From an uncultured virus (IMG/VR IMGVR_UViG_3300027977_000020) (Duplodnaviria; Heunggongvirae; Uroviricota; Caudoviricetes): DNA of 64,000 nucleotides. The notes under the pieces were generated by a model. That model searched no databases, was not told the origin of the DNA, and worked only from the letters and a program-made list of their open reading frames with translations. The stretch lies in the IMG/VR virus record IMGVR_UViG_3300027977_000020; one strand, 5' to 3'. Position 1 is the stretch's first letter; each line of letters begins with the position of its first letter. This document shows positions 1 to 64,000 of the stretch, one piece after another. Both the position numbers and the translations under genes were made by a program.

Positions 1-125
1 CGCCGTCGTCGTCATACAAGCTTGTATATTAAAAAAAAGGCAGCTTTTACACATTGCGGCAGGTTTGTGATACATAGTGGCGCGGAATTCTTTATACTTT
101 CCCGCCCCATGACAGGAAGGATAAT

Positions 126-356
126 TAAACAGTGCTGTTTATTAATATACTTAAGGCGGGGTGGTACTTAGTAAATAATTAAATGCTAAGTAACACCTAA
201 CAATGTATTAAGTATTAACTAAACCTAAGTAATAAGTAATAGATAACTAAGTATTAAATAACATTTAGCTATGTGTTAAGAATTATACAGTACTGTTTAA
301 TACTTATTTCCTATCACCCCCCGCGCTAGTTGTTGATAATTATACAGTGTTGTTTA
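126..356. repeat. Three copies of a 16-bp near-palindrome TAWACAGTRYTGTTTA within AT-rich inverted-repeat DNA
   Basis: TAAACAGTGCTGTTTA 126-141, TATACAGTACTGTTTA 284-299, TATACAGTGTTGTTTA 341-356; copies 2 and 3 lie in an imperfect ~41-bp inverted repeat (261-301 / 339-379). Confidence 0.8.
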
Positions 357-441
357 ATTAATAACATATAACTAAATGTATAATTGATAACAACTGCCCT
401 AAGGCTCACCTAATGATAAGCAACGCTTATGGTTCACCTGG

Positions 442-471
442 TTGACGTCTGGTTCACGGTGTGGTTAGTAT
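442..471 (+). promoter_or_regulatory. Putative sigma70-type early promoter P1
   Basis: TTGACG-18bp-TAGTAT, followed by GTTCAA and a GAAA-capped hairpin (CCGAACGG GAAA CCGATCGG). Confidence 0.5.
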
Positions 472-605
472 GGGTTCAACCGAACGGGAAACCGATCGGC
501 CACGCCTAGCCCGCGGCTCCTGTCATAGGATTCCAAAGCTAAACGAGGCGAGCCATGTGAAGCTAAGCCTTCCCGCTCCCATTGTTAAGCTTTGTAACAA
601 CCCTA

Positions 606-634
606 TCGACAAGCTGCCGATCCCATGCTAGGCT
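606..634 (+). promoter_or_regulatory. Putative sigma70-type early promoter P2
   Basis: TCGACA-17bp-TAGGCT with extended TGn; followed by GTTCAA and a GC hairpin (643-662), same layout as P1. Confidence 0.55.
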
Positions 635-640
635 TAGTTC

Positions 641-1239
641 AAGCGGGGGGAGAACCACCCGCCACTACATAACAGCTCAGCCATCGGTTGATCTGGCCCG
701 GAACGGGACGTCATACAAAGTAACCGAAAGGTGAGAGTATGAGACGACGGATCATGGCGCCTAGATCTTCTCGACAGGCTGTTGAACTGATACCCCTGAG
801 GCTAGTAGCCATAGGATTGGTGTGCCCATAACCTCGCGAGAGGCTAAGCCCCAACCCAGCACTAGAATCTCCCACCCAACCGGTTGATCCTGCGCGATCG
901 ACTAAGGCAGGTTTGGAGCTAGTGCCTTGCCCGAAAGGCCCTTGGTTCATGCTGTAGAAAGTTATCTTCCTACAGTCTAGCTGCGTTATCTATTACCATG
1001 ATTCAACGCCAGGCAAGCCAGGTTAGTGACCTGTAAGAAGTCCAGGGATTGATTGTGGGAACGGTAACTCAATACAAACACAATTCTCACCGGGGGTGGT
1101 GTGTCCTTTCCTGTCACACATGCAGGGTATCTGTACACTTCAGCGCTTAGCGAACGCTGGCCACCCGCATTTTTAACAATTTAATAACATCCATGCTCTG
1201 CATGCGCTTTATGCTCTACTTTAGGTAGGGCTTTTTTTT
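641..1239 (+). ncRNA. Candidate large structured non-coding RNA (family unassigned)
   Basis: No credible ORF; GC-richer than flanks; more than 12 nested helices with GNRA-type loops; bounded by promoter P2 and the terminator at 1213-1239. Confidence 0.6.
1213..1239 (+). terminator. Intrinsic terminator
   Basis: GCTCTACT-TTA-GGTAGGGC stem followed by T8. Confidence 0.65.
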
Positions 1240-1402
1240 CGGGATTGTATCCTACCGGGGCCATACATTGCTTAGCAGTGTTCTCGGTAGGGTACTTAAT
1301 CTCAGCTTAATGATCATTTATGATCACGATGATTCTCTCACTAAACTAACAAGTTTACTGAGGGATTCTCTCCCTCAAAATCACACAAACCAGGTGCTAA
1401 TC

Positions 1403-1714
1403 ATGACTGTTGTTGATCAAGATTTAGCGTTGGAGTTAGAACTCTACGCAGGATACTTTTCAAGTGTACATTTCAACGGTATTGGCCGGACACTAACTAA
1501 ATTCTGGCGCAAGGATTCATTTGATTATGAACGCGCTTTAGGTTATGTATACCGTAACCTAGTTATTCCAGCGGCTAAGGATTACAAAGTGTGCCACGGC
1601 TCGCTTAATCAAGCTTGGCACACAATGTTTCCCATCCCAGAACGTAAGTTAGCCGCTGAGAATATACTCAACCATTTTGTGGGTGAGTTCAAACTAAACA
1701 ACTTTTGGAGTTAA
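1403..1714 (+). CDS. Hypothetical early phage protein
   Basis: ORF; ATG 1403 (MTVVDQ) preferred over TTG 1268 because it follows an A/C-rich leader like other early genes. Confidence 0.65.
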   Translation: MTVVDQDLALELELYAGYFSSVHFNGIGRTLTKFWRKDSFDYERALGYVYRNLVIPAAKDYKVCHGSLNQAWHTMFPIPERKLAAENILNHFVGEFKLNNFWS

Positions 1715-1716
1715 CA

Positions 1717-1896
1717 ATGGAACGAATCATTTATCCTCTGGAGGTAACCTTTGCCTCCATTAATATAGGCCAGCAGTTTATACCCAAAGGGGGTGGATTA
1801 TGCATCAAAGCAACTAATCGAACTGCGGATCTTTGCTTGTTAACTCATAAGAAACGTGTGTACTTTAAGCAGGCAGATATTGTTTACTATTACTAA
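1717..1896 (+). CDS. Hypothetical early protein
   Basis: Short ORF tightly packed between neighbours. Confidence 0.5.
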   Translation: MERIIYPLEVTFASINIGQQFIPKGGGLCIKATNRTADLCLLTHKKRVYFKQADIVYYY

Positions 1897-1926
1897 CCAC
1901 ACCAAAATCAAACCAAGGTATTAATC

Positions 1927-2184
1927 ATGGCCCGCAAAACATTCAACGTGTCAGAGTTCAAAGACTACGTGAACTCTAAACTTGTTCTTGATTATTTATC
2001 AAAGGATGAGAAGTATGGTTTAATCACTGCACTTGATCACTTATTACATGAAACCGGAAACTATAAAGGCTTCGGTTATGTATACATGGACGATGTAAGG
2101 CCCTGCTTCCCAGATAAAGTAGGCGCTGAGGCATGTAATCCTGCATGGGATATGTCTCGCGATGTACGTAGAAAGTATTACTAA
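1927..2184 (+). CDS. Hypothetical early phage protein
   Basis: 85-aa ORF with LHETGNYKGFGY segment; A/C-rich leader. Confidence 0.7.
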   Translation: MARKTFNVSEFKDYVNSKLVLDYLSKDEKYGLITALDHLLHETGNYKGFGYVYMDDVRPCFPDKVGAEACNPAWDMSRDVRRKYY

Positions 2185-2203
2185 ACCACACCAGATTCAC
2201 ACA

Positions 2204-2416
2204 ATGAACTTGCAATCACAACTCGATCACTATCTCACCCAGTGGGATATCAAACAATCCACCAAGCGTGGATATAATCCGTTCGCCCTAGGTATCTACT
2301 TAGAACGGGCAGCAGATTTAGCCAGTGATGTAGCTCAAGGCGCCACAATTAGTGACGCCATTGATGCACACTTCAACGACAGAATTGCAGCCATGCTGCA
2401 CAAAAAGTTCTCTTAA
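2204..2416 (+). CDS. Hypothetical early phage protein
   Basis: ORF from ATG 2204 (MNLQSQ). Confidence 0.6.
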   Translation: MNLQSQLDHYLTQWDIKQSTKRGYNPFALGIYLERAADLASDVAQGATISDAIDAHFNDRIAAMLHKKFS

Positions 2417-2428
2417 TTCACCACGTAA

Positions 2429-2599
2429 ATGAACTCCGCAATGACACTCACCGCCATCAATTTTCTGACTGCTAGGGAACAATTAATGGAGGACATTGAT
2501 TGTATCATTGATGAATACTTTCAGGAGCACGGTATCACAAACGACCCTCAACTTGTTAAGGTCTTATGTGACGCCGTATGTAACAACTTTCCTTCCTAA
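2429..2599 (+). CDS. Small hypothetical protein (not in ORF track)
   Basis: MNSAMTLTAINFLTAREQLMEDIDCIIDEYF...LCDAVCNNFPS; resembles small cyanophage proteins and fills the gap between genes. Confidence 0.6.
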   Translation: MNSAMTLTAINFLTAREQLMEDIDCIIDEYFQEHGITNDPQLVKVLCDAVCNNFPS

Positions 2600-2621
2600 T
2601 CCACCACGCAAACTAACCGCC

Positions 2622-2843
2622 ATGGACTTCACAATCACAGACAAGCTCCAAACTATTAACGGTAAGGAGTATTCCTTATCTGCTGTTAATGGATTAACAC
2701 GGGTTGAGATTAACAACCGATTGCATTACATCGGCGATCAAATTCTCAACCTGAGAATCAAACAGAATGAGTTAGTTAAGATGCGCGATGCATTAGATAC
2801 TCAACACGAAGAAGTAGATTTATTCCACGAGATGTTTGGTTAA
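2622..2843 (+). CDS. Hypothetical early protein
   Basis: ORF from ATG 2622 (MDFTITD). Confidence 0.6.
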   Translation: MDFTITDKLQTINGKEYSLSAVNGLTRVEINNRLHYIGDQILNLRIKQNELVKMRDALDTQHEEVDLFHEMFG

Positions 2844-3024
2844 ACATGATCACTATTATGGTTATTTTATTAGTAACCCTGCTAATAATCGGTTTCAGCT
2901 TGTTATATGTGGCGAGCGATAACATTCGAGATGAGGGTGACAACAACTAAACCCCCACTAAATCCTCGCTCGCTCCGCTCACTGCGGGCCAAAGCACACA
3001 CTAACCTAACACTCATTAACTAAC

Positions 3025-3237
3025 ATGGAAACCTACAGAGTAACTGCAATCGAATTCAATCTAAGCGACGATGAGGACTTAACAAAGTACGAAGCAATTC
3101 GTATCAATGAAATACTCGAAGAGAAATATCTTCACAGTGAATGGACTGTAGAAGATGAGGGATTTAGTATCTCTAAGTTAATCTCAGATGAATGTAGGTG
3201 GAGTGTAGACTCCATTGACTACAGACTAGTTAGATAA
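3025..3237 (+). CDS. Small acidic hypothetical protein
   Basis: 70-aa acidic ORF with A/C-rich leader. Confidence 0.6.
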   Translation: METYRVTAIEFNLSDDEDLTKYEAIRINEILEEKYLHSEWTVEDEGFSISKLISDECRWSVDSIDYRLVR

Positions 3238-3268
3238 CCAAACCAAACCAACCAATCAAACTAACACC

Positions 3269-3997
3269 ATGGCTCAGCAACTCTGCATCGGTAAAGGTAA
3301 CGCTAAGTTATCTAAATCCACGCTCACGTTTAGTATACCTGCGGGGCGAACTTGTCCAGGCGCCAGAGATTGTAAGGCTTGGGTGAGTGCAGGTAAGATT
3401 GTTGATGGTCCCTATGTAATCTTCAGATGCCTTGCAGCATCTAACGAAGTTATGTATCCCAACGTGCATAAGTCTAGAGTTGATAACTTAAATGTTATCG
3501 CTGAAGCACTTAAAGAAGATCAATATACATATGCCTCACAGATATTAATCGATAGCATCCGACCCAAAGTAACTAAAAGCATTGATAAGTTTAGAGTTCA
3601 TCCATCGGGTGACTTTTTTAGTGAGCGTTATTTGGCTACATGGTTACTGGTAGCTCAACAATTTCCAAGCATAAAGTTTTATGCTTACACTAAATCACTG
3701 CATATGTTTGTACACGAAGGCAAGTTAATAGATCTTCCCAGTAATTTCTACATCACAGCATCTGCGGGCGGTGAGTATTCACACTTGGAACACTTATTCC
3801 CACGGGTTGCCTACGTTGTTAATACTGAAGAAGAAGCTGAAGCATTAAACCTAGAGATAGATCACGATGATTCACACTGCTTTGGTAATAAATCTTTTGC
3901 CTTGTTAGTGCACGGAACACAGCCAAAGAATAGTATTGCAGGCGCTGCAATCCGTAAGCGTAGGCAACAAGGTAAGCATGCAGGTTATAGTAAGTAA
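3269..3997 (+). CDS. Gp88-like phage protein (Cys-rich, radical-SAM-like fold)
   Basis: GNAKL, TCPGARDC...C, RVHPSGDFFS and FYAYTKS motifs typical of the Gp88 family. Confidence 0.75.
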   Translation: MAQQLCIGKGNAKLSKSTLTFSIPAGRTCPGARDCKAWVSAGKIVDGPYVIFRCLAASNEVMYPNVHKSRVDNLNVIAEALKEDQYTYASQILIDSIRPKVTKSIDKFRVHPSGDFFSERYLATWLLVAQQFPSIKFYAYTKSLHMFVHEGKLIDLPSNFYITASAGGEYSHLEHLFPRVAYVVNTEEEAEALNLEIDHDDSHCFGNKSFALLVHGTQPKNSIAGAAIRKRRQQGKHAGYSK

Positions 3998-4071
3998 CTA
4001 AACGTATTAAGTAACACAGTGGGCCGCGCATACTTACCACGCGGGCTTAAACTAACCCCAATTCATTAACT

Positions 4072-4245
4072 ATGAACGCTCTAATTACTCCACTTTCTGC
4101 GATTTTTATTGGTACGGCCATTGGATTTAGTGCTTTGACTCCAGTTCAAAACTTGCTAAATTCCTACATTGAACACAATTGTAGGGGCCGAGTTGAAACT
4201 GTAACGATCACACATAGGCAACTTAAACACTGTGTGCGTACGTAG
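4072..4245 (+). CDS. Small membrane-anchored hypothetical protein (not in ORF track)
   Basis: 57-aa ORF MNALITPLSAIFIGTAIGF... with hydrophobic N-terminus. Confidence 0.45.
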   Translation: MNALITPLSAIFIGTAIGFSALTPVQNLLNSYIEHNCRGRVETVTITHRQLKHCVRT

Positions 4246-4348
4246 ATATGTTACATCACAGTTTGTAAACAAGGTAGCTAACCTTGGCACCACCCATCTA
4301 TAACCCATAGGTGCGGTGGGCCCGTACACACTCAAACCCTTACCCTCT

Positions 4349-4609
4349 ATGAGGCACCAAGTGAAACAACTAAGCAAATGGATTGAAGAGATGCAAGCTT
4401 TCATTAAAGCTGAGGAACAGAAACCTATGCAGTACACAGATTTTCACGCAATTAGTGCGGTTGAAATTGCACTAGATGCACTCAGTGACTGTGTCGACTA
4501 CGATCCAACCCCGCAGTTTTTATACGATCACAGCGGGGGAGAACCTGTCATAAGTGCCCGAGAGCTTCATGACAAAGCCTTACAAACTCATCAGGATCTA
4601 CACACATGA
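4349..4609 (+). CDS. Hypothetical early protein
   Basis: ORF with DYDPTPQFLYD..GGEP segment; start uncertain. Confidence 0.55.
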   Translation: MRHQVKQLSKWIEEMQAFIKAEEQKPMQYTDFHAISAVEIALDALSDCVDYDPTPQFLYDHSGGEPVISARELHDKALQTHQDLHT

Positions 4610-4723
4610 AATTCTTATTCAACCTGCTCTGTTTTTTGATTGCAGTCACCACCACAGCGGTGGTGATTGCTGAAGTAGGCACTCAGCCTGCACCCTATGC
4701 AAACCCAATTCCTAAAACTCACC

Positions 4724-4912
4724 ATGAATGATTCTCAGATCTACTCAACCTTCCTAACCGCAGCAGAATTCGGTGGGGGTTTTTATAGTTCACTAGGTGC
4801 ATCAGGCCTGAGAGCTGATGTACAAAACAAGGCGCGATTATTGTTAGCTTTTCCTGAGTTAGTTGACAAATATGGGCCCGAATCACCATTCCAACGTACA
4901 GTACAACATTAA
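4724..4912 (+). CDS. Hypothetical phage protein
   Basis: FGGGF...A..RAD..NK.RLL.AFPEL pattern seen in small phage proteins. Confidence 0.6.
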   Translation: MNDSQIYSTFLTAAEFGGGFYSSLGASGLRADVQNKARLLLAFPELVDKYGPESPFQRTVQH

Positions 4913-4920
4913 TCTGCATT

Positions 4921-5172
4921 ATGGAAATTCAAGAGATCCAAGTTCAAAACGATCTAGCAGTTATCTATGCTCACATAGATGACACGGGTTTATGCACAGC
5001 AACTGTAGATATAACTGATATACCAGCTTGGTTACCTTTAGATCGAATGAGTTTAATTGAACAAATTCCAATTATGGAGAAATACGCAAACTTAGAAAAA
5101 CTTGAATGGAATCTTATGGAAGATAAAGTTCAAGAACCCGAATCACCCGCCCCTTGCACTGTGCAACCATGA
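4921..5172 (+). CDS. Hypothetical protein
   Basis: ORF within early gene array. Confidence 0.5.
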   Translation: MEIQEIQVQNDLAVIYAHIDDTGLCTATVDITDIPAWLPLDRMSLIEQIPIMEKYANLEKLEWNLMEDKVQEPESPAPCTVQP

Positions 5173-5483
5173 CTAAATCTATTTATGAGCTATGTCAAGA
5201 ATTTCGTAAAGCAGCGAAAGGAACAGTATTAGAACAAGATCGAATTTCAAACTTTCTTGTGGATAATCCCGAGCTTAAAACAACCACGGTCTCGTTTGAT
5301 ATTAGCGACGTAGACTTAAAAGCTTTACGTTGGATAGCTCAAACTAGAGACGAAAAGATGTCTCAGTCACTACACAAGGCTATACATACGCTTGGTTATC
5401 TTATAGATCTTCAAATTTCGGGCGGCACAATTATATGTGAACATGTTAATGGAGAGCGCAACACATTGTCATTAATTAAATAA
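5169..5483 (+). CDS. Hypothetical protein, possible ribbon-helix-helix domain
   Basis: ATGA overlap with upstream stop; TTVSFDIS strand followed by two helices. Confidence 0.5.
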   Translation: MTKSIYELCQEFRKAAKGTVLEQDRISNFLVDNPELKTTTVSFDISDVDLKALRWIAQTRDEKMSQSLHKAIHTLGYLIDLQISGGTIICEHVNGERNTLSLIK

Positions 5484-5518
5484 ACTAAGTAAAATGAGAC
5501 TCAACTAATAGCTTAATC

Positions 5519-5770
5519 ATGCCTAACTGGCTTTGGCGATCAATACTTGCTACAGCGATTTCTATTATGCTGCTCACTGTAGCCCAGTGGGCAGCTTGTA
5601 GATTTTATGTATTTCCTACTGCGTGGCCTTGGTATGCTAAATACGTTGGAACTCCTGAAGGGAAAGCTATTGAAGCCCAACCAACTTGTGCAGATAGCGA
5701 TAGTCGAGCTATAACATCGATGATGGCCGTGCTTACAACATTAATAAGCCTTAGTCGCAAGGCTGACTAA
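5519..5770 (+). CDS. Small membrane protein
   Basis: Two hydrophobic segments, Cys pair, C-terminal LTTLISLSRK. Confidence 0.6.
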   Translation: MPNWLWRSILATAISIMLLTVAQWAACRFYVFPTAWPWYAKYVGTPEGKAIEAQPTCADSDSRAITSMMAVLTTLISLSRKAD

Positions 5771-5840
5771 CTTGAATAAAATTATAAATATTAACCTTGT
5801 GGGAGTCAGCTAAACTTTAGTTGCCCCACGCTGGAATTAA

Positions 5841-6023
5841 ATGAAAGTTAAGAGCCGTATTGTTCTTGAGAATGCAATTGAACAAGGTATTAGTTATGGC
5901 TACTCTCGTGCATTTAAACACAACGAAAAACCAAACGAACAACATATTCAACAATGCATTGAGGATGCCATCTGGCTAGAACTCGACAAAATGTTATCTT
6001 TTGATGACGATTATGCCCACTAA
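5841..6023 (+). CDS. Hypothetical phage protein
   Basis: IEQGISYGYSRAFKH..P pattern seen in small phage proteins. Confidence 0.6.
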   Translation: MKVKSRIVLENAIEQGISYGYSRAFKHNEKPNEQHIQQCIEDAIWLELDKMLSFDDDYAH

Positions 6024-6037
6024 CACCACGTACTAAC

Positions 6038-6352
6038 ATGAATCTAATCAACGCGTTGCGGCCTTTTGCTCAATTCAACGAGCGCGAAGTTTCCTGTCAC
6101 ACGCTGATCCTATTTTTAGCAATTGCACAGGCTAAAGATGGAATGCTTCAAGCAGAGCTTTCCGAAATGCTGAGCATGTCTAGAAGTTCAGTTTCTCGAA
6201 ACTGCTGCTTGTTAAGCAACAAAACTCAGAAGAACCAGAGAGGCATGGGTTTAATAGGAAGAAAGCGTTTTCAGTACGACACAAGGCTAAACGTTCTTAC
6301 CTTAACGGAAACAGGCAAACAACTATACAAACACATCTTAGACCACCTGTAA
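6038..6352 (+). CDS. MarR-like winged-helix regulator
   Basis: QAELSEMLSMSRSSVSRN helix-turn-helix and DTR...LTLTETGK wing. Confidence 0.8.
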   Translation: MNLINALRPFAQFNEREVSCHTLILFLAIAQAKDGMLQAELSEMLSMSRSSVSRNCCLLSNKTQKNQRGMGLIGRKRFQYDTRLNVLTLTETGKQLYKHILDHL

Positions 6353-6470
6353 AACTTTAAAAGTTTGATTAGGTGCGAAAATTGAGTGTCAAAAGTTGAG
6401 TTAAGAAATAGTTTACTTATTTTTAATTATTGAGTGTACTAAGCACTTCAGTGTTAATAAAGATAAACGG

Positions 6471-6499
6471 TTGACAGCATAAGCGCAGCATGATATCTT
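6471..6499 (+). promoter_or_regulatory. sigma70-type promoter for the AAA-VWA operon
   Basis: TTGACA-17bp-TATCTT with extended TGn. Confidence 0.7.
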
Positions 6500-6563
6500 A
6501 TGCTACATGGGCGGCACCGGCCCTAAACGTGGTGCAGCCAACCCTACATCACACCAGACCTCT

Positions 6564-6989
6564 ATGTCCAAACTATCTGTACCGAATCTTGTACAACAAG
6601 GCAAGCTCGCTGCTCATCTTTACGATGAGTGTGACGTTGCCTTATCTCAGTTAAACGAATCTTTTGGCGTACCCTATGATGCGGCCCGAAGTAATTTAAC
6701 TAATGATTTAGTTAAAGCTGACTTATCGGGTATCGATCTTAGCTTGTTTCAAGGTAAAGAGTCACTATTTCGTTTCCCAGAACACAATGCAAACATCGTG
6801 GTGCGAATAACCAAAAGCCCCACGGCTCACTCCAAAATAGATAAACTCGATGACAAAATTGCACAGCTTGAACAAAAGCTTAAGGTGGCTAAACTCGAAC
6901 GCAAACAGTTGATTGATCAACTGAAACTAACGTTCAAAGTTGACTTCATCACAGACAAAATCAACCTCGCATTCTCCCGAATCAAGTGA
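6564..6989 (+). CDS. Hypothetical coiled-coil protein
   Basis: First gene after the promoter; ATG 6564 (MSKLSVP). Confidence 0.7.
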   Translation: MSKLSVPNLVQQGKLAAHLYDECDVALSQLNESFGVPYDAARSNLTNDLVKADLSGIDLSLFQGKESLFRFPEHNANIVVRITKSPTAHSKIDKLDDKIAQLEQKLKVAKLERKQLIDQLKLTFKVDFITDKINLAFSRIK

Positions 6990-8206
6990 TCACTATGGAC
7001 AAAAACATTTTCATCTTGCGCGTTGAAATTAGCGCCAGTGTTAGACAGAGCACACAGATCAAATTAGATGATTTGCGGTTGCAGAAATCAGTCATTGAAG
7101 CTTTAGAAAAGCAACAATCAGTTTCTGTGAGACCTAACTTATCAGGTAAGCTCAAAGAATTTTTGAGTTACTTGCGGATTGAACAACGGAAATTGTATGA
7201 CGATTGCACGATCCATCAAGGAGACACTCACTTTCTCCACGAAGATTACTTTACGGACGCAATGCAACGCATTACCTCAATCAGACAGAACGCCGCAAAC
7301 TTTAACGAATTATTAAATGAAATGTGGCTACCGGAATACGAGAAATGGGCGACCACTGTTTCTGGTTTCCTTGAACCACTATTTCAGCATGAAGATCCTT
7401 TGTCGTACAAGATGGCTAAGGAAGCTTACTTATCCTTGTTCCCAACAAAACTAGAGTTCGAGAATCCTATAAACGTTTACGTTTTAGGACCGAATCCTGT
7501 GTTCATGGAAGCTGCAACAAGCAAAGACGATCACCCATTAACAAAAGCTATATGGGAAGCGTCAGTTACAAACACTAATGAGGTGCTTGAAGCAGCTCGA
7601 TCAGGAGCAGCAGATCGCGCCTGCCTTAAAGCAGCGGAATTGTTGGATGATCTTGACGTGCGGATCGCTAGCAAAATAGGTGAGCGACAAACAGGAGGAT
7701 CAAAACGTAGAGGTTCCTGGCAAATGACGGCAGAGAATTTACAGTTGATCTCTTCACACTGTCCAGGGTTCGAAAAGCTAACGAGTTTAACAAAAGAACT
7801 AACAGAAGTTGGCCTTGGCTTACAAGCGGGCGAAGCTAAGAAGCGGGATAAAGCATACAATAATTTTGCGGAGATAAAAGTAAAGATAAGAGAGGAACTA
7901 GAAAACATAGTTGCCACGAGAGATTCTTCGGACGGTTTAGAACTACTGAAGAAATCTTTAACCTTGTCTGGAACGTATAAAGATCTAACTCTTAAGATAA
8001 GAGAAGCTGAGTCGGAGGAGCAGTTAGAAGAACTTTATAGTCAGATCGAGCTAGAAACTAACGTATACAATCAGCGAGCTAAACACCTACAAAATTTATT
8101 TACGCAACAAAGTGAATTTGTTAAGTCAGCGAATATGGATTTATCCGAAGTATTAGCTGAAGTAAGAACACTAGGTGCCAAGACTGTGGAGGAGTTAGAT
8201 TTTTAA
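6986..8206 (+). CDS. Alpha-helical protein, possibly DUF3150-like partner of the AAA-VWA pair
   Basis: 406-aa helical ORF upstream of the AAA/VWA genes; family call rests on context only. Confidence 0.5.
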   Translation: MITMDKNIFILRVEISASVRQSTQIKLDDLRLQKSVIEALEKQQSVSVRPNLSGKLKEFLSYLRIEQRKLYDDCTIHQGDTHFLHEDYFTDAMQRITSIRQNAANFNELLNEMWLPEYEKWATTVSGFLEPLFQHEDPLSYKMAKEAYLSLFPTKLEFENPINVYVLGPNPVFMEAATSKDDHPLTKAIWEASVTNTNEVLEAARSGAADRACLKAAELLDDLDVRIASKIGERQTGGSKRRGSWQMTAENLQLISSHCPGFEKLTSLTKELTEVGLGLQAGEAKKRDKAYNNFAEIKVKIREELENIVATRDSSDGLELLKKSLTLSGTYKDLTLKIREAESEEQLEELYSQIELETNVYNQRAKHLQNLFTQQSEFVKSANMDLSEVLAEVRTLGAKTVEELDF

Positions 8207-8445
8207 TGAAGAAAACAATCTACACAATTGCATCCGAAAAAGGTTTTCTTAAAGACATAGAGGAATACACAATGGATATCTTGGAAGCAGTCACTTTTAC
8301 AAATGTTGACTATGCTTGCGAACGACTGCTTTCTATAAAGCATGCACTTAAAAATAAGTGCTGGGTTACAACGCAAGAGATCACATTTCCAAGACCTAAA
8401 CCAGCTGACATCCATCGCTTCGACACACTCACCAACCAATCATGA
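8206..8445 (+). CDS. Hypothetical protein
   Basis: Start and stop overlap both neighbours (TAATG, ATGA). Confidence 0.6.
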   Translation: MKKTIYTIASEKGFLKDIEEYTMDILEAVTFTNVDYACERLLSIKHALKNKCWVTTQEITFPRPKPADIHRFDTLTNQS

Positions 8446-9626
8446 ACGACTTACTTTTCACAAACCTCCAAAAGTTTCGCGGTTCCTTAAACAACTCATT
8501 TTTAGAACGTGAAGAAATTATTGATGGACTCTTGGCTTCTGTAATCACAAAACAGAATACGTTTTTGTTTGGATTACCAGGAACAGGCAAGTCTGAATTA
8601 GTTCGTGCCGTATCAAACGGATTTAAAAACAGTAGATTCTTTGGTTACTTGTTATCGCCCACGACAGATCCTTCAGAACTGTTTGGCCCTGTGGCAATAT
8701 CAAAGTTGTTGAAAGACGAATACACAAGGGATGTACAAGGATATTTGCCTAGTGCAAACATCGCATTCCTTGATGAGTTGTTTCGTGGTAGCTCTGCAGT
8801 GCTTAACTCACTGTTAACAGTGTTAAATGAACGCACGTTCAATAACGGTAAAGAACTAATCCACACGCCAATTCAATCCGTCGTTGCTGCTACAAACTCA
8901 TTTCCACAAGAGGAATCGCTTCAAGCGTTTTGCGATAGGTTTTTATTTAGACCGACAGTGGAAGCTTTAAAGAAACCAGCATCCCGTAGATTGTTAGATC
9001 TATGGGCTTTAGGTTTGAAGAAAAGGCCAAACGTTGAATCAGAGCTAACTTACGAAGACTTAATTGAACTACAAGAATCCTTAAGTGAAGTTAAAGTCAC
9101 AGATGAGTTTCTAGATAAATTTTCACAGGTCTTTGATCTACTTGCTTCCAGAGGAATAACTATTAGCGACAGGCGTCGCGTTCAGATACTTAAGTTTATT
9201 AAAGGCTGGGCCCTTGTGCAAGGAGATGATACAGTGTATGCTGATCATCTACACAAATCATTGGTTCATATTATATATCAGAACGTGGACGATATAGGAG
9301 TTATAAAAGAAGTATTACAACAAGCAATACCCACGGCTGAAAAAATGATTATTGATATAAAGCGAGCGTTAGGCGGGATACTAAGTGAGTATCACAGTAT
9401 TAACGGCCAAGAGTGTAAGGCTGTAAGCGATCTGAATAAACTCGTGAGTAAGTTACGTAAGACACATAACGATGTGTCGGTCTTAGATCAGAAACTTTCA
9501 TCCATTATGGAATCGAGTGAGTATCGTATCTCAGCGACCACGAGACAGGAAGCCACTAAGGTGATCCAAACTTTAGACCAGACCAAACAATTGATTGCAA
9601 AATCAATTTCGGAGCTATGCAAATGA
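8442..9626 (+). CDS. MoxR-family (RavA-like) AAA+ ATPase
   Basis: Walker A GLPGTGKS, ELFGP, Walker B FLDE, LNER, AATN, DRF and ISDRR motifs. Confidence 0.9.
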   Translation: MNDLLFTNLQKFRGSLNNSFLEREEIIDGLLASVITKQNTFLFGLPGTGKSELVRAVSNGFKNSRFFGYLLSPTTDPSELFGPVAISKLLKDEYTRDVQGYLPSANIAFLDELFRGSSAVLNSLLTVLNERTFNNGKELIHTPIQSVVAATNSFPQEESLQAFCDRFLFRPTVEALKKPASRRLLDLWALGLKKRPNVESELTYEDLIELQESLSEVKVTDEFLDKFSQVFDLLASRGITISDRRRVQILKFIKGWALVQGDDTVYADHLHKSLVHIIYQNVDDIGVIKEVLQQAIPTAEKMIIDIKRALGGILSEYHSINGQECKAVSDLNKLVSKLRKTHNDVSVLDQKLSSIMESSEYRISATTRQEATKVIQTLDQTKQLIAKSISELCK

Positions 9627-11170
9627 ACTTAAAAACAGAGCAACAATTTATTCGACTCATAAACAACGAGCCTCTTGTTATTTCGGTCTCAGCGCTTTGT
9701 GATTTTCTATGGGATGACTTTGTTCGTGATGCACAACCAACAGTTAGATACTTAGTTGATTACTACAACATATCTCAGATATCACGATTTGGTAAGGAAC
9801 TATTTGATCTCTTGTATAACGGTGGTGCGGTTACTCCTTTAATAAGTTTAGATGAAGTCGAAGATTACTTTCGACTCAAGCAAGATGGTCACAACCCAGC
9901 GCATCCAGCGGGATATAAACCTGAGAATGCTTTTTGGGTGGGCTTGTTCAATGACGTGTGCGAATCCCCGATGTGGCCTAACTTAGCTGCTTTATCATGC
10001 GGTAATCAATTCAATGCAGGTAACAATGCAGTGAACATAATAAACAAACTAAGCGAACTTATAGAAAAACAAATAGAAGAAAATGAATTACTTGGTCAGG
10101 CACTGATTAAAGGAGGAAAGCAGATACAAGAACTGCGAGATAAATTTATGAAAGCTATGCAAGAAGGCAATGAAAAACAAGCGGCTGAATTTAGACAGCT
10201 AGGTAAGGAACTAGGAAAACAAATGGAGAAAACTTTTAGTGATGTGCGATCTCAAATGCAGCCTGCCGTATCAAACGCAATAGATAAAGTAAACGAAGAA
10301 GCAGAAGAGCTAAAGGAAGCACTCGATACTTTAGCAGGTACTAACAAAGGAGTCGGCTCCCACAGTGACGATTTAGAAACGAAGAGACACTTGGCACAGA
10401 CACTGAAACAAAACAAACGTTTGAAACAGCTGATTAGTAAAATTGGAGCCCTTAGAAAAGCTTGGAATAATAGGAAACGTGCTAAGCAAGCACAAAGTAA
10501 TTACAGTGACATTGTGGGGGCTAAGTTCTCGGATGATATTAAGAATATCTTCCCTGTTGAATTAGCTCTAGCTGGAGACACTATAGGACGGACTTTGTTT
10601 GCTCTCAAATATTCACAGAAAACTTTATTAACTAAAGACTACGAAGCAAAGATAAAAGAAATATCTAAAGGGCCCGTTGTTATGTACATAGACGTAAGTG
10701 GATCAATGTCTGGAAGCTCAGAGATATGGAGCAAAGCAATTGCTTATGTAACTGCTGAAGAATGTTTAGAGCAAAAGCGAGAACTTCAAGTTCATCTGTT
10801 TGATACAGTGATACAAGAAAGCATAGTTTTAAAAAGTGATCGAAACAATAACGAAAAACTCTTAAACTTTATGATGACCTGGTCTACAAGAGGTGGTACA
10901 GCCTTTTCAGCTGTATTAAACCACGCGCTGACTAAGGCTCAGATTGATGCCAAAGCCGACGTTCTACTAATCACGGATGGTGAGTCTGAAATATCAGATC
11001 CTCTTGTACGCCGTTTAAATGAATTTAAAGACGAAACATGCCTTCAATGGAATACTTTTTGTATAGGTCAAAAAGCTAACGTCCTTCATAAATTTAGTGA
11101 TGAAGTTTTCTTAGTTAATGTCAACGATGACCCTAAGTCTGTTGAATTATTTCAAACATCCTTAAGGTAA
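9623..11170 (+). CDS. VWA-domain protein (ViaA-like)
   Basis: MIDAS motif DVSGSM, GGTAF and ITDGE; adjacent to the MoxR ATPase. Confidence 0.9.
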   Translation: MNLKTEQQFIRLINNEPLVISVSALCDFLWDDFVRDAQPTVRYLVDYYNISQISRFGKELFDLLYNGGAVTPLISLDEVEDYFRLKQDGHNPAHPAGYKPENAFWVGLFNDVCESPMWPNLAALSCGNQFNAGNNAVNIINKLSELIEKQIEENELLGQALIKGGKQIQELRDKFMKAMQEGNEKQAAEFRQLGKELGKQMEKTFSDVRSQMQPAVSNAIDKVNEEAEELKEALDTLAGTNKGVGSHSDDLETKRHLAQTLKQNKRLKQLISKIGALRKAWNNRKRAKQAQSNYSDIVGAKFSDDIKNIFPVELALAGDTIGRTLFALKYSQKTLLTKDYEAKIKEISKGPVVMYIDVSGSMSGSSEIWSKAIAYVTAEECLEQKRELQVHLFDTVIQESIVLKSDRNNNEKLLNFMMTWSTRGGTAFSAVLNHALTKAQIDAKADVLLITDGESEISDPLVRRLNEFKDETCLQWNTFCIGQKANVLHKFSDEVFLVNVNDDPKSVELFQTSLR

Positions 11171-11180
11171 CAACTTAACT

Positions 11181-11369
11181 ATGAACACTAAAAGACAATC
11201 GGATCACCAGGTGATTCAGGACATCATTGATTACTACGAAAGGGAGCAGACCTATTACGACACTCAAGCTCACTTAGGTGACGTACGAACAACAAATGGT
11301 ACTCAACTAGAAATTTGTTATAAGATACTCGACGGTAAACGCTACTGGTCTGCTATAGAGTACCCATGA
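11181..11369 (+). CDS. Hypothetical protein
   Basis: Short ORF, ATGA-coupled to the next gene. Confidence 0.5.
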   Translation: MNTKRQSDHQVIQDIIDYYEREQTYYDTQAHLGDVRTTNGTQLEICYKILDGKRYWSAIEYP

Positions 11370-11830
11370 GTAGAAGTAAAGATCAGAAAGATATTAGCGA
11401 CGTTTTGTTTCAATACTGCCCACAGCGTTCGACAAACGAACTCGAGAAATGGTTAACTAATCTTTTTGTACTTTTAGAAAAAAACAAAGAAAGTTTAGAT
11501 AATAATTTTGAACTTACTTTTCACTACAACCAGACATACATAGTGTTTTTAACTAACAATAATATTTTTAACTTTACACAGATAACTGACGAAGGTATTA
11601 TTTCTGAATGTTCCCTACCTCTAACTATATTTTTACAAGAGGCTTTTGCTATTTCAAGAATAGAAGAAGTAAAAAATTTTATGGTTCTTTCTGACGAGTT
11701 TGAGTTTCGTTGCATAGCTATTCTGCTTGCAGATGAGATCATTCAGTGGGACGCCACAACGACCTTATCCGCCAACTTTGCTACCTATGCAGAGCACAAA
11801 ACAAAGCTCTCAAACCTTAAGTTTTTATAA
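11366..11830 (+). CDS. Hypothetical protein
   Basis: 154-aa ORF. Confidence 0.55.
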   Translation: MSRSKDQKDISDVLFQYCPQRSTNELEKWLTNLFVLLEKNKESLDNNFELTFHYNQTYIVFLTNNNIFNFTQITDEGIISECSLPLTIFLQEAFAISRIEEVKNFMVLSDEFEFRCIAILLADEIIQWDATTTLSANFATYAEHKTKLSNLKFL

Positions 11831-11886
11831 AAAGGTTGCAAGCTTAGTATGTAAGTGTTTAACTGCTCTTGGTCATCACCTCCTTT

Positions 11887-12693
11887 ATGAAACTCTCTTT
11901 CAAACTTGGCGACGCTTTGCTAGACACAGCTGAAGCCAACGCATTGTTTTCGGCCACAGAAACCAAAGCCTCAATAACGATCAACATTCTTGATCACATA
12001 AACTTGCGCGACGTTGACGCGAAAAAACTCTTTTCTCTTAGTGTAGAAAAGAAGAACCCTACCCTGGCTTCTCTTGCCGCTAAATGTGCGATTGAAGGTC
12101 TCACACCAGGTAAGAAGCGCCGCACTGCTCCGATGAACCGCATCGTAGACATTGCTCCCAGCAAAAGTTTCTCTGATCCAGACGAAGCTGTTGCTGCTAT
12201 AAACCAGATTGACCACATCAAAGGACTTGGAGCAGCAATGCTCTTGGTATCCCTAAGAGACGGACACAAAAAAACTCTCCGCCAAGTAGCTGTTGAAGCG
12301 GTTAACTACCTTGCCTATCGAGGTGAAGTGAGTGCCGACTCAGACTGCTTTAGGGGATTCATTAAGAGCGAGAACGGAAGCTACCGTCCAATCTCTAAGG
12401 CTCCTGGAGTCGGTAGGAACGAGGTCTACCACGCGTCGCCTATGTACATTGCTCTCCGTGATGGCCTAGCTTTGCTGGCTTCCTGGGGAATGGTTCGCAT
12501 GGAAAAAACAGTTGAGTTTGGTTCTAAAGATTCTGAACCCAATGGGAACTCGGATCTATTGCGTCGCACTGTGTACGCTGTGGAACTGACGCCCGCAGGA
12601 CTTACTGTGGCTAATCAATGGGGAGACATCAGCTACTTTGTAACCACACGTTGGAGCCAAAGGGTCCGTACCCGTAGCGTATATAGTGTGTGA
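11887..12693 (+). CDS. Hypothetical protein, possible winged-helix DNA-binding domain
   Basis: C-terminal L..WGMV...VYAVELTPAG resembles a wHTH wing; followed by a terminator. Confidence 0.65.
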   Translation: MKLSFKLGDALLDTAEANALFSATETKASITINILDHINLRDVDAKKLFSLSVEKKNPTLASLAAKCAIEGLTPGKKRRTAPMNRIVDIAPSKSFSDPDEAVAAINQIDHIKGLGAAMLLVSLRDGHKKTLRQVAVEAVNYLAYRGEVSADSDCFRGFIKSENGSYRPISKAPGVGRNEVYHASPMYIALRDGLALLASWGMVRMEKTVEFGSKDSEPNGNSDLLRRTVYAVELTPAGLTVANQWGDISYFVTTRWSQRVRTRSVYSV

Positions 12694-12711
12694 AGCCTAG
12701 CCCACCTGTTT

Positions 12712-12736
12712 GGGCGTCCTCTGGGCGCCCTTTTTT
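12712..12736 (+). terminator. Intrinsic terminator
   Basis: GGGCGTCC-TCT-GGGCGCCC followed by T6. Confidence 0.75.
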
Positions 12737-12739
12737 ATT

Positions 12740-14635
12740 ATGAATTTATTGTATTTAACATCACAAGATAAGTTTGATAAAGCTTTAGTTCAATTAGATA
12801 AGATCAAAAAACTTTGCATTGACACTGAAACAACTGGCTTAGACGCTCGTATAGCAGATGTTAGGTTAATTCAAGTTTGCTCTACAGAAGAAAACGATGA
12901 TGACAGGGACATCTACGTTTTTGATATGTTTAAGATTCCAGATCACAGCAAACTAAAAGCTTTTATTGAAAGTCGCGAGATGCTCGTGGCTCACTCAATG
13001 AACTTTGATTTCCAGTTCCTATTAAAAATAGGAATTGATTACAAGAATAAAATATTTGACACTTATATTGCGGAGCGTTGTTTACGTGCTGGCTTTAAAG
13101 AAAAACGAATAAGTCCGCAAGCTAAAAAACCTTACTTTGCAGACGTGTCGTGCAGCTTAAAAGCTGTTGTGAAACGACGACTAGATATTGAACTAGACAA
13201 AGAAGAACAAAGATCTGACTGGTCTAAGGAAGATTTGAAGATTGAACAGATTGAATATGCAGCTAAAGACGTAGACCTCCTCCCACGGGTGGCGGCCAGC
13301 CAATTAAAAGAACTTGTGGAGGAGTCTTTACTTGATATTTATTCACTTGAGTCTAAGTGTATTCGATCTGTAGCTACTATGTGTCACAAAGGATTTAATG
13401 TAGATGTTACTAAACTAATGGAACTAAAACTCAGCATTAGTAAGGAGCTTACAGATAAGACTCTAGAGTTTTGTACGGCACTAGACAGTGCACTTCCTGA
13501 AGAACTTAAACTCCCTAAAAATTTAGATGGAACGTTAGCTATAGGGAAAAAACCGAAGAAAGAATTTAACCCTGGATCAGGAGTGCAGTGCATCCGACTG
13601 TTTCAGGAATTAGGGATTAATCTGCCTGTGGATGGAACAACTGGTAAGCCTACACTTTCCCAGGTTGCTTTAAGTGAATTCGATAGCGAGGACGAAATAC
13701 TAAATATGTACAGAAAGAGAGTGAAAGTAGAAACTAAATTAGAGCACGTAGAAAAACTTATAAATAACATAAATCCGATAACTCAACGAATCCACAGCGG
13801 TTATAACCAATACGGTGCTAATAGCGGTCGGTTTACGTCCTCAGGCGCAAAAAAACAAACAGCTACTAAGGAGAAAACAGAGTTTGCAATTAACGCTCAA
13901 CAAATACCAAGGAGCAACGAATTTAGAAGTTGTTTCAAGGCACAAGCTGGTTACAAACTTGTAATTTGCGATTTTTCGCAGATTGAACTCCGGTTAGGGG
14001 CAGAATTGATAAAGATCCCTCAAATGATCGAAGCTTTTAAAAACGAACAGGACTTACACACGGTTACTGCGAGTTTAATTTACAAAATTCCTGTAGCGGA
14101 GGTACAAAAACACCAGAGGCAGGAGGGAAAAACACTTAATTTTGCTTTGTTGTATGGAATGGGTTATCGAAAATATAAAACTTATGCGGCCCAATCAGGC
14201 AAAATTATCTCGTTATCAGACGCTAAGGTAGCGCACACAGCCTTCCACACAGCATATCCACGGCTGCGTGAGTGGCACCGCGAAAGATCGGCCATGGTTG
14301 CTGATGGCTGGTGCTATGTTCGCACTCCGTTGGGTAGGCGACGACTTTTGTCTTATGACGATGCTCTGATGACGGCTTGTGCAAACACGCTAATTCAAGG
14401 AGCGGGTGCAGACATACTTAAGCTTTCTTTGGCTGAACTAGGTAAGTATCTAGACGAAGAAGCCTCATTGGTGGCTTGTGTGCACGATGAAATTGTCTTG
14501 GAAGTTATCGAAAGCAAAGCAAACCAATTTAAAGAAATTCTTGAGAAATCAATGACATTGGCAGCAGAGACTATTTTAAAAGTTGTTCCAGCTAAAGCCG
14601 ACGCTTCTATTGCAGACACATGGGCAGAAAAATGA
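12740..14635 (+). CDS. polA: Family A DNA polymerase with 3'-5' exonuclease domain, no 5' nuclease domain
   Basis: ExoI DTET, ExoIII YAAKD, motif A DFSQIELR, motif B KTLNFALLYG, motif C VHDE. Confidence 0.95.
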   Translation: MNLLYLTSQDKFDKALVQLDKIKKLCIDTETTGLDARIADVRLIQVCSTEENDDDRDIYVFDMFKIPDHSKLKAFIESREMLVAHSMNFDFQFLLKIGIDYKNKIFDTYIAERCLRAGFKEKRISPQAKKPYFADVSCSLKAVVKRRLDIELDKEEQRSDWSKEDLKIEQIEYAAKDVDLLPRVAASQLKELVEESLLDIYSLESKCIRSVATMCHKGFNVDVTKLMELKLSISKELTDKTLEFCTALDSALPEELKLPKNLDGTLAIGKKPKKEFNPGSGVQCIRLFQELGINLPVDGTTGKPTLSQVALSEFDSEDEILNMYRKRVKVETKLEHVEKLINNINPITQRIHSGYNQYGANSGRFTSSGAKKQTATKEKTEFAINAQQIPRSNEFRSCFKAQAGYKLVICDFSQIELRLGAELIKIPQMIEAFKNEQDLHTVTASLIYKIPVAEVQKHQRQEGKTLNFALLYGMGYRKYKTYAAQSGKIISLSDAKVAHTAFHTAYPRLREWHRERSAMVADGWCYVRTPLGRRRLLSYDDALMTACANTLIQGAGADILKLSLAELGKYLDEEASLVACVHDEIVLEVIESKANQFKEILEKSMTLAAETILKVVPAKADASIADTWAEK

Positions 14636-14913
14636 GTCAAGCTCCCGAACCGAAGCGAAAGTTTAAGGAAGGTGATCGAGTTAAAGAGATAAACAAAATG
14701 CAACAGATGTGTGTTAGTCCATTTGCATCAAACGCTTCCAAAAACGTGGTGACTAGGATCATGGCGGATATAAGGATAGGCACCGTTTTTGCAACAGGCA
14801 TAAAGCAAACTTCAACAGGGCACCGTCGGGTTTATGTCGATGTGTTGTGGGACGGTTCAAAAACCCCCTCAAGACACGAACAAATGCGGCTAGCTTTGCT
14901 GGACAACGAATAA
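14632..14913 (+). CDS. Hypothetical protein (SH3-like barrel)
   Basis: KFKEGDRV...VDVLWD; ATGA-coupled to polA. Confidence 0.65.
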   Translation: MSQAPEPKRKFKEGDRVKEINKMQQMCVSPFASNASKNVVTRIMADIRIGTVFATGIKQTSTGHRRVYVDVLWDGSKTPSRHEQMRLALLDNE

Positions 14914-14951
14914 ACGTTGGGTTACTCTTTACAAAAATTACCAAAGTTCTT

Positions 14952-15506
14952 ATGGAAAACCAAAAGACAACTTTAACTTTGTCTAAGTTAATCAGTGCTG
15001 CTTCAGTCATTTACGATGCAAATCCGAGTAAAATCGTATTCACGATGAGAGACGAGGGTGGTTACTACGGTTGCGTAAAGTTAAACGATCAAATTCATTT
15101 GACTCCAGAAGTATTTTCCACAGCGTTTCAAGCGGCAAATAAGGCACGTAACCTCCAAAAAAATCTGAAAAATAAAGATAAACCGCAAACCCTAACGAAA
15201 CCTATAAAAGTAACTAGCAAAAAAGTTAAAAACCAAGTAACTTACTCTCGGAAGTTTCACACTTTTCGAGAAACTCAGCACATGCCCCTTCTAAAATTCC
15301 AAGAGGTGTGGGTTATCACGAAAGGTGATACTTACGTACGAGAGTATCTAGATAAACAAAAGCAAAATCTTGTGACCTACACGACAGAACGTAATAAAGC
15401 AAAGATATATAAAGACCACGAGGAAGCCAAGATGAACATGAGAGTACTTAAAAATTTAATCGGCCCTGGTTTTAACCTGATGCGGTTTTTTGTAGAAAAC
15501 AAGTAA
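14952..15506 (+). CDS. Hypothetical basic protein
   Basis: ORF from ATG 14952. Confidence 0.6.
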   Translation: MENQKTTLTLSKLISAASVIYDANPSKIVFTMRDEGGYYGCVKLNDQIHLTPEVFSTAFQAANKARNLQKNLKNKDKPQTLTKPIKVTSKKVKNQVTYSRKFHTFRETQHMPLLKFQEVWVITKGDTYVREYLDKQKQNLVTYTTERNKAKIYKDHEEAKMNMRVLKNLIGPGFNLMRFFVENK

Positions 15507-15526
15507 ACTAGTAAAAAAAGTTTGCC

Positions 15527-15757
15527 ATGGCTACAAGATACGCTGGTGATTATTTTGGTGTCAGTTTAGAAGACTCATCAGATTCCTCTAAACTTCTTGA
15601 ATACTTTCCTGGGCTAAGGAACACGTACAAAAAAAAGAGTGCTGAGGCAAAAGAAAGACTGTACGAAGAAGACCCCGATAACGAACCTCGACTAACGGGG
15701 AACCTACGAGCTGCAGCTCGATTCCCTGGATTTAAAACGTTTGAAGCCCCGCGATAG
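15527..15757 (+). CDS. Small protein with N-terminal RYAG motif
   Basis: MATRYAGDYFG... Confidence 0.65.
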   Translation: MATRYAGDYFGVSLEDSSDSSKLLEYFPGLRNTYKKKSAEAKERLYEEDPDNEPRLTGNLRAAARFPGFKTFEAPR

Positions 15758-15806
15758 TTTTAGGTCTTGTTTTAAACTATACTATTGAAGATAAAGCTTT
15801 CGACCT

Positions 15807-16928
15807 ATGACTGCCTCTAGATATAAAGTACCCAAGGGTTTTTTAGACGTAGCAGGACAACGGTTAGGTCTGAACTTAGTCGATTTGTTTGGCGACGATG
15901 ACAAGGGTAAGGCAAACTTAGAAGGGTTTGAGCCTGTATATAACACACAAACACAATTCACGACTAAAGGTAGGGGTGGTGTCTTAAGTTACAAAACACC
16001 AAAAGTTCCCACGACGACATACACAAGTGAGTTCTCACTCATACCTGAGAGAAAAGAAGCTGCACCTGCTGGACCAACTGGACCAACCACAAAAAGCTAC
16101 AACTGGAACGCATACGGTAACCTCGGGGGACCTGGTTACGGTGCTAAAGATTTAGAAAAAGCTTTAGCTGAAGGTTTTAGTGAGCAAGACGTTAAAAATT
16201 ACCTACAACAAAACAAACAACTTTTTGGTGCTGGTCGATTAAACCTGGCTGAAGATCTTCAAAAGAAATTTGGCTTTGATTACTCTTATGTAAACCCTGA
16301 GGTTCAGTCAGACGTTGTAGCTGGTAAGTATGGCTCACCTGCTTCATTGATCCGAATGGCGGACCCGCAGAAATTTGCAGACTCAAGGCAGAATCAAGAG
16401 TTTATGAAGGCTGAAAATGTATCCCCAATAACAGCAGGAATCTCTACAAAATATGGGATGAACTCTCAGTACTTTGGTGCCGAAGATCTTAAAGCTGCTC
16501 GTGATCAAGGTTTTACTAACCTACAGATTAAAGATTATTTAGACAAAAATCCTTCCTTGTTAAGGGAACAAAATATCAAAGGAGGAGGTGGTCTGTATGA
16601 CGAATTAGCAAAATCACTCTCTCCTACCACCGCAACGGCAACAACAACAACAGCAGCAGCAATACCAACACCAGAACCAGCTAGGCCTGTAATTACTCCA
16701 ACTCAAGAATTTAGAGTAGCCCCAGAGAAATTTGAAGAAACACGGGGGATAACAACTGACTACGGTATGGATGCTTCTTATTTTGGTGCCGAAGATCTTA
16801 AGGCTGCTCGTAATCAAGGTTTTACTGATAGAGAAATTAAATCCTTCTTAGATAAAAATATTGCCGGTCTTCTTCGCGAAGGTAACTTACCAGGGAAGGG
16901 TGGTGTATATGATCAGCTCATACTTTAA
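15807..16928 (+). CDS. Protein with three internal ~45-aa repeats
   Basis: (Y/F)GA(K/E)DL..A...GF(S/T)...(V/I)K..L..N three times; DNA-level duplication near 16473 and 16782. Confidence 0.75.
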   Translation: MTASRYKVPKGFLDVAGQRLGLNLVDLFGDDDKGKANLEGFEPVYNTQTQFTTKGRGGVLSYKTPKVPTTTYTSEFSLIPERKEAAPAGPTGPTTKSYNWNAYGNLGGPGYGAKDLEKALAEGFSEQDVKNYLQQNKQLFGAGRLNLAEDLQKKFGFDYSYVNPEVQSDVVAGKYGSPASLIRMADPQKFADSRQNQEFMKAENVSPITAGISTKYGMNSQYFGAEDLKAARDQGFTNLQIKDYLDKNPSLLREQNIKGGGGLYDELAKSLSPTTATATTTTAAAIPTPEPARPVITPTQEFRVAPEKFEETRGITTDYGMDASYFGAEDLKAARNQGFTDREIKSFLDKNIAGLLREGNLPGKGGVYDQLIL

Positions 16929-16947
16929 AGCACCACACGGAAACTAA

Positions 16948-17472
16948 ATGAATGAATACTGTTTACTTATAGAGAAAAATAAAAAAGAATTACAACTCTG
17001 TGTATCAGCTAATGATAACAACCACGCTAAAGCACAAGCGGTAGACATTGCACGAGGACTTCAAGCAGACGCATTTACACTCGTATACGGACAGATCAAA
17101 CCTTGTGAACTAAGCGAGTTCTTTAACAAGTTAGCTCTTAGTGACTTTAGCCACACAGAATGCTTTACTTGGCAAGGAAAATATTGCAACAACACTCCAG
17201 TAATATACGCACTAGGAACTAAGTATTACGTGCGTCCTTTAATACTTACGTACCTAGACATACCTAAAGATTCTTTTGTACTACCCAAATGCAAAAGGAA
17301 AAACTGCATAAACCCTTTCCACAATACTTACAAAAATATGAAAGCCTCAAAGCTTACTAGCGCAGATAGGCAATTGGCGCTAGCCTTCGCAAGCCAAGGC
17401 ACTCCTGTTAAGGACATCGCTAAGGCATTTAAAGTTCACCGCTCTTCGATCTATCGCTTGTTTAACCAATGA
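16948..17472 (+). CDS. Degenerate HNH/His-Me zinc-loop protein with C-terminal HTH
   Basis: CFTWQG...VLPKCKRKNCINPFH and PVKDIAKAFKVHRSSIYRL. Confidence 0.7.
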   Translation: MNEYCLLIEKNKKELQLCVSANDNNHAKAQAVDIARGLQADAFTLVYGQIKPCELSEFFNKLALSDFSHTECFTWQGKYCNNTPVIYALGTKYYVRPLILTYLDIPKDSFVLPKCKRKNCINPFHNTYKNMKASKLTSADRQLALAFASQGTPVKDIAKAFKVHRSSIYRLFNQ

Positions 17473-18113
17473 ACATCCTCCTTTTAGGTCTCCGCGTCAC
17501 CGACGAACCAATAGAAAGTGAAGGCAACTGCAATTTAAACGCAGAAGCTTTACCTTCAACCGAAAAGAAAATTCCGACAAAAGTAGTTTTAAGTCAGAAA
17601 GCAGATCACTATGTAGGAAAACTACTAAAGAAACTTAAAGATAAGGAAGTTTTCCTTGCTATCGGACCAACCAAAGCGGACCCGGATGGTTTGCTAAAGA
17701 TGCAACCAATGCTAATTGCCAGAAAAGACAATTGGGATGATCTACTTGCTATCAATCTTTATATAGCCACGGGGGGCCTTGGTCCAAAAGCTGAAGAAAA
17801 TCAACTTGGCGACAACACAGTCACCAACAGATCTTTGGCTTGGCAGGATGAAAACCAAGAAACAAACTGGATGAAGATATCTTGCTGGAACGAACTGTCA
17901 GCTCAACTGGCAGAGCTACCTGCAGGAACCCCCACTATTGCTGTTGGAAGGGTAAGCACATCCGAAAAAGACGAAAGAGTATTCTTGAACTACGGCGTGG
18001 ATAAGATTCTTTATCTGCCTCGCACACAAAAAGCAGCCCCTACAAAGGCTGCAGACCCTGAAAAGGGTCGAGTTTCTACTGCTGCTCTCGGTTCTCTCGA
18101 TTTTTCGCTTTAA
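17469..18113 (+). CDS. SSB-like protein (probably two OB folds)
   Basis: TNWMKISCWNELSAQL...GTP..AVGRV resembles the SSB OB fold; lies in the replication cluster. Confidence 0.65.
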   Translation: MNILLLGLRVTDEPIESEGNCNLNAEALPSTEKKIPTKVVLSQKADHYVGKLLKKLKDKEVFLAIGPTKADPDGLLKMQPMLIARKDNWDDLLAINLYIATGGLGPKAEENQLGDNTVTNRSLAWQDENQETNWMKISCWNELSAQLAELPAGTPTIAVGRVSTSEKDERVFLNYGVDKILYLPRTQKAAPTKAADPEKGRVSTAALGSLDFSL

Positions 18114-18119
18114 CTAACC

Positions 18120-18953
18120 ATGGTATTTATCGCAGGCAAATTCTCAGCTGATGAAATCCTTTGTCAGATTCCCCCACACACACTACGAATTGATTTGCAG
18201 GCTCGTCGTTGGAAATCCGACAGTGATCCTGAAGCGGCCATCGTTGACACTAACGACAATGGCATACCCATCGAGTTTATCTTGCTTGGCTTCACGCCAT
18301 TCTTTGGTAACCTCGGCATGCGGGCGCACGAAGAATTTATACGAATTAGTTTTATCGGTGTTTCACCGAATCATCGTCTACTACCTCCACGGTGTGTCTG
18401 CACGAGCATCATCAGCGGTAAGTCAAGCCAAAAAAACTTTATCACGTACTTCCAGACGTTGTATAACAATCGTATAAATGTAGGTGAAGTAGTAACGAGT
18501 ACGAAGTTTGTGCAGAAATCTTTTAATGAACGCGATGCTTTTACAGGAGCTGATGGTCCAAAAATAAACTACAACGCATTAGAGTTTAAGGATCGGCCTT
18601 CACAGAATGACGAGGAGAAAAAGCTCATACAGGATGTATCTTCCTGGCTTGAGACTTCTGGAACAGAGCTGGTATCAGCTGCATTACGTTCTTCTATCCC
18701 CGGTTCTAATCTGGTTGAATTACCTCTGGGTGAAGACCACGGTGGTATTAAGGAAGCTTTTATGGAGGCTCACCCCAAAAGATTAGAGAGTTCTTTCGAA
18801 ACGCCAAAGGCTTCTTTGCCTCCGGCTGCTGAAGCTCCAAAAAAAGCTGAGGCTGAAGTACCTCAAGCAACGCCAGCTCAAAAACCAGCTAAGGGACGAG
18901 AGCTGAATGAAGAACAGAAAGCTGCTCTAAAAGCGGCTGGTCTGGATTTTTGA
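18120..18953 (+). CDS. Hypothetical replication-cluster protein
   Basis: 277-aa ORF with low-complexity tail ending LDF. Confidence 0.7.
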   Translation: MVFIAGKFSADEILCQIPPHTLRIDLQARRWKSDSDPEAAIVDTNDNGIPIEFILLGFTPFFGNLGMRAHEEFIRISFIGVSPNHRLLPPRCVCTSIISGKSSQKNFITYFQTLYNNRINVGEVVTSTKFVQKSFNERDAFTGADGPKINYNALEFKDRPSQNDEEKKLIQDVSSWLETSGTELVSAALRSSIPGSNLVELPLGEDHGGIKEAFMEAHPKRLESSFETPKASLPPAAEAPKKAEAEVPQATPAQKPAKGRELNEEQKAALKAAGLDF

Positions 18954-18981
18954 CGTAAACTGTCTAAGGACATGGGGAACG

Positions 18982-19007
18982 CGCCTTCGTTTGAAGGCGT
19001 TTTTTTT
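18982..19007 (+). terminator. Intrinsic terminator
   Basis: CGCCTTC-GTTT-GAAGGCG followed by T8. Confidence 0.75.
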
Positions 19008-19034
19008 CTACATTTTTAGAACGATTTGGTGTCA

Positions 19035-19568
19035 ATGGCGTTTTACCACGTGCCGAAATTCATTTTTGGCCCTATTGCCGATTCAAAATTGTGCTCAGGC
19101 ACGGTCCTATTACCAGCAGATTTTGACGGCCAACTCTTTGAACAAGTTAAAGACTCTAACGTAACAGACATTATTACGAACACATCAGAACAAAACATCC
19201 AAGATAAAAACTGGTGGGAAAACCAGAGAGGTAAGGTTGACTGGGTGATTGCGATAACACAAGGACTAGGTGAATACACGCCGTGGGTCATTGAATACGG
19301 TTTAGACGTGGCAAAACAAGGAATATGCATACTGGATCGCATCACTTTTTTGGAACCTGTGCGGAGTCGCGAAACCTTTCTTAAATCAGCTTCCTTAGTA
19401 AATCTAAAGATTCTAAGCCCTAGACCATCATTTCGTGCAGATGGTAAGCAACTAAAGGACTCAGTAACCTCAGCGTGGTTTGTTTTCAAAAAAGATGGAC
19501 AAAAATTTACGAGTACAGTTATCGAGTACGAAGTAGGCTGGCTGCGCCCAAAGACCCCTCAACCATGA
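19035..19568 (+). CDS. Phage DNA methyltransferase homologue with degenerate motifs
   Basis: FY.VP, DWVI, RITFLEP, PRPSF and SAWFVF match small phage amino-MTases, but the NPPF position reads AITQ. Confidence 0.65.
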   Translation: MAFYHVPKFIFGPIADSKLCSGTVLLPADFDGQLFEQVKDSNVTDIITNTSEQNIQDKNWWENQRGKVDWVIAITQGLGEYTPWVIEYGLDVAKQGICILDRITFLEPVRSRETFLKSASLVNLKILSPRPSFRADGKQLKDSVTSAWFVFKKDGQKFTSTVIEYEVGWLRPKTPQP

Positions 19569-19876
19569 GTAAACAACTCTATAAGGCCTTGGACCAACTT
19601 ATTGCTCTACAAAAGGAGCAGTGTCTAAAGCTGGACAAAATAGCGGCAGTGTTGATAAGTACACAACTACTCACTGAGTGCGTGGATTACCACGGGGAAG
19701 CAAGATCAGCTGAGGATTGTGCATCAATCACATTAGATGGTTTCTCGTCCGCGCTGTGTCTAATGAATGATTTAGATCAGCGTAACCGTGACTATCAATA
19801 TCAAGCTAGTGAGTTCTTTGTAGACGATGACGAAGAAGACGAAGAAGAAAATGATGTTATCTCGGATTCCTTCTAG
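19565..19876 (+). CDS. Hypothetical protein with acidic tail
   Basis: ATGA-coupled ORF; DDDEEDEEE C-terminus. Confidence 0.65.
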   Translation: MSKQLYKALDQLIALQKEQCLKLDKIAAVLISTQLLTECVDYHGEARSAEDCASITLDGFSSALCLMNDLDQRNRDYQYQASEFFVDDDEEDEEENDVISDSF

Positions 19877-19901
19877 AATTACATAAGTTGACACGCACAT
19901 T

Positions 19902-20681
19902 GTGTCCCAAACAAGGGTAACTTTAAACGGACTAAGGCATTACGTTTGTAATGGTGTTCCTAAACCACTTCCTTCTGTCACGTCGATCTTAAGCACAGCT
20001 CAAACAGAAAAAACGCGACAAAAACTCGCGACTTGGAATCTGTTAAACCCAGGTGTTGCCGACCAAGCAGCCGAAAGAGGAACGTGGATTCACGGTAGTG
20101 CAGAAAACTACCTAAAGGGATTGAGAGTCGTTCCGCCTGAAAAATATAAACCTTATTGGGATGGTGTGCCTGAGTTACTTGATAACTTACTTAAAGGGGG
20201 ACGAGTGTTGTGGTCAGAAAAACCATTCAACCAACCCAAGTGGAGTAAGTATGTTGGAGACGACGGAGTCGGAAGAATTCACTACTACGATCCAGTAACG
20301 GGTCACGGATACGCTGGCTGTTGTGACCTAATCTACATGAACGAAAATGCCGAGATCATCTTGGCTGACTTCAAAACCAGTAACGGACCTTACGCAGCAA
20401 AGTTTCCTAGAAAAGAACAAGCAATGAGCGAAGAAATACGAAAAGCTTTAGTCTCCGGTGTTTTTAAAGTTAAGAAAACACGACTGCAGTTAGCAGCTTA
20501 TAAAGCAGCAGCTGAAAGTTGTTTAGGTATTAAGATAAACAAAACGCAAATAATTGTCGCCACAGCGATTAAAGAATTCAACACTCAAATATTTACGTTC
20601 GGCCCTGAAGAAATTGAAAGAGACGAAGAAAGTTGGTTTGAAGTTGTGAAACAATATTACGATATGCAACAAGTAACTTAA
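19902..20681 (+). CDS. PD-(D/E)XK exonuclease (Cas4/RecB-like fold)
   Basis: LPSVTSIL, RGT.IH, SEK, YAGCCDL, DFKTS and QLAAY. Confidence 0.85.
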   Translation: MSQTRVTLNGLRHYVCNGVPKPLPSVTSILSTAQTEKTRQKLATWNLLNPGVADQAAERGTWIHGSAENYLKGLRVVPPEKYKPYWDGVPELLDNLLKGGRVLWSEKPFNQPKWSKYVGDDGVGRIHYYDPVTGHGYAGCCDLIYMNENAEIILADFKTSNGPYAAKFPRKEQAMSEEIRKALVSGVFKVKKTRLQLAAYKAAAESCLGIKINKTQIIVATAIKEFNTQIFTFGPEEIERDEESWFEVVKQYYDMQQVT

Positions 20682-20778
20682 TGATCCGATCGAGCATAGG
20701 GAAACACACGATGTCTAAAGAATTTATTTCGGGTGCACAACCCCTTTTGTTGGCAGACTAAGCTATCCAAGACACGTC

Positions 20779-23556
20779 ATGAAGTTCATTTGTTCTGTAA
20801 ACGAAGTAGTCGCTCAGCACGTCCATCCAAAAACTGGAAAGATACCTGTAGGCGGAAACTTTGCAGCATTCAACCTTAATTGGGTAGCAAAGGAGCTGAC
20901 TGCGTCAGATCTAGCAACCGAGTTATCACAGGGTTATGGTCTATGCGCGTGGCACCTACTTGAAGGCAAGAGACAATCCGAATCGACCGGCGTAATTAAA
21001 GCCGGAATGATCATAGTTGATATAGATAACCAGGAAGATCGGAAAGATTCCGATGGAAACAAGGTACAGAGACAAGAACTTACTTTTGACCAAGCACTCG
21101 AACTAGATATTTGCAAAAAATATCTAACGCTTGCCTATTACTCTCCCTCAACAACATCAGAGTGGCCACGGTTCAGATTAGTTTTTGGTTTAGAGAAACC
21201 GATAATTGACCCAGGGTTTTATAAATTTTTTACACAGAAAATATACGCACAGATTCCTGGTTCAGATATAAGAGCTACAACAGTACCCAACCTTTTTTAT
21301 GGCCCCAAAAAAGGTGAGAAAGTTTTTGAAATATCTGGGAACTACATCCCAGCTTCAAAACAAGATGAAGCTCACAAAGTATATTTAGCTACACCAAAAG
21401 AAGAAAGCCGGGACGATAAGACTGCCGAAGACATAATGAATACATTAACAATCAGTGAAGAAGGACTAGATCTTAAAAAATTGGTGTCAACTACTGTACG
21501 CTCAGTTTTAGATGGCGAGGCAGTAGAGGACCGAAGCTCAACAATGGCAGCGGTTTTTAAGGAGCTCATAGGCTGGAGTAATTGGTTGACAACACATGGT
21601 ATGCCTGTGTGCGCATCAGCGTTGACAGTAGCACACCAAGCGTTCTATAATATCTATGCCTACCCTCACGACCTGGACAGCAAATTTGACCGAATCTTAA
21701 ACTCGATAAAAGACGCGACTGACATCCAGCCTGCGATCGCTCTGGCTTCAGACTTAGGTTCTTTGGCCATATGGAAAAAAATTAAGAACATCGACTACAA
21801 GCTCTATCAACAACATGCGACTGAAGAGATCAAAGAACAACTCAAACAACTCAAAAAAGCACAAGTAAACGCTGTCCTAGATTTTTCTTCCTTTCTACTC
21901 GACAGCCCGATTGAAACCAAACCAGACACGGCTATCTCAAAAACTACACAAGAAAATCAAATGCAAGTCCCATCAACACCCACACAGCTGATCAACCTTC
22001 AAAACGCAGGGAATAGTCAAAACCGTCAGTTCTCTGAGAACGATGTCGCAGACATAATCGTCACTAATCAAGGCGACGACTTTCTGTACGACAGTAGCCT
22101 AGATCAGTTTTATCACTACGACTTTGATTACGATCTGTGGTATCAACAAGACGAACAACATATCAAACGAAGGATTGTTAAAGCACTCGACTCATTTGTT
22201 TTAGCTGGTGTATTGCCTAAATACACTTCAGCAACAATAAACAGTGTGTACTTAATACTGAAAGCCAAGCTTTTGCGCTCCGATGACGGAGGTAGAAAGA
22301 GTATTTGGAGTAAGTCAAAAGGTCTTATTGCTTTCCAGAACGGTGTACTAGACACGCGCACATTTGAATTCTTGGAGGGAAAACATAAAAATTTATTCTT
22401 AAGACATAAACTGCAATACGCTTACAACGGTAAGGCAAAGTGCCCGGAGTTTAAAGCCTGGTTAAAGAGCTCTCTTAATGCGGGCCAGGAGCTTCTGATT
22501 CAAGCTTTTGCCCGAGCAATACTAACGGGTTATACAGCAGGAGAACGGTTTTTACACTTAGTCGGTCCTGGCGGAACAGGAAAGTCAACCATGCAACAAA
22601 TCATGGTTGCGTTAGCAGGCTTTCACGGAACACATACGTCTAGCCTTGAGATTATTGAGACTAACAAATTTGAAACGTACAACCTAATCAGCAAGCGCTT
22701 GCTGTTGCTTACAGACGAAAGCAACTACAACAAACGTATGGACATACTTAAAAAGCTCACCTCCGCCTCAGATACACTACGTGCCGAGCGAAAGTACGGC
22801 AAAGAGATTATCAGTTTTAAACCTGAGTGCTTGGTCTGTATAGCTAGTAACGAACACATAACGTCTAACGATTCTAGTAGTGGACTCGAAAGGAGACGAC
22901 TTACGATTCTTATGGACAAGGTTGTACCTCCTAGTTCCAGAAAAGAACTAATCAGTGTCCACGATGATCACATCGAAGGGTCGTTTGAACCTGAAATGAG
23001 TGGCATCGTCACATGGGCGCTGTCTATGTCTTACGACCAAATGAAGGATGTTTTAGCTAACCCAACTAAGCATGTGCCTTCACTCAACAAGACAAATATA
23101 GATGCGCTCTTGTTCAATAACCAATTTGTTTCGTGGCTTAACGACTGTTGTCTGTATGCACCAAATACGCACACACCTATTGGTCAAGGAGCACGAAAGC
23201 CCTCGGTGGATGAATCCGAAAAAGGTATGTACGTATCAAACTCATATGGTGCTCTGTATCCTAGCTATGCAAACTTCTGCAAGGCCTGTGGCTATAAGCC
23301 AGCAGCTAAACACAGATTCATTGAGCGAACCAAAGAAGCTCTAATCAACATCCTTAAACTGGACGGCATTGAGCTTCTGTTAAAAGATGGTATTCCTTCT
23401 ATGAAGGGTTTGCGTTTGAAAGGATATGATCTAAAGTCGGACCGGGCTGCAACCGGGCCTGATCGACTGCCCTCACCAGTTGAGTTTGCTCAAGATCCCA
23501 CGACATCCATCTGGAACTCTGCCTTTCAAAAACATGACACGCCTACCGAAACTTGA
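20779..23556 (+). CDS. Primase-helicase (AEP-like N-terminus, D5/P4-type SF3 helicase)
   Basis: VDID and SPS..WPRFRLVF at the N-terminus; FQNGVLD, GPGGTGKST, DE, RAERKY, ASN and RR in the helicase region. Confidence 0.9.
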   Translation: MKFICSVNEVVAQHVHPKTGKIPVGGNFAAFNLNWVAKELTASDLATELSQGYGLCAWHLLEGKRQSESTGVIKAGMIIVDIDNQEDRKDSDGNKVQRQELTFDQALELDICKKYLTLAYYSPSTTSEWPRFRLVFGLEKPIIDPGFYKFFTQKIYAQIPGSDIRATTVPNLFYGPKKGEKVFEISGNYIPASKQDEAHKVYLATPKEESRDDKTAEDIMNTLTISEEGLDLKKLVSTTVRSVLDGEAVEDRSSTMAAVFKELIGWSNWLTTHGMPVCASALTVAHQAFYNIYAYPHDLDSKFDRILNSIKDATDIQPAIALASDLGSLAIWKKIKNIDYKLYQQHATEEIKEQLKQLKKAQVNAVLDFSSFLLDSPIETKPDTAISKTTQENQMQVPSTPTQLINLQNAGNSQNRQFSENDVADIIVTNQGDDFLYDSSLDQFYHYDFDYDLWYQQDEQHIKRRIVKALDSFVLAGVLPKYTSATINSVYLILKAKLLRSDDGGRKSIWSKSKGLIAFQNGVLDTRTFEFLEGKHKNLFLRHKLQYAYNGKAKCPEFKAWLKSSLNAGQELLIQAFARAILTGYTAGERFLHLVGPGGTGKSTMQQIMVALAGFHGTHTSSLEIIETNKFETYNLISKRLLLLTDESNYNKRMDILKKLTSASDTLRAERKYGKEIISFKPECLVCIASNEHITSNDSSSGLERRRLTILMDKVVPPSSRKELISVHDDHIEGSFEPEMSGIVTWALSMSYDQMKDVLANPTKHVPSLNKTNIDALLFNNQFVSWLNDCCLYAPNTHTPIGQGARKPSVDESEKGMYVSNSYGALYPSYANFCKACGYKPAAKHRFIERTKEALINILKLDGIELLLKDGIPSMKGLRLKGYDLKSDRAATGPDRLPSPVEFAQDPTTSIWNSAFQKHDTPTET

Positions 23557-24115
23557 TCTAACACTAGTAATCGCCGGAGTCCTAGGGATCGGTGCCTACA
23601 CAGCAGTGGCTTCTCCTGAAAACCTTGGAGCAGCTCTTGCTTTTGGAGGAGGTTTACTAGGAGGTGCCAGTATTGTGCGCGAACGTTCGTGGGCTGCCAA
23701 GAGTCAAGAGGAGACTTCAATAAAAGTCACGTCAACTTTTACAGCTCTTTACGAAAATAATGGTGGTCTTGTTGATCCTTTTCAACTCGCGTACCTTGCA
23801 AACATCGAGCCTGAACGTGCCTACGCATTCTTATCTTCCCTTGCTCAGAACACAGGTGGAAAAACAATAAACGTTAAAAATGAAGGCCACGTGGTCTTTG
23901 AGTTTCCGCATACAAAAAGTACGCTTGAAGAACTCACTCTCAATGCACAAAACTGGGTTAAAGCTCAGAATCAAGAACTGGTGTTAGAGCTCCAGAAACA
24001 CAAACAGTTTATTAGTCTTCTTCAAGCTCAACAGGCTCAGCAAGCACAACAAGCTAGAACAAATGCTTTAGCCTCTTCTGAGACTCAGTCAGATATAGAC
24101 CCTTGGACTAGGTAG
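23534..24115 (+). CDS. Hypothetical membrane protein
   Basis: Two N-terminal hydrophobic segments; Q-rich tail. Confidence 0.65.
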   Translation: MTRLPKLDLTLVIAGVLGIGAYTAVASPENLGAALAFGGGLLGGASIVRERSWAAKSQEETSIKVTSTFTALYENNGGLVDPFQLAYLANIEPERAYAFLSSLAQNTGGKTINVKNEGHVVFEFPHTKSTLEELTLNAQNWVKAQNQELVLELQKHKQFISLLQAQQAQQAQQARTNALASSETQSDIDPWTR

Positions 24116-24800
24116 GCTCACCAAAGTCCCAACCAGCTAAAGAGGGATCGTCAACGGTTTTAATTGCTTTGTAAACAATAGGAAGCTCTTTCTTTAAAAT
24201 ACGTCCAATGCTGTGGGCTATATTCCGATGCTCTAGTTGAGTGTTCTCTTTGCCACGCAGGCCAACGTAATGAATAAAAGATCTTATTGTGCCACTCATA
24301 TGCACTCTTGTTGTTGTGTACTCTGGTAAAACATTTCGTGCACACTCTTTTGCTATTCCAAGCTCAAGCATCTCGCGGTATACACTTTTAATATCTTGAT
24401 CAATAAACTTAAGTTTCTCCCAAAAGTAGTTTCGTAGATCTCCTGATATCTCTTCTGCGCTGCTCTGTCGGTTAGTCTCCGCTTGTAGTCGCAGATCAAA
24501 TTTGAACTCGTCTTTTACATCAGGTAAAACTTCACTTGGGTCTGAATACCTTTGCGACAACTCTTGAAAGGTAAAACTACGGTGCCTTAGTAGTTGCGGC
24601 GAAATAGCCCGAGTTGTAGCTATCTCAAAGGATGCCGAAGCTTGTTCAAAGACACTCCAGTGCCCATGCCGAACACAAAAACTTAAGAGTCTAGTAAATT
24701 CTTCTCTATCTGGATCTTTGGTTGATACTCGTGCGTGACGAGCAATAGTTTTTTCAGATTTTGGTGTGATCCAATTGAGCTCAGCCGAATGAAGCTTCAC
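24108..24800 (-). CDS. thyX: Flavin-dependent thymidylate synthase
   Basis: HWSVFE, RHRSFTFQELSQRY, ECAR.VLP and TQLEHR. Confidence 0.95.
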   Translation of the reverse strand: MKLHSAELNWITPKSEKTIARHARVSTKDPDREEFTRLLSFCVRHGHWSVFEQASASFEIATTRAISPQLLRHRSFTFQELSQRYSDPSEVLPDVKDEFKFDLRLQAETNRQSSAEEISGDLRNYFWEKLKFIDQDIKSVYREMLELGIAKECARNVLPEYTTTRVHMSGTIRSFIHYVGLRGKENTQLEHRNIAHSIGRILKKELPIVYKAIKTVDDPSLAGWDFGEPT

Positions 24801-24940
24801 TAGCTACGGGGGAACGCTTGTTGGTACCTTAATCTAGCAGTGAGTTCAGTTGGATTTGACACCAACCTAGCAACGTCAGCCGGACCCATTCCGAGACGCA
24901 TCCCCGCCATACGAATAGGTTCACCGCCGTTAGTCATCAT
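24800..24940 (-). CDS. 46-aa protein with RMAG motif (not in ORF track)
   Basis: MMTNGGEPIRMAGMRLGMGPADVARL...; overlaps both neighbours by 1 nt (TAATG, TAGTG). Confidence 0.65.
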   Translation of the reverse strand: MMTNGGEPIRMAGMRLGMGPADVARLVSNPTELTARLRYQQAFPRS

Positions 24941-25464
24941 TATTTTTTAACCCTGGGCATATTTAAAGGCATTTGCATAGGCAAAGACCCAGCCGTTCTG
25001 TAGCTTTGAGGATACGAAGCGTACGCTTTATCAGGTACATTTAAGAACGTTTGGTCAGGCGACGCAGTCAGGATTTGTAACTTTGCTCTCATATCAGGGG
25101 TCATAGTGTTTTGTGTATCAACTAGGTACTGAGCTTTACTCATATCAAGCGCCCGCATAGGCATCTTTAAAGAATCCTTATGGTTATACCCGGCTGGCCC
25201 AGTTAACTCTGCACTCTCAACAATATTTCCCTCGCCATATTGAATAGGACCAATAGGTTCGCGAGCATACTCACCACGGTCGCGACGATACTGGGTATAG
25301 ATCCGATTCATGTCATCAATTGTTATAGCCCGTCGAGCTTCAATTGCTTCAGCCGTATTGGCATACATCGAAGGCTTTTCAGTCGCAAGCGTACCAATTG
25401 GCTTAACTCGCTCAGCCATCGGGCCGAGACCGCCCGGACGTTGCATGAAGTTGTGCTTTTCCAT
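24940..25464 (-). CDS. Hypothetical protein
   Basis: 174-aa P/M-rich ORF. Confidence 0.65.
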   Translation of the reverse strand: MEKHNFMQRPGGLGPMAERVKPIGTLATEKPSMYANTAEAIEARRAITIDDMNRIYTQYRRDRGEYAREPIGPIQYGEGNIVESAELTGPAGYNHKDSLKMPMRALDMSKAQYLVDTQNTMTPDMRAKLQILTASPDQTFLNVPDKAYASYPQSYRTAGSLPMQMPLNMPRVKK

Positions 25465-25473
25465 TTTTCTAGT

Positions 25474-25707
25474 CTAACTCCGTTTGGGCTGTTTCTCGCG
25501 GTTAGTTTTTTCAGACACTACACGAAGATTTGAAGGGCTGTTGTCCTCGGGGTTGAAGTTTTTATGATCTACCTCCTTACCATCACCTTTATGTACGCGA
25601 CCATTTTTTTCCATGTATCGACGAGCTTTATTTCGTGCGGCACGACGTTTCTTCTGCTCCTCCGTACCTCCGTGCTCTCTATACTCCTTGGCGTAATCTC
25701 TAGCCAT
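25474..25707 (-). CDS. Small basic HNH-like protein
   Basis: RNKARR...GDGKEVDHK...DNSPSNLRV...NR. Confidence 0.7.
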   Translation of the reverse strand: MARDYAKEYREHGGTEEQKKRRAARNKARRYMEKNGRVHKGDGKEVDHKNFNPEDNSPSNLRVVSEKTNREKQPKRS

Positions 25708-26948
25708 TATTTGGACCCCTTGATATACCAACCACTCTTATCACCAGTAACCATCCACCGGGGGCCAAGATTCTTCTTGGAGTACAACTTACTCTTGCCG
25801 TCACTGGAGATATAGCCTCCCGAGACAAGATCTAAATCCCCGAACGGATCGTGAACAATAAGATTTTTTCTATCGGCAGTTACGCCTATACAACAAATCC
25901 AGTGACCCCCTCCCGTTGGTGCGGTGACAGGACCTTTATGAAGAATACCTATGGGAACCGGAATGCCTTTTTGCAACAAAGATTCGATATCACTCCACGT
26001 CCCAGTTTGAACAAAAGAGGCCGAAATTCCAAAATCTTTAAGAGCTTTAAGCTGCGACGAAGCTTCTGTGGTGTCCCCATAGCTATATACAACTTTTATA
26101 TACTCGTCATCTATGTTTATAGCTTCAGGATCTAAACCACTCAACATCATGGCGCAGCTACTTGAATAACATGTGCGCATAGGGTCTTTATAATTGTCAC
26201 GCTGCGAGTAGTAAGGCACCGCTAACCTAATTTCAGCAGTCGGTTTCTTTACAACATCTTTTTCTACATCGTTAATAATTTTCCAGTGGTCGGGAAAAAT
26301 CCACCAATCACCTGCGGGCTCGGCTGTAAGAAAGACTTTTTGATGGTTTTCACCTGCATACATCCTTAGTTCGGTCCACTGCCACGCTGAATCTTTCGGT
26401 ACAAACAGTTTTTCTTCAGGTTTTAGCTCATTGCTCGCTACCGGACGACGTTTTAGCCAAGTATCTTGTCTGGCTAAAATTGATTTTGACAACAAAGGAT
26501 GTTTAACTTTTTCTAAAAACAGTTTACGCTCGGCCTCACGACGACGTACTAATCCGGGAGACGCCTCTTCGCCACCGGCTTTTACCCAGCGTAAAAATTC
26601 AGCAGAGACAACTACTCGAGTCACTCCTTCGTTCAGTAATTTTAATAAAGTTGAGTTTATAAATGCTGTCGGACCTACATTAAAAGTGAACGAAACAAGA
26701 GCGTCATACTCATTCTGATTGAGTTTTGCTACAACAAAAGAACTTACACACTGCTGAGCACTCTCAGTATCACTCGCTAAGTAACGGTTAGCCTGCTCTT
26801 CAGTAATGGTAAGGCCTTCTTTAACGTCAGAACCCGTATGCCCATAACCAATTGTTAATATATTTGCGGGGCATCGGTAAGCAGTCAGCTCTAAGCCTTC
26901 AAACTCTTTAATTAAATCGAGTCCTTTTGAAGATAACCGCATGGCCAA
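25707..26948 (-). CDS. Endolysin: GH24 lysozyme plus C39-like peptidase
   Basis: LIKEFEG, TIGYGHT, ALVSFTFNVG, GLVRRREAE; C-terminal VPYYSQ, CYSSSCAM, GHW and HDP. Confidence 0.9.
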   Translation of the reverse strand: MAMRLSSKGLDLIKEFEGLELTAYRCPANILTIGYGHTGSDVKEGLTITEEQANRYLASDTESAQQCVSSFVVAKLNQNEYDALVSFTFNVGPTAFINSTLLKLLNEGVTRVVVSAEFLRWVKAGGEEASPGLVRRREAERKLFLEKVKHPLLSKSILARQDTWLKRRPVASNELKPEEKLFVPKDSAWQWTELRMYAGENHQKVFLTAEPAGDWWIFPDHWKIINDVEKDVVKKPTAEIRLAVPYYSQRDNYKDPMRTCYSSSCAMMLSGLDPEAINIDDEYIKVVYSYGDTTEASSQLKALKDFGISASFVQTGTWSDIESLLQKGIPVPIGILHKGPVTAPTGGGHWICCIGVTADRKNLIVHDPFGDLDLVSGGYISSDGKSKLYSKKNLGPRWMVTGDKSGWYIKGSK

Positions 26949-27035
26949 CGAACAAGCTTTAGGTACTCTTGCAAAGAACCAACAAAAAAGAAAGGTTCTT
27001 TTGGTTAACTACAGATAAAAAACAGAAAATAAATG

Positions 27036-27434
27036 TTACGCGGCAGTTATAGTCACCCGATACTCTGTAGCACTACGATCACTGCGGTCTACATACACAG
27101 TAGCTGTATCGTTGTTGGTTACTGAATAAGTAAAGCTTGAGTCAGCTCGACGAGTAATTTTAGGCGCTTCAGCTTCACCAGCTACAGTTCCATCTGCTTT
27201 AAGAACGCGCACACCACGCACAGCAAAAGCTTCAGCTGTCAAAGTAACGGTAGCTGTTCCTGTGGTTCCGTAAGTAATCTCGTAAACATCAGCTAAAGGA
27301 AAGGAACCATCCCCCGCAAACGAACGATAATTGTTTATAGTGACGTTAGATCCGTTACTAGTTCGGACCTGACCAAAACGGGTAATACCTTCGGGAGCAG
27401 CTCCAATCTCACGGTTGAACGTTACTTCAGCCAT
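27036..27434 (-). CDS. Hypothetical beta-rich protein, possibly structural
   Basis: 132-aa T/A/V-rich ORF. Confidence 0.65.
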   Translation of the reverse strand: MAEVTFNREIGAAPEGITRFGQVRTSNGSNVTINNYRSFAGDGSFPLADVYEITYGTTGTATVTLTAEAFAVRGVRVLKADGTVAGEAEAPKITRRADSSFTYSVTNNDTATVYVDRSDRSATEYRVTITAA

Positions 27435-27469
27435 TTTAAAAACCCACCTGTTTAGTAAGATTCTAAACC

Positions 27470-27805
27470 ATGGAAAACAAAAAGAACTACAACAGAGTGA
27501 ATGCCTTAATTTATGAACTTATTATCTTCTTAGAACAGATTTTTTCAGGTTTAACCAGAAATAAACTTATACAAAGGATTAAGGACAATTGTCAAGACGA
27601 TTGGACAGAGTTTAGAGTTTTGCTTTTTTTGGAGGAGCTAGATAAAGAGACAGCAGAAGTGCAAAAAAAATGGAAAGAGGAAGAACAAAAACTTATGAAA
27701 CCTATATACACTGAATTACCTCCAGATGGTTCCAACGCTCAGGATCTGTTAGGAGGCGAGATGAGACTTACTTCCCCTTGGATGCACGATAAGCCCGAGC
27801 CTTAG
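27470..27805 (+). CDS. Hypothetical protein
   Basis: 111-aa ORF, divergent from the upstream gene. Confidence 0.6.
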   Translation: MENKKNYNRVNALIYELIIFLEQIFSGLTRNKLIQRIKDNCQDDWTEFRVLLFLEELDKETAEVQKKWKEEEQKLMKPIYTELPPDGSNAQDLLGGEMRLTSPWMHDKPEP

Positions 27806-27980
27806 CACTTGCTCTTTTAGCAGTTTCAGTATTCTCTATATGAGTGTTAACTGGTTTACCACGCGTGGCAGCTTTCTTTTTTTCATCTGTTGCACGACGT
27901 TCTTCAGGAGACATATTTGCCCAAGCAGCCCTAGGTAAATACCTTTCAGTGCGACCTTTTTCGCGAGCTAAATCAGCCAT
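27768..27980 (-). CDS. Small basic phage protein
   Basis: ERYLPRAAW..MS.EE..AT..KK pattern. Confidence 0.65.
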   Translation of the reverse strand: MADLAREKGRTERYLPRAAWANMSPEERRATDEKKKAATRGKPVNTHIENTETAKRASAKARAYRASKGK

Positions 27981-28013
27981 GAGCTAAGGATTTCTTTGTC
28001 CTATTATCGTGCA

Positions 28014-28238
28014 CTATTTCTTTTTTTCGTACTCTTCTCGTGTGCCCCAGTCTTCCTTGCCCCATTTACTTAAACGATTTTCAGATGATTTCTTTCCTTC
28101 GTAGCTTCCACCCATTTCTTTGTAGTACTTTGTAGCTAACTGCATTGCCCTAGCGCTGTGGCCACCCATACGCTTCCTTGCCTTAGCCTTTGCTCGGGCC
28201 CACTTTTCAGGGTCTCTCTTTTTTGCAATTTCAGCCAT
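28014..28238 (-). CDS. Small basic phage protein
   Basis: SARAMQLA..YKEMGGSY.G...LSKWGKEDW pattern. Confidence 0.65.
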   Translation of the reverse strand: MAEIAKKRDPEKWARAKAKARKRMGGHSARAMQLATKYYKEMGGSYEGKKSSENRLSKWGKEDWGTREEYEKKK

Positions 28239-28310
28239 GTAAAATATTTCCGTGTGTTCTAGCGTAATTTAGCAAGTGCTACTATAATTTTAATAGATCT
28301 TGCCAAGAAA

Positions 28311-28490
28311 ATGTTAAACCACCTCACACAAAATTGGACTGAAATCGTAGGCGTTGCTGCTGCCGTCCACGTGCTGGCTCTGGCTGTTGTTAACTTGACA
28401 CCTACACCAAAAGACGACGCAGTGTACGGTAAAGTTTACAGGGCTGTTGAACTTTTGGCTGGAATCTTCACAAAGTTGGTTAAGAAATAG
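28311..28490 (+). CDS. Small holin-like membrane protein (not in ORF track)
   Basis: 59 aa, MLNHLTQNWTEIVGVAAAVHVLALAVVNLTPTPKDD...; TATAAT at 28283 upstream. Confidence 0.65.
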   Translation: MLNHLTQNWTEIVGVAAAVHVLALAVVNLTPTPKDDAVYGKVYRAVELLAGIFTKLVKK

Positions 28491-28859
28491 TTAGGCAGCT
28501 TCAATTAAAATAGGAACAGTAGAAGCTAGTGTTAACTCACTAGAGTTGAATTCATCTTGGTGTAACCAGTGAAGAATTAAAGTTTCTTTTTCTTCCGTCC
28601 AAAAGGATTGAGATCTAAACCATATATACCAATTTTCAGAACCTTTAAGAATATTACAGTCGCCACAGGCGGCTATCAGGTTGTTTTTAGTGGTCGGTCC
28701 TCCTGCAGACCTTGGAATGACATGATCTAGAGTAGCTGGATTTAATTTGCCGCAATAGGCACAGCATCCCCATTCATCAAGTATTTGTTTTCTAAATGTT
28801 TTTCGCGCACATTTCTTTTGAAGACAGGATAGGTTGAAAATCAAATCCCGTTCGCTCAC
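28491..28859 (-). CDS. HNH endonuclease
   Basis: CAYCG, TLDHVIP..GG, NLIAAC..CN..K. Confidence 0.85.
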   Translation of the reverse strand: MSERDLIFNLSCLQKKCARKTFRKQILDEWGCCAYCGKLNPATLDHVIPRSAGGPTTKNNLIAACGDCNILKGSENWYIWFRSQSFWTEEKETLILHWLHQDEFNSSELTLASTVPILIEAA

Positions 28860-28991
28860 AAGTGTGAGTGCGGCTAAATATATTTTAGCAAGAAATGTAA
28901 CTCAAAATTATCTTACATTTCTGTAAAAAATTAGTGAATGTTCTTTAAAAGCGCAGTTAATTAATGCTTTAACTCTGCCTTAAAGTTAAAA

Positions 28992-31916
28992 TCAACGACC
29001 AAACAATAATTCAGACAAACCAAACTCGCCGCGGGGGGGGTTAAACCTCTCTCCAGCTAACTCTATGCGTCTTTGTAACTCATTACGGTTTTGTCTACGA
29101 TTCATCTCGGCTTTACCTTGAGCAGATAATGGTTTTATTTCAGCTGTTAAGGGTGCCGCAGCCATGCGTGGTTTACCTGCAACGTTAGTTCTGGGTGCTG
29201 TTCCAATAAACTGACGCACTTTAGGCACTATACCTTCGCCCGTTTCTTGACGAACAACTTCATTTGCAGCTCTGGCAGCAGCCGACCCAATAAATCCTAA
29301 GCCCACGCCGGGTGCCACTGGTGCTAATACAGGAGTGGATAGAGCCGCAGCAAACGCTGCTCCCGCAGGTAAACTTTCAATAAATTCACGACCCATCTGT
29401 CGACCCATCGCAGCAGGTCCCTGCTTATACCCTGTCTGAATTGCTTCTGGACTTGGAATTAGATCCGCAGCTCCTGGTAGTAGAGAGGCTGGTGTTTTTT
29501 TAAGGGCACGTCCAAGTTCAAGCGCTCCCGCAGCAGCTCCAGTTACTGGATCAACTGCATAATAAGTCTTGTTACTCGGTAAACTACTTTGGTTGACTTC
29601 TGCTTGACCCCCACTAAAGCTCAATTGTCCTCGAATTGGTGTCTCAGCAGATTTCAGCTGTAGTGGAATTACTTTTCCTTCTTTATTTATATATGCATAT
29701 TGGGCTTGCTCAATACCTTGCACTGGTCCAAAACCGCCACGCTGGTAAGCTACTCCTCTTTTATTTGCTGGTTCTCCAATAACTTCTTGTTGCTTACGAA
29801 ATGTCGAACTGGCGCGTCCTTTTCTTTCGGCAGCCTCCTCTAGATCAAACTCCCGTAATGGATTATTCACTACTAAAGTTCCGGGAGGCATTCCAGCCAA
29901 CGCATTTTTAGAAACAAATTCTGTGAATGCTTTAGAAACAGCTGGTGGTAAATCTTTGGCATCGTAAGTAAATCTATCTTCGTCAGGAGAAAGCGTTTTA
30001 AAACTTATTGAGGACGTCCCTAAAATAGGATTTTTTGCGAGAAACTTTAAAGCGTTTTCTGAAATATCGCCGCCGGATAACTTAGTAGAGTCAGCTATTG
30101 AAGGCAGCATAGGCGGAGAATTAGTCATACTTAGTCCATATATTTCACCAATATCATCTATTTTTGCTGGAGTGACTTCATCCGTATCTGGATTGTACCT
30201 CACATATAGTTCCGTAGGGTTATTTACACTTTGGGTATACTTATCGAAAAGCCTGGTCCTAGCTTGAGGCGATAAATCGTCAACGGCTTTTTTAAAAACG
30301 CGAGCGCGGTCGTCAATCCGACTCATTAATTCTCTTGCTTCTGGATCATCCCTCCCCACATATTTACCTCCTCCAATCAAAGGTCTGACAGTGGATGCAG
30401 CTTGTGATGAAACATCGCTTAATTTTTCAGCAGCTTCAGGATTTAACTGACCTAAGCGTTCAATAGCTCTTCGCTGACGCTCCGTATTTCCGCTGGTGTA
30501 GTCAAACTCTATTCCGGCTAGTTCATACTGAGGTATCCCACCTTCTTTCATCAAACTGTTATAAATAGCAGCGCGATCTTTTGGATCTGATATTTGTTGA
30601 ACTGAATCTATAAAATTTGAATATCTTAAAATTTCTTCTTTGCCTCCCACGGGGGCTTCTCCTTTAGGTGCTCTAGATAATAAAGGAATCATTTCAGGGT
30701 ATTGTTTTAGCACTCCTGCAAATCGATTGATTGCTTCTTCATCGAAGCTCCGCATCACATCTTCTCTTAACTCAGGTATAACCAACTGTCCTGTTCTGCG
30801 AGAACGTTCTTCTAAGGCGGCAAGTGTATTACGCATTTCTTGCGGAGAATACTCCAATGATCTTCGCATTCGTTCGGCATCATCAGGTGTTCTCCATTGC
30901 CGCAGAAAGTTTAACCTAGTAGGTCCTTCATTAAAGTTTGGTTGATCAACATCCGGCGGTGTGGTAATACCTGTACCAAAAAGTGTTGACCGTTGATTTT
31001 CTCCAACTGCACCACTCCTGATCGCATTAATAATCTCATCACCACGAGGGGATTCTCTAATTGCTGGAAGTACTTGATTGTATTGTTGCTCAAGGCGCTT
31101 AGAATTAGCGTTGCGTACTATTGCATTTAGGTCCCTAGCCAAAGTAACTAATCTATTATTATTCGCTACATAATCCTCAAACGAAGCTGGTGGGCGATTT
31201 ATTATTCCCGCTGCCTCTGCCACCAAGTTCTCTCGGGGGTCGATTTCATCAACAAAATTTAATCTTTGTTGTGTAATCCCCGGAGAAAAAGGTATATTTA
31301 AGGAAGCAGCCGAACTAGCTACATCACGACTCCTTCTTTGGAAGTCCCTTTGCTGCTGCTCAATGAAGTCGACTTCGTCTCTTAGCTCACGGCTTATTTG
31401 ATTTACAGGTTCATATAAATTTGCAATCGAAGGGGCACTAGGTTGCCCGCGCCCGCTTCGGTTTACCTCGTCAAGGATTTGTCCTCTTTCCCCTTCTTCA
31501 AAATCCTCGTAAATATCTGAAATAGCGGCACCTCTTTCAAGAGCCGTTCTAATCGCATTGCGTTCATCGGCAGAAGCACGGGAAAACCCTTCATATATAC
31601 TTTGAGTAGTTTCAGGTGATACTATGCGGCTATTTAAAAAATCAAGAGCTTGCTGCTGTTGTGCTGCGGCAATGTTTGCGAGCTCAAATTCATTAAAATC
31701 TGGATCTATATCTTGACCTCGAAACGGAATACGGTCACGAAAATCCTCTATGTCAGCATCTTGATCTAAATCGCCTGCATTAAGCGCTTCATTAAAAATA
31801 TATCTTCTTGCTCTAGTCTGATCATATCTGTTTGAACTTTGCCTTTCCTCTTCAACTTTACCTTGAACCCTTTGCAAATCCTCAAAAGTTACAGGTCTTA
31901 TAGGTAGGGGAGACAC
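28992..31916 (-). CDS. Large hypothetical protein, possible internal virion protein
   Basis: 974-aa helical ORF with no recognisable catalytic motif; function inferred. Confidence 0.7.
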   Translation of the reverse strand: MSPLPIRPVTFEDLQRVQGKVEEERQSSNRYDQTRARRYIFNEALNAGDLDQDADIEDFRDRIPFRGQDIDPDFNEFELANIAAAQQQQALDFLNSRIVSPETTQSIYEGFSRASADERNAIRTALERGAAISDIYEDFEEGERGQILDEVNRSGRGQPSAPSIANLYEPVNQISRELRDEVDFIEQQQRDFQRRSRDVASSAASLNIPFSPGITQQRLNFVDEIDPRENLVAEAAGIINRPPASFEDYVANNNRLVTLARDLNAIVRNANSKRLEQQYNQVLPAIRESPRGDEIINAIRSGAVGENQRSTLFGTGITTPPDVDQPNFNEGPTRLNFLRQWRTPDDAERMRRSLEYSPQEMRNTLAALEERSRRTGQLVIPELREDVMRSFDEEAINRFAGVLKQYPEMIPLLSRAPKGEAPVGGKEEILRYSNFIDSVQQISDPKDRAAIYNSLMKEGGIPQYELAGIEFDYTSGNTERQRRAIERLGQLNPEAAEKLSDVSSQAASTVRPLIGGGKYVGRDDPEARELMSRIDDRARVFKKAVDDLSPQARTRLFDKYTQSVNNPTELYVRYNPDTDEVTPAKIDDIGEIYGLSMTNSPPMLPSIADSTKLSGGDISENALKFLAKNPILGTSSISFKTLSPDEDRFTYDAKDLPPAVSKAFTEFVSKNALAGMPPGTLVVNNPLREFDLEEAAERKGRASSTFRKQQEVIGEPANKRGVAYQRGGFGPVQGIEQAQYAYINKEGKVIPLQLKSAETPIRGQLSFSGGQAEVNQSSLPSNKTYYAVDPVTGAAAGALELGRALKKTPASLLPGAADLIPSPEAIQTGYKQGPAAMGRQMGREFIESLPAGAAFAAALSTPVLAPVAPGVGLGFIGSAAARAANEVVRQETGEGIVPKVRQFIGTAPRTNVAGKPRMAAAPLTAEIKPLSAQGKAEMNRRQNRNELQRRIELAGERFNPPRGEFGLSELLFGR

Positions 31917-32025
31917 GAATATCGTTACGCTAACTAAATAATAGCAGTAATTGCCGGTCGGTTAACCGCACTTGCTTTTTTGACCCTGTTAGCTCTACTG
32001 TGCTTCTGCATTACTTTTTAATCAC

Positions 32026-32397
32026 ATGAACAACTCCATGCTCACCATTCAACTTTATAGATTTGCAGGAACCTGGGCTTTTACAGACGAAGCTCGTAAA
32101 CTGACACACGAACCTTTTGTATTAGGCATCCCTGAAATTATTGACAAAGTTTTAAAAGATAATGATATTGTCTCAGATCAACCTAAAATTTTATTTTCAG
32201 CTAAACCCTTTCCTAAACATCAAGGCTATCTTCATTATAAAAAATTTGAAGATGGCGGGGTTTGGTATACCTTATTTTCCACGACTAACAAAGAAGAAAA
32301 GTATGTAAACGAAAATTTGACTGGTTGGCTTTGTCCTGCAACTTTAAAATACTTTCCAGTACATCCCGAGTATATCTATTTTAAACTTGATAAATAG
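32026..32397 (+). CDS. Conserved hypothetical protein (DUF6717-like)
   Basis: WAFTD...L..EPFV.G..EIID and GWLCPA...YF...PE.IY. Confidence 0.65.
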   Translation: MNNSMLTIQLYRFAGTWAFTDEARKLTHEPFVLGIPEIIDKVLKDNDIVSDQPKILFSAKPFPKHQGYLHYKKFEDGGVWYTLFSTTNKEEKYVNENLTGWLCPATLKYFPVHPEYIYFKLDK

Positions 32398-32417
32398 CCC
32401 GTAGTGGTTTTAACTAC

Positions 32418-32639
32418 TTAGTGTTCTTGGTTACTGGGTTCTTCTTTAAAATCCATGAGGTTTTTACCTGCAAGGTAACTATGAAGACGCTCAGCAAAAA
32501 GTGCATACGGAGCTTCCCCTGTTTCTAGTGCGGACGTAACAGCAACGCGCCACATTATTTCTTGCCTTTCAAGATCAGGTAACGGTTTTAATAGATTGTC
32601 CTTGTTCTCTACAGAATCAGGTGGAATTAATGGCGTCAT
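32418..32639 (-). CDS. Hypothetical protein
   Basis: 73-aa ORF. Confidence 0.55.
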   Translation of the reverse strand: MTPLIPPDSVENKDNLLKPLPDLERQEIMWRVAVTSALETGEAPYALFAERLHSYLAGKNLMDFKEEPSNQEH

Positions 32640-32643
32640 GTTA

Positions 32644-32901
32644 CTAAATCAAATCCTTACAAGGAAGCAGTGTTTTCTGAGCGAGAAGCTTTTTAGCTTC
32701 GTGAAAAACCAAATCTAGTTCATCAGCGTCTATGCATACGTAATGATCTAGATCATCGCCTAATTCACAAATCTTTACAAAACCTCCTGCACCATCGTCG
32801 TCAATAGAAATTTGTAAAACCCCACGGCCATGAACAGGGTTCGTATCTGTTCGATGAATAGAAACTGTGAGAATAGTTGCTACTGGAGTAGGGTCAGTCA
32901 T
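32644..32901 (-). CDS. Hypothetical protein
   Basis: NPVHG...ISIDDDGAGGF pattern. Confidence 0.6.
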   Translation of the reverse strand: MTDPTPVATILTVSIHRTDTNPVHGRGVLQISIDDDGAGGFVKICELGDDLDHYVCIDADELDLVFHEAKKLLAQKTLLPCKDLI

Positions 32902-33109
32902 GGTTTGGGGTAAGGAGCCTTATCTTACCGCACCCCCTAAAATTTGAAACGAACTAGAAGTTGACCGGACTAGGGGTGTTGACTAATGATTTTTGTGGAT
33001 CACGGATTAACACCTAGCAAGTTTGTGGATCACAAAGCACCAATCCGTTAACACAAAATATAAACGTGTTAGTAAAATCACAAAATCTTAACTTGTAGTG
33101 TGACTGAAA

Positions 33110-33325
33110 CTACTGCTGAGCTTCAAGTTCATCAGCAATAGCAAGGAGTTGGGACCGATGATCATTCCCTACAAACTCGCAACACGATCGGGCGTAGAGA
33201 GCATCCTCCGCTACCACGTGATCGGCAGCAGCACGAAGGGCAGCGGCAAGCTTAACTTCTGCACATATTGGCGCCCCACAAAAAGCATCCCAAACTAATT
33301 GCGCGGCAGGGGAAAGGTCAGTCAT
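33110..33325 (-). CDS. Small phage cassette protein
   Basis: MTDLSPAAQ.V.DA...AAALRAAAD...LLAIADELE; GC-richer than flanks. Confidence 0.7.
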   Translation of the reverse strand: MTDLSPAAQLVWDAFCGAPICAEVKLAAALRAAADHVVAEDALYARSCCEFVGNDHRSQLLAIADELEAQQ

Positions 33326-33653
33326 TGGGCAATGCCTCCAGTGCGCGGCGGATGGTGTTCAAGTCAGTGATGTCGAGCGTTACTTGCCCGGCAGGTGTGG
33401 GCAACACTTTCAGCGCCTTTAGCGCCTGCTCTTTTAATGTTGGAGGTTCTGGTCGGCGGGCTGTGCGGAGAGGATGGTTTGACCGTGTGTAATTGTAATT
33501 GAGCTCCAACCACTCACAACACGCCTCCAGCTCCTGATCGGCACCCCACTGGGTAGCAAAAATAAGCACATCTTCCTCCGAACGTGAAGCAAGCAGGTCT
33601 CTCCACATAGACACTAGCTCAGTAGGTGGCGTGATTGGGTGTTGGTTAATCAT
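33318..33653 (-). CDS. Small phage cassette protein
   Basis: QHPITPP.EL...WGADQELEAC...LR.ARRP.PP.LKEQAL. Confidence 0.7.
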   Translation of the reverse strand: MINQHPITPPTELVSMWRDLLASRSEEDVLIFATQWGADQELEACCEWLELNYNYTRSNHPLRTARRPEPPTLKEQALKALKVLPTPAGQVTLDITDLNTIRRALEALPND

Positions 33654-34039
33654 GTGATTAGTGTGCGGGACTAAGAAGCTTCAGCAGCATAGATCATCCA
33701 GGAAGGGCGACAACGCTGTGATCTTAAAGCTTTTTCACGATGTTGCAAATTTGTGAATCCATGAAAAAGTACCTGACTGTTCGCTATTTGCGAATAGCAA
33801 ACCCGTCGATTTCCACGGGGTTAGAAGTGGGGCGTTCTCAAACTTTCGGGCGAGAAACGTTTAATGCAGTTAACCTAGCTGCACCCCAGCATCGTATCCG
33901 TGTTCTCTACCAGGGCGAGTTAACTAAGAAAGCCACCCAGTACAGACGTACTTAGTGGTTTTAGTTGGGGTTCCTTGATGCACATAAGGCCATGTAGAGG
34001 AAAAAACAAAAAGCATTAATGTATAGTTTTAAAAACAAT

Positions 34040-34558
34040 TTAAGTAGCAGCTATATAATAAAATAATTTTGTAACACCGAGACAAACTGACTGTTCAGTT
34101 GTTCCGCTGACTAGTACATTACTAATACCAGTTCCAAATCCACTGGCTATGGTGCTTATAGTAGTGGTTGTTACCCCAAGAGCCCCAGTAAATTCAAAAT
34201 CGTTATTAGTAGTTACAAAATTGTCTAAATGAGTATGAGAAGCCATACTAGCAAACTGGAATGTGCCTGATTTACTAAATATAGGTAAAGCACCTGAAGG
34301 TGAAAGTCTAGTAAAAAAACCAGGATCATACGAAATATTATTTGCGGGAAATCCTCTCACACATAAATTATTCATATTTATTAAATTAAAAGTTCCGCTA
34401 GCACTTCCATAAGTTTCTTGAGGAAAAAATTGTGACAACCCTGGATAAGACGTTCTCAAATAACTAGCTCCGTTTAAATATAACCAAGTAACATTAAAAT
34501 CATCTGTAAAAGAAGATCCTTTATAAAAACTTAATGTTTTTACGGTTCCGATAGACAT
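34040..34558 (-). CDS. Tail-fibre protein with collar-like domain
   Basis: IGTV...WLYLNGA...RTSYPGL and SHTH metal-binding motif. Confidence 0.7.
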   Translation of the reverse strand: MSIGTVKTLSFYKGSSFTDDFNVTWLYLNGASYLRTSYPGLSQFFPQETYGSASGTFNLINMNNLCVRGFPANNISYDPGFFTRLSPSGALPIFSKSGTFQFASMASHTHLDNFVTTNNDFEFTGALGVTTTTISTIASGFGTGISNVLVSGTTEQSVCLGVTKLFYYIAAT

Positions 34559-35655
34559 TAGTTAGCTCCACTAGCAACTATATAATACATCATATTTATG
34601 TTATTAGGTCTTGTTTCAAAACTTCCAATACTTGACGTAGAAGAAGATACATTTCGCGGGGAATTTAGTGGACTTCTAGGCGAAGAAACTTCAAAAAATT
34701 CAGTGGTAGAGGCAGTTAATACAGCATTACTTACCGTATGTACATGTTCGGCTAAAGAATCACTAATAAAACCCGAGGAACCTACATTGTTACCTGATAT
34801 AGTTATATAGTTAGAAGCTGATGAACCGCGTAGAAAGAGTCCAGCAAAGTCAGGTAGATTAAAAGTTGTAGTTCCGTTACCCGACCCATACGTAGTTCCA
34901 ATTCGATTAAATAAAATAGAATATGTATTTCTACTAACTGCTTGACCGCTGGGTACTAAATAAGTTTCTGGTACATAACTGTTATTTGTCGAATAGTCTA
35001 AGCCAGGAAGTCCGTTCAATACAATTGTACCAACAGGCGTTGTCTCTATATTTTTTATTACAACACAATATATAATTTGTTGGTGTTTACCTTCATTTAT
35101 TTTTTTACCACTAGAATTACTATTACTTTTAGTAGCGCGTACTACATACTGTGCTATACCATTGCCATTACTTCCGTCAGTAGTAAATGCAGAAACAGCA
35201 CCCGAAGCGGTTTGCACAGTATGAGTATGACTTGGAATAACACCGGAGGCTTGAAATCCTTGAGGAAATGCAGGTGTACTAGTTGCTGTTTGCCCAGCTA
35301 AATAACTAAAATTAGGAGGTATATCAATTACTTTAAACGTAGTTGAACCATCTCCTGAACCAAAAATTCCAGAAACTGCACTAAATAAACCGGAAGCTGT
35401 AGTACGATTAAGAAGACCCCCAGAAGCAATAACTAAAGTTCCTGCACTAGCTTGATTTACTGCACCAACCACACCAGTTGCGGCCACCATTATTATTTCA
35501 CCTGGAATACATCCTGTTTTTAGTCGAGCGTCTACCTTAGGCCATTGATTAAGCAGATTTAAAGAGTATATCTCAGTTGGACTTACAAACACTCCGTTTG
35601 CATTAAAAAAAGTTGGTTCACTATAGGGTCCAGTATAGCCTGCAGGTTTTTTCAT
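34558..35655 (-). CDS. Tail-fibre protein with two collar domains
   Basis: GSGDGSTTF, PSHTH, GQAVSRNTYS.LF..IGTTYGSGNGTTTFNLPD and ETRPNNI. Confidence 0.85.
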   Translation of the reverse strand: MKKPAGYTGPYSEPTFFNANGVFVSPTEIYSLNLLNQWPKVDARLKTGCIPGEIIMVAATGVVGAVNQASAGTLVIASGGLLNRTTASGLFSAVSGIFGSGDGSTTFKVIDIPPNFSYLAGQTATSTPAFPQGFQASGVIPSHTHTVQTASGAVSAFTTDGSNGNGIAQYVVRATKSNSNSSGKKINEGKHQQIIYCVVIKNIETTPVGTIVLNGLPGLDYSTNNSYVPETYLVPSGQAVSRNTYSILFNRIGTTYGSGNGTTTFNLPDFAGLFLRGSSASNYITISGNNVGSSGFISDSLAEHVHTVSNAVLTASTTEFFEVSSPRSPLNSPRNVSSSTSSIGSFETRPNNINMMYYIVASGAN

Positions 35656-36272
35656 AATGCTTTTTTTTCTATCCCTATGATAACAGATTCATAGATACTT
35701 TCAGGAAGAGTTTCTTTACTTGGAATCCAATCTGGATAGAGTTCATGTTTTTTTATATACTTTGCTATAGTTCTTTCTTCTCTTAGTTTTTTCTGTTCTT
35801 CATACTCTTTTTTAACTCCGCCATAAATTATAGGAATCGAAGGAATATCTTGACATGTTATAGAGTCAAGCTCACGTTTGCAAATCAAATCTAACAATTT
35901 ACCTTTATAAATACTATATTCGTTTATGTACTCATCAGTCATGTGTAAAAGTAACGTATCTGTTGTTTTAACCTCTAAAATACGATCACTTAAAATATCT
36001 CTAGCTTTTTTATTTTCTTTTGGGCATACTTTTTTATTTAAACATACACCAGATACGACAATGTAACAACAACCACACGAATCCCACTCTAAGTGTTCAT
36101 TATCCGCGTGTTCAGGTAACTCAATAGGTCCTATGTAACCTAAAGTATTTAATTCTTCTAGAGTAACGTCATAAGAATAACGTGTTAAATTATTACAAAG
36201 CCGAAAACGAGTTGGTAATAAAGTTGGTTCTTGGCTTTCGATAGAAAATAACTTAGTTGAAAAATCCGGCAT
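35652..36272 (-). CDS. Putative tail-fibre assembly protein
   Basis: P..LP.RFRL...TR....EEL..LGY.GP; adjacent to fibre genes. Confidence 0.55.
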   Translation of the reverse strand: MPDFSTKLFSIESQEPTLLPTRFRLCNNLTRYSYDVTLEELNTLGYIGPIELPEHADNEHLEWDSCGCCYIVVSGVCLNKKVCPKENKKARDILSDRILEVKTTDTLLLHMTDEYINEYSIYKGKLLDLICKRELDSITCQDIPSIPIIYGGVKKEYEEQKKLREERTIAKYIKKHELYPDWIPSKETLPESIYESVIIGIEKKAL

Positions 36273-36273
36273 A

Positions 36274-36591
36274 TTAAACCTCCACTAAACTTATAGTAGC
36301 ATCAAGGAAACCGCTACTGCTACTTGTTAATCTGATGTTTTTACCGCTTGGTAAAATATATTTATTTGATAAAATCTCAACGTTAGTGTCTGCAGGCACT
36401 GGAATAGTAAACGCTAGATAACTTTCTAGAGACGCACCAGTATTTTGAGAAACAGTTATGTCAGAAGATGAAGTTCCGTTAGTATTTGCAATCAAGATAC
36501 TTAAAATAATCGTCGAATCTGACGATGAAGTGTATGCAACAGTTTCAACGTTGCTAATAGCCTTAAGTTTAGTATTTTTAAAAGTAGCCAT
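36274..36591 (-). CDS. Small beta-sandwich fibre adaptor-like protein
   Basis: MATFKN...YT....IILSILIAN...K.IL.SG..I...S.VEV; follows a fibre gene ending GLIFALS. Confidence 0.7.
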   Translation of the reverse strand: MATFKNTKLKAISNVETVAYTSSSDSTIILSILIANTNGTSSSDITVSQNTGASLESYLAFTIPVPADTNVEILSNKYILPSGKNIRLTSSSSGFLDATISLVEV

Positions 36592-36647
36592 AGAGAACTA
36601 AACTACAGGAAGTAACTAAATTATAGCCTATAACTGCTTGTAAAAAA

Positions 36648-38162
36648 CTAACTTAAAGCAAATATCAACCCAACTAAAGACTCAGCGTTAACAGGCAGGT
36701 TATTTCCAATAACTTCTAGAGCCGCATTACCAGAAGCCAGAGCTTTAACACTGTCAGCTAAAGCACTATTGCCCGAAACAACAGCATACAAACCAGACGA
36801 AATAGAATTATTAGAAACTTGTTGGTTAGTAACGGCTGTCGAAACTGCAGCGTTACCAGAAGCCAAAGCTACAGCTGAAGCCGAAATAGAGGCCACGCCA
36901 GAGCTAAAAGCAGTAGAAGCTAAAGTTAAACTGGCGTTTCCAGAAGCTTGAGCCGTAGCTGTCAAGACTAAGGCCGCATTACCAGAAGATAAAGTTGTTA
37001 AAGCTGTGGCAATAGCAGCGTTTCCAGACGCCACGGCGGTAGGCGCGTTAGCTAAGGCCGCATTACCAGAGGCTTGAGCAAGAGCAGAAGGTGCAAAAGC
37101 AGCTTGTCCAGAAGCAATTGCTCGAGTAGCTATAGGTAAAGCAGCACTACCAGACGCAATGGCTGGAATACTGTTCTCAACCGCATCATCACTAATAAGA
37201 AAAGTAAATAAATTAGTTGTAAGCGAGTCACTAACGTCATCTAGAGCATTAATAGAATTTATTATTGCGGCGTTACCCGAAGCTAAAGCCTGAGTAGTTA
37301 GTACTCCGGCAGCAACACCGGAGGCCAAAGCTGTTGTGGACTCGATAACCGCAGCATTACCCGAAGCAAAAGCTAAATTTGCATCAGCTAAGGCAGCATT
37401 ACCAGAAGCTAAAGATAAAGCAGAAGATAAAATAGCAGCACTACCGGAAGCTATACCAAAAACACTAACTTGATCCGCCTCAAATCCAGAAGCAACAGCA
37501 GTATCGGAAACAAGTACAGCTTGAGTTCCAGATAAAACTGTTGAGTTAAAGTTAAATAAAGCTGCATTACCGGAACTTAAGGCAGAACCTGCAATAAAAG
37601 CAGCAGAAGCGCCGGAAGCAAATGCTTGAGTAGAAGCAGTTGTACTAGCTAGCCCAGATGCAAGAGCCTCAGAACTATTAATTAAAGCTAAATTACCTGA
37701 CAACAACGCTGAAACAGAGACACCTAAAGCTGCGTTAGACGCCGAAACAGCAGATAAACCTGAACTAATTGCGTTATTTGAAGCAACTAACGCATTATTC
37801 GCAACTACAGAAGCAGCGTTACCCGACAAAGTTGCCGTAATTGCACCAGATAAAGCAACAATTCCAGACGCCAGAGCAACGGCAGCAAAAGAACTAGCTG
37901 CCACGCCGGAATTTAACGCCGTTGTAGAAAGTGTTAAATCAACACCGTCCGCGCCTAATTTGCCTTCATTTGTTATTAATAAACCGCTGGAGTTTGCTAA
38001 AGAGGCTGTAAAAACTCTAGCTGTGTTGCTCACACCTAAAGGTAGTACAACACCGCCTAAACCACTACCTGCTACTAAGTCACCTAAAGCTGAAATTTGA
38101 TCGGTACTGTCAATTTCAGAAATCAGACCATCAGAATATATAAGGGGGCGAAAAGTTGCCAT
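36648..38162 (-). CDS. Fibre-like protein with 14-aa ASG repeats (504 aa)
   Basis: About 26 Ser-Gly anchors spaced at multiples of 7 aa; C-terminus GLIFALS. Confidence 0.8.
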   Translation of the reverse strand: MATFRPLIYSDGLISEIDSTDQISALGDLVAGSGLGGVVLPLGVSNTARVFTASLANSSGLLITNEGKLGADGVDLTLSTTALNSGVAASSFAAVALASGIVALSGAITATLSGNAASVVANNALVASNNAISSGLSAVSASNAALGVSVSALLSGNLALINSSEALASGLASTTASTQAFASGASAAFIAGSALSSGNAALFNFNSTVLSGTQAVLVSDTAVASGFEADQVSVFGIASGSAAILSSALSLASGNAALADANLAFASGNAAVIESTTALASGVAAGVLTTQALASGNAAIINSINALDDVSDSLTTNLFTFLISDDAVENSIPAIASGSAALPIATRAIASGQAAFAPSALAQASGNAALANAPTAVASGNAAIATALTTLSSGNAALVLTATAQASGNASLTLASTAFSSGVASISASAVALASGNAAVSTAVTNQQVSNNSISSGLYAVVSGNSALADSVKALASGNAALEVIGNNLPVNAESLVGLIFALS

Positions 38163-38163
38163 A

Positions 38164-39675
38164 TTAAGAAAGGGCGATAATTAAACCAATTGCTTCTCCC
38201 TGAGAGATCCCAGGGTTAGCAAAATAAAGTGCTAAAGCTGCGTTACCAGAAGCCTGAGCAGCGGGAACAATAGTTAAAGCTGCATTACCAGACGCCAATG
38301 CAGTATTTGACACACTTATAGCTGCATTACCAGAACTTAAAGCAACACCAGCAACGACAAGACCTGCGTTACCAGAAGCCAGAGCAACCGCAGCATTAAC
38401 AAGACCTGCGTTACCAGAAGCTAAAGCCGTACCAGCAAGTGAAGTTCCAGCATTTCCAGAAGCTAAAGCAACAGCTGCAGCACTTAAAGCCGCATTACCA
38501 GACGCAAGACCTGTTAAAGCTAAAGAAATACCTGCATTACCAGACGCTAAAGCAGTGTTTACAGCTGCTAAGGCTGCATTACCAGACGCTAAAGCAGTTG
38601 AAGCAACAGATAAACCAGCATTACCGGAAGCTAAAGCATTAACAGAAACGGTTAAAGCTGCATTACCAGAAGCTAAGGCGGCCACAGATATATTTTGGGC
38701 CGAAATTCCTGAAGCTAGTGCAATGTTTGCTTGTTGGACAGCGTACTGTCCTGAAGTAACAGCAATATTTGAGAGTACAACAGCAGCGTTACCAGAGGCA
38801 ATTGCAGTTACTGACTCTACGAGAGCTGCATTACCAGACGCCAAAGCACGATCTGCTAAAGAAAGTGCGGCATTACCAGATGCAAGTGCAGAAACAGATA
38901 CAGTAACTGCAGCGTTACCAGACGCAAGTGCAACAACAGAGTCAGCTAAACCCGCATTACCGGAAGCTAACGCCATAACTGAAGTTGTTAAAGCAGCGTT
39001 CCCTGAGGTACGTGCAACAACAGCAACGGATAGCGCAGCGTTACCAGAAGATAAAGCAGTGTTGCTAAGACTTAAAGCAGCATTACCAGATGCAAGTGCA
39101 GTAACAGCGTTAGTTAGACCCGCGTTGCCAGAAGCTAAAGCAGTTGAGGAGAGAACTAACGCTGCATTACCAGATGCAAGCGCAACAGCTGAATCTGTAA
39201 CGGCAGCGTTACCAGAAGCAAAAGCAGTGTTTGCAACAGATAAGGCAGCATTACCAGAAGCTAAAGCTGTGTTGGCAACACTTAGGGCAGCATTACCAGA
39301 AGACAGTGCTGTAGAAGCTATGCTTAAACCAGCATTACCAGACGCCAGAGCAGTTAACGATAAAGATATACCTGCGTTACCTGAAGCTAAAGCCGTATTT
39401 GCATCAGATAAACCAAGATTACCTGATGCAAGAGCATCTTGAGAACGTTTTAATGCAACACCGTCAACACCGATATTGCCACCGGCAAAAACTAACCCGC
39501 TAGGTTGGGCAGTTAGTGCAACATCTAACCTTATAGTCTGTGTGGTGTCACCACCGCCGACTAAACCACTACCGGCAGTTAACGTACCACCTGATGCAAG
39601 CGCAATAACGCTGTCGCCTAGGGGTAGCTGAGCTAGGCTACCACTGACTAAAACAACAGGTCTACGGATTGCCAT
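38164..39675 (-). CDS. Fibre-like protein with 29 ALASGNAA-type 14-aa repeats (503 aa)
   Basis: Uninterrupted 14-aa (42-bp) periodicity; C-terminus GLIIALS. Confidence 0.85.
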   Translation of the reverse strand: MAIRRPVVLVSGSLAQLPLGDSVIALASGGTLTAGSGLVGGGDTTQTIRLDVALTAQPSGLVFAGGNIGVDGVALKRSQDALASGNLGLSDANTALASGNAGISLSLTALASGNAGLSIASTALSSGNAALSVANTALASGNAALSVANTAFASGNAAVTDSAVALASGNAALVLSSTALASGNAGLTNAVTALASGNAALSLSNTALSSGNAALSVAVVARTSGNAALTTSVMALASGNAGLADSVVALASGNAAVTVSVSALASGNAALSLADRALASGNAALVESVTAIASGNAAVVLSNIAVTSGQYAVQQANIALASGISAQNISVAALASGNAALTVSVNALASGNAGLSVASTALASGNAALAAVNTALASGNAGISLALTGLASGNAALSAAAVALASGNAGTSLAGTALASGNAGLVNAAVALASGNAGLVVAGVALSSGNAAISVSNTALASGNAALTIVPAAQASGNAALALYFANPGISQGEAIGLIIALS

Positions 39676-39686
39676 AATCTTAGTAT

Positions 39687-40202
39687 TTAACTCCCAGTAT
39701 ACAGAAGAACGGGTGGATTAATTTCAACGCTTAGCTGCGTACTTGTTAAAGCCAGCCCAACGGGTGACGAGGCAGCGTATGCATTTGCACCTGAACCAGA
39801 AATTATTCCAGAAGCTGTTGAGAATCTAACAACTTCACCTTGAAACTTGGATAAATAATAGTACTCACCGGGTATCAGTGCGGATTCGGCAGTTATGTTG
39901 GCATCCGACAATGTAACAACACCATCCAGATTGACAATAACGGGACTACCTTGAGCTGCAGCAGCAGAAGCGAATCCAATCGGCGAATACTGAGCAGCGG
40001 AAACTCCGCTTAGAGCCGTTGCAGGAACTACAAAGCTGCCACTTGCCGACAAACAAGAACCAGCAATTAAATTACCACCGGCAGTCAAAGTTATTTCTGG
40101 AGCCGGGTTTGTTACAACCCCTTGGCCATTTGCCAGGTATACAGTCGTGCCATCAGACTGATAACTGGTGTAGTTTCGGTTAAAAATCGACCTGTTTGTC
40201 AC
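39687..40202 (-). CDS. Putative capsid decoration/cement-like protein
   Basis: TAGGNLIAG...PIGFA.....G..V.V..DG...L.PG..YYLS. Confidence 0.55.
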   Translation of the reverse strand: MTNRSIFNRNYTSYQSDGTTVYLANGQGVVTNPAPEITLTAGGNLIAGSCLSASGSFVVPATALSGVSAAQYSPIGFASAAAAQGSPVIVNLDGVVTLSDANITAESALIPGEYYYLSKFQGEVVRFSTASGIISGSGANAYAASSPVGLALTSTQLSVEINPPVLLYTGS

Positions 40203-40239
40203 CGATAATAACCATATTTAAGTTCTATTCTACAACGTC

Positions 40240-40632
40240 TTAAAGAAAACCACTAACGACTAATATGGGTTCGGTAGCATTAACCCGTAAAGAAGTTGGA
40301 CTAACAGCTACACCTAATTGTGTTAAGTAACTACTAGCATAACCAAGTTGATTCAGTTCAACTACATACGTAGGATAATCTACAACATACCCGCCACTAT
40401 GGCTTAAAAAATAAGTTGTACCTGGTGTTAAACCGGAATAAACAGAGGCTGCGCCGTCTGTAACAACACGGCAAAGAGCGCCGGATGTTACGGTGTCAAC
40501 CGAAAGACCAACAACGCTTGCGTTTGTAAATCCAGAAGGATTTGCTGGAATAATCTGACCAGAAGTTGTAGGACTGATCCTTACAGCAGTGCCTAAAGTT
40601 ATAGATTCTTTGGCAACAAAAGATAGAAGCAC
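40240..40632 (-). CDS. Putative capsid decoration/cement-like protein
   Basis: AKESI..G.AV...G.I..AN...VVGL...GLTPG.TYFLS; resembles the neighbouring gene. Confidence 0.55.
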   Translation of the reverse strand: MLLSFVAKESITLGTAVRISPTTSGQIIPANPSGFTNASVVGLSVDTVTSGALCRVVTDGAASVYSGLTPGTTYFLSHSGGYVVDYPTYVVELNQLGYASSYLTQLGVAVSPTSLRVNATEPILVVSGFL

Positions 40633-40659
40633 AATAAATTTTGTAGTTATCTACTAACT

Positions 40660-40782
40660 TTAGCGTCCTTGTCCACGGTGGAGCTTACGCCCGTGCGAAG
40701 CTTTACTGTATTTACCTTGGCCCTGCCGAGTTCGTTTAATTTTTTTGACAATTAGTGTTCCTTCAGCTTTCGGTTTGGACAC
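40660..40782 (-). CDS. 40-aa basic protein (not in ORF track)
   Basis: MSKPKAEGTLIVKKIKRTRQGQGKYSKASHGRKLHRGQGR; the TRQG...RGQG pattern resembles small cyanophage proteins. Confidence 0.7.
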   Translation of the reverse strand: MSKPKAEGTLIVKKIKRTRQGQGKYSKASHGRKLHRGQGR

Positions 40783-40807
40783 AGAGAAGAATAAAAGGCA
40801 CTCAAGC

Positions 40808-42196
40808 TTAGCTTAGACCCATGATCAAGCCAATAACTTCACCCTCAGCCTGGTTATCCAAACCAGAAGCAGGCGGTGAAGGCGGATTACCACTTGCAAT
40901 TACATCCGCCCATAGCGAACCATCCCAAACACGAATAAGATTGTTAGTCGAATCAGTCCACAAAGTACCATCAACAGCAGCAACTGGTGCAGTGTCTCCG
41001 TAAACAGGAGTTCTCGTTGCAGCAGATTCGTACCAACCATTTGTAGCTTCGTCATATACAAACAACGAACCCATCAAAGTGTTGAACCAAATGGTGCCGT
41101 CAAGTGGTGGTGCATTTAGGCCAGCACCCGATGGTGGTACTTCACTCTTAATTGCTAGAGCATCTGCGTTAGCTAGATACCAGTCAGGACTACCGACTCC
41201 GTTACCAGAAGCATATATAAACAAACGACCCTGATCAGTGTCGAACCAAAGAGAACCGCCGATGTAGTCATTACCAGGTTCGCCCGAAACTGTAACCACA
41301 GCGGCTCCGGCACTTGCCGTGCTAGCAAAAGATATAAACTGACCAGAGTAAATAATTGTTGTGTTTGCACCTTCTATAGCCCCAACATCAATAATTTGAT
41401 AATCTCCACTAGACCTGACACTTGTACCAGAACCTGCCGCAATAGGTGATCCATCTACAGTGATAAAGGAACCTGAGTAAGAAACATCTGCAAAAGGACC
41501 AGCAAGGACACCAGCATCAACAATCTGGAAATCTCCGCTGGAGCGTACGCTAGTTCCAGATCCTCCAAGTAATAACTGTTGAGCTTGCCCAGAAATTACA
41601 CCAACACCAGCTCCGTTGTAAGCAAAGTTAACAGAACCTTGGCCTACTAAATCAGTTGAAATAACTGCAGTATTACCACTTGCCAGAACTGTAATACCTT
41701 CACCGCCCACCAAACCACTAACAACAGCAACAGCTTGGTCTTTGGTCCCAGAAATGGTTATAAATGTGCCGCTGTAAACAACTGAAACACCTTGTAGTCC
41801 AATAACATCAACATCAAATATGGTGCCTTGACCACTAGGAACAGGAGTGACACCAGATCCAGGAAATACTTGAGTTATTTGACTTTGAATTATGCCGTAA
41901 CCGCCACTAACTGATACAAAAATACCAGAACCTGCAACTAATCCACTACCAATCGGGTCGACAGAACCAATACTTATGCCACTTATAGTCGTATTTAAAT
42001 CTTCAAGTATACGAACGACTCCTTCAAAATTTGAAGGATAACCATAAGGACACCGAGAATAGCTTGAGGTTCCCACTCCGCTTACCGTTTCGATGAGTTC
42101 TGAAATAACAGTAACGATACCCTCAAAATTCTCCGAATGGAGTGAACGGGGTAACGAACCGTGAGTAGGGCATGAAGGGACGTTTAATTCGGTCAT
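40808..42196 (-). CDS. Fibre/structural protein, Ser-Gly-rich
   Basis: Beta repeats (GSGTSVRSSGD twice), three G.(L/I)W modules, C-terminus GLIMGLS. Confidence 0.75.
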   Translation of the reverse strand: MTELNVPSCPTHGSLPRSLHSENFEGIVTVISELIETVSGVGTSSYSRCPYGYPSNFEGVVRILEDLNTTISGISIGSVDPIGSGLVAGSGIFVSVSGGYGIIQSQITQVFPGSGVTPVPSGQGTIFDVDVIGLQGVSVVYSGTFITISGTKDQAVAVVSGLVGGEGITVLASGNTAVISTDLVGQGSVNFAYNGAGVGVISGQAQQLLLGGSGTSVRSSGDFQIVDAGVLAGPFADVSYSGSFITVDGSPIAAGSGTSVRSSGDYQIIDVGAIEGANTTIIYSGQFISFASTASAGAAVVTVSGEPGNDYIGGSLWFDTDQGRLFIYASGNGVGSPDWYLANADALAIKSEVPPSGAGLNAPPLDGTIWFNTLMGSLFVYDEATNGWYESAATRTPVYGDTAPVAAVDGTLWTDSTNNLIRVWDGSLWADVIASGNPPSPPASGLDNQAEGEVIGLIMGLS

Positions 42197-42270
42197 TTAC
42201 AAACAAACGTAACCCCTCCTTAGCTCCCAGTTTAACTGAGTTCGACCGAAAAACAAAAGATCTTAGTAAT

Positions 42271-42441
42271 TTAAACTCTAACCTTGACTGGAGAAGAAGA
42301 ACTTAGAACTAGTGTTCCGTCTTTTTGGTGGAAAGCTAGATCTTCAGCTAAGCGCCAGGCGGGCACACCGAGCAGCGTAGACCTGATCTTCAACTCTGTC
42401 CAAGAAGGATTGTCCAGAGGCTTGTCGATGATCTTGGACAT
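42271..42441 (-). CDS. Small hypothetical protein (not in ORF track)
   Basis: 56 aa, MSKIIDKPLDNPSWTELKIRSTLLGVPAWRLAEDL... Confidence 0.45.
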   Translation of the reverse strand: MSKIIDKPLDNPSWTELKIRSTLLGVPAWRLAEDLAFHQKDGTLVLSSSSPVKVRV

Positions 42442-42809
42442 AGATCAATGTAGTGTTATCCAAATTGTAACACCTCCGTTAAGGTTTGGTAGTCCACACT
42501 GGTTCTTCGGTAAACTAAAACCCAAAAAGTTTTTCTACGCAGCTTACTGACACTCAAGTTTCACGCAGTAAGATACTTTAAATTAACTAAATTCGAGACT
42601 TATAAAGTAACTTAATACTTATCAGGTAAATAACAAGTACCAATTTTCGTTGCTTCGGAACTTTTTAAATACAGTTAAAGCCGCGCATATCAGTTGTCGA
42701 CTCTTTTTAGTAATAGAAGATTAGATTTAATAGAATATTTGAACTTACCCTTAGACTATGAGCTTCAGAGCGTTCTGTGTGCTATACTCTACCCAAACAC
42801 GTCTAACCT

Positions 42810-43502
42810 ATGGCGTTCTCTCAACGAGCCCTACTGCTTCTAGGTTTACTAGAACTCTCAGACGATCACCTACTAACGATCCCTTCAGGAAAACCAAACC
42901 GCACCGAACACCAAGATCACTGGCTAATCCAGCACTATGACCACGTCGCTGTCTGGGGTTGCCTCTGCGGTCGTTCTGACCCTCTGGTTATCCCTCAAAA
43001 GGACATGAAAAAAGTTCGACTTCCAAACGACTTGATCCGTGCCTGCGAGGTCTGCCGTCAGGAGTTTGAGTTTGCACGGGGTAAAACAGCACACCTTATG
43101 GCTTGGATCGAGCGGCACCGCTTTGTCTTAGACAAAAAAGAGCACCTGTACTTACCAGCTGATCTAGGCTATTGTCGCGACCGGGACAACGAACGTTCTA
43201 CAAGGACAAAACGATTTGTTTATGAAATCTTCTGGAAGAAAAAATTAAAGGCTACAAACTTTGTTCGTTCGACTTGTTCCGATCCCAACTGCATAAATCC
43301 TTATCATCTATGCGTAGCCGAAAGTCCAGCGGCAAAAATCACGAAACCAGTGCGGTTCTACATTCAGAAACTAGCTGTCCAGGGGATCTCGGCAAAAACC
43401 ACACAGCGTCTATTGCACGATCAGCTCTCGCTCGAGCTGTCTCTGAGAGTAATACAGTTAATAAGATCAGACGCCGAGAAATCCAAAAGCTTAGTTGCTT
43501 GA
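42810..43502 (+). CDS. Zn-binding protein with degenerate HNH loop and C-terminal HTH-like segment
   Basis: CLCG...CEVC, VRSTCSDPNCINPYHL and GISAKTTQRLL. Confidence 0.7.
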   Translation: MAFSQRALLLLGLLELSDDHLLTIPSGKPNRTEHQDHWLIQHYDHVAVWGCLCGRSDPLVIPQKDMKKVRLPNDLIRACEVCRQEFEFARGKTAHLMAWIERHRFVLDKKEHLYLPADLGYCRDRDNERSTRTKRFVYEIFWKKKLKATNFVRSTCSDPNCINPYHLCVAESPAAKITKPVRFYIQKLAVQGISAKTTQRLLHDQLSLELSLRVIQLIRSDAEKSKSLVA

Positions 43503-43717
43503 TTGAGGAGCTACAGTATTTGCAACCCGCAAATACTACGGAACTATCAACAGCACTAGGGCAGTCTATAAATACGACTAGATCCCAGCTTAAAAAGCTC
43601 CACAGGCTTGAGCTCGTCATCAAAACGAGTTTTGAACAACATTCTTTGTATTGTTTAAATGGCAACTTCAACTTATTTATCGGCCAAGTCCTCCAATTTC
43701 TCAACTACAGCGGATAG
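43499..43717 (+). CDS. Winged-helix DNA-binding protein
   Basis: TTELSTALGQSINTTRSQLKKLHRLELV; TTG start overlaps the upstream stop. Confidence 0.6.
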   Translation: MIEELQYLQPANTTELSTALGQSINTTRSQLKKLHRLELVIKTSFEQHSLYCLNGNFNLFIGQVLQFLNYSG

Positions 43718-44126
43718 CCCGCAGCCGCCAAAACCTTTTCTTTGGCCCGAAGAACAACGAGTTCTAAGTTTACCGTTTTGGATTTATACGGATAACGAAC
43801 CGCCAAAATCAATCCAAGACTGTAAGGCAACTATTAGTTCACTCGAATTTATAGTTAAGGATATAGATCTGCAAATTGAAATCAGAGAACTAGAGTTGCG
43901 CGGAGGTAATTCACGACACAACAGTAGCTTTGATTTTGAAAAATGGAAAACACAGGCTTTAAGAGCAAAACAAACACACTATTATCTTCTAAACGCGCAT
44001 AACTATTGGTTAATAAAGAACACACCAGAAAAACTTGACATGGATCAGAAACTGCATAAACTGATTAGGCTCTTAGCTGATGAACCAAAGGACTTCGTGA
44101 CACAACTTGAATTACTTCTAGACTAA
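43659..44126 (+). CDS. Hypothetical helical protein
   Basis: 155-aa ORF. Confidence 0.65.
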   Translation: MATSTYLSAKSSNFSTTADSPQPPKPFLWPEEQRVLSLPFWIYTDNEPPKSIQDCKATISSLEFIVKDIDLQIEIRELELRGGNSRHNSSFDFEKWKTQALRAKQTHYYLLNAHNYWLIKNTPEKLDMDQKLHKLIRLLADEPKDFVTQLELLLD

Positions 44127-44262
44127 AACAGTCAGCGTGAAACAAGGGCCACGTTGACACGAGGGGTGCGGCTCGTGTTTTCGTCCTTTCCACACCGCAG
44201 CAATTCGCTTAAATTGCCTGGTACCAGGTGGTTTGAGGAGCCCCTCCATCTTTCTTTATCAC

Positions 44263-44592
44263 ATGGACTCTGCACTTCGAGAAATCAAACAGATACGAGA
44301 CGCAATAATTAGTATTGATACGTCTCTGCAACTAATTGCGTTAAGTAAAAGCAGCGACAAAAGAACAACAGTTTTTGTTTCAAAAAAAGTTATTTGCCAA
44401 CGTCTTAACGTACCGACAGTTACTCTTGATAAACTAATTTATCAAGGCATAACATCAGGAGGCAAATCTGGTTTAGTGCAGGGTATTCACTACTGCAAAA
44501 CTGACCCAGCCGAACAAAACAGTTCAAAGTTCCTGTACGATCCACACACCATTATCCAATCAGCCTGGAGCAACTTTCAAAACAATGGCTAA
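44263..44592 (+). CDS. Excisionase/MerR-like HTH protein
   Basis: SKKVICQRLNV...TLDKL...LVQGIHY...LYD. Confidence 0.65.
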   Translation: MDSALREIKQIRDAIISIDTSLQLIALSKSSDKRTTVFVSKKVICQRLNVPTVTLDKLIYQGITSGGKSGLVQGIHYCKTDPAEQNSSKFLYDPHTIIQSAWSNFQNNG

Positions 44593-45004
44593 TCTTTCAA
44601 AGAGCGCAGCAATGTTGGTTAAACAACTGTTTCACGGAAACGAAACAGAAACAATGATTGCTGCGGGGGTGATGCGAACAATCCTGGCTGACATCACAAA
44701 AATTTATTTTGACAACAAGAAGTCTTTAGGCAAAGGCATTTTAGTTTTTAACCCTGAAGATCCGCAAAAGAGTAAGTACCTAACGACAAAAGATCTATAT
44801 AGGGATTTGGCGTTAGCTGAAGAAATGATGCACAAAGAAGTTTGCCGAATGTTGAAGAAGGTAGATAAATTTATCGAAGAACACGAGGATGAAAACTTAG
44901 CACTCGTTGCAATGATTCAACCTGAAGGAGTATCTCTACACCTTATAGATCCGCAACAAGTGAATAAACGTATAGACGAATTTTCTCGTGGTCTTATCCT
45001 CTAA
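44585..45004 (+). CDS. Hypothetical protein
   Basis: 139-aa ORF overlapping both neighbours. Confidence 0.65.
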   Translation: MANLSKSAAMLVKQLFHGNETETMIAAGVMRTILADITKIYFDNKKSLGKGILVFNPEDPQKSKYLTTKDLYRDLALAEEMMHKEVCRMLKKVDKFIEEHEDENLALVAMIQPEGVSLHLIDPQQVNKRIDEFSRGLIL

Positions 45005-45566
45005 AGATTTTGTTTCGCCACCGGAATTAATCGCGCTGACAGCCGCGTTTTATGGTGGATCAATTGACTTAGATCCAGCCTCCAGTGAATACGCAAACCA
45101 AGTTGTACAGGCTGAGAGATATTTTAACTGGCAAAATAACGGTTTAATTCAGACTTGGAAGGCTAAAAATATTTATCTTTACCCTCCCAGAGCTGTTGCG
45201 CTGAAGCACGAGCAACCAAAACCAACTAAGTTATTTACAAAAAACACTCAATTTAAAAAATCAAACCAACGTATCTGGTTAGAACAAGCATATAGAAAAT
45301 GGCTTCATAAAGAATTTGAACAGGGAATTTTATTTATAACTTCTGCTGAGGTTGCTTTTATCTCGACGCAACGAATTAATTTTGACTTTCCTCTGTGTAT
45401 CCTGAAAGATAAACCAAAATTGTTAATTGATGACGAAACTTTAAAACCTTTAAAAAACTGCAGGGTGTTTGGTTTTATTTACTACTTACCTCCTGTGACG
45501 CAGTACGAATCAAGCGTTAATAAGTTTCGTGAGATGTATAGTAGTCTGGGACGGGTTTATACGTAA
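44988..45566 (+). CDS. Phage Dam-like adenine methyltransferase homologue with degenerate catalytic motif
   Basis: SPPEL, IDLDPASS and NGL..TW retained; the NPPY position reads YPPR. Confidence 0.7.
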   Translation: MVLSSKDFVSPPELIALTAAFYGGSIDLDPASSEYANQVVQAERYFNWQNNGLIQTWKAKNIYLYPPRAVALKHEQPKPTKLFTKNTQFKKSNQRIWLEQAYRKWLHKEFEQGILFITSAEVAFISTQRINFDFPLCILKDKPKLLIDDETLKPLKNCRVFGFIYYLPPVTQYESSVNKFREMYSSLGRVYT

Positions 45567-45789
45567 TAGGTTCTTTAGTCGCCCACGAATCATCAGGGCC
45601 AAAAGAATCTCGATTACCAAAATTTAAACCGGAAGGTTTGCCTGTGTAGGTTGGTTCTCGCCTAGGTTTTAAGTTAAACAATTGTCCAGCAAATCTTAAA
45701 AAACGAGGTTCTTTGTCGACGTGCGATTCTCTTCGCGAACCAAAACTATCAGCACGTCTTTCTGTTCCTGTTTTACCTATAGCTCTCAT
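45517..45789 (-). CDS. Small protein with RFAG motif
   Basis: TAATG-coupled to the upstream gene; LRFAGQLF. Confidence 0.6.
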   Translation of the reverse strand: MRAIGKTGTERRADSFGSRRESHVDKEPRFLRFAGQLFNLKPRREPTYTGKPSGLNFGNRDSFGPDDSWATKEPITYKPVPDYYTSHETY

Positions 45790-46583
45790 TACCCGTAACT
45801 CATTAGATCATTAACGGCTTGGTTCCCAGCATAAAATTGTGCAAGATTAGCACTAGCATCAGGTCGATCATAAATTTTTCTCTGACTTTGAGGATCGCTG
45901 TAATTGTACAGTTCACGATTAGCTGGACTAAAACTCATAACACCTTTAATACCGTCAGTATCAATAGAGGCAATCGCATCAGGAGCATTATAAGCAGCTT
46001 TATACCGTGGGTTTGACAAAATACTGTATTGTGTATTACTTTGATCTATAGTATTTTTTAAACGTTCAGTGTCGATTCTGGGTGCTTCTGCTATTTGCCC
46101 CAAACCTTTAGCCTCAGCTTCAGGCATGTATTTGTTAAACGCGGCAACGTATTCGTTGACGGCATCGGGTATATTTTTTCCGGTTAAACCAGCAATCCTT
46201 TCAAAAGTTGCAGCTATCTGCTTCGTAGTATTTTCGCGTTCCGTGTTTATTTTATCTAAAGATTTTTGTGTTAATTGTTCGTTAAAAATACCTGGAGATT
46301 GTTGAGCCCCGACACCAGCTATGTCTTGATAAGCCTTAGCAATATTAGTTACGCTTGGTATAAGCCTACCGAGACCGTCTACAAACTGACCAGCTTGATT
46401 AAAAAAGCCACCGCCGCTTTGTGCTTTAGCAAAAGGATTATTGACATTGTAATCTCCATAGTTAACTCCTAAGTCACCCATGGAAAACCCACCTGAAAAG
46501 TCTCCAGTTGGATACGTAAACCCACCTGGGTTAACGCTATAGTCACCGTAATTAAACCCTAAGTCACCTACAGAAAAACTCAT
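45789..46583 (-). CDS. Hypothetical protein, possible internal virion protein
   Basis: N-terminal duplication FS.GDLG.NYGDY.VN. Confidence 0.65.
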   Translation of the reverse strand: MSFSVGDLGFNYGDYSVNPGGFTYPTGDFSGGFSMGDLGVNYGDYNVNNPFAKAQSGGGFFNQAGQFVDGLGRLIPSVTNIAKAYQDIAGVGAQQSPGIFNEQLTQKSLDKINTERENTTKQIAATFERIAGLTGKNIPDAVNEYVAAFNKYMPEAEAKGLGQIAEAPRIDTERLKNTIDQSNTQYSILSNPRYKAAYNAPDAIASIDTDGIKGVMSFSPANRELYNYSDPQSQRKIYDRPDASANLAQFYAGNQAVNDLMSYG

Positions 46584-46621
46584 CTTACTTTGCTGCGAGA
46601 GACAGTCATTTAAGTTTAACC

Positions 46622-47497
46622 CTAAATTACAGGTGTAGGAGTAGTAAAAGCTTGTTGTGCTTGAAGCATAAGTCTATTTAGTTTGTCTTGAGTTGCCGCT
46701 TGAGCACTTTCAGCAGACGCAATTGCTTGGTTTCGCGCTCGAAATGCAGCCTTAGCCTCCTCATCTTCTTTAGCCTCCATAAGATAAGCTAAAACTTTAT
46801 CGGAGGAAGCATCACCGTCCTCCTCTTCTTTAAACTCAACAAGCGGCGGACTAGAAAGTGTTGACCTTTCTAAATCTTTATCACCCTCTCCTGCTTTTTT
46901 TAAAAGTCCAGTAATTACACTTGCGACAACTGGGTCATAGGCTCTATTTGTTGGTTGACCTTGAGTGCCGCCAGGTTCACCGGTACCTTCAGGAGCTGCA
47001 TACTGGACTGAAGGGTCGTAAGAGACTGAAGCACGATCGCCACGGTTCTGTACAAAACGTTGAATATCTTTAAAGGATCTAACTGGCTGATTCCAATAAC
47101 TTTTTCCTTGCAACGTAGGTAAGGATGCCCACTCAGGAGCAAGGCGAGCAATAGTTTGGGGTGAGATTGGATCGCGATCGGGATTAACTCCGCGCATGCG
47201 AATTAACTGCAACGCCGCTAAATCTTGAGATCGAGGCCCAAAATCTCTGGCTTTTACCATAGGAGCTACCCGATCCCACGTCGTTGACAAAAATTGATAC
47301 GCACCCGCAGCATCACTTGTATAGTCTCCACTAGTATATAAACGTCTGGGGTGGTCTACGAAGTTATTAGTTATAGGTTTATACCCAAACGTAATGTTGT
47401 ACCGAGGTCTACCTTGAGGACCGAGGGTACCCTCAGTAAAAGAAATAACGTCTAGATAACGACGAGCATTCGGCGATATAAAATCCTTATTAGTCAT
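46622..47497 (-). CDS. Lambda-R-like (GH104) lytic transglycosylase with C-terminal extension, probably virion-associated
   Basis: ISFTEGT, DHPR, AAGAYQFL..TW, DF.P.SQD and EWASLP. Confidence 0.85.
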   Translation of the reverse strand: MTNKDFISPNARRYLDVISFTEGTLGPQGRPRYNITFGYKPITNNFVDHPRRLYTSGDYTSDAAGAYQFLSTTWDRVAPMVKARDFGPRSQDLAALQLIRMRGVNPDRDPISPQTIARLAPEWASLPTLQGKSYWNQPVRSFKDIQRFVQNRGDRASVSYDPSVQYAAPEGTGEPGGTQGQPTNRAYDPVVASVITGLLKKAGEGDKDLERSTLSSPPLVEFKEEEDGDASSDKVLAYLMEAKEDEEAKAAFRARNQAIASAESAQAATQDKLNRLMLQAQQAFTTPTPVI

Positions 47498-47741
47498 TAG
47501 GTTCCTCTTGGAATATATCAATATTAGTATCTATAGCCACGTCGAGCTCTTCTAAAACAGATTTATACGCACGTTCTCTACACACAAAATTATAAATAAC
47601 TTTCCACATATACTGGTCCCTCGCTTTTCCTTCCAAACTGATCGCCCTGTTCTTGAGTCTGGTCAGAACAAAATCGTCTTCGATTGTTAGACCAACAACC
47701 AACTGACTTCCGTGGTTTTTCATTGTGTCCTCGAAGCTCAT
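47490..47741 (-). CDS. Hypothetical protein
   Basis: 83-aa ORF. Confidence 0.6.
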   Translation of the reverse strand: MSFEDTMKNHGSQLVVGLTIEDDFVLTRLKNRAISLEGKARDQYMWKVIYNFVCRERAYKSVLEELDVAIDTNIDIFQEEPND

Positions 47742-47760
47742 TTAAGTTTAGCTCCAATCG

Positions 47761-48009
47761 TCACCACGCTCGGCAACTCCAGAAACCGGGAGTTAGTTTG
47801 CTCTTTTTTTCGTCACAATTATGACGTGCTCTGAAGTTAGCTCTTCGTTCTGGAATGTGTTTTTTGATAGTCATATTAGGATCACCAAAACGCACTAAAC
47901 GCACAGTATCTCCTTCCTTTGCGGCCACGGCGAATTTTTTACCTCCATCAGAATCTCGACGAGGTTGATTATATCCTTTGAAGATTTCGCCAGCAAGACG
48001 AATCGTCAT
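47761..48009 (-). CDS. Conserved small basic phage protein
   Basis: VRFGDPNM.IK...RR.NFRARHNC...FWSC..W; N-terminal RLAG. Confidence 0.75.
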   Translation of the reverse strand: MTIRLAGEIFKGYNQPRRDSDGGKKFAVAAKEGDTVRLVRFGDPNMTIKKHIPERRANFRARHNCDEKKSKLTPGFWSCRAW

Positions 48010-48142
48010 GCGCCGTATTTCGACTACAGTTTAGTCTACCGTAACGATTATGAAATTAAGATTAAAAGCATAATCATGGTTTGACTTACAGCTAATCCCT
48101 GCTAACGTCGTTACGTCCACGACATTTACTTTCTGAACTCCA

Positions 48143-48406
48143 ATGGAGACTGCACGGCTCCTGACTATCGCTCAGACCGCAGAGCTGCTCAACTGCTCTG
48201 CTGGTTTTGTACGTAAACGTATCTCTCTCACCGAATCTAATCAGCCCGGTGGTTGGCCTAAGGGCATCTTCGTTAATCTTCAGCCAAACGGCGCGAAGTC
48301 TCTGTACCGTATTCATCAAGATTCTCTTCAAGAATATTTGAAAAGCGGAGCAGAAGTTGATAACGAAGAGGTTAATATAGAGGAAAGCGCCGCCTGCGCT
48401 CTTTGA
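48143..48406 (+). CDS. Excisionase-like HTH protein
   Basis: LLTIAQTAELLNCSAGFVRKRI...YRI....L.EYL. Confidence 0.75.
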   Translation: METARLLTIAQTAELLNCSAGFVRKRISLTESNQPGGWPKGIFVNLQPNGAKSLYRIHQDSLQEYLKSGAEVDNEEVNIEESAACAL

Positions 48407-48417
48407 GCTTAAACCTA

Positions 48418-48954
48418 ATGACCTCCTCGATCACGGATATACTTCAGGCTGCCGTCGAGGCACCTAAGAAAGAAATGATCACCCAGGAGGTCATTATACA
48501 AAAAGATAACTGTGTAGACAATTTGATCTACAACATGGTTGCTTTAGCTTCTTACCTATACCAGCTAAACACGCAAGCGCATCTACTTCATCTAAATATT
48601 GAATGTCCCCAGTTTCTAGCGTTGCACAAGTTTTTAAAAAAACAATACGAACAACACACCACGGACTTTGATACAGTCTCTGAACTGGTCAGAAGCATGG
48701 ATTACTTAATGCCTATGTGCCAGAACGGACTACTAAACGCCTATAAAAAGTTTCCTAACACCAAAACGTACGAAGCAAACGACAGCCTAGTAACTTATTT
48801 AAAAAATCTAGAGCAAGGCGGAATGTTAGGTAAATCCGTCGTTGAAATGGCTAAAGAAGTTGAAGCTCCAGATGTAGAAAACTTTGTAGCTGAAATTGTT
48901 AACAACATGTTCAAGAGCGCGTGGATGCTCAAAGCAACTTTAAGAAACAGTTAA
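48418..48954 (+). CDS. dps: Dps/ferritin-like protein
   Basis: H.LHLNI..PQFLALHKFL..QY......D.VSE.VR and AWMLKA. Confidence 0.75.
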   Translation: MTSSITDILQAAVEAPKKEMITQEVIIQKDNCVDNLIYNMVALASYLYQLNTQAHLLHLNIECPQFLALHKFLKKQYEQHTTDFDTVSELVRSMDYLMPMCQNGLLNAYKKFPNTKTYEANDSLVTYLKNLEQGGMLGKSVVEMAKEVEAPDVENFVAEIVNNMFKSAWMLKATLRNS

Positions 48955-49628
48955 ACTAGAGCCCACCCGCCAGCAAAGGCTACGTACAAACCACTGGGGG
49001 TTCCAGTGTTGTCAATTTTGTATCGAAGGGAACCAGAGGGCCCAGTTCCAGTCAAAGAGCCTGTATAAATATCGGAACAGGAAACACCAGTTGCCGTAAC
49101 AACTCCAGAAGCAAGGATTGCACCTAAAGCACCTGAGGCAACCACCGAGCCGAGGGACCCGGAGGCTAATAACGCACCGCGAGAACCAGAAGCAAGAATT
49201 GCACCTAAGGCACCTGAGGCAAGAATTGAACCAAACGAACCTGACGCTACAAGAGCCGAATTTGCAAAAATAGCACCGGAAGCAATGGTGACGTTTGCAC
49301 TTCCAGCTACATCAGCAAAAGCTGCACCAACTTTTTGCCAAGCTGTACCGTTCCATACTTTTAAATAATATGTAGTTGTGTTGGAGTCTGTCCACAACTC
49401 TCCTAAAGAGTTACCTGCCAAACCCACGGGTACAGCGTTAGGAGCTACGGTGCCATAAGCGGTGGGACCGATTTTTCGTATGCTGCCAGCAGAATCTTCG
49501 AAATAAACTCCAGGGTCTGCCGCACCAAAACTCATAACAAGCTCACCATTAACAATGATGTTGCCACTCGGTCTATCGGATGCGTTACCGGTTCTTTTAA
49601 GTAAAGAAGTAACTGGTGTTGAAGTCAT
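48951..49628 (-). CDS. Fibre-like protein with 9-aa ASG repeats
   Basis: LLKR...RPS...NGEL N-terminus, GELW module, ASG at 9-aa spacing. Confidence 0.7.
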   Translation of the reverse strand: MTSTPVTSLLKRTGNASDRPSGNIIVNGELVMSFGAADPGVYFEDSAGSIRKIGPTAYGTVAPNAVPVGLAGNSLGELWTDSNTTTYYLKVWNGTAWQKVGAAFADVAGSANVTIASGAIFANSALVASGSFGSILASGALGAILASGSRGALLASGSLGSVVASGALGAILASGVVTATGVSCSDIYTGSLTGTGPSGSLRYKIDNTGTPSGLYVAFAGGWALV

Positions 49629-49629
49629 G

Positions 49630-51168
49630 TTAGTAGGTTCCTCCGTTTATAAATGTAGGGGGATAGCTCGGAGGCACAAGTTCACCATTAGTATACTGAC
49701 CTCCGTCTAAAATATTAGAAGAGCTTGTGATAACAACACCATCAGAGTAAGTTCCACCATCATAAATTTCTTGAGGCAAAGCAGCAGGATTTAAAGGATT
49801 GAAATCATTTATTGTAAACAGTTGAAAGTTTGTATCTTGAAGTTCTGTTAAGTCGTCTAGCTGTCCAAAATTTAGTGTTTTTGCAATCATATTATACTTA
49901 TCAGCATAAAGTAGATGCTTAGGTAACCCTCCAAGAGAAGGACTGTAACGAGACCACCAGACAAGATCTTCCTCTCGTCTTAGAAAACTATTTTGTTTTG
50001 CTAAATCAACTTCAAATTTTTCACGATAATATTCATCTAAAGGCTCATCATTTGGCTGAGGTAACCTTGAAGTTGTGACATTAAACAATCTAAACTTACG
50101 TTGCATGTCCCAAAAAGCAGCATAAATATGTTTACACCATTTAGGTTGAAAATAAAATAAAGAGGGATCTGAATAGACGGCTGTGTCTTCGTAAGAAGGT
50201 ATAGTGTAGATTTTGTTTAGATAAATAAAACCAAAGGTTCTAGCGTACCCAGGATAGTCATTAGATGGACTTACTCGACCAGAAGCATTAGGACCGCCAT
50301 CGAAAAAACCAGGATCGACGTTTAATATACTTGTATAGGGATACCGTTGTTTAACTGAGAGATTATAAAAATTAAAACCTTCTCTGTTTAAAAAATCTTG
50401 ACAAGAGCACTGAACTCTTATTTCTGTTGTAAGAAATTCACCAACTAATGGAGGACCTGTAGCGGGTACAACAATCGTCGTGGAATTAACCACAGACCAA
50501 CTTTTATCAGCTGCAAACGATAAAAATAATGTATTGAAGTCTGGGTTTATTGATGGTTCTAAAATAACACCGTTGAAACCTACAGCTGTAACTGTGTAGT
50601 TACTGTATCCAAATTGTTTTTCCGTACCGTCAGAATTAAACCTGTTCGACAACACCTCTCCGGTAAAATACGAAATAGGAGAACCAAATCGTTGACTTAG
50701 GACTACGGCGTAAGTCGTTTCATCATATTGAGTTACAGATTGAATTGAAATACCAAAGTCCAAGAAGTTAAAAGTATCTCGTGGACGAATACCGACCATG
50801 TGCATACGCATATCGCTTCTGAGTGTCGGATATACAAAGAACAAGCCAGGTATATACCCACCTACACCGGCAGTGCCTGAGACGTAATATTTAAAAGACG
50901 AATAAATTAAACCACTGTACGCTCCTTGTGCATACATGCTAAGTTCATAACCACGGCGCCAACGTGACCATAAAGAAGCATAGTTGTACTCACTTACGAC
51001 ACTAAAATCTTTCGTGTTAATTGCTGGTCTAAATCTACGCTTAAAAGGTAACGGACGTAAGAGCTGAGATTTTTTATCAGATCCAATAATATTTGAAATA
51101 GGTTTAAAAGAACCAAGTGGTCTCGGACCATTAGGCAAAAAATCATCAGAGCCCTTTTTACGAGCCAC
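49630..51168 (-). CDS. Protein with SWIM-type zinc finger and C-terminal (D/N)GGxY repeats
   Basis: CSCQDF...WCKHIYA; YDGGTY, LDGGQY and INGGTY. Confidence 0.7.
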   Translation of the reverse strand: MARKKGSDDFLPNGPRPLGSFKPISNIIGSDKKSQLLRPLPFKRRFRPAINTKDFSVVSEYNYASLWSRWRRGYELSMYAQGAYSGLIYSSFKYYVSGTAGVGGYIPGLFFVYPTLRSDMRMHMVGIRPRDTFNFLDFGISIQSVTQYDETTYAVVLSQRFGSPISYFTGEVLSNRFNSDGTEKQFGYSNYTVTAVGFNGVILEPSINPDFNTLFLSFAADKSWSVVNSTTIVVPATGPPLVGEFLTTEIRVQCSCQDFLNREGFNFYNLSVKQRYPYTSILNVDPGFFDGGPNASGRVSPSNDYPGYARTFGFIYLNKIYTIPSYEDTAVYSDPSLFYFQPKWCKHIYAAFWDMQRKFRLFNVTTSRLPQPNDEPLDEYYREKFEVDLAKQNSFLRREEDLVWWSRYSPSLGGLPKHLLYADKYNMIAKTLNFGQLDDLTELQDTNFQLFTINDFNPLNPAALPQEIYDGGTYSDGVVITSSSNILDGGQYTNGELVPPSYPPTFINGGTY

Positions 51169-51171
51169 GGA

Positions 51172-51729
51172 TCAATAAAAACCGCCTTGCGCAAAAATCG
51201 AGAGACCTGACGCACTTAAGCCACCGGAGACAGCGGCGGGTCCGTTACCTAAGTAACCTACACACAAAATATATCCTTTCTCTAAATACAAAGCTTCAGA
51301 CTTACCAATTTCAATCGGGCGAACTAAGTTAGTGTCCCCAGTTTGAGGCGTGGGAGCAACGGTTGCTGGGAGTTCTACACGTTGAATCAAACCTTCTGTG
51401 TCACCGGATAAACCAACTTCGAACTTACTTATCAAAAGAGAAGCTGAGGTAGAAGGAGCAGCTTGGTTAGGTGCATAGATATAAACACCAAAAGCTGCAG
51501 AACGGACACCACCATTATTCGGATATCCTTCGTTAGCTACGACAAAGATATCCTCTACAAGAGCTCCGTCCTCTGAAGGAAGATCTCCAACGCGAACCAA
51601 TTGAATTAAGTCACCAAAATCAGGACTACTTGTATTAGTTACAACAGTAGTTCCGTTATTAACTTTAGCGCCTCTAAGAAAAGGCCTATCAACCATTAAA
51701 GGTTGTTTGTTGGTGCTTGTAGAGCTCAT
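51172..51729 (-). CDS. Putative structural protein
   Basis: 185-aa beta-rich ORF ending AQGGFY. Confidence 0.65.
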   Translation of the reverse strand: MSSTSTNKQPLMVDRPFLRGAKVNNGTTVVTNTSSPDFGDLIQLVRVGDLPSEDGALVEDIFVVANEGYPNNGGVRSAAFGVYIYAPNQAAPSTSASLLISKFEVGLSGDTEGLIQRVELPATVAPTPQTGDTNLVRPIEIGKSEALYLEKGYILCVGYLGNGPAAVSGGLSASGLSIFAQGGFY

Positions 51730-51739
51730 GATTTAGATC

Positions 51740-52348
51740 CTAGGAAACAAGGGAAGAGTAGTAATCAGCCGGAAGTGCAGCGGTTTGAGACAGGTCTTCT
51801 GACTCAACTAAAGCCACACTGGTGCGAGCTGGATCTATTGTAGAGGTAACCCCACCAGTAAACAGCCGTTGCAAAGCAGTGGGTGATGCAATTGCCTCAC
51901 GAAGAATAGCAGTGTTAAAGGGAGAAAAATCTGACTCCGCCACGGCCTGTGCTACGTCTCTTGCTCCTGGTCGTTCTCGCATAGGTTGATTTTGACGGCG
52001 ATTTCTACGTTCAGCTAATTCACGACCTAATCGATCCCCTGCATAACGAGTGCCTCGTGGTTCAAAAGCAGGATTAGCAGGAAAACCCCTAATAGCCCTG
52101 TAAGCATTTGCTACACCTGGAGCTATATCACCAACTTGTTTTACAAGATTAAATAAACCAGATTCATCACGTCTAGCAACTCCAAATTCCGAGCCAGGAA
52201 CCGGAAGCTCTACGTCTCGGAAAACGTCAGGTGTATAGCCAAGAGGAGGATTGACAAAACGTTTGCCGGTATAGTCATTTATATTGCCCTGCGAAGGTCT
52301 GTTATAAGCAGTATCAAAACCATAACTAGGGGAGAAAGAGTAGCTCAT
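51740..52348 (-). CDS. Hypothetical protein with RYAG motif
   Basis: GTRYAGDRLG. Confidence 0.65.
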   Translation of the reverse strand: MSYSFSPSYGFDTAYNRPSQGNINDYTGKRFVNPPLGYTPDVFRDVELPVPGSEFGVARRDESGLFNLVKQVGDIAPGVANAYRAIRGFPANPAFEPRGTRYAGDRLGRELAERRNRRQNQPMRERPGARDVAQAVAESDFSPFNTAILREAIASPTALQRLFTGGVTSTIDPARTSVALVESEDLSQTAALPADYYSSLVS

Positions 52349-52383
52349 TAGATAACCTCCGAGAACAACATTTTAACTCGTTA

Positions 52384-54306
52384 TCAGTAATACATCATCT
52401 GATCACGCTGAGGAACACTTAAGCGCTGCAAGAACTCTTCAGCAGGAGTAAGTACAGGTTGTTCCATAGGTGTGGTGGCACTACGTAAGTCGAAACTTCC
52501 TTGAGTTGGAGCTACTGCACTTTGAGCCGTGGCGTTTGCGTTTCCAATGGCGTTAGCCTGATTGTTTGTCCCCATTGGAGTTGTAAAGGTCGTAGTCGTT
52601 ACGGACTGTTGAGTTTGTTGGTTAGCTTCAGGGTTAACCATGCTGCGACGATGCATTTCGTAAGCTAGAGCAGGGTAGCTTTGAGCCCACGTCCGCAAGG
52701 CAGTTGACTCAGCAGGACTAGAACCTGTTCCTTCTGCATACTTCATCAACGATTGCCTTACAGGAGCTTGATTTGCATAGGCAGCTCTCGCAGCGTAATA
52801 ATCCTCTGCACTTTTATACCTCTCAGGGCTACGGGGTTCCATAGCTCTATCTACAGCGGCGGCGCGAGGTGAATACTGAGCTAACTGCTCACGCATCTCA
52901 CTTGCGCGATCTCCACCTCGAGTAATTACAGGTGCTGGGGCAGTTGGATCTGACCGACGAGGCATAGGTTGACTTTGTTCAGGAGAACCTACGGAACCTA
53001 AGGGAGTGCCGTCATCATCAGCAAATATCACAGGGGGTTGTTCTGGTTGATTAATTCCGTTAGGAGTAACCAAGGGTTCTCCAGGAACAGTCCTTGTCCC
53101 ACCTTGTGGATCAAGAGGAGCAGAGCCTTCATCTCCGCGCATCATGTTTCCTATGGTACTACTTAACCCAAAGCCAGCTAGACCAGCGCCTCCAAGAGCG
53201 CCGACACTTCTAATAGGATTATTACGTAATACGTCTATAAGTATGTTTAAATCACCAATTTGAATGCCCCCGGTGGCATTACGTGTAGCTTTTGTAACAG
53301 GATCAACGACTTTACCAACCGGGAATGGACCCATTAGACTGTTAGGGCTGTAGCTAGCCGGCGGTATAGCAGCTAAAGGTGATATATCTTCAACGACATT
53401 ATCAGCCGGGAATGGACCCATTTGACTTTTAGGGTAAGACTTAACGATATCGAGCTGAGGCCTTGACGGTCTAGCAGCTAAAGATGATATATCTTCAACA
53501 ACATTACCAGCCGTGTCTAAGACAACTCGACTTGTAGGGTAAGGATTGATACGTGGATCTATTTCAATGCGACCGGTAAACGGATCAGGTTCACTAAAAA
53601 AAGATCGCCCGCGAACTTCACCACCAGGTGCTCGGGGAGTAAGAGGAATACCCTGTTCAATGGCCTCCATGACATTAAGTCTATTTGGAGGAGGAACAGG
53701 ACCTAGAAAAGCACCAATATTAGCTTCAACGCCCTCACCGTATGTAGTGTTACCAAGCTTTCTTCCTCCAACAGCTTGAGTACCTGGAGGGTACCTTAAA
53801 GACATTCCAGGACCTTTTATCTCACCCGGACCTGGTCTAAGAAATGTGCCTTGTAAATATTCGGGAACAGAAGCAGGAATATCTCTAGCTGGAGGAGCCT
53901 GTCCACGCAGCCTATCAAAAAGAGCTGCCGCATCCTCGGGAGGAACTGAAATTTCCCCTCGCCTTAACCTATCTGCAAGTTCTCGATCTGCTGATGTTAC
54001 ACCTTGACGTGGACCTAAAATATTTGGTAAAGCCTCTCGAGCTCTAACTGTAGGCGCGATTTGTCGTATTTGATCCGCGCGTTGAATATCTGCAGGAGTT
54101 ACTGTCGGTGACCGACGTGGCACATCCGGCAAAAGACGGCGAGGGTTTGGAGTCGGAGTAGCCAAAGGTAGAGGACCACCCATTATTACGTTTTCTGCAT
54201 TTCTACCTAGGTTCTGAGCACCACCACTTAGTTGTTTCAGCAACCGCTGAGCACCAGCAGTACCCTGTTTTCTTATTTCATTATAAATAAAATTACCGAG
54301 GCCCAT
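52384..54306 (-). CDS. Large Pro-rich protein, possible internal virion protein
   Basis: 640 aa; internal duplications NVVEDIS.LAA and S.MGPFP. Confidence 0.7.
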   Translation of the reverse strand: MGLGNFIYNEIRKQGTAGAQRLLKQLSGGAQNLGRNAENVIMGGPLPLATPTPNPRRLLPDVPRRSPTVTPADIQRADQIRQIAPTVRAREALPNILGPRQGVTSADRELADRLRRGEISVPPEDAAALFDRLRGQAPPARDIPASVPEYLQGTFLRPGPGEIKGPGMSLRYPPGTQAVGGRKLGNTTYGEGVEANIGAFLGPVPPPNRLNVMEAIEQGIPLTPRAPGGEVRGRSFFSEPDPFTGRIEIDPRINPYPTSRVVLDTAGNVVEDISSLAARPSRPQLDIVKSYPKSQMGPFPADNVVEDISPLAAIPPASYSPNSLMGPFPVGKVVDPVTKATRNATGGIQIGDLNILIDVLRNNPIRSVGALGGAGLAGFGLSSTIGNMMRGDEGSAPLDPQGGTRTVPGEPLVTPNGINQPEQPPVIFADDDGTPLGSVGSPEQSQPMPRRSDPTAPAPVITRGGDRASEMREQLAQYSPRAAAVDRAMEPRSPERYKSAEDYYAARAAYANQAPVRQSLMKYAEGTGSSPAESTALRTWAQSYPALAYEMHRRSMVNPEANQQTQQSVTTTTFTTPMGTNNQANAIGNANATAQSAVAPTQGSFDLRSATTPMEQPVLTPAEEFLQRLSVPQRDQMMYY

Positions 54307-54336
54307 GTGCTGAAACCGATCACTAATAAAGTAAGT

Positions 54337-54957
54337 CTACCGCCAATTTGCGTAAAAATAGAGTCTGTCTGCTCGTGAAATATCAGGTGGTCCAGGTATT
54401 GCTTGAATAAATTCTCCACCTGATCGTTCAAAGCGATATCTCGCGGCCACGGGGTCTCGATAGTTAGGTACATAAAGCTGTTGCGCTAACCTATCGCACT
54501 CATACAAATAGTTTTCCCTCCATATGCGAGCTGTTTCACGTTTATCCTGAATATTAATGGAACGTGAAACGTCACCAAGAATTGTTTCTTGACGACTCGT
54601 AGCTCTACCGGTAGCAAGCTCAGTAAGACGCTCAGCTTCCTCACAGCGCTCAATTTGCTGAATTATCTTGTCGTAATAAAACTCACTAGGGATACTATTA
54701 CAAGCTTCGAGCAAACGAGCATAGTCACCCGCCGGAACAGTTGCGATGTTAAAGGCTAAGTGATAAGCAACACGGCTAAAGTTAAAATCGTCAAGGGCAT
54801 AACCAAAAACCTGAGCAGGATTTCTAGTTAATTGATTAACTGTCGCATAAATTACTTCGCGCTTAGTGGCGTCAGTCGTTGTTGGCTGAAATACAACCCC
54901 TTGCTGAGCTAAATACGATTGAATTTGCTCAAGTTCAAAAGTAGTTAGTTGGGCCAC
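54337..54957 (-). CDS. Putative head-completion protein
   Basis: Helical 206-aa ORF downstream of capsid genes; function from position only. Confidence 0.55.
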   Translation of the reverse strand: MAQLTTFELEQIQSYLAQQGVVFQPTTTDATKREVIYATVNQLTRNPAQVFGYALDDFNFSRVAYHLAFNIATVPAGDYARLLEACNSIPSEFYYDKIIQQIERCEEAERLTELATGRATSRQETILGDVSRSINIQDKRETARIWRENYLYECDRLAQQLYVPNYRDPVAARYRFERSGGEFIQAIPGPPDISRADRLYFYANWR

Positions 54958-54979
54958 GGAGACGAAAACTTATGTTCTT

Positions 54980-55450
54980 CTATTCTACGTATACACTCCC
55001 GGTAGCAAACACTTCATCCCAATCAACTCGTTTAATTGAGTTAAGTTGATCTAGTTTTATGAACTTTTCACCAGGTAAAGATTGACGTAACTCAACAATT
55101 TCTTTAGCTGTTTTTAGCCCCACGCCTGGTAAGCACTGCGTAAGACCTTCGGGTGTCAGAGTATTTAAATTTATCCGAGTGTCCGCAGGTGGTAGAGGTT
55201 TAATTATCGGAGTTTTTTCAATCTCTGACTTCACATTTCGCCTGCTGCGCCTGGTACCTACATGGTTAGCACTTGGAGTTGGTTCATTTTCATCAAGAAG
55301 TTCTCCAACTTGGTCTTTATGAGCAAAAAAGACTTTACCTGTGGTATTTGAACGCACCATAAAGTAATCACCTTCGTCATACGTCGAAAGTATCTCAATT
55401 TTTACGCCACTAGGTCTATAAACACTGGCTGTCATGGGCTGAGTCAACAT
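54980..55450 (-). CDS. Helix-hairpin-helix (ComEA-like) DNA-binding protein
   Basis: RINLNT...L...LPGVGLKTAKEIVELR...F..LDQL. Confidence 0.8.
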   Translation of the reverse strand: MLTQPMTASVYRPSGVKIEILSTYDEGDYFMVRSNTTGKVFFAHKDQVGELLDENEPTPSANHVGTRRSRRNVKSEIEKTPIIKPLPPADTRINLNTLTPEGLTQCLPGVGLKTAKEIVELRQSLPGEKFIKLDQLNSIKRVDWDEVFATGSVYVE

Positions 55451-55490
55451 GTGTACAGTAGTTTAGGCTAAACAACCGCAAAAACAAAGC

Positions 55491-55751
55491 TTATTGATCA
55501 CAAGTTTTTAGTTTTGGCGCAGATTTTTCAATAAATTCAGCTCGTTTCTCCCAAGTATCGCCTCCAACACGTCCTTTAGCTGGATTTATGCACTCAGAGG
55601 AGTCAGTTTGGTTACAAACCAAGCCCGCAAGGTCTAGTTCACTACCTTTTGCCCCCGTACGCCAATAATGAACATTATTTAACCAAGTAGCGCCGCATTT
55701 TTGGCACTCTTTTCGTTTAATTCCAAACTCTGAAAGCTTCCGGTCAGTCAT
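55491..55751 (-). CDS. Small Cys-rich protein
   Basis: C..CGA.W...HYW.TG..G...DLAGLVC....CINP..G..GGDTW. Confidence 0.7.
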   Translation of the reverse strand: MTDRKLSEFGIKRKECQKCGATWLNNVHYWRTGAKGSELDLAGLVCNQTDSSECINPAKGRVGGDTWEKRAEFIEKSAPKLKTCDQ

Positions 55752-55841
55752 AAAGACCACGCAAGAAACATATGCTTGATACTTTGCCAGTTAACGATTT
55801 AAAAAACGCTAAAAATTTTATTAATAATTTGATTCCAAAAC

Positions 55842-55865
55842 AAAAACCCCTCCCGAAGGAGGGGT
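55842..55865 (-). terminator. Terminator of the capsid operon
   Basis: ACCCCTCC-TTCG-GGAGGGGT followed by a T tract on the minus strand. Confidence 0.85.
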
Positions 55866-55892
55866 AGATGTAAGAACCCGTTACTGATTAGA

Positions 55893-56771
55893 TCAGGAAG
55901 GTGAAGTCGAAGTAAATATACTTGACTCGATAACACCACCGGGCTGCAGAGCAAGATCTGAACGCTCGGGGGGTTGGTCAGGAAGAATCCAGCAAACTTC
56001 GCAGATTGCCAGAGCCTTGTTTGCACCTGAAAGTCTTCCAGTACCAGCGCGAGGATCGTAAATACCCGAACCTTGAGCAAGACCAGAAGCAGCAGCACCA
56101 CCAAGATTAGTAGTGGTGAAGAGTTTCCAGGTAGTAGCGTTAGCCAGAGCGGACAAGCTGCTGCTGTTGAAGATGTTAGTAGAAGCAATGCTTCCGTTAA
56201 CAATCCGGCTAGAGGCGCCCGTAATGGAACAACCAAATTGACCGGAAACAACAGTGCCGTTGTCACGCAGACCTTGAGCTACAGCAGGAATCAGAGAAAC
56301 CTGTGGGGTAGCACTTCCACCGGCAACGCCGGAGCTAACAACATCACCACCGTCAATGCGCAAGGAGGCACGATAAACGTAGCCAGACGCAGGAACGATG
56401 ATGCCATTCGTGATATCAGCCCGAATATCCTTATGGAAATCAGGAGAAGGAATGATAACGTTAGCGTTTAGGAAGGGTTGCTGAGCAGCGTTTTGACCCG
56501 AACCATAAGGTAGGGTGTAGTACTCAAGTTGATTGTTTGTACCAAGAGCTTGGTAGCTCAGGTCAACATAACCAACTGCTTGCTGAGCAATCCAACCAGG
56601 ACGGAATACAACACCAACAGGACCACCCACGGGTTGGTTGGTTAAGTTGGTGGAAACACCGTTAGCGTTGTTGTACTGAACGGTTTTTTCTTCGTGCCAG
56701 TAACGAAGAACGTTTGTGTAGTTACCAGGATAAATCTTGGCAACTGAGAGCTGGTTAGTAGCGATCGCCAT
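55893..56771 (-). CDS. Putative minor capsid/decoration protein
   Basis: Immediately downstream of the capsid gene, GAGGAGG RBS, before the terminator. Confidence 0.65.
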   Translation of the reverse strand: MAIATNQLSVAKIYPGNYTNVLRYWHEEKTVQYNNANGVSTNLTNQPVGGPVGVVFRPGWIAQQAVGYVDLSYQALGTNNQLEYYTLPYGSGQNAAQQPFLNANVIIPSPDFHKDIRADITNGIIVPASGYVYRASLRIDGGDVVSSGVAGGSATPQVSLIPAVAQGLRDNGTVVSGQFGCSITGASSRIVNGSIASTNIFNSSSLSALANATTWKLFTTTNLGGAAASGLAQGSGIYDPRAGTGRLSGANKALAICEVCWILPDQPPERSDLALQPGGVIESSIFTSTSPS

Positions 56772-56785
56772 TTTTAGTTACCTCC

Positions 56786-57792
56786 TCAAGCGTCGAAAGA
56801 GTAGGCAACGGTGACGAAGTCAGCGTTCAGAAGTTCGAAACCTGCGTACAGGCTCCAAATCATCATGATGAAACGGCTGAAGTCATCGTTGTTGTTGAGT
56901 AGCACTTGGGCGTTGTTACCGCCAATGCCAACTCCAGTGGACTGCGGACCAAAGAAGATACCGATCGCAGAGTTGTAGCTCTGTGAACTGGATGCAATGG
57001 TCGCAGCCTGTGTTTGTGTAGGCATGTTGGTGCTTTCGAAGAAGCGCACACCTTCAAACACAAAGCCCGTGGGCATAATCGGTTCGCCAGCCACGAAGGT
57101 AGCTTGACCGAAGCCCTGACCCATGTACAGAGCAGCGTTAGGCTGCATGCCGGACATAAGTGGGTTGATTTGACCGTTGCCAGGGTAACGAGCAACTTCA
57201 CGGAAGTCACTGTTCTGACGCAGGTGCATCAAGAAGGTAGGATCGCAAACACAGCGATAGAAACCGTCTTGGAAGGTAGGAGTGTTCCTCTTACGCAGGC
57301 TCTTCACCACGCGCAAAAGGTCATCCTTAACGTCGAATTTGGCTTGTTCGGCGTTGGTATAGCTAAGACTTCCAACGGCTAGATCGCCAGGGAAGTAGTA
57401 ACCACCTTGGGTGTCAGAAGACTGACCCTTTGATACTGCTTTAAGGAGTTCATTGATGAACACCCGATCACGCCAACGACGATAGTCGTCGAGCAAAGTC
57501 AGGCTACCAATGGATTGGTGGAAAGTTGTGAGGCTGCCGGTATCCAGCAAAAGACGCTGGGCAGTGATCAGAGTCTCGCGAGCAATTTTGAAAGTGCTTG
57601 GCTGAGTTGGATCACTAGGGTCAGCAGGGCCGGTGTACTCCTTAAGAGTCACCTGAACCTTGTCCTTCACAATGTTGCGGCTGTTTGCAGTACCGATTGT
57701 TTGCTCGGCAGTGCGCTCGCGAGATTCTTTGGAGCCAGGGTTACCGAAGAAACGGTAACGATCAAGCTGAACCGTCTGGCCGGGTTGTTTTG
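56786..57792 (-). CDS. Major capsid protein, exon 2
   Basis: KQPGQTVQLDRYRF..., VTLKEY, GVRFFES and DDFSR segments resemble HK97-fold (N4 gp56-like) capsid proteins; joins exon 1 in frame (371 aa total). Confidence 0.8.
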
Positions 57793-58789
57793 CCTGAAAT
57801 GCTTCGATGAGCACCGTGAGGTTCTTTATCCTCACGTAACATCAACTTAAGGACGTTGATGAGTAGACTATATCATCACCCACAGCAAGAATTATCTTCT
57901 GTTTGGGTGTTCCGCGCTCGTGTCACCTTATCGGCTTCTACAACAAATTTGTTGCGGTCAGCCTCGCTCCACTTTGACTTACCTCGATTAGTTCGAGTGT
58001 CGTAGCGAAGGTCGAACTTGTAGCTCATGGCTTTACATCCGTATGGTTTTAAAGCCTCTACGAACAAACGAGCTTGAGTGCCGTTACCACGAAGATTCCA
58101 TTTATTTGGACTCTTCGTTTTCATCGGCTCTCTCGGAGTTAATGAGGCTCCGGTTAAGCTCTCGATCCAATCGGACACAAATAAAGCTGTGTCATAAGGA
58201 ACGTATAAAGCCAGCTCTACAATACGCTCCCGTACATAAGGTTCTCCTGTTTGCGTGGATTGACCACGCTTGCGAAGATGAAGGTTTCCGTCGTCCATAT
58301 AAAGAACGGCTAATCCCTCTAAGCCAATATCCCGTAGAAAAGAAGGTGTGAGCACCTTTATTCCTTGTGGGTATAGCTCCTTATATAAAGGAAGCAGTAG
58401 CTCTTGTTGATTAGACCACCACTGACAACCAGGAAAACTTCCTGATTGGTTTGTGCATACTCTATCCTTAACTGGCTGTTTTATTCCAAAAATTCTGTTT
58501 AAGCGTCCCACTTTCCAGCGGAGATACTCAAACTGTTTTTTGGAGTGCGTGAGCACGAGATTCGGATAAGTAACTTGATGCCTTAGACATCCGTCACCTA
58601 TACAAACACCTTTAAGGAACGAGCGGTCGCTTCGAGAGAGCATTCGAGCAGTGTTAGTCGTTGAACCTTCCAACCATTTCGGGTTGGCTTGGCTGCTGAT
58701 TGACCTCCCTTACGGGTCCGGCTTTCCAGCAATTCACGGAATTGTTCGACCGAGCTTTCACTCGGAAGTTCCCAGACCTTAGCAGGTCA
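57793..58789 (-). mobile_element. Group I intron (997 nt) in the major capsid gene
   Basis: P AATTGCTGGAAA, Q AATCAGCAG, R GTTCAACGACTA, S GATATAGTCT; P1 with U-G at the 5' splice site; P2 CCGAGT-GAAA-GCTCGG; P9 hairpins; terminal G; splicing restores ...VHDF-S-KQPG. Confidence 0.92.
57876..58643 (-). CDS. Intron-encoded double-motif LAGLIDADG homing endonuclease
   Basis: FLKGVCIGDGCL and GLAVLYMDDGNL motifs; inserted between R and S (P8 region); ATG 58643 preferred because 58673 lies inside the ribozyme core. Confidence 0.88.
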   Translation of the reverse strand: MLSRSDRSFLKGVCIGDGCLRHQVTYPNLVLTHSKKQFEYLRWKVGRLNRIFGIKQPVKDRVCTNQSGSFPGCQWWSNQQELLLPLYKELYPQGIKVLTPSFLRDIGLEGLAVLYMDDGNLHLRKRGQSTQTGEPYVRERIVELALYVPYDTALFVSDWIESLTGASLTPREPMKTKSPNKWNLRGNGTQARLFVEALKPYGCKAMSYKFDLRYDTRTNRGKSKWSEADRNKFVVEADKVTRARNTQTEDNSCCG

Positions 58790-58898
58790 AGAAGTCATGA
58801 ACAACCACAGGTTCCGCAGCCATCTCGACGATGTATGCGGGGTGAGGACGGTAAAGTTCTGCACCAAGAATCTTCGGAAAATCGTTATCGATAAACAT
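58790..58898 (-). CDS. Major capsid protein, exon 1 (not in ORF track)
   Basis: MFIDNDFPKILGAELYRPHPAYIVEMAAEPVVVHDF plus one T (109 nt). Confidence 0.85.
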
Positions 58899-58980
58899 CG
58901 ATAATCCTGAAGAAACTACAAGAGTTATATTAACCTTTTATTTTGCTGATGTAACTAAAACGTGTCGCAATCTTAGTGGT

Positions 58981-59796
58981 TTAACCAGCTACTTTACGGA
59001 TCATATTTCTGACACCTTCACCTAACACACCGTACACAGATCCGTAGTTAGGCACGTATCTTGTCGATTTACCTCGATAGCTAGTACGAGACACAACACT
59101 CATTTGACCCGGCAAATCACTACGAATTGCTTCCGTAAACACTTGACAATATACAGGAGGACTATAAACCCACGCAGCGCGAGAACCTGATGTGTCGTTC
59201 GTTGGGTTTGTTAAAGCAGGATAACGAACGCGTTGAAAAGATCCGGGACCGCCTGTGATCCCGTTACCTACAAAAGCACCTAAATCTGAATCGTATTCGT
59301 ACGGAGTATTACTGTTCGGCGTTTTAAAAGGATCATAATTTTGGTTGTCAGGAACACTAGCTCCAAACCACGTATAGGTACCAAAATCTTTTAGCCCAGG
59401 TTGAGGACCTAAAGCTGTTTGGACAGTGCGACCAGCAACGCTGTACCTACCTTGAGCCCTAAAGCCAACATAGGTGTCTAATAAACCGGAAGCGTGAGGC
59501 AGTGTATTTTCATAATTAGTCCAGTAACCAGAAATAGCAGGTGGTACTGCCCTCCACTCCGTATTCAAGTACCCACTTATGTTTGGTGGCCCCACGGGGA
59601 TTAAACCAAAGTCAGCGCCTTCAAGATCTACACCAAACCATGTCTGCTGAACCCCACTAGGCAGCATGTAACCACTTGATAGTACTTTATATGTATCAGT
59701 TAAGTTTAAGTTATCCCCTGTACGCTGTGGTCCCGATTGTATTCGGTGATAAAGACTATTATCATAACGCCAGTTTGTTAAAGGAGTGTAAACCAT
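58981..59796 (-). CDS. Hypothetical protein, probably structural
   Basis: 271-aa ORF between capsid and scaffold-like genes; several SG motifs. Confidence 0.7.
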   Translation of the reverse strand: MVYTPLTNWRYDNSLYHRIQSGPQRTGDNLNLTDTYKVLSSGYMLPSGVQQTWFGVDLEGADFGLIPVGPPNISGYLNTEWRAVPPAISGYWTNYENTLPHASGLLDTYVGFRAQGRYSVAGRTVQTALGPQPGLKDFGTYTWFGASVPDNQNYDPFKTPNSNTPYEYDSDLGAFVGNGITGGPGSFQRVRYPALTNPTNDTSGSRAAWVYSPPVYCQVFTEAIRSDLPGQMSVVSRTSYRGKSTRYVPNYGSVYGVLGEGVRNMIRKVAG

Positions 59797-59858
59797 GTTG
59801 TTTTAGCGTATAAATTAATTCTACTCCTCTACAATCTGTAAAGAAGTTATCTCTCCCA

Positions 59859-60221
59859 ATGGTCAATGCAGAAAAATTTCTAACAATATTTTTTGAAGAC
59901 CCAGAAGCTTCGATAGCCTGTTTTTCGGGTTCTTTAACGGATTCTCTCGTGCACCCACAAAAGCGATCCAAACTTGTTGTGTACCTTGTTAAAACAACTG
60001 TTGTCGGATTATTTCTAGCTACATTTATTAGTCCAGTTTTTCACGATAAATTTAAATTAACAAAAAATGAAGCCATCGCGGCCTCTTTTATCTGCGGTTA
60101 TGCCGGAATTCGTATGCTTAACGCAGCTGAAAAATACTTTGAATACGAAATCCAAAAAAGATTACGTAAGCTTCAGCTAAGCTCCACGGAGCCTTCAAAA
60201 TCAGACGACAGCTCAACTTGA
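59859..60221 (+). CDS. Holin-like membrane protein
   Basis: 2-3 hydrophobic segments, ASFICGYAG, charged C-terminus. Confidence 0.6.
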   Translation: MVNAEKFLTIFFEDPEASIACFSGSLTDSLVHPQKRSKLVVYLVKTTVVGLFLATFISPVFHDKFKLTKNEAIAASFICGYAGIRMLNAAEKYFEYEIQKRLRKLQLSSTEPSKSDDSST

Positions 60222-60337
60222 GCTTGGGGTGCAGGAGGAAGCACAGGAGTGACAACCTCAAGGGGTTGATTAACAACAACCTCTTGAACTTCTTTTTCTA
60301 AACTTGGCTTACGACGCAAGGTTCCTAGAGCTCTCAT
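60173..60337 (-). CDS. 54-aa hypothetical protein (not in ORF track)
   Basis: MRALGTLRRKPSLEKEVQEVVVNQP... Confidence 0.5.
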   Translation of the reverse strand: MRALGTLRRKPSLEKEVQEVVVNQPLEVVTPVLPPAPQAQVELSSDFEGSVELS

Positions 60338-60366
60338 AATTAATCAGTTGGTACTTGTACATTAGC

Positions 60367-60395
60367 AAAAAAAAGCTCCCCCGTTTCCGAGGGAG
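60367..60395 (-). terminator. Intrinsic terminator after the scaffold-like gene
   Basis: CTCCCTCG-GAAA-CGGGGGAG followed by C and T8 on the minus strand. Confidence 0.8.
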
Positions 60396-60418
60396 ACAAT
60401 TTCGACCATCTAACGTTA

Positions 60419-61336
60419 CTAAGAAGCATCCATGAACAGGAGCTTGCTGCGAAGAGCTTCGGGCCCAATCTGACTGAGATAACGCCAGGCGTTCTCTGGG
60501 CTGCGATTCATCACGTCACCAAAAGTCTCCCACTGTTGTTGAGGAGCTGGTGCCTGAGTAGACCCACCGGCATTAGCAGGGGGTGCGGGCATATCGTACC
60601 TGGGCTGATAAGCCTGGGGAGCTTGTTGACCTTGTCCGGGAGAGTCAATGTCCACAGGATAGACTTCAGTGAAGAAGCGGTCAGTATAGTTGGCTAAGTG
60701 ATCGGGATTGGTCAAGATAGTCTCCATAGCGTCGTGACGCAGTGCGAGATTATCCATACGACCCGCCTGATCCATCAGCATGTCCTCAAGAGCACAAGAG
60801 TACTGATTGAGAATGCCTGGAGCCTCGATACCGAAGTGGTTAACTACGGCGTGAGTTGCGGGGCTTAGACCGTGTGGGCCGCTTTGTGGGGCCGTAGAAG
60901 TCTGCGAGGAAACCTGGGTCGGTGAGACGCTGGTAGGCAAGGTCTGCGCTACCTGCTGTGCCTGGTAAGCCCAAGGTTGGACCTGTGAAGCCAGATTGCT
61001 CTGTTGAGTAACCTGCGGCTGTGCCACCTGGTAAGGCGACGGTTGAGCCTGGCTGGGGTACGGCGGGTTGATCTGCGTAAGCACCCGCTCCAGTGAACCC
61101 ATCGCTGCTTCCCACGGATTGTTGGGGGAGGACGGCGACGTTAACTGGTTGTACTGGCTGTTGGTAGTAGGCCCCGTAGTCGGTATTCCCGGCGACGGCA
61201 ATTGGGCTGTAGCTGCCGAAGCTACCGCCGGGGTAGGCGTTTGGGTTACCCACTGGGGGTAAGCGGTTGAGCCCTGGTCCGAGGCTACTGCCTGGGAGAC
61301 CGGGCTCGGGGTCGAAGCTTGGATCTGCTGGCTCAT
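60419..61336 (-). CDS. Putative scaffolding protein
   Basis: Q/P/S-rich N-terminal half, helical C-terminal half; lies between portal-like and capsid genes. Confidence 0.65.
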   Translation of the reverse strand: MSQQIQASTPSPVSQAVASDQGSTAYPQWVTQTPTPAVASAATAQLPSPGIPTTGPTTNSQYNQLTSPSSPNNPWEAAMGSLERVLTQINPPYPSQAQPSPYQVAQPQVTQQSNLASQVQPWAYQAQQVAQTLPTSVSPTQVSSQTSTAPQSGPHGLSPATHAVVNHFGIEAPGILNQYSCALEDMLMDQAGRMDNLALRHDAMETILTNPDHLANYTDRFFTEVYPVDIDSPGQGQQAPQAYQPRYDMPAPPANAGGSTQAPAPQQQWETFGDVMNRSPENAWRYLSQIGPEALRSKLLFMDAS

Positions 61337-63065
61337 AGCTACCCGAGTAGGTTAGTTCTTCCGCGAGATGGTCGAAAGTTCTATAGATTAGCGGAGTGAT
61401 ATTCAATCTCGGATCAGCTGCAAGCGGTTGGTTAGGCGCAAGCGGATGAGGAGATTGCAACATCTGTTGTAATAATACCAGAAATTGTTGCATAGCTGAC
61501 TGAGTTTGTTGAACCATACGGAAAGGGAAACCCCTCAACATTTCAGCCCGCTCAGCATCAGTTTTTTCTGGAAATAAGAACTTCAACGCTTCTATACTAT
61601 CAACTCCCAGCTCTTGTAGGTTACGAACAACAATAGATTTTTGGTTTACATCGTAAGCCGTATCTTCATAAACATCACCTTGATACCTATAAGTAACTGT
61701 ACGATCACCATCTTCTGGTAACCCAATAACCCCACGAGGTACTTTATTCTCTGCCAGGGCCACCTTCATCACCTGATTTAGCTTCCCTTCAAACTTTACA
61801 TTTGCAATTTGATACTTTTCAATTGCTTCAGGTGTTTGTTCTGTCGGAGGCTTTGGTTCTTTTAAACCCGAAGCAGCTATAAATGACTCTCGAAAAATTA
61901 ATTCTTGGTGATAAATCATCATCTCAAGGAGACGATTAAATCCATACGCAAGAAATGATTTATTTTTTCTTAATGCTGTGGCCTGAGCTCGACCCATCAA
62001 ACCTTTAATTTCAGTCGCAGTGGCACCGGCTGAAATTGAAATCTCATCAACACCACCTAATGCAGTACGTATCTCTTCTCTTAACAACAAAAGATATCTG
62101 CTCATGTCCCCGTTAACGGGGTCAGGTGTCATATAGCCCACACGGTCGGAAGGTTCTACGTTCGCAATAATTCGCGGAACACGCAGGCCACCACCCATCG
62201 AGGCGCCGAAAGGTTCACTTACTCTTGTCGACGGGCTATCGACTCCAGAAAAACCACTCTGACTGCTGATCGTAGGTCTAAAAGTTGACTGACTATCTGA
62301 CGCTTCGACAAGATCACTACGTGGACGCGAACTAATTAGTGTTGGATTACCAAAAAATTCAATGTTCTTAGAAATGTTCCGTGCAAGTTGGTCGTGGAGA
62401 ACAATTTGCTCCATAAAAGGATCAAATTCGCCTTCTCCCTCTGTTCCACTTGCATTTGGTTTGTTTAATACCTCGACAGCTGGTATAAAACCAAGCATGT
62501 TAGGCCTTTTTTTACTTGGAGTTAAAATTGCACCTGGTTCAAGCTCAAAACTTAATTCACTATCAGTTTCGACCTCACTAATCTCTTCAGCTGTAATAGA
62601 AAGTCGAACGTACCGTTTATTTTGCCCGTACGCATTACTAGGTAGACCTAAAGTACTGTTTTTAACTTTATAGCTGTAGATAATGATTACTTCTTCTACT
62701 TCACCGTTTACATCGTGATAAACGCGATATTGATTTTTGTTAAAAAAGTAAATCTGGTATTTTAACTTTGGGTCAGGGCGAAAATAAAAAAGACCAGCAC
62801 CATCAATTAAGAAATTCCTGATAATCGAAGGAAATCGAATATCAATCTTATTCAGCTTTATGACGTTGTCTAAAAACTTTGAACGACTTTTATACGTATC
62901 CTGATCACAGTAGAATGTTACACCCTTCTTAATCATAAGAAGAGTCATCTGCTGTAAATGGCTTAAAACAACCATCGTGGCCGATTGGTTGCTTCGATCC
63001 TGGGTGCGTGAGGCCTCCAGGATCTCATTAAACCGTTTTCTGGTCTCAGTTGAGCTCGCAGACAT
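60840..63065 (-). CDS. Putative portal protein
   Basis: 741 aa; IEFFGNPTL, IRTALGG, SAGATATEIK and G...LLEM segments and position fit a portal. Confidence 0.7.
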   Translation of the reverse strand: MSASSTETRKRFNEILEASRTQDRSNQSATMVVLSHLQQMTLLMIKKGVTFYCDQDTYKSRSKFLDNVIKLNKIDIRFPSIIRNFLIDGAGLFYFRPDPKLKYQIYFFNKNQYRVYHDVNGEVEEVIIIYSYKVKNSTLGLPSNAYGQNKRYVRLSITAEEISEVETDSELSFELEPGAILTPSKKRPNMLGFIPAVEVLNKPNASGTEGEGEFDPFMEQIVLHDQLARNISKNIEFFGNPTLISSRPRSDLVEASDSQSTFRPTISSQSGFSGVDSPSTRVSEPFGASMGGGLRVPRIIANVEPSDRVGYMTPDPVNGDMSRYLLLLREEIRTALGGVDEISISAGATATEIKGLMGRAQATALRKNKSFLAYGFNRLLEMMIYHQELIFRESFIAASGLKEPKPPTEQTPEAIEKYQIANVKFEGKLNQVMKVALAENKVPRGVIGLPEDGDRTVTYRYQGDVYEDTAYDVNQKSIVVRNLQELGVDSIEALKFLFPEKTDAERAEMLRGFPFRMVQQTQSAMQQFLVLLQQMLQSPHPLAPNQPLAADPRLNITPLIYRTFDHLAEELTYSGSYEPADPSFDPEPGLPGSSLGPGLNRLPPVGNPNAYPGGSFGSYSPIAVAGNTDYGAYYQQPVQPVNVAVLPQQSVGSSDGFTGAGAYADQPAVPQPGSTVALPGGTAAGYSTEQSGFTGPTLGLPGTAGSADLAYQRLTDPGFLADFYGPTKRPTRSKPRNSRRS

Positions 63066-63092
63066 TCAAGTTAAGGACAAAACGATTAAAGA

Positions 63093-63239
63093 TTACTTCT
63101 TGGCTGCCATCTGTTTGGCCTTACGGGCTTTTGCTAAAGCCCTTTTACGTGATTCTTCTTTGCCACGGGGTTCACCACCCTTTGATTCTTTGTCCCCTTG
63201 ATTTTTCTCTTGAAACTTTTTCAAGAGCTCAGCGGGCAT
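63093..63239 (-). CDS. 48-aa basic protein (not in ORF track)
   Basis: MPAELLKKFQEK...RKRALAKARKAKQMAAKK. Confidence 0.6.
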   Translation of the reverse strand: MPAELLKKFQEKNQGDKESKGGEPRGKEESRKRALAKARKAKQMAAKK

Positions 63240-63243
63240 TTTA

Positions 63244-64000
63244 TTAGTCATCTGGAAGAAGATACTTTCTGACTCTTTCCAGTGTAACCGCTTCTAGCGG
63301 TAAATTCTCCATTGGAAACGCAGTAAGCATATGATCTTCTCGACCCAACATATCTATATTGCCGGGTACTGCTTCAAATGTCTTACAGGTCTCGACAACA
63401 GTAGGCATATCGGTCTCCCAATGTGCGTAAGATTTAAGTTTTTTAAGTCTCCTTTCAGAGTCACCCATCCAACTTAAATGCCACCCAGCATCACGGTCTC
63501 CTATTACCTTACGTGTAGTCTGACGACGAACATTTGTTATAGATCCTAATGAAGCAAGTCTTCCTGCAGTGCAGATCGTTGCACAATGCCAGTGAAAAAG
63601 CTCACCAAGGGGAGTACAGAGCTGTAAATCTGCCCTCCCGTAGTGCATGGACATATCCAAACCTAAAATTGCATCAGGATTTGCCTCAAGTTCAGTTTTT
63701 ATCTGTTCAAATTTTGCTGGGTTAGGGAGTTCGTCACAGTCAGAACAAATAAAAACAGCATTTTTTGGCATTTCCGAGAGATAAACACCAAGAGCATCGC
63801 GTTGTCCACGCTCACGGACCCAATGATCCGGTTCCTCGTCAACAGGCGGAAGTTTGACGTGGATAACCTCGATCAAATCAGCGGGTAAACCTAACTCCTT
63901 AATGGTTTCGGCACAAGTAAAAGCCTTCGGCTCTCCTCTATGAGTTCGATCCGCATCTGCAATTAAAAAACCATCGACATGATCCTTTAATAAGGAAATG
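63244..64000 (-). CDS. Glycosyltransferase family 17-like (GlcNAc transferase-like), 5' end outside the window
   Basis: Frame open to the window edge (DHVDGFLIADADRTHRG); RERGQRD, SDCDE (DxD), GWHLSWMG and KLKSYAH. Confidence 0.8.
   Translation of the reverse strand, partial: ISLLKDHVDGFLIADADRTHRGEPKAFTCAETIKELGLPADLIEVIHVKLPPVDEEPDHWVRERGQRDALGVYLSEMPKNAVFICSDCDELPNPAKFEQIKTELEANPDAILGLDMSMHYGRADLQLCTPLGELFHWHCATICTAGRLASLGSITNVRRQTTRKVIGDRDAGWHLSWMGDSERRLKKLKSYAHWETDMPTVVETCKTFEAVPGNIDMLGREDHMLTAFPMENLPLEAVTLERVRKYLLPDD

Follow-up and report, generated by a model that had tools for sequence, protein, structure and literature searches.

Outside ribosomes, introns and RNase P, only a handful of structured non-coding RNAs longer than 500 nt are known. 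Smaller ones have been described in phages: the pRNA of the lytic phage phi29, an RNA of about 170 nt found in small protein-primed phages, is made by the host polymerase under an early promoter and works in trans, forming oligomers through loop-loop contacts, and the known cis-acting antiterminator RNAs measure about 70–120 nt, with those of the HK022 put/EAR type consisting of two stem-loops. Among the large ones, GOLLD and ROOL are phage-borne and form RNA-only cages, for which a function is still lacking. As summarised in a recent preprint (bioRxiv 10.1101/2024.12.08.627333), GOLLD first turned up in metagenomes of lakes and the sea, is not known to have a protein partner, is made of a conserved and a variable part, and often, but not obligatorily, lies near tRNA islands; according to the same summary, ROOL (Rumen-Originating, Ornate, Large), which is about 600 nt long and very intricately folded, occurs in phages and prophages and is regarded as an RNA-only assembly.

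The window analysed here is a stretch of 64,000 nucleotides from an uncultivated freshwater virus, an S-EIVl-like phage of about 80 kb distantly related to Synechococcus phage S-EIVl, and encodes a family-A DNA polymerase (PolA), a primase-helicase, a portal and a major head protein. Ahead of the first protein genes, at about 478–1239 on the + strand, it contains a non-coding, GC-rich unit of about 760 nt. A first-pass annotation had proposed that a large structured non-coding RNA of no known class is encoded here, bracketed by a promoter and a terminator, and this central claim is borne out by compensatory changes, by indels, by the lack of any Rfam match and by contigs from RNA libraries. 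We propose, with a probability of roughly 0.55, that 478–1239 is a free-standing non-coding RNA gene, transcribed by the host, whose compactly folded product acts in trans. That a structured RNA gene on the + strand is real we consider very probable; the RNA would probably stand alone and act in trans rather than serve as a leader. The features of the unit, in order along the window, are:

442–471, + strand: sigma-70-type promoter from the consensus scan, with −35 TTGACG at 442–447, an 18-nt spacer and −10 TAGTAT at 466–471
478–534, + strand: 5' leader with a short tandem repeat of variable copy number, unit about CGGCCACGCCTAGCCNGC (alignment)
535–593, + strand: 5' stem-loop domain of three stacked helices, 535–544/584–593, 548–553/575–580 and 557–562/569–573 (RNAalifold)
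602–662, + strand: second 5' domain, with a hairpin 612–618/631–639 (12-nt loop) and a hairpin 643–662 (AGAA or GAAA loop)
673–983, + strand: central multi-branched domain, closing helix 673–677/979–983 (RNAalifold)
741–817, + strand: hyper-conserved core inside the central domain, 99–100% identical to the window in 8/8 relatives
985–1068, + strand: 3' domain 1, with helices 985–989/1064–1068 and 996–1014/1040–1058 and a hairpin at 1019–1033
1092–1168, + strand: 3' Y-shaped domain with two sequence alleles, closing stem 1092–1100/1160–1168
1213–1239, + strand: intrinsic terminator, a stem of 7–8 pairs (4 G-C in the 8-pair form) with a 3–5-nt loop, followed by T8

Like GOLLD, the RNA is phage-borne, elaborately branched and in the range of 600–800 nt or more, and PolA, primase, portal and major head protein in the window attest to its location in a phage. 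On the other hand, the GOLLD covariance model, which describes the conserved 3' half, is matched neither in the 64 kb at the gathering score nor in 1–1500 at E ≤ 10, the tRNA neighbourhood is absent (ARAGORN found no tRNA or tmRNA in the 64 kb), and the variable parts lie at both ends of the RNA with the conserved part at the centre. From ROOL it differs in that the Rfam model is unmatched, the tRNA neighbourhood is missing and no pseudoknot is established from nine sequences. Like the phi29-type pRNA it would be a stand-alone structured RNA encoded right where the early region begins; the difference is that no Rfam family of any kind is matched here and that the phage is an S-EIVl-like virus of about 80 kb.

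The unit stands out by base composition, as had already been noticed, with a GC content of 0.48–0.56 across 401–1200 compared to 0.36–0.47 downstream and a background of about 40%. TTGACG-18-TAGTAT matches 9 of 12 consensus positions, and its spacing falls in the 16–18 nt of a putative sigma-70-type promoter. Its −35 hexamer is identical in all five sequences that cover it, the −10 is retained as TAnnnT in the same five (TAGTAT, TACTAT, TAGTGT, TATTAT), and the spacer, with 6 of 18 positions changed in L025 and in L028, contains no indels and keeps its length. At the other end, the scan recovered an intrinsic terminator with its stem at 1213–1231 and T8 directly after; it is kept in 7/7 covering sequences with the T8 run unchanged in all, and the changes in its stem are one-sided and preserve pairing (U-G to C-G, U-A to U-G). 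A promoter and a terminator thus do bracket the RNA, as the first-pass annotation had it, although the promoter lies outside the start at 641 proposed there. This 5' boundary is in fact about 160 nt too late: the promoter at 442–471 and covarying helices from 535 onwards indicate a unit of about 478–1239 instead of 641–1239, nearer to 630–760 nt than to the 550–600 nt first estimated, with a 5' end probably near 478. Its position and the type of promoter, taken together, suggest that the RNA would be expressed at the start of infection. The sequence upstream of the unit is non-coding, and the nearest + strand gene starts at 1403. A weaker promoter-like TATGAT, below the scan threshold, was seen at 1319–1324.

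In position the RNA resembles the antitermination RNAs of the HK022 put/EAR type, which are 5–10 times smaller: an early promoter precedes it, a terminator follows, and the genes that would be controlled lie downstream. It could be a leader acting in cis on the early operon. In that case the promoter at 442 would drive the genes from 1403 onwards, and the RNA with its terminator would work as an attenuator, a processive-antitermination element or a platform for mRNA processing or stability. In favour of this, 442–471 is the only sigma-70-like + strand promoter found by the consensus scan, with none between 471 and the ORF at 1403, one RNA-library contig (1180–1388) crosses the terminator, and the sequence downstream of the terminator, 1240–1402, is 99–100% identical in all six covering relatives, suggesting a tightly linked control region. 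We nevertheless regard a leader as unlikely. An element of about 630 nt with five domains and a core conserved beyond pairing far exceeds the known cis antiterminators; the terminator is conserved and, with 8 pairs and T8, has a strong form; and TATGAT could serve the early genes. Moreover, in the related phage L002, whose first gene is the same and is preceded by just as long a region, that region has neither a terminator-like site nor a homologous RNA.

Evidence for a selected structure comes from an alignment of nine sequences, namely the window and eight metagenomic relatives, 87–99.7% identical. The RNAalifold consensus has 190 pairs, with 99.3% of cells paired, and 22 of the pairs are changed on both sides, compared to 8.8±1.8 in 500 column shuffles, none of which reached 22, and to 1–4 in six controls with slid partners. 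Since this structure was scored on the alignment from which it came, the test is circular; the one test that avoids circularity uses the structure predicted from the window sequence alone, in which 17 of 244 pairs are doubly changed, versus 7.4±1.7 in shuffles (0/500 as many) and 0–5 in slid controls. Covariation among homologues, which had been named as a check of the proposal, is therefore well above both kinds of control. Folding energy, the other check named, is only marginally better than in shuffles: for 641–1239, z was −2.27 on the + strand, equalled by 2/100 shuffles, and −2.17 on the − strand, equalled by 1/100; for 535–1170 it was −2.02. By itself the folding energy is weak support, and it is alike on both strands.

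These weak energies, the same on either strand, would also be expected if the region had no function, being a fast-evolving non-coding spacer, or else a protein gene that has decayed or gone unrecognised, and if its apparent structure merely reflected GC richness and shared ancestry. The relatives are in fact close kin, so that many compensatory cells are co-inherited and independent events are few, and kinship alone can beat column shuffles even without structure. The slid-partner controls, however, keep this relatedness, and they gave 0–5 double changes against 17–22 observed. Several compensatory events fall within single lineages: L024 and L027 have three each (in L024 at 818–820/851–853), and L026 has two or three (833–834/841–842). 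The core also exceeds the coding sequence next to it in conservation, and frame-breaking indels exclude a gene. All this makes a non-functional region very improbable.

RNAalifold on the minus strand gave a similar energy and 21 double changes. Two further observations distinguish the strands: in 26 variable pairs (74 cells) Watson-Crick pairing alternates with G·U, compared to 4 pairs (6 cells) with A·C, and there are four GNRA-capped hairpins on the + strand versus one on the − strand (1.1±1.0 in shuffles, of which 23/1000 reach four). Together with the promoter and the terminator, the G·U substitutions and GNRA loops point to the + strand as the RNA strand. They also bear on the idea that the 1.4-kb non-coding region is an origin or packaging element acting at DNA level, with a transcript that activates or primes the origin, ColE1 RNA II-like or T7 origin-like, or with palindromes that are protein-binding DNA sites. 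Such an element would suit a divergent control region, in which a 22-nt palindromic motif is found three times in the AT-rich stretch upstream and, in L028, a gene on the opposite strand lies beyond window position 1; it would also suit a phage that encodes its own family-A polymerase and primase-helicase, and the analogous region of L002 is full of long near-perfect palindromes. However, G·U tolerance and GNRA loops confined largely to one strand point to selection on RNA instead of on DNA in duplex or cruciform form, the unit is closed by an intrinsic terminator and does not run into an AT-rich, origin-like site, and GC skew has no turning point at the RNA region. Thus, we consider a replication element improbable.

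The RNA gene that we favour would encode a molecule whose folded body spans 535–1168 and, in the RNAalifold prediction, comprises five multi-helix domains with several GNRA-type loops. The leader at 478–534 has no pairing in the consensus. L028 has two additional repeat units there, and three independent contigs (L001, L026 and L030) all start exactly at window position 522, which we read as assemblies breaking at the repeat. The first domain, 535–593, has four compensatory pairs (alignment columns 129/161, 134/156, 142/151 and 143/150), and its fold recurs in the divergent versions of L026 and L028. In the second, the G-C pair 646/659 is replaced by A-T in L029; an alternative pairing, 602–608/644–650, also appears in the consensus fold and shows one-sided changes only.

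The central domain is built from a long irregular arm, 678–781, with ACC-GAAA-GGT at its tip (723–732), a four-way junction domain at 783–949 with hairpins 795–815, 817–854 (GCGA loop at 836–839), 859–925 and 929–939, and an additional hairpin at 951–976. All its 103 pairs taken together, standard pairing is found in 97.6–100% of cells per helix, and compensatory pairs occur at 713/740, 714/739, 723/732, 818–820/851–853 (the three in L024), 833–835/840–842 and 956/969. In 3' domain 1 the three compensatory pairs of L027 are 996/1058, 1002/1052 and 1004/1051, and the change TTC>GCT at 1002–1004 recurs in one RNA-library contig. The 3' Y-shaped domain exists in two forms: over 1061–1170, L025, L026 and L027 are only 54–58% identical to the window, while the other covering relatives are 96–100% identical. 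Both alleles fold as a closing stem with two hairpins, and five pairs differ between them on both sides (columns 687/759, 697/728, 699/726, 735/751 and 736/750).

Of 15 pairings named in the first-pass annotation, ten are present in the consensus (709/737–746, ACC-GAAA-GGT, CCTC-GCGA-GAGG, 859/919, CTCC/GGAG, 882/896, GCC-CGAAA-GGC, 952/970, 1019/1033 and 1094/1161), and six of these ten hold at least one compensatory pair. The remaining five, 671/778, 680/754, CCCG-GAA-CGGG, 761/975 and 1052/1084, are absent from the consensus of the nine sequences. Three of them sit in near-invariant sequence, with no more than two of nine sequences differing at one position; the pairing of G700 with C704 (G700-C704) is lost in six of the nine; and 1052/1084 competes with the helix 996–1014/1040–1058, which has the three compensatory pairs. 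The motif reported there to occur twice, CGGTTGATC, was indeed found at 685 and 881 (repeat family D6).

The region was said to be free of ORFs, and the longest one on either strand is of 79 aa (711–950, minus strand) and is broken by 1-nt indels in relatives. Indels of 1, 2, 3 and 5 nt are scattered across the region in the relatives, which rules out a conserved reading frame. At the gathering score no Rfam family was found over the 64 kb, and the same search on eight related loci gave chance-level matches only; at E ≤ 10, over 1–1500 on both strands, there was no large-RNA family, and among the chance-level matches to miRNAs and sRNAs the best, to mir-582, fell in the AT-rich palindromes at 323–403 and scored 31.8 bits, where the gathering score is 84. 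GOLLD, ROOL and OLE are each represented by a profile in Rfam, as stated in the preprint summary (bioRxiv 10.1101/2024.12.08.627333). GOLLD, ROOL, group I and II introns, RNase P and tmRNA were all rejected, with no covariance-model match in the 64 kb or in 1–1500 at E ≤ 10. An intron was also rejected since no ORF abuts either side and the RNA-library contigs show no joints.

The size, the multi-way junctions, the GNRA loops and the invariant runs around the junctions (741–817) are typical of large ribozymes, and a catalytic RNA, either a very divergent intron or RNase P or a new large ribozyme, has also to be considered. As the first annotation had stated, there is no group I, tmRNA or RNase P core according to Rfam and ARAGORN; the intron, RNase P and small-ribozyme models are unmatched even at E ≤ 10, no exon reading frames flank the region and no spliced form occurs among the RNA-library contigs. 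We therefore hold a catalytic RNA to be improbable as well. By these searches the RNA matches no known family, which makes it a promising candidate for a large phage RNA of a new kind. Our literature search found no description of it; part of it could be among the unnamed motifs of Fremin et al. 2023 (PMC10690425), a study whose abstract reports 10,006 candidate viral RNAs predicted from IMG/VR.

The segment 880–947 is 96–99% identical in the relatives. On the same contigs the neighbouring genes range from 88 to 100% (1403–1714) and from 67 to 100% (1715–2184), dropping to 67–89% in contigs where the core stays conserved. The core at 741–817 is thus more conserved than the adjacent protein genes, beyond the needs of base pairing. 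Contigs assembled from metatranscriptomes, 83–413 nt long and about 90–99% identical, lie on 550–1062 in all four runs examined (four studies), which were chosen because they contain this stretch; these contigs carry no strand, ends or expression level, and DNA contamination is possible in such libraries. Over 740–818 they have no difference listed, with 60 weaker differences outside the listing. Their cover within 1–2400 lacks 241–480, 1441–1920 and other parts and is silent on expression there.

More distant homologues were sought in several ways. A blastn search with 'distant' settings against 50,697 GenBank phages gave no match; blastn and nhmmer with 1–1400 against 20 loci of related IMG/VR phages returned a near-identical contig only; and a MAFFT alignment with the equally placed region of L002 contained no conserved block. 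A covariance model built from 674–953 (R1, 284 columns) found only the window itself over 20 sources at E ≤ 10, and none in the whole S-EIVl genome and four related contigs (0/5). Pattern scans of IMG/VR recovered one contig already found, those of GTDB genome contigs none, and the nearest virus record (G001) is a 50-kb fragment without the region. So far, then, the RNA family appears to be that of one narrow phage cluster, with nine copies, 87–100% identical. The suggestion of a possibly new class stands in so far as no known family matches; 'class' is generous for variants of a single cluster.

As to function, our best guess, by analogy with GOLLD and ROOL, is an early RNA of their kind that folds compactly and acts in trans. 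The host RNA polymerase would transcribe it as the first rightward unit of the divergent control region, immediately on infection and with no need for translation, and the RNA would fold into a compact multi-domain particle and act in trans, either by binding and sequestering a host or phage macromolecule or by self-assembly, as is currently supposed for GOLLD and ROOL, the other large 'ornate' phage RNAs. Any specific partner, or self-assembly itself, is doubtful. More speculatively still in its scope, the RNA may be the first representative of a hitherto undescribed class of phage RNAs that are large and self-folding, unrelated in sequence and fold to GOLLD, ROOL, introns and RNase P, made from a host-type promoter in the first moments of infection and acting independently of protein synthesis, for example as a multimeric particle or by capturing a factor of host defence or gene expression; we advance this as a tentative idea. 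An antisense role within the phage was rejected: no complementarity to the rest of the 64 kb exceeds 15 nt or chance, and the 15-nt match is sense-oriented. When neighbouring proteins were considered as RNA partners, Pfam yielded a sole match among seven early ORFs, GP88 (PF17338, 3269–3997). In S-EIVl the GP88 homologue adjoins the polymerase gene and large intergenic regions are absent from its surroundings, so that the cultured phage offers no test bed.

The RNA would be another example of a large phage-borne RNA, unrelated to GOLLD and ROOL, and, if this is true, large RNAs would be a recurring phage strategy. Its distribution is narrow (one freshwater phage cluster) and its host uncultured; on the other hand, it forms a clean promoter-to-terminator unit with which the early region opens, the natural allelic variation of its peripheral domains is a ready-made mutational series, and 478–1239 would be a construct compact enough for probing the structure and for cryo-EM. 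Two palindromes in loops are possible leads for a homo-oligomer held by symmetric kissing loops, as in the RNA-only cages of GOLLD and ROOL, such short ones being common by chance in our own estimate: the hexaloop 890–895 contains GCGC, invariant in 9/9 sequences, and the 12-nt loop 619–630 contains CAUG in six sequences and CACGUG in two (L025 and L029). The stretch is also present in DNA metagenomes from lakes and other freshwaters, in nine runs from eight studies besides five possible source runs.

The stretch from about 478 to 1239 of the window, on the plus strand, is most likely a stand-alone structured RNA gene. The window belongs to a phage: PHROG matches at 12710-14635 and 20779-23556 point to a family-A DNA polymerase and a primase-helicase, and two on the minus strand, at 56786-57835 and 60840-63065, to a major head protein and a portal-like virion protein. 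Among GenBank phages, a comparable portal protein (46.8% amino-acid identity) occurs solely in Synechococcus phage S-EIVl, an arctic-lake virus of 79 kb. The genes run rightward from 1403 to about 24 kb and leftward past that. In the 77-kb contig of L028, a close relative, the opposite strand carries an ORF immediately past window position 1 (L028:2704-3369, + in locus); this ORF is directed away from the RNA gene, and its product is putatively GNAT-acetyltransferase-like (C-terminal half). Because of the rightward genes from 1403 and this opposite-strand ORF, window 1-1402 is a divergent non-coding control region, of which the candidate RNA is the first rightward unit, organised as follows:

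442-471, plus strand, promoter (consensus scan)
478-534, plus strand, leader with variable repeat, from its presumed start
535-593, plus strand, predicted 5′ stem-loop domain
602-662, plus strand, predicted second 5′ domain
673-983, plus strand, predicted central multi-branched domain: a long arm with ACC-GAAA-GGT at its tip, a domain built on a four-way junction that includes a hairpin capped by GCGA, and a hairpin at 951-976
985-1068, plus strand, predicted 3′ domain
1092-1168, plus strand, predicted Y-shaped 3′ domain
Up to 1239, plus strand, AT-rich linker, small hairpin (1192-1206) and terminator (1213-1239)

The promoter, TTGACG-18-TAGTAT, is the sole sigma-70-like site found by the consensus scan on the plus strand upstream of the RNA segment. 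Its −35 hexamer is invariant and the −10 TAnnnT retained in 5/5 sequences, and the spacer, although 6 of its 18 positions differ in the relatives L025 and L028, is without indels. The first-pass annotation had placed the RNA at 641-1239, bracketed by a promoter and a terminator: both are present, the latter as an intrinsic terminator on the plus strand, but the promoter ends 170 nt before 641, and we infer a 5′ start near 478. The leader holds a short GC-rich tandem repeat (~495-520) in one to three copies among the relatives; three independent metagenome contigs begin at exactly window 522, apparently because this copy number varies, as seen in L028 (L028:2230-2330, minus strand). The segment, described earlier as ORF-free and GC-richer, is indeed ORF-poor (longest ORF 79 aa), with a GC of 0.48-0.56 over 401-1200 against 0.36-0.47 downstream, and no reading frame is conserved, since indels of 1, 2, 3 and 5 nt are dispersed across the region in the relatives' alignment. 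Set between its promoter and terminator ahead of the rightward genes, it might otherwise serve the early operon in cis, as an attenuator or a leader of unusual size, which we regard as unlikely.

GenBank phages hold no sequence similar to the RNA region, and the nearest virus record, a 50-kb fragment, is without it. Eight relatives with 87-99.7% identity were found: L001, an IMG/VR contig matching the window from 522 on, and seven metagenome contigs (L024-L030) recovered by the purine/pyrimidine pattern of the best-conserved stretch. As had been expected, 641-1239 folds better than shuffled sequence, but only slightly (z = −2.27 on the plus and −2.17 on the minus strand; z = −2.02 for 535-1170), and energy alone is unpersuasive. 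Window 472-1245 was aligned with the eight relatives (nine sequences), and the RNAalifold consensus has 190 pairs, among them 10 of the 15 pairings named in the first-pass annotation; the other 5 are absent. Since a consensus derived from the alignment used for counting is circular, the window was also folded alone and projected onto the alignment. In the consensus, 99.3% of the cells (sequence × pair entries) are standard pairs and 22 pairs changed on both sides, against 8.8±1.8 in 500 shuffles (0/500 reach 22) and 1-4 in six controls with slid partners; in the window-only MFE structure (244 pairs) the values are 94.2% and 17, against 7.4±1.7 (500 shuffles, 0/500 reach 17) and 0-5 (six slid controls). 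The covariation predicted among homologues is thus found above both kinds of control.

Compensatory changes join 713/714 with 739/740 (G-C and C-G replacing A-U and U-A, L025 and L026 showing a U·G intermediate), 723 with 732, 818-820 with 851-853 (three pairs, L024), 833-835 with 840-842, 956 with 969, and 996/1058, 1002/1052 and 1004/1051 (three pairs, L027). Contigs from RNA libraries also carry the changes at 713/714, 723, 732, 739/740, 818-820 and 1002-1004. Several events are lineage-specific and clustered, and independent ones are few because all nine sequences are close relatives. Beside these changes, a segment with no function is most improbable.

Energy cannot pick the strand, since RNAalifold gives a similar value on the minus strand. 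The plus strand is favoured by the alternation of Watson-Crick and G·U at 26 variable pairs (74 cells) vs A·C at 4 pairs (6 cells), by four GNRA-capped hairpins vs one on the minus strand (shuffles 1.1±1.0, 23/1000 reach 4), by the loop 933-936, where GAAA becomes GGAA and GNRA is kept, and by the strand of promoter and terminator. Next to such evidence, a replication or DNA-level element is quite improbable.

Identity to the window along the locus
535-660: 74-100% (7 relatives)
741-817: 99-100% (8/8 relatives)
818-879: 79-100% (8 relatives)
880-947: 96-100% (8 relatives)
1061-1170: two alleles, 54-58% (L025, L026, L027) and 96-100% (7 relatives)
1240-1402: 99-100% (6/6 relatives)
1403-1714, coding: 88-100% (6 relatives)
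1715-2184, coding: 67-100% (6 relatives)

Functional folded RNAs usually show this pattern, in which the core is conserved and the peripheral domains vary. Either allele of 1061-1170 has the same predicted fold, a closing stem and two hairpins. Near 1060 and 1164-1170 the two alleles have abrupt boundaries in common, and a contig of one RNA-library run (X16) turns to unlike sequence at exactly 1164; this pattern suggests that the 3′ domain may be swapped as a cassette, by recombination between co-circulating phage strains.

The Rfam search advised in the first-pass annotation gave no family at gathering score in the 64 kb, large-RNA families being absent at E ≤ 10 from window 1-1500, and ARAGORN found neither tRNA nor tmRNA in the window. 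Intron, RNase P RNA and tmRNA identities were rejected, having no Rfam or ARAGORN match. Like GOLLD and ROOL, the candidate is large, ornate, phage-borne and from lake metagenomes; unlike them, it lacks their frequent tRNA neighbourhood (ARAGORN, window), and it is not a member of either since it matches neither covariance model. Our literature search met no description of it; a motif left unnamed in the IMG/VR-wide survey PMC10690425 may overlap it partially. We rate it a new large phage RNA, unrelated to known ones and of narrow distribution. Lake-water and freshwater metagenome DNA runs hold the stretch (9 runs from 8 studies, 68-94% of sampled words, besides 5 possible source runs). A covariance model of 674-953 found the window alone over 20 sources and had no match in the whole S-EIVl genome and 4 related contigs, nor did the pattern scan in GTDB genome contigs.

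The RNA is missing from phages further removed within this lineage. L002, a related phage whose GP88-family protein is 70% identical to that of the window, opens its early region with the same gene, preceded by a non-coding region of equal length in which similarity to the candidate is undetectable. This equally placed non-coding region (L002:2800-3400), unlike the RNA in sequence, folds at z = −7.9 (0/20 shuffles as good) and has near-perfect palindromes of 20-21 nt; no terminator-like site was found in it. Another RNA, or an element working at the DNA level, may occupy this locus in L002.

In 4/4 RNA-library runs mapped, whose 4 studies sampled sediment, freshwater sediment, lake water and marine settings, contigs of 83-413 nt with ~90-99% identity lie on 550-1062, and some also cover 7-218, 1164-1250, 1180-1388 or 1922-2353. 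The sequence is present in these RNA libraries, a weak positive because assembled contigs give no strand, ends or level, because DNA may occur in such libraries, and because presence of the stretch was the criterion by which the runs were selected.

With modest confidence, the product of the RNA gene would fold compactly and act in trans; the host polymerase would make it at infection onset, and it may work as a particle binding or enclosing something, or self-assembling. GOLLD and ROOL are proposed to act as such particles, and loop palindromes to mediate symmetric kissing in GOLLD and OLE, in bioRxiv 10.1101/2024.12.08.627333. Here, the invariant hexaloop 890-895 holds a GCGC palindrome and the loop 619-630 holds CAUG in 6 sequences and CACGUG in 2, a lead only, because palindromes so short are common by chance. 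A ribozyme is very improbable. An antisense role within the phage was unsupported by a complementarity check against the rest of the 64 kb.

Between 1403 and 3237, six small ORFs scanned matched no Pfam family; the first sizeable early protein (3269-3997) is GP88 (PF17338, E = 2e-40; PHROG 1392, a family without assigned function). The segment from terminator to first ORF, 1240-1402, exceeds in conservation the genes after it (99-100% identity in 6/6 covering relatives). It contains the direct repeat GATTCTCTC (1331 and 1364), the palindrome TGATCATTTATGATCA and, read from the sequence, a sub-threshold promoter-like TATGAT (1319-1324); the segment probably serves as promoter and leader of the early genes, or has some other regulatory role. 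Upstream of the RNA promoter, where the sequence is AT-rich, a 22-nt motif (about GATAATTAWACAGTNNTGTTTA), its core a 6+6 inverted repeat, occurs at 120-141, 278-299 and 335-356, and window 184-380 is nearly invariant in L025, L027 and L028; the three copies look like a candidate operator or iteron set for a dimeric DNA-binding protein.

Follow-up and report, generated by a model that had tools for sequence, protein, structure and literature searches.

A candidate mobile group I intron encoding a LAGLIDADG endonuclease in the major capsid gene of an uncultured S-EIV1-like freshwater phage

In an uncultured freshwater relative of Synechococcus phage S-EIV1, the major capsid gene is very probably interrupted by a mobile group I intron, which would be removed by splicing and which encodes a putatively active LAGLIDADG endonuclease. 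The gene lies in the 64,000-nt stretch of viral DNA analysed here (IMG/VR record IMGVR_UViG_3300027977_000020; hereafter, the window), and all features discussed map to its minus strand. The anatomy of the split gene, its exact junction, selection on RNA pairings, intact catalytic motifs, a patchy distribution among relatives and recombinant flanks are shown by the analysis.

Exon 1 (58790..58898; 109 nt) starts with an ATG at 58898, preceded by AGGA 8–11 nt upstream, and encompasses 36 codons and the first base of the Ser37 codon, ending in CAT GAC TTC T. The group I intron (57793..58789; 997 nt) follows a U at position -1 (58790) and terminates with a G at 57793. Exon 2 (56786..57792) opens with CA AAA CAA at 57792 and completes the Ser37 codon with two bases, then runs through codons 38–371 to the stop at 56786. 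Splicing in silico yields 371 codons plus the stop; reading on from exon 1, an in-frame TAA is encountered four codons inside the intron. The exon and intron coordinates, the intron length, the terminal G, the exon ends and the 371-residue product all hold as an earlier note on this DNA had given them, and the intron-split capsid gene is confirmed to the nucleotide at the sequence level. For the capsid gene, the mechanical ORF list features only a GTG-started 349-aa ORF (56786–57835); because this ORF starts within the intron, the list misses the true N-terminus of the capsid protein, as the note had also pointed out.

The junction that the RNA rules predict, with U at -1 and a terminal G, coincides with the site that is read uninterrupted in natural intron-less homologues. 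For instance, four contiguous 371-aa homologues (P0001–P0004), which are 89–96% identical to exon 2, carry the 36 residues of exon 1 at the N-terminus and continue directly with S-KQPG across the predicted junction; the N-terminus that had been proposed is present in these intron-less homologues. Of the 80 best IMG/VR relatives, 64 have exon 1, one codon and exon 2 without a break, and at all loci that bear the intron, exon 1 keeps both its conservation and its register. Because exon 1 encodes 36 conserved residues, and a start for exon 2 is found only within the intron, full-length capsid protein would require splicing, as had been anticipated.

By profile matches and structural modelling, the host gene is the HK97-fold major capsid gene of an S-EIV1-like lake-water phage, in agreement with the identity first assigned to it. 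Exon 2 matches phrog_1357 (1.3e-23), as does the intron-less homologue P0002 (1.4e-22); exon 1 alone has no family match in PHROG. Testing exon 1 by its PHROG coverage was rejected as uninformative, since even in contiguous homologues the phrog_1357 alignment begins no earlier than residue 34. In the relative P0088, PF13252 scores 25.8 bits (cut-off 23). The model of P0002, which is 95% identical and is not the joined product of the window, matches solved HK97-fold capsids in Foldseek (best E 2.3e-12), including HK97 (8.6e-09) and the P-SCSP1u and Pan3 capsids. A portal-like gene is located upstream of the capsid gene, and tail, lysin and replication genes are present within the window. In S-EIV1, the only cultured relative, annotation gives the homologous stretch as a pair of hypothetical CDS, one on each strand; the host of the window phage is presumably cyanobacterial. 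Fourteen lake-water DNA runs, 12 of which are possibly source samples, carry 0.95–0.99 of the sampled words of the stretch, and the nearest record (G001) features the same intron architecture and the same two Rfam half-matches as the window.

By Rfam alignment and covariation, the insert is a group I ribozyme of the predicted self-splicing type. The covariance-model check suggested in the earlier note, run with RF00028 over 4 kb, gave a group I match in two halves (5' half, 32.7 bits, E 9.9e-06; 3' half, 17.7 bits, E 0.3); over both strands of the whole 64-kb window, only the 5' half of the intron was found at E <= 0.01 (1.6e-4). Taken as a whole, the split-gene observation goes beyond chance. 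Neither half reaches the RF00028 gathering threshold of 50 bits, because an ORF insert of ~745 nt between P7 and P3' breaks the model. The alignment places P1–P7 in the 5' half and P8-P7'-P9 in the 3' half, and the P, Q, R and S elements noted earlier are its P4, P4', P7 and P7' segments. The four core motifs of the intron family occur in one copy each in the window (both strands scanned), all within the intron.

In P1 (58769..58793; helix 1), the last four exon and first five intron bases (exon UUCU and intron UGACC) pair with the internal guide GGUCUGGGAA across a 6-nt loop, with a U.G pair at the splice site. All nine positions of P1, as originally proposed, pair in the window; among 23 relatives, 95.2% of cells are paired and 5/9 pairs change on both sides. 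In the P2 hairpin (58750..58765; helix 2), all five pairs change on both sides and 88.7% of cells are paired, the unpaired cells being register-shifted type B rows. The 5' half of the core (58655..58741) comprises the P3 5' strand (58741–58735), P4-P5-P5a-P6-P6a (58731–58665) and the P7 5' strand (58659–58655). Both-side changes affect two pairs in P3 and four in P6a; P4, P6 and P7 are invariant among the 23 introns and are uninformative on pairing either way. Between P7 and P3' lies a putative 4-bp stem, named P7.1 here (helix 10), the 5' strand of which (58650..58653) pairs with 57927–57924; it is 100% paired, and its two both-side-changed pairs are found in only one of the 23 sequences. An additional P7.1/P7.2 between P7 and P3' is the criterion for subgroup IA introns. 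The endonuclease ORF sits in the P7.1 loop, and ORF-less relatives have a hairpin of ~30–40 nt at the same place. One or more extra helices between P7 and P3' are named as a class feature of subgroup IA in the available text of PMC3984707. A long-range GCUCG/CGAGC stem around the ORF was dropped, as relatives vary there without compensation in the register concerned, and the adjacent 4-bp stem was retained. The 3' half of the core (57866..57927; helices 3, 9, 11 and 12), which the endonuclease ORF overlaps with its final ~17 codons, consists of the P7.1 3' strand (57927–57924), P3' (57916–57910), P8 (57908–57878), and J8/7 with P7' (57870–57866). The 3' peripheral hairpins (57799..57861; helices 13–15) are P9 (57861–57840), P9.1 (57836–57815) and P9.2 (57814–57799), which contain 4, 5 and 2 both-side-changed pairs, respectively. 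P10, as read from the sequence, would be ~2 bp only.

All 77 proposed pairs, distributed in 15 helices, form in the window. Over 23 distinct introns, 97.6% of cells are paired, versus 31.6–43.7% when the partner is slid. Changes on both sides occur in 34 of the 77 pairs, compared with 3–7 in the slid controls and 12.7 +/- 2.0 in shuffles, none of 500 of which reaches the observed number; because the 23 introns are related, the shuffle counts overstate significance, and the slid controls are the fairer comparison. Covarying helices are P1, P2, P3, P6a, P8, P9, P9.1 and P9.2. The compensatory changes that hold the 15 helices paired in 23 variants require selection on the RNA. The last exon U opposite a guide G, and the last intron G, are also found in every related intron the borders of which were read (registers A, B, C, L115 and L123, and the extra introns of L017, L076, L121, L123 and L069).

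The LAGLIDADG homing endonuclease gene (57876..58643; 255 aa plus stop) is encoded on the sense strand of the intron. The mechanical ORF extends to a TTG at 58673; the likely start is the ATG at 58643, which is invariant in 23/23 aligned introns, and database gene calls are likewise of 255 aa (P0270). No Shine-Dalgarno-like motif is present directly before this ATG. The protein matches PF03161 (LAGLIDADG_2; 49.4 bits versus a cut-off of 25, E 6.4e-13) and phrog_11023 (3.2e-11). The original identification, a group I intron that bears a LAGLIDADG gene and interrupts the capsid gene, is upheld. Residues G16-D17 and M116-D117-D118-G119-N120 are invariant in nine of nine sequences, down to 32% identity. 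In the AF2 model (pLDDT 78.3, pTM 0.76; low confidence in the final 42 residues), an alpha-beta-beta-alpha-beta-beta-alpha pattern occurs twice, and the two LAGLIDADG helices (4–15 and 108–118) are each followed by beta strands. A fold search returned 138 PDB chains at E <= 0.001; among the matches listed, all are LAGLIDADG enzymes or maturases, the best being I-WcaI (E 3.5e-11, TM 0.64/0.72), followed by I-SceI. Searching PDB sequences with phmmer gave no match to the enzyme, and a 9-sequence enzyme profile matched only 6x1j, weakly (E 0.028). Wherever a relative of the enzyme and both exons occur on one locus, the enzyme lies between the exons (39/39). Judging from motifs and model, the enzyme is a double-motif LAGLIDADG protein of monomeric form with intact catalytic motifs, and would be expected to cleave a capsid gene target.

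The intron-split architecture is found in 52 loci (31 distinct sequences) on many IMG/VR contigs. A tree of exon 2 (95 distinct rows) requires the intron-less state to change no fewer than 18 times, with 15 of these changes forced by well-supported branches. The flanks of the window intron differ in affinity from the rest of the capsid gene. Compared with the intron-less L002, 15/115 flank positions differ, but only 13/981 elsewhere; compared with the intron-bearing L084, 1/115 flank positions differ, but 146/981 elsewhere. The introns of the window and L084 differ at 17/997 positions, and the first exon 2 difference between the two occurs at +27. The window and L002 show zero differences between +24 and +416, placing the downstream recombination border at ~+24 to +26 in exon 2. 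Upstream of the capsid ATG, an ungapped comparison with L084 and L002 was discarded as meaningless because of indels. The capsid gene is a mosaic of the kind that homing with co-conversion would leave; the pattern demonstrates that the intron borders have recombined and does not tell which allele was the recipient. The intron bears clear signs, in the sequences compared, of recent movement between related phages.

In relatives, introns that mostly belong to the same ribozyme family are inserted at no fewer than 7 sites in the first 108 capsid codons. At the site used in the window, four splice registers are found within 4 nt, each with a guide matched to its own exon end. Some capsid genes carry several introns: L123 has three, and L017, L069 and L121 have two each. 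It is possible, as a tentative proposal, that mostly one ribozyme family colonised the capsid gene repeatedly, reaching new sites and registers through guide re-targeting (reverse splicing or intron sliding) and not by homing alone, and that the enzyme doubles as a weapon against the capsid gene of co-infecting intron-less relatives. An arms race at Ser37 was considered and rejected. The codon is split between TCN (30) and AGY (27) in 58 distinct intron-less genes, yet other conserved Ser columns are split too (32/26 at codon 133, 23/35 at codon 201 and 40/18 at codon 57), so that no site-specific signal can be claimed.

An alternative reading accepts splicing and holds that the LAGLIDADG protein is no longer a homing nuclease, its gene being in decay or serving mainly as a maturase, and that ordinary phage recombination accounts for the distribution. 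Relatives do provide examples of decay: the ORF of L057 is cut to 96 aa, and ORF-less derivatives occur, one of which, in L121, retains a 3' remnant of the ORF. LAGLIDADG maturases are also known; bI3 is among the fold matches of the enzyme, and Thermotoga is named in the available text of PMC3984707. We consider this reading unlikely, however, as both catalytic motifs are invariant in all nine sequences, the ORF is intact (241–266 aa) in 14 of the 16 representatives read, and the recombination borders are tight around the intron, as repair of a break at the insertion site gives. It is far more improbable that the insert is not removed, leaving a dead or split capsid gene in a defective genome, with the 349-aa GTG ORF or two separate polypeptides as the product. 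The 349-aa ORF does appear in the mechanical list, but compensatory changes keep the 15 helices paired, exon 1 stays conserved and in register at all intron-bearing loci, and the stretch is almost completely represented in the 14 lake-water runs. Mis-assembly of metagenome reads, joining an intron to a capsid gene, would be conceivable for a window of uncultured source; it is hardly credible here, given that the same architecture recurs in the 52 loci and in G001, and that a DNA contig from run X13, which is not flagged as a possible source, spans 56786–58713, i.e., exon 2 and most of the intron.

Under the preferred reading of a mobile, splicing intron, the late transcript would consist of exon 1, intron and exon 2, and ribosomes entering from exon 1 would be halted at the stop four codons into the intron. 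The RNA would fold into P1–P9.2, and an external guanosine would attack after the U at 58790; joining of the exons after the G at 57793 would generate the message for the 371-aa HK97-fold capsid protein. The I-SceI-like enzyme of 255 aa, encoded in the stem loop between P7 and P3', would cleave the capsid alleles of co-infecting relatives that lack the intron, near codons 36–37, and repair from the intron-bearing genome would copy the intron and short exon flanks (homing). Contigs from one DNA run and three metatranscriptome runs gave no joints; the RNA contigs are only pieces of exon 2 and one intron piece (X15, 58452–58695), and, as they were assembled with gaps, they are neutral on splicing and expression.

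The earlier note had presented the intron as organelle-like and, by implication, unprecedented, a reading that is only partly right. The P3–P7 core finds 97 phage records at 72–78% identity over ~90 nt, including Bacillus phage DNA-polymerase introns and Pseudomonas, Campylobacter and Escherichia phages; because of these matches, the ribozyme appears to be of the ordinary phage type, and the organelle-like label is not supported for the RNA. It suits only the enzyme, the nearest solved structures of which are I-WcaI and I-SceI (PDB 6x1j and 1r7m; TM 0.62–0.64 by query and 0.70–0.72 by target, rmsd 3.8 A, ~216 columns). Both come from fungal mitochondrial introns. Unlike these, with which it shares 13–16% identity, the window enzyme has a protein-coding phage gene as its expected target. 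For phage replication-gene introns, T4 td-type IA2 introns are one comparison. Those between the split DNA-polymerase ORFs of Bacillus phages resemble the window intron in the core (72–78%), a probable extra P7–P3' stem and the P9.1/P9.2 extensions. In contrast, replication-gene introns carry HNH, GIY-YIG or no enzyme, according to the available text of PMC3984707, and reside in DNA-metabolism rather than late structural genes. The statement that phage introns mostly carry other enzyme classes agrees with that text, in which GIY-YIG, HNH, PD-(D/E)xK and EDxHD types are listed.

The implied rarity is at odds with published capsid-gene introns, known for LittleE (with a LAGLIDADG ORF), the lactococcal phage Tuc2009 (cited in PMC3706429) and crAss-like phages. 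Splicing of the LittleE intron is established by RT-PCR together with sequencing of the protein N-terminus (Pope et al. 2013, PMC3706429). As described in the accessible part of that paper, it resembles the window intron in residing in a tailed-phage major capsid gene, in its length (~0.8–1 kb), in the U before the 5' splice site and the terminal G, and in its LAGLIDADG-type ORF; a related ORF-less intron occurs in another late gene, and the intron is present in only part of the phage cluster. In LittleE, which belongs to another host lineage, the ORF is on the bottom strand, group I membership is "most likely" and splicing is proven, whereas in the window the ORF is on the sense strand, group I membership is supported by covariation and splicing is predicted. 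In crAss-like phages of the Delta and Zeta groups, group I introns also occur in capsid genes, one gene being in five fragments from several inserts, and a legend names a LAGLIDADG endonuclease/maturase (Yutin et al. 2021, PMC7886860, available text). These are gut Bacteroidetes phages in which introns were recognised via protein domains, whereas in the window lineage the sites are placed to the exact base and a single RNA family accounts for most of the introns. An intron homing enzyme in an essential phage gene is also exemplified by gp210 of PhiPA3, which is able to cleave the allele without the intron in a co-infecting relative, lowering its yield; this competition role is shown experimentally in the sections available of Birkholz et al. 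2024 (PMC11620839), whereas the window enzyme is known from sequence and model. Several group I introns in one phage gene, as in L123, L017, L069 and L121, are known from Twort, in which both the gene and the enzymes differ from those of the window; the window contains one intron only. Among the papers listed by a literature search, which covered main texts and did not reach the S-EIV1 paper (PMC4542036), none describes an intron in the capsid gene of S-EIV1-like phages or other cyanophages.

As this kind of element is already known, its value lies in the system rather than in a new principle. In nature the lineage forms a population where alleles with and without the intron coexist, where splice registers are several and some copies are decaying or ORF-less, and where a co-conversion border has been mapped, and in which homing, intron loss and possible endonuclease-mediated phage competition are testable. 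Capsid genes serve as cyanophage phylogenetic markers (PMC8557907, available text), so primers and marker surveys will misread intron-bearing alleles. Gene callers break the capsid gene into a 39-aa stub, the endonuclease and the N-terminally wrong 349-aa ORF.

The intron that splits the major capsid gene is real. On the minus strand, an ATG at 58898 opens 36 codons, which are followed by a T at 58790 and then by an intron beginning with TGACC; in this reading, a TAA stop occurs four codons beyond the intron start. Scripted joining of exon 1 (58898-58790, 109 nt) to exon 2 (57792-56786, 1007 nt) yields 371 codons and a stop, and the excised piece (58789-57793) measures 997 nt and has a G at its 3' end (57793). 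Here, a mechanical ORF list contains just a 349-aa ORF with a GTG start (56786-57835) and a 265-aa ORF (57876-58673), the latter located between the exons. Sequence reading, scripted joining and ORF list reproduced all the numbers that the earlier note had assigned to the gene and its intron.

Of the 866 proteins retrieved at E <= 0.001 with exon 2 alone (334 aa) as the query, the four top-ranking full-length ones (P0001-P0004; 371 aa, 89-96% identical) start with the exon 1 residues and are unbroken across the junction as VVVHDF-S-KQPGQ. The N-terminus of another database relative, P0005, is a translated intron tail, and this protein is therefore encoded by another intron-bearing copy. Among the best 80 of at least 598 IMG/VR relatives, which represent the top of the ranking and not a random sample, exon 1, one codon and exon 2 are contiguous in 64, and an insert separates the exons in 13. 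Three stop short of exon 1, and all three feature the endonuclease ORF. Short "proteins" of 38-61 aa in the representative library (P0176, P0202, P0204, P0211, P0217, P0224, P0231, P0241 and P0259) match only capsid residues 1-30 to 1-48, and are probably exon 1 stubs, with differing end sites, called on intron-bearing contigs.

Exon 2 matches the "major head protein" family phrog_1357 (1.3e-23), and the Pfam Phage_capsid_3 threshold is passed by a 68%-identical relative. A fold model was built for P0002, a homologue that naturally lacks the intron, with 24 relatives (pLDDT 75.9, pTM 0.74). The Foldseek matches listed for this model are solved tailed-phage capsids and their relatives, including one archaeal tailed virus and one phage-inducible island; cyanophages P-SCSP1u, Pan3, A4 and Pam1, as well as Ralstonia GP4, N4 and HK97, are among them. 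A portal-like gene (60840-63065) is located just upstream of the capsid gene, and tail-fibre genes, an endolysin, a DNA polymerase and a primase are also encoded. Among phage records, only that of Synechococcus phage S-EIV1, an arctic-lake isolate, yields a protein match (66.8% identity), and the stretch is present in lake-water metagenome runs; from this we infer a cyanobacterial host.

The ribozyme is recognized by Rfam RF00028 in two halves split by an insert of approximately 745 nt. The first match (58810-58460; 32.7 bits; E 9.9e-06 when 4 kb were searched and 1.6e-4 for the whole window) spans P1 to the P7 5' strand; the second (57960-57840; 17.7 bits; E 0.3) spans P8, the J8/7-P7' element and P9. 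Neither reaches the gathering score of 50. The structure was drawn from the window's sequence and compared with an alignment of 23 distinct ORF-bearing introns (the window and 22 loci). The 77 pairs, distributed in 15 helices, are formed in 97.6% of cells, versus 31.6-43.7% after sliding the 3' partner 1-3 columns along, a measure that favours the drawn structure, derived as it is from one of the aligned sequences. Counts of double changes are free of this bias: both sides changed in 34 pairs, versus 3-7 in slid versions and 12.7 +/- 2.0 in shuffled alignments, none of 500 shuffles being as high. The covariation score is 0.212 versus 0.030-0.046 for slid versions.

Covariation involves helices P1, P2, P3, P6a, P8, P9, P9.1 and P9.2, while P4, P6 and P7 are uninformative on pairing because they are invariant across the 23 introns. 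P3 is the clearest case, as its two outer pairs are seen as U-A, C-G and further variants, and both P3 strands are replaced together in ORF-less relatives at other sites. The ORF is located between the P7 5' strand and P3', in a loop closed by the 4-bp stem P7.1 (58653-58650 with 57927-57924), which is paired in 23/23 introns and has both middle pairs exchanged in locus L123. ORF-less relatives feature a 30-40-nt hairpin at the same place. An extra helix between P7 and P3' is a mark of subgroup IA. P7.1/P7.2 are named among class features in PMC3984707.

The intron ORF matches PF03161 LAGLIDADG_2 (E 6.4e-13) and phrog_11023. Since all 23 aligned introns share the ATG at 58643, an upstream in-frame TTG falls within P6a, and database gene calls give a length of 255 aa, the protein was taken as 58643-57879 (255 aa). 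Residues G16-D17 and M116-D117-D118-G119-N120 are kept in nine sequences, with identity down to 32%, indicating two LAGLIDADG motifs with an acidic residue in each; the predicted enzyme is of the monomeric double-motif type. Its AF2 model (pLDDT 78.3; residues 214-255 at low confidence) contains two copies of the alpha-beta-beta-alpha-beta-beta-alpha pattern. In the PDB, the model comes closest to I-WcaI (E 3.5e-11) and I-SceI (E 1.4e-10), with further LAGLIDADG enzymes and the bI3 maturase ranking behind them. The last 17 or so codons share sequence with P7.1', P3' and P8, and part of the protein tail is thus dictated by the ribozyme. In one otherwise window-like intron (L057:2150-2437), the ORF is shortened to 96 aa and is a putative decaying homing gene.

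At the window's site (codons 36/37), sequence reading reveals four splice registers within 4 nt. Types A and C are spliced at the window's position, L115 1 nt upstream and L123 2 nt downstream of it. Type B loci (L028, L033, L038, L044, L068, L106 and L113), the enzymes of which are 81-93% identical, are spliced 2 nt upstream, and their exon ends in GACTT. Types A and C need TCN at Ser37, in contrast to AGC in type B, and the guide sequence differs to match. In every register the cut follows a U, the intron terminates in G, and the guide sequence is matched to the register's own exon end.

At least seven insertion sites, numbered by the window's codons and read from sequence, occur within the first 108 capsid codons among relatives, and most introns belong to the same RNA family as the window's; the covariation counts refer to ORF-bearing introns only. 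Some related genes carry two or three introns (L069:1150-2560; L017:1559-3060; L076:732-1850; L121:2708-4300; L123:1061-2910). ORF-less introns are found inside codon 3 (L069), inside codon 31 (L017, L086, L088 and L089), inside codon 89 (L121 and L123) and between codons 107 and 108 (L123). A different intron of approximately 930 nt with another LAGLIDADG ORF lies between codons 18 and 19 in L069, and the enzyme encoded between codons 48 and 49 in L076 is only 31% identical. The codon-89 intron of L121 (4000-4260) still contains a 3'-terminal piece of the endonuclease ORF (approximately 48 nt), and resembles a deletion product of an ORF-bearing intron located at a different site.

Exon 2 sequences (95 distinct rows, without their first 60 nt) were placed on a maximum-likelihood tree, where a minimum of 18 changes is required to explain the intron-less state; starred branches force 15 of these. 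The data set pools capsid-query and enzyme-query loci and hence over-samples intron-bearing alleles. The window's allele (L001) is sister to the intron-less L002. The two differ at 15 positions in the 115-nt flank around the site and at 13 in the remaining 981 nt of exon 2, with zero differences from +24 to +416. The corresponding figures versus the intron-bearing L084 are 1 and 146; the introns differ at 17/997 positions, and exon 2 is identical until +27. These differences mark the window's gene as a recombinant, in which exon 1, the intron and approximately 25 nt of exon 2 have one ancestry and the remaining gene another. Homing with co-conversion leaves exactly such a pattern. The pattern is compatible both with arrival of the intron and with intron replacement in the sister, and does not tell which occurred. 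Very probably, the element is functional and has moved recently.

The capsid-gene intron as such is not new, and elements of this kind are already known. In mycobacteriophage LittleE, an intron of the capsid gene contains a LAGLIDADG ORF and is spliced in vivo (PMC3706429); the same paper cites another capsid-gene intron, in lactococcal phage Tuc2009. Group I introns, up to several per gene, are reported in the capsid gene of crAss-like phages (PMC7886860), and Jug phages contain a mean of 18.5 introns per genome, with LAGLIDADG genes present (PMC12880540). None of the papers listed by the literature searches reports an intron in the capsid gene of S-EIV1-like or other cyanophages. The earlier note had called the intron organelle-like; for the ribozyme this reading is not supported, as the P3-P7 core matches 97 phage records (72-78% identity), including introns that separate split DNA-polymerase ORFs in Bacillus phages, and is not organelle-specific. 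Its statement that phage introns mostly carry non-LAGLIDADG enzyme families agrees with PMC3984707. The interest lies in the population-level picture, with its multiple sites, its shifts in splice register and its mapped recombination borders.

In the S-EIV1 record (L125, KJ410740 60784-62010), the capsid homologue matches at 60970-61986 on the plus strand, where two CDS are labelled "hypothetical protein", one of which runs in the opposite direction; the capsid gene itself apparently lacks an annotation. A 305-aa Gln/Pro/Ser-rich ORF on the minus strand of the window (60419-61336) overlaps the 3' part of the portal-like ORF in another frame, has no PHROG match, and could encode a scaffold-like protein or be a chance ORF. 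On the plus strand, a 517-aa ORF (9617-11170) weakly matches the HNH endonuclease family phrog_1314 (2.4e-07), beside phrog_24053, and may be a free-standing nuclease gene among replication genes. The DNA polymerase ORF (12710-14635, plus strand) matches only positions 660-1233 of phrog_17; a 274-aa ORF on the same strand (11869-12693), which lacks a PHROG match, stops 16 nt short of the polymerase ORF, and the two may constitute a split or two-part polymerase.
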